A stretch of DNA of 5,822 bases from positions 1-5,822 of IMG/VR virus record IMGVR_UViG_2724679238_000006, one strand, 5' to 3'. The notes beneath the pieces are model-generated. The model was not told the DNA's origin. It did not search any database and saw only the letters and a list, made by a program, of their open reading frames with translations. This document shows, piece after piece, positions 1-5,822 of this stretch; the first letter of the stretch is position 1, and every line of letters begins with the position of its first letter. This DNA comes from a virus. Its lineage: Duplodnaviria > Heunggongvirae > Uroviricota > Caudoviricetes. Made by a program: the position numbers and the translations under genes.

Positions 1-32
1 CGGGCTGTCATAACACTGTGTTACCTGGCTAA

Positions 33-632
33 TCAGAATTTATAACCGACACCAACGATGAAACTGTTGGTACGCCAGTCACCGCTGCCGGAGCCTTCAT
101 AAGCAATATCAATGGCCACGGATTCGGTCGGGTTAAACTGCACGCCAGCCCCCCACGCCAGAGACCTGTTGCTGTGGCGACCGTCATCACTTCCGGTCAG
201 CACATCGTGCGTTTTCCCCTTGCTGTCAGTTACGCGGAGATAATCCCCGGAGAAAGTCGACACACGGCTGTAAGCCACACCCGCCATCGCATACGTGCTG
301 AACCATTCATTCACGCGCACAGATGGCCCCGCCATTACGCTGAACCAGCGGTTACGCACGGAATCTTCATGCCAGCGGGTATCGCTGTAACGGGTAAGCT
401 GGCGATTCTTGTCTCCTGCATAGCTGAATGACGTCACCAGCCCCAGCGTGTCCGTAAACTCATAACGGTATTTCACGTTAATGCCCTTCAGGTCATCACT
501 GCCTGGCATATCAGTATGGGTCTGAAGATACCCGGCGCTTAGTGTGGACTGATGCTCTGCTGCGCTCGCTGGCGTACCAGCGGCAACCAGCCAGACTACT
601 GCGGACAGAATAACAGCACATAATTTACGCAT
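33..632 (-). CDS. lom: Lom outer-membrane protein (Ail/Lom/OmpX/PagC family beta-barrel)
   Basis: 199-aa ORF with N-terminal signal peptide ([24 protein letters not shown]) and C-terminal ...[26 protein letters not shown] ending in aromatic Phe, matching the lambda Lom C-terminus as recalled. ATG at 632-630 is preceded by GAGAGG about 7 nt upstream on the minus strand. Lies immediately downstream of J, as in lambda. Confidence 0.9.
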
Positions 633-653
633 AATTACCTCTCGCTTTTCTGC

Positions 654-682
654 AATAAAAAAGGCGCCATTTCTGGCGCCCG
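654..682 (-). terminator. Candidate rho-independent terminator between J and lom
   Basis: Perfect 6-bp GC stem GGCGCC (663-668) / GGCGCC (675-680) with a 6-nt loop. On the minus strand it is followed directly by TTTTTTATT (complement of 654-662). It starts about 20 nt after the J stop codon (703-705). Confidence 0.5.
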
Positions 683-702
683 TTATTAGGGTTATAAATA
701 TT

Positions 703-3700
703 TCAACGGATACTGATGCCGGAAGCCGCTTTTTTGGTCACAATCACCGTACAGTCGGTGATATTGCCTGCCCCCTGATTCCCTTTCTGGAAAATCTTAA
801 ACTCCAGAGTGACGCTTCCCCTGCCACTCGGCATATCAATAACCGCACTGTAACTACCGGGAATGGCCCCTTTAGTTTCTCTGGATGCGATTAATACGCC
901 GTTTTTGCGAACTTCAAAACCATAACCCGTGTATCGCGTGCCTCCGGGGTTATTTCCGCTCCCCGGATCGGTATACGCTATACCGTTAAAAATAATGGGC
1001 GGAATAATGATTTGACGGTCAAAGTTATGATCATCGCTGATGGTGACTGTAACCGTACCGCCTGGTGTTTCCGTGTTACCCCACGTACCGACTTTTTTCG
1101 GGAAGGCTTTTGATACAGCTTTAACGAAATCCCCTCTGACCTGGGTCGCCTCCAGCATGCCCTTAATCGTACAGTTCTCACTTATCGTGACATTGTTGAG
1201 CGTTCCTGAGTTCGCATTCACGTTACCGCTGATATCAGCGTTTTTCGCCGTCAGCCGCCCGTCCGGTGTCAGAGAAAATGCCGGAGGATTGCCGCCGCTG
1301 GTGATGGTCGGGGCCGTCAGACGCTTCAGGAACACGTCGTTCATGAATATCTGATCGCCCTGACCAACAAACATTGGTCGTGTGTTGCCATTAGACGGAT
1401 CAATAAACGCAATACGGTTAGCGGCGACCAGAAACTGGCTCAGCTTGCCTTCTTCCGTGTCCTCCATGCTGAGGCCAATACCCGCGACATAATGTTTGCC
1501 GTCTTTGGTCTGCTCAATTTTGACGCCCCACATGGCATTCCACTTATCGTTGGCGTCCTGCCACTCTTTCGAAAACTCCTCCAGTCTGCTGGCGTTATCC
1601 TCCGTCAGCTCGACTTTTTCCAGCAGCTCCTTGCCGAGATGGGATTCGGTTATCTGGCCTTTGAAAAAATCCAGGTAACCTTCCGCATCATCGCTCGCCT
1701 GACCGACAGCCTCCACGAATACCGATTTGCCAACGGTGTTCACACTACGGATATAAAAGTAATAATCATGGCCCGGTTTGATATTGATACTAGCGGCTAT
1801 CCAGTACATCCCCGTGCCAAGATAGCGCGCGCTGGTTTCAACCTGCCGGATATCGGCAATCCGCTTTTCCGAAAACCAGAACTCAAACTGTACCGTCGGG
1901 TCATAAACTGCAAGATGCGGAGTGGCGGTTATCTGAAAATAGCCCGGCGTCAGCTCAATCTGTGACGGCGCTGCCGGTGCGGCAATCCTGAACGATACCG
2001 ACGCCGGGTCGCCCTGCTGTCCCCACGCATTTACCGCCCGGACTGTCAGCCTGTAGTTCCCCAGCGCCAGTTGCCTGAAACGATATTCGGTTTCCGTCGT
2101 CCGGGCCGTGCTGACCAGCCGCTCACTGCCGTCATCCGCTGCCACGGTCAGGCGAAGCATAAAGCTCACCCCCTTCACCACCTTCGGCGTGTCCCAGCGC
2201 GCCAGCACCTGATATTCCCCGCTGTCTGCCGAGACTTCGGCGGTCAGGTGCTGCACCGCTGGCGGCGTGACACCATTCACCGTGCCGCTCTGGTCGCCGT
2301 CAAAGTGCGCCCCGTTATCCACGATGGCTTCTTTTTCAGGCACATGCTGCACGGCAGTGATGGCATACGTGCCGTCGTCGTTCTCACGGATACTCACACA
2401 GCGGAACAGGCGCTGGCGCAGCGTCGGCAGCTTCAGCCCACACACACTGTATCCGGCAACGCCGTCAGGAACCCGGCTCACTTTCACCTGCACGCCGTCG
2501 GTGACGGACTGGACCTCCACGCTGACCGGACTCCCCGTCCCATCGACCAGGCTTATCAGTGTGGTGCCGGAGGCTGGCAGCGTGATTTCACGGTCGAGCG
2601 TCAGCGTCCGGGTCTGGCTGTTCACCGCCAGCACGCGACCACCGATGCTGATACCCGCATAGTCATCATCGCAGATTTCAATGACGTCTCCCGGCACATG
2701 GCGAAGCCCTTCTGCACCCACGCTGAAGTCCACGGTCTGCGTTTCCAGCAGTTCCGTTTTAATCAGCCACAGCCCGGCGCGGTGCGCCTGCCCCCGGCTG
2801 GTACAGCCAAAGGCATCCATCTTCGTGACGTTACGACCGTAACGGGCAATGGCCTGCGTGTCCTCCACAAGCTCTGTCGCCGTCTCCCAGCCGTTGTCCG
2901 GGTCAATCCAGTTCACCTCAACGGCGTTATGGCGGTCCTTCAGGGCGCTGAAGCTGTAGCGGAACGGCGCGCCATCATCCGGCATCACCACATTACTGCG
3001 GTTATAGGTCCACACCTTATCCGACGGTCGGTCCTGCACGAACGTCAGCGTCTGCCCGTTCCATACCGGCATACAGCGCATCGCCGAGCAGAAATCACTG
3101 AGCACATCCCACGCCCGGCGCTGCGTGGCCAGGTACGCATTACAGGTGATGCGCGGCTCCGTGCCGCCAGAGCCATTCGGTACCGACTGGTCGCAGTACC
3201 GACCGATGGCATACAACGCCCATTTGTCCACATCAGCTGCACCAAGACGTTTCCCCATGCCGTAGCGCGGGTGGGTCAGCATGTCCCACAGACACCAGGC
3301 CATGTTGTCGCTGTATGCCGGTTTAAACGTTCCGTCCCAGATACCGCTGTATTGCCGCGTCTGCGGGTTATAGTTCGACGGCACCTGCAGAATGCGCCCG
3401 CGCAGATGATAATTACGGCTCACCTGCTGGCTGCCAAACTGTTCCGAGTCCACCTGCACGCCGACCAGTGCCGTGTTCGGGTAGCACTGTTTCACATCGA
3501 TAATTTCGGTGTATGACGACCAGAGCGTTTTGTTCTGCAGCTGGTCTGTGGTGCTGTCCGGCGTCATCCTGCGCAGCCGGATATTGAACGGGCGCGGCGG
3601 CAGGTTATCCACCACTACCGAGGCCAGATACTGCGAGGTGGTTTTGCCCTTAATGGTGATGTCTTTTTCCGTCACCCAGCCACCATTACGTTGTATCTGA

Positions 3701-4116
3701 ACCAGCAGGCGAACTTCCGACGGATTCCGGTCCCCCTTTGAAGTGGTTTCCACCAGTGCCTGCACACCGAAGGTAAAGCGCAGACGGTCGATGTTTGCCG
3801 ACGTGATGGTCCGGGTAATCGGCGTGTCGTACTTCACCTCCGTACCCAGCACCGTCTCGGAGCTGGAGGATTCAAATCCCTCCGGCGGTGTCTGCTCCTG
3901 CTCACCTGCCCGGAACACCACCGTGACACCGGAGATATTGGTATTCCCCTCACTGTCCAGCACTGGCGTACTGTTCAGCAGCACACTTTTTAATCCATCC
4001 ACCGGACCTTCAATCGGCCCTTCACTGATGGCATCGATCACACTCAGCAACTGCGTGGATTTCAGGTTGTCCTTCGCTTCGCGCGGGGTATGCCCCTTAC
4101 TGCCACCTTTACCCAT
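703..4116 (-). CDS. J: Host specificity protein J (central tail fibre / tail tip protein), lambda gpJ family
   Basis: 1137-aa ORF. The N-terminus [44 protein letters not shown]... is nearly identical to lambda gpJ as recalled (lambda J is ~1132 aa), and similarity runs through most of the length. The last ~157 aa are clearly diverged but still alignable. Follows I and precedes lom as in lambda. Confidence 0.95.
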
Positions 4117-4249
4117 AGATAATTCCCGAAACAGTAATCAATTTTATGCGAACCATATAACGACCGCTTGCAACAAAAATGCATCTGTTGTATTTCATTT
4201 GTTAAAACTTAAATCACCTTGATTAACAACACGAAATGACGGGGTATTT
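4117..4249 (+). promoter_or_regulatory. Putative sodC promoter/leader region (AT-rich intergenic)
   Basis: 133-bp AT-rich spacer between the divergent J start and sodC start. Best sigma70-like candidate by eye is -35 TTGCAA (4168-4173), a 17-nt spacer, and a weak -10 TATTTC (4191-4196). A GGGG Shine-Dalgarno-like element sits at 4241-4244, ~6 nt before the ATG at 4250. Hexamer assignment is tentative. Confidence 0.3.
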
Positions 4250-4771
4250 ATGATAAAAAAAATACTTGCTGTAACTGCGCTACTTAGTGGAGCCGTAATG
4301 GCTGATACAATGACGATCCCTGTAAATCTCGTTTCCTCAGAAGGAGTAGGGAAAAATATAGGGGAAATAACTATTTCAGAAACCAGCTACGGATTGCTGT
4401 TCACTCCTCATCTGAAAGAACTGCCACCAGGGTTACATGGCTTTCATATCCATGAAAATGCCAGTTGTAATCCCGGTCTGATTAATGGAAAAAAAGTGCC
4501 AGCTCTTGCTGCCGGTGGGCATTATGATCCTGAACAAACAAATAAACATCTTGGGCCGTACAATCCGGAGGGCCATCTGGGTGATCTACCAGCACTCTAT
4601 GTCAACTCAGAAGGAAATGCAGAAAACCCGGTTCTGAGTCCAAAAATAAAAAAAATAAGCCAGATAAAAGAACGGGCGATCATGATTCATGCCGGAGGGG
4701 ATAATCATTCCGATTCACCTGCTCCTCTGGGGGGTGGGGGCGCAAGACTGGCATGCGGAATAATTAAATAA
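4250..4771 (+). CDS. sodC: Periplasmic copper/zinc superoxide dismutase (Cu,Zn-SOD), prophage-encoded
   Basis: 173-aa ORF with a Sec-type signal peptide (MIKKILAVTALLSGAVMA, likely cleaved before DT). Hallmark Cu,Zn-SOD motifs are present: HGFHIHE (Cu His ligands), AGGHYDP (bridging His), GHLGDLP (Zn ligands), IMIHAGGDN (Cu His), GGGGARLACG (conserved Arg plus disulfide Cys, partner Cys in ASCNPG). Closely resembles E. coli SodC and Salmonella prophage SodCI as recalled. Confidence 0.95.
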   Translation: MIKKILAVTALLSGAVMADTMTIPVNLVSSEGVGKNIGEITISETSYGLLFTPHLKELPPGLHGFHIHENASCNPGLINGKKVPALAAGGHYDPEQTNKHLGPYNPEGHLGDLPALYVNSEGNAENPVLSPKIKKISQIKERAIMIHAGGDNHSDSPAPLGGGGARLACGIIK

Positions 4772-4786
4772 CAAACAGCCTAAAGC

Positions 4787-4812
4787 AATCACCGTCATAG
4801 CTGGCGGTGATT
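4787..4812 (+). terminator. Strong stem-loop 16 nt downstream of the sodC stop; possible sodC transcript terminator or stabiliser (no U-tract)
   Basis: AATCACCGTCA (4787-4797) pairs with TGGCGGTGATT (4802-4812): 11 bp including one G-U pair, with loop TAGC. It is not followed by a T-run on the plus strand (ATCAGCGACC). The stem ends 1 nt before the I stop codon (4814-4816) on the other strand. Confidence 0.3.
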
Positions 4813-4813
4813 A

Positions 4814-5455
4814 TCAGCGACCAATAACCACAACCTGACCACCATCCCCCTCGTCTGCCGTGCTGATCTCCTGAGAGACCACACGTGACCCCACGCGCAT
4901 TTCACCGTACAGAACAGGCAGAACATTGCACTGGGCAACCATGTTGTCCAGTGACGAGAAATACGTGTTCTGCTTACCGTTATTCGTTGTCTGTGTTCGG
5001 GGAGTTTTGGGTCTGGGGGCCAGCATCTGTGCAACACCGCCAAGCGTCATACTGGCACCGAGAGAAAACAGCAGATTACTTGCCATAATTCCCACCCCAG
5101 GCATCCATATAGCAACCGCCATAACAGCTGCGCCCAGCACGGCCTGAAACACGCCGCCACTTTTGGCTCCCGCCAGGCGCGGCACAATATGGATCACGGC
5201 ACCATTTGCCAGCGGTTCATTAAGACGGGCTGATAATTCAGTTTCACCTGTATCACGCCCGGCAATGCGTACCTGATACCAGCCGTCGCTCAGTTTCTGA
5301 CGAAACGCCGGGAGCTGTGTGGCCAGCGCCCGGATGGCTTCGGCCCCCGTTTTCACACGAAGGTCGATGCGGCGGCCAAATCGTTGTAAATCCCCGTAAA
5401 GGCAGATTCGCGCCAGGCCCGGTGACGCCAGAGGGAGTGTGTGCGTCGCTGCCAT
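4814..5455 (-). CDS. I: Tail assembly protein I (lambda gpI family)
   Basis: 213-aa ORF. The N-terminus MAATHTLPLASPGLARICLYGDLQRFGRRIDLRVKTGAEAIRALATQLPAFRQKLSDGWYQVRIAGRD and the C-terminus ...NGKQNTYFSSLDNMVAQCNVLPVLYGEMRVGSRVVSQEISTADEGDGGQVVVIGR are near-identical to lambda gpI as recalled. Its start overlaps the 3' end of K, as in lambda. Confidence 0.9.
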   Translation of the reverse strand: MAATHTLPLASPGLARICLYGDLQRFGRRIDLRVKTGAEAIRALATQLPAFRQKLSDGWYQVRIAGRDTGETELSARLNEPLANGAVIHIVPRLAGAKSGGVFQAVLGAAVMAVAIWMPGVGIMASNLLFSLGASMTLGGVAQMLAPRPKTPRTQTTNNGKQNTYFSSLDNMVAQCNVLPVLYGEMRVGSRVVSQEISTADEGDGGQVVVIGR

Positions 5456-5822
5456 TTGTCGGTATACCTCTCTCGTTTGCTCAGTTGTTCAGGAATATGG
5501 TGCAGCAGCTCGCCGTCACCACAGTAAATGGCGGCATGATTCGGCACCGATGAACCAAAACAGCACAGCAGCACATCGCCCGGCTGCGCCGCTGACAACG
5601 GCACCTGATACAGCCCCGTTGCCTCCAGATTATCCAGATAGAGATTCTGACCGTGACGCCACCAGTCATCCTCACGATGAAAATCCGGCATCTCAATCCC
5701 CGCCAGATGATAAGCATCCCGGAACAGCGTGTAACAGTCCGTCACCCCGTGCTCAAAGCGCCGCCCGGTGAGATGCGGCACACAGCGGAATTTATGAATC
5801 TCACCCCGGCAGACCAGCCACC
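5353..5822 (-). CDS. K: Tail assembly protein K (lambda gpK family; NlpC/P60-type domain), 5'-truncated by the window edge
   Basis: The reading frame is open to the window end. The codon at 5781-5779 is GTG (internal Val, shown as M in the ORF track), and upstream codons translate to ...WLVCRGEIHKFRCV-PHLTGRRFEHGVTDCYTLF..., matching lambda gpK as recalled. Contains NlpC/P60-like Cys (DCYTLF) and His (NHAAIYCGDGELLHH) motifs. Stop codon at 5353-5355. Confidence 0.85.
   Translation of the reverse strand, partial: WLVCRGEIHKFRCVPHLTGRRFEHGVTDCYTLFRDAYHLAGIEMPDFHREDDWWRHGQNLYLDNLEATGLYQVPLSAAQPGDVLLCCFGSSVPNHAAIYCGDGELLHHIPEQLSKRERYTDKWQRRTHSLWRHRAWRESAFTGIYNDLAAASTFV

Follow-up and report, generated by a model that had tools for sequence, protein, structure and literature searches.

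The locus raises the question of what a stretch of about 700 bp of AT-rich DNA, carrying a gene for a superoxide dismutase, is doing between two tail genes of a lambda-like phage, and where it came from. Our analysis of the window, that is, the whole stretch of 5,822 nt in which this island lies, indicated that the island is with high probability a moron, or lysogenic-conversion cassette, and that the prophage around it is lambda-like, carries NleG effector genes, and resides in Escherichia albertii, an emerging attaching-and-effacing enteropathogen.

The annotated interval, 4117–4813 (697 bp), was found to be exactly the whole intergenic region between genes I and J of a lambda-type tail module. 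On the minus strand the window carries lom (33–632), which encodes an outer-membrane protein of the Ail/Lom type (PF06316 Ail_Lom, 401 bits, full length) and which, downstream of J, is a classic lambda cargo gene. It is followed by J (703–4116), for an intact tail tip/host specificity protein of 1137 aa (NF049904 lambda_TipJ, 2267 bits, plus six Pfam J domains), and, beyond the island, by the tail assembly gene I (4814–5455; PF06805 (Lambda_tail_I), 85 bits), which is 213 aa as the longest ORF and 180–200 aa according to gene callers. The last gene, K (5353–5822; NlpC/P60, PF00877), is cut by the contig end and is 247 aa long in complete loci. The first 300 aa of the window J are 98% identical to lambda J and the window I is 84% identical to lambda I, while the I/K overlap is 103 nt, a length identical to that in lambda. 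Genes I and J are both intact beside the island.

All of these tail genes lie on the minus strand, and sodC (4250–4771) is the sole plus-strand gene in the window. It is antisense to the tail operon, diverging from the J start and converging on the I stop. This opposite orientation was absent from the first-pass annotation.

Analysis of base composition revealed that the island, with 42.3% GC over its 697 bp, lies below every 697-bp window outside it, the minimum among these 3,732 windows being 0.482. The GC content is 0.331 in the 133-nt leader (4117–4249) and 0.443 in the sodC coding sequence. The AT-rich island of about 700 bp that had been described at the I–J junction is thus real, and the figure of about 38% GC given for a sampled stretch is true for 4101–4400 (0.355–0.38). 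The figure of more than 60% GC for the flanking tail genes was overstated: the adjacent 200-bp windows have 0.535–0.575, and J averages 0.569 and rises above 0.60 only in its central part. The sliding-window and codon comparisons that had been suggested as checks showed that sodC deviates strongly from the tail genes in GC and in GC3, the latter being 0.322 in sodC versus 0.678 in J, 0.565 in I, and 0.643 in K. Codon choice in sodC departs visibly as well, with AAA for 12 of 12 Lys and ATA for 8 of 15 Ile, and the CCG share of Pro codons is 0.21, versus 0.80 in J.

Profile searches and alignment identified sodC as the gene of a periplasmic Cu,Zn superoxide dismutase precursor of 173 aa (plus stop). 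The ORF scored 113.3 bits against Pfam Sod_Cu (PF00080; cut-off 28.9), 214.4 bits against the NCBIfam SodC equivalog (NF007628; cut-off 165), and 253 bits against phrog_1975, "superoxide dismutase precursor", category moron. The SodCI structures 6D52 and 1EQW were matched with E = 5e-68 to 6e-68 and with the whole mature chain covered, and the bit scores were 231 against SodCI versus 191 against the monomeric E. coli SodC. In an alignment with eight relatives, H66, H68, H91, H100, H109, D112, H147, C73, C169, and R166 were all invariant columns. From family knowledge and homology to SodCI (1EQW), we take H66, H68, H91, and H147 to be the Cu ligands and H91, H100, H109, and D112 to be the Zn ligands; C73 and C169 are presumably the disulfide pair and R166 the catalytic Arg of the family.

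A Sec signal peptide, MIKKILAVTALLSGAVMA, is predicted at 4250–4303, with cleavage before D19. Inspection showed a basic n-region and a hydrophobic core, with V-M-A preceding the cleavage site and DT following it. The SodCI signal peptide (..SAMA, followed by EN) can be aligned with it, and the mature 1EQW and 6D52 chains begin at query residues 19–20. The domain score, the metal ligands, the disulfide and Arg, and the signal peptide of the Cu,Zn SodC family were thus all found. This indicates that, judged by its sequence, the ORF encodes a complete, exportable Cu,Zn SodC with a full active site and, since that active site is conserved, superoxide dismutation would be the expected chemistry. 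The first-pass annotation, which had read the gene as a complete secreted Cu,Zn SodC and had pointed to a Sod_Cu HMM search as the means of checking it, is upheld by the scores above cut-offs, the active-site residues, and the Sec-type signal.

The borders of the island were defined by alignment with lambda, as had been proposed. The distance from the I stop to the J start is 60 bp in lambda, in E. coli RMDEC465, and in phage PhiR49_1_star, and this native spacer holds a GC-rich hairpin and then a T-run. The flanks of the window are 94–96% identical to empty-site lambda-type phages, and this homology halts at CAT (the J start codon) and at TCA (the I stop codon). Since it ends exactly there, the island replaces the entire native spacer, including the hairpin; it substitutes for the spacer instead of adding to it. 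In the alignment, the J translation-initiation region within the island (4117–4140, minus strand) reads GTTTCGGGAATTATCT before the ATG, and we infer that these ~20 nt beside J supply its putative ribosome-binding region.

Matches to the flanks, at 90–95% identity, were found in 4,300 of 5,426 complete E. coli genomes. The island is covered by none of the 5,426 and by no phage record searched; used alone as a query, it retrieves only sodC relatives of 65–68% identity, and ~60 bp separate these flanks in the E. coli genomes and lambdoid phages that match best. Near-identical island DNA is missing from these complete genomes and phage records because the window comes from E. albertii. It is identical to contig BBVZ01000039.1 of the E. 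albertii assembly GCA_001514985.1, and the exact protein bears the NCBI label "superoxide dismutase [Cu-Zn] SodC [Escherichia albertii]". The same protein was found in six complete chromosomes, each time within a full lambda-like head-tail module, with tail-fibre genes and several genes for NleG type III effectors coming next. The same island is present in more than 20 independent records, the six complete chromosomes included. E. coli-labelled draft genomes also carry the allele, so that it is rare in E. coli, not absent. Our literature search found no paper on an E. albertii prophage sodC. The allele is already auto-annotated as SodC, its cargo class is well known, and its slot and orientation have direct precedents.

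We then took the IMG/VR tail modules closest to the window in their I protein, in 78 of which both I and J could be located. A short spacer was found in 67 of these, the sodC island in 2, and a different insert in 9. The flanking genes are thus adjacent in close relatives, and the composition of the island is unlike that of the surrounding phage genes (GC 0.423 vs 0.564 in the remainder of the window; GC3 0.322 vs 0.678 in J), both as expected of a moron. The claim that the I–J junction is normally contiguous holds for lambda and the E. coli prophages with their 60-bp spacer; nor did the relatives show the equally long, cargo-free spacer of uniform GC that had been named as the contrary case. 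The nine other inserts are 474–475 bp long and AT-rich, and they encode a 112-aa lipoprotein with an LTGC lipobox (phrog_914, function unknown; no Pfam match) in the sense orientation, with the lambda-type hairpin kept next to J. This different cargo in the same slot indicates that the I–J junction takes insertions repeatedly.

The closest relatives of the cassette point away from phages. Outside its own 99% cluster, the nearest alleles upon BLASTP search were 73%, 71%, and 69% identical. The 73% allele (L017) adjoins a fimbrial usher operon, the 71% allele (L018 and L019) lies among CcdAB and TraD remnants, and a 66% allele (L020) is on an IncFII-type contig. The window cassette has 73–75% nucleotide identity with L017 and L018, and its DNA homology with L018 and L019 runs from inside the coding sequence to the last base of the island. 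Similarly, the island of Salmonella prophage Fels-1 is 86% identical over 699 bp to the plasmid-context locus L020, and this homology reaches from the I stop at one end to the J-side hairpin of lambda type at the other. On these alignments, the sodC cassette appears to be a discrete unit of ~0.65–0.7 kb with its closest relatives outside prophages, which is evidence that such cassettes are common to plasmids and prophages. Outside their coding sequences, the islands of the window, Fels-1, and the Stx2a phage show no mutual alignment, and their J-side borders differ. We read these comparisons as different sodC cassettes having probably been captured or exchanged repeatedly at one junction, rather than as a single ancient insertion.

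A single ancient insertion would mean that sodC entered an ancestral I–J junction once, that the three island types are its vertical descendants, and that the empty sites are losses or the older state. We consider this rather unlikely. In its favour, the slot and the antisense orientation are identical in three phage groups, and the 66% identity between the SodC proteins of the window and Fels-1 is close to that of their I proteins (67%) and J N-termini (70%). However, with island-free lambda the window has 84% identity in I and 98% in J, whereas its SodC is at most 66% identical to any other phage SodC. Vertical descent also fits poorly with non-coding parts that cannot be aligned, with borders that differ, and with a lambda-type hairpin that lies beside J only in Fels-1 of the three. 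Both the window and Fels-1 have closer relatives outside prophages (73–75% nucleotide identity to L017/L018 and 86% to L020, respectively), and 9 of 78 close relatives have the lipoprotein cargo in this slot instead. A single origin of sodC may also have been followed by replacement of its flanks through recombination.

Repeated capture, which we prefer, would most likely have proceeded by non-homologous or short-homology recombination into a lambda-type tail module, and the variants with borders at gene boundaries would be those that survived. No integron attC-like or other site-specific recombination signature was seen by eye at the cassette ends. A bolder proposal is that I–J is a preferred landing site for discrete ~0.7 kb sodC cassettes, each with leader, gene, and 3′ hairpin, which shuttle between plasmids, genomic islands, and prophages by an unrecognised mechanism; at least three unrelated cassettes, all antisense, would have landed there, and in this one sodC may in addition be slippage-switched at its A8 and G-rich tracts. 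We hold this proposal to be doubtful.

Variation within the island was low. Across 23 islands, 8 substitution sites were found in the 697 bp (4 synonymous, 3 non-synonymous, and 1 non-coding), which fits recent spread and is too little data to judge selection or constraint. Homopolymer tracts varied as well. The A8 homopolymer in sodC codons 2–5 (4255–4262, plus strand) is A7 in 4 of 23 islands (L021, L023, L024, and L039), a frameshift that removes the signal peptide. The G6-T-G5 tract (4729–4740, plus strand), which codes for the conserved LGGGG motif, reads G14 or G15 in 2 of 23 (L031 and L039), a frameshift with loss of Arg166 and Cys169, and G12 in some other records. The A7 change and the G14/G15 change are each destructive for the protein. 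In total, such frameshifts occur in 5 of 23 islands, and the ORF is intact with its catalytic residues in the window and 17 others. This suggests that the gene is not kept intact everywhere, unless the frameshifts are sequencing errors; length errors in homopolymers are common sequencing artefacts. The 157-aa forms in the databases were also considered as a possible widespread loss of the signal peptide, and this was mostly rejected, 7 of 10 loci being start-codon miscalls over an intact A8.

The length variants could be taken to mean that sodC is decaying or switchable cargo, that is, silent, on its way to a pseudogene, or switched by slippage at the A8 and G tracts, and not a gene whose enzyme is of constant use. 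The A7 and G14/G15 islands, and truncated forms deposited from both E. coli and E. albertii, would agree with this, as would the AT-richness of the island, H-NS being the typical silencer of AT-rich foreign DNA in enterobacteria. But the ORF is intact in 18 islands, the window included, most of the 157-aa entries are miscalled starts, homopolymer errors are frequent artefacts, and 8 substitutions are too few for judging constraint. We regard decay or switching as improbable.

The leader and the 3′ end of the cassette were analysed for expression signals. A Shine-Dalgarno-like GGGG run lies 7–10 nt before the sodC ATG, and over its proximal ~55 nt the leader can be aligned with those of L017 and L018, the nearest alleles. 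A strict scan of the leader found no sigma-70 promoter, and under relaxed settings 79% of shuffles gave a candidate as good as the best one there. Sites for FNR, which represses E. coli sodC, and for PhoP, which activates sodCI, were sought as well. A candidate FNR box with 2 mismatches (4219–4232) was rejected, as 4 such matches occur in the window vs 2.1 expected, and so was a candidate PhoP box with 3 mismatches (4189–4205), with 5 matches vs 2.8 expected. Searches of Rfam families gave two sub-threshold chance matches only, neither within the island.

Folding revealed a stem-loop downstream of sodC (4787–4812, plus strand), with an 11-bp stem and the loop UAGC. Its folding energy of −15.9 kcal/mol (z = −3.7) was equalled by none of 200 shuffled sequences. 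A single base separates its end from the I stop codon. The hairpin is conserved downstream of sodC in L017 and L018, with one stem pair varying between U.G (window), U-A (L018), and C-G (L017). This conservation indicates that the hairpin moves together with sodC rather than with the phage. The AT-rich upstream region (33.1% GC) and the downstream hairpin, which the first-pass annotation had assigned to sodC as its own, both stood up to analysis. As a canonical intrinsic terminator the hairpin was rejected, being without a U-tract and not called by the terminator scan. The sole terminator-like call (4515–4499, minus strand) is inside the sodC coding sequence and occurs at chance rate.

The island might alternatively serve mainly the phage, its antisense transcription or hairpin tuning J expression or read-through of the late operon, with the dismutase secondary. 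The native I–J hairpin with its T-run is missing here and the sodC hairpin lies one base after the I stop codon, which could be seen as a replacement. However, on the tail-gene strand the hairpin has a z of only −1.16, which is not exceptional, it accompanies sodC in non-phage contexts, and a purely regulatory role needs no fully conserved active site, so we judge this reading very unlikely. An assembly artefact or chimeric contig, which the short (5.8 kb) draft contig might suggest, is refuted to near certainty, since six complete chromosomes, other drafts, metagenome assemblies, and IMG/VR contigs all have the same junctions (98–99.8% identity).

Taking the island as a lysogenic-conversion cassette, we propose the following working. 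Since sodC is antisense to the late operon, it would not be co-transcribed with the tail genes and would need its own promoter, probably in or just upstream of the leader; with such a promoter, the lysogen would presumably express it even with the late genes shut off. The precursor is predicted to be exported and cleaved after Ala18. In the periplasm, SodC would bind Cu and Zn and dismutate superoxide arriving from outside the cell, for example from the host oxidative burst. A benefit to the bacterium is suggested by analogy with Salmonella SodCI and O157 SodC-F. On the phage side, J would take its ribosome-binding region from the left end of the island and, as the tail genes are intact, the phage could still build tails.

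A prophage that brings its host NleG effectors and, in addition, a further periplasmic superoxide dismutase may plausibly be a fitness or virulence factor in the gut or in phagocytes, with parallels in SodCI of Salmonella and SodC-F of O157. For phage biology, the locus is a clean example of a cargo slot reused with gene-boundary precision, and no new class of system. Its novelties are modest: what looks like a fourth lineage of prophage SodC, carried by E. albertii, the exact replacement of the I–J spacer, and the probable sharing of cassettes between plasmids and prophages. The new lineage offers a comparison point for the dimerisation, stability, and regulation of prophage SodC enzymes.

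Prophage-borne SodC is a known class, as the first-pass annotation had recognised; Fels-1 and the Stx2a phages use this very slot, and Gifsy-2 uses another among its tail genes. Fels-1, with SodCIII (STM0924), shares the order I, antisense sodC, J, as well as an AT-rich cassette of ~0.7 kb with a 3′ hairpin and a twin in a plasmid context. Its SodCIII is the closest phage-borne protein (65–66% identity), yet ~34–35% of residues differ, and its leader and 3′ hairpin sequences are unrelated to those of the window. Fels-1 retains the lambda-type spacer hairpin next to J, which the window island has replaced. The J leader of the window, as read from the alignment, resembles that of Fels-1 more than that of lambda. 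The tail genes have diverged as noted above for I and the J N-terminus, and the host is Salmonella instead of E. albertii.

Gifsy-2 SodCI (PDB 1EQW, 6D52) is likewise a prophage-borne periplasmic Cu,Zn superoxide dismutase encoded antisense to the tail genes. It is the best match among solved structures, and all its catalytic residues are common to the window SodC. However, identity is 62%, and its gene has lom and L, rather than I and J, as neighbours. That the enzyme is dimeric, resists proteases, and contributes to virulence in mice has been established by experiment for SodCI only.

The Stx2a-converting phage Stx2_EH1846 is a lambdoid prophage of Escherichia in which I–sodC (antisense)–J are arranged as in the window and lom again lies downstream of J, and Stx2a phages are likewise sodC-carrying prophages with type III secretion effector cargo. 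Their SodC is nevertheless the most distant of the three phage enzymes (57–58% identity), and their I–J spacer is 851 bp long, with flanking non-coding DNA unrelated to that of the window. This O157-type sodC is presumably the gene of SodC-F1/F2. The SodC-F of O157 prophages is dimeric, more active, and more stable and protease-resistant than the chromosomal SodC, and its expression extends to log phase and to anaerobic conditions (PMC2569942).

The chromosomal SodC of K-12 (b1646, PDB 1ESO) agrees with the window SodC in family, length, and export by a signal peptide, with 53% identity. Its gene is a core chromosomal gene under RpoS dependence, and its product is monomeric (PMC2569942). Where the window SodC and the phage enzymes have YGLLFTP and HLGPYNPEGH, the K-12 enzyme has KGLEFSP and HEGPEGAGH. 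The sequence motifs that the window SodC has in common with the dimeric enzymes, and its higher score against SodCI than against the monomeric E. coli SodC, are the one lead on whether it might also be dimeric and protease-resistant and contribute to virulence.

In summary of identity, the window SodC protein matches SodCIII of Fels-1 at 66%, SodCI of Gifsy-2 at 62%, the Stx2a-phage SodC at 58%, and K-12 SodC at 53%. The first three of these values are short of the high identity that orthology to SodCIII, SodCI, or SodC-F would call for. SodCIII, SodCI, and the Stx2a-phage SodC are mutually 60–62% identical. As the identity of the window SodC to these named enzymes is about the same as their identity to each other, it forms a separate lineage of equal rank. 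By sequence comparison, then, it would be a fourth prophage SodC lineage, uncharacterised and carried by E. albertii, beside SodCI, SodCIII, and the enzyme of the Stx2a phages.

The sodC gene of the window contains two homopolymer tracts whose length varies among records, an A8 run at 4255-4262 and a G6TG5 tract at 4729-4740. The first reads A7 in 4 of the 23 related sodC islands, with loss of the signal peptide. The second reads G12, G14 or G15 in three records, and the G14 and G15 forms lose Arg166 and Cys169. These differences, which come from the compared loci L021, L023, L024, L031 and L039, could reflect phase variation or decay of the gene, or they could be sequencing errors.

Our searches also returned a different accessory sodC-family gene, 68% identical to the window sodC at the nucleotide level, in 610 of 5,426 complete E. 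coli genomes (matches H51-H70; for example NC_010498.1:3245943-3246368). Many of the carrier genomes are from chickens, and the gene is plasmid-borne in some cases, such as NZ_CP182388.1:3064-3489.

In the complete E. albertii prophages with sodC of the window type, two to four genes for NleG type III effectors lie downstream of those for the tail fibre (L004:1263-4026, and likewise L005, L006, L008 and L009), and L009 additionally has an IpaB_EvcA-family gene. One of these sodC-carrying prophages (CP024282.1) encodes a 300-aa Macro-domain protein (L008:1858-2760), whose gene sits between the side tail-fibre gene and the gene for its assembly chaperone.

Gene I, at 4814-5455 of the window, has been given lengths of 180, 190, 197 or 200 aa by gene callers, depending on the record. 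Its longest ORF is 213 aa and overlaps K by 103 nt, which is identical to the I/K overlap of lambda; the true start is probably that of the 213-aa ORF. Antisense within J lies an ORF of 481 aa (2071-3516, plus strand). Its product is rich in Arg, His and Ala, as one would expect when a GC-rich gene is translated from its opposite strand, and we take it to be a non-coding artefact.

In nine close lambda-type tail modules (L096, L098-L101, L105, L106, L109 and L110), the same I-J slot is occupied by another AT-rich insert, 474-475 bp long and distinct from the sodC island. In L096, where J starts at position 1355, it lies about 80-500 nt upstream of that start. This insert codes, in sense orientation, for a 112-aa lipoprotein (MNKTILFCTIIALTGC...), which is a member of phrog_914, a family of unknown function, and had no Pfam match. 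It may be a protein of the superinfection-exclusion type.

The 60-bp I-J spacer of lambda (L014:1446-1505) contains, on the late-transcript strand, a conserved GC-rich hairpin, AAACCGCC-NNNN-GGCGGTTTTGTC, followed by a T-run. This hairpin was also identified in L015, L016, L033 and L001 (near 5857-5900), and it is kept in the loci with the lipoprotein insert. Among the phages with an antisense sodC in this slot, Fels-1 has likewise kept the hairpin, whereas the Stx2a phage, like the window, has lost it.
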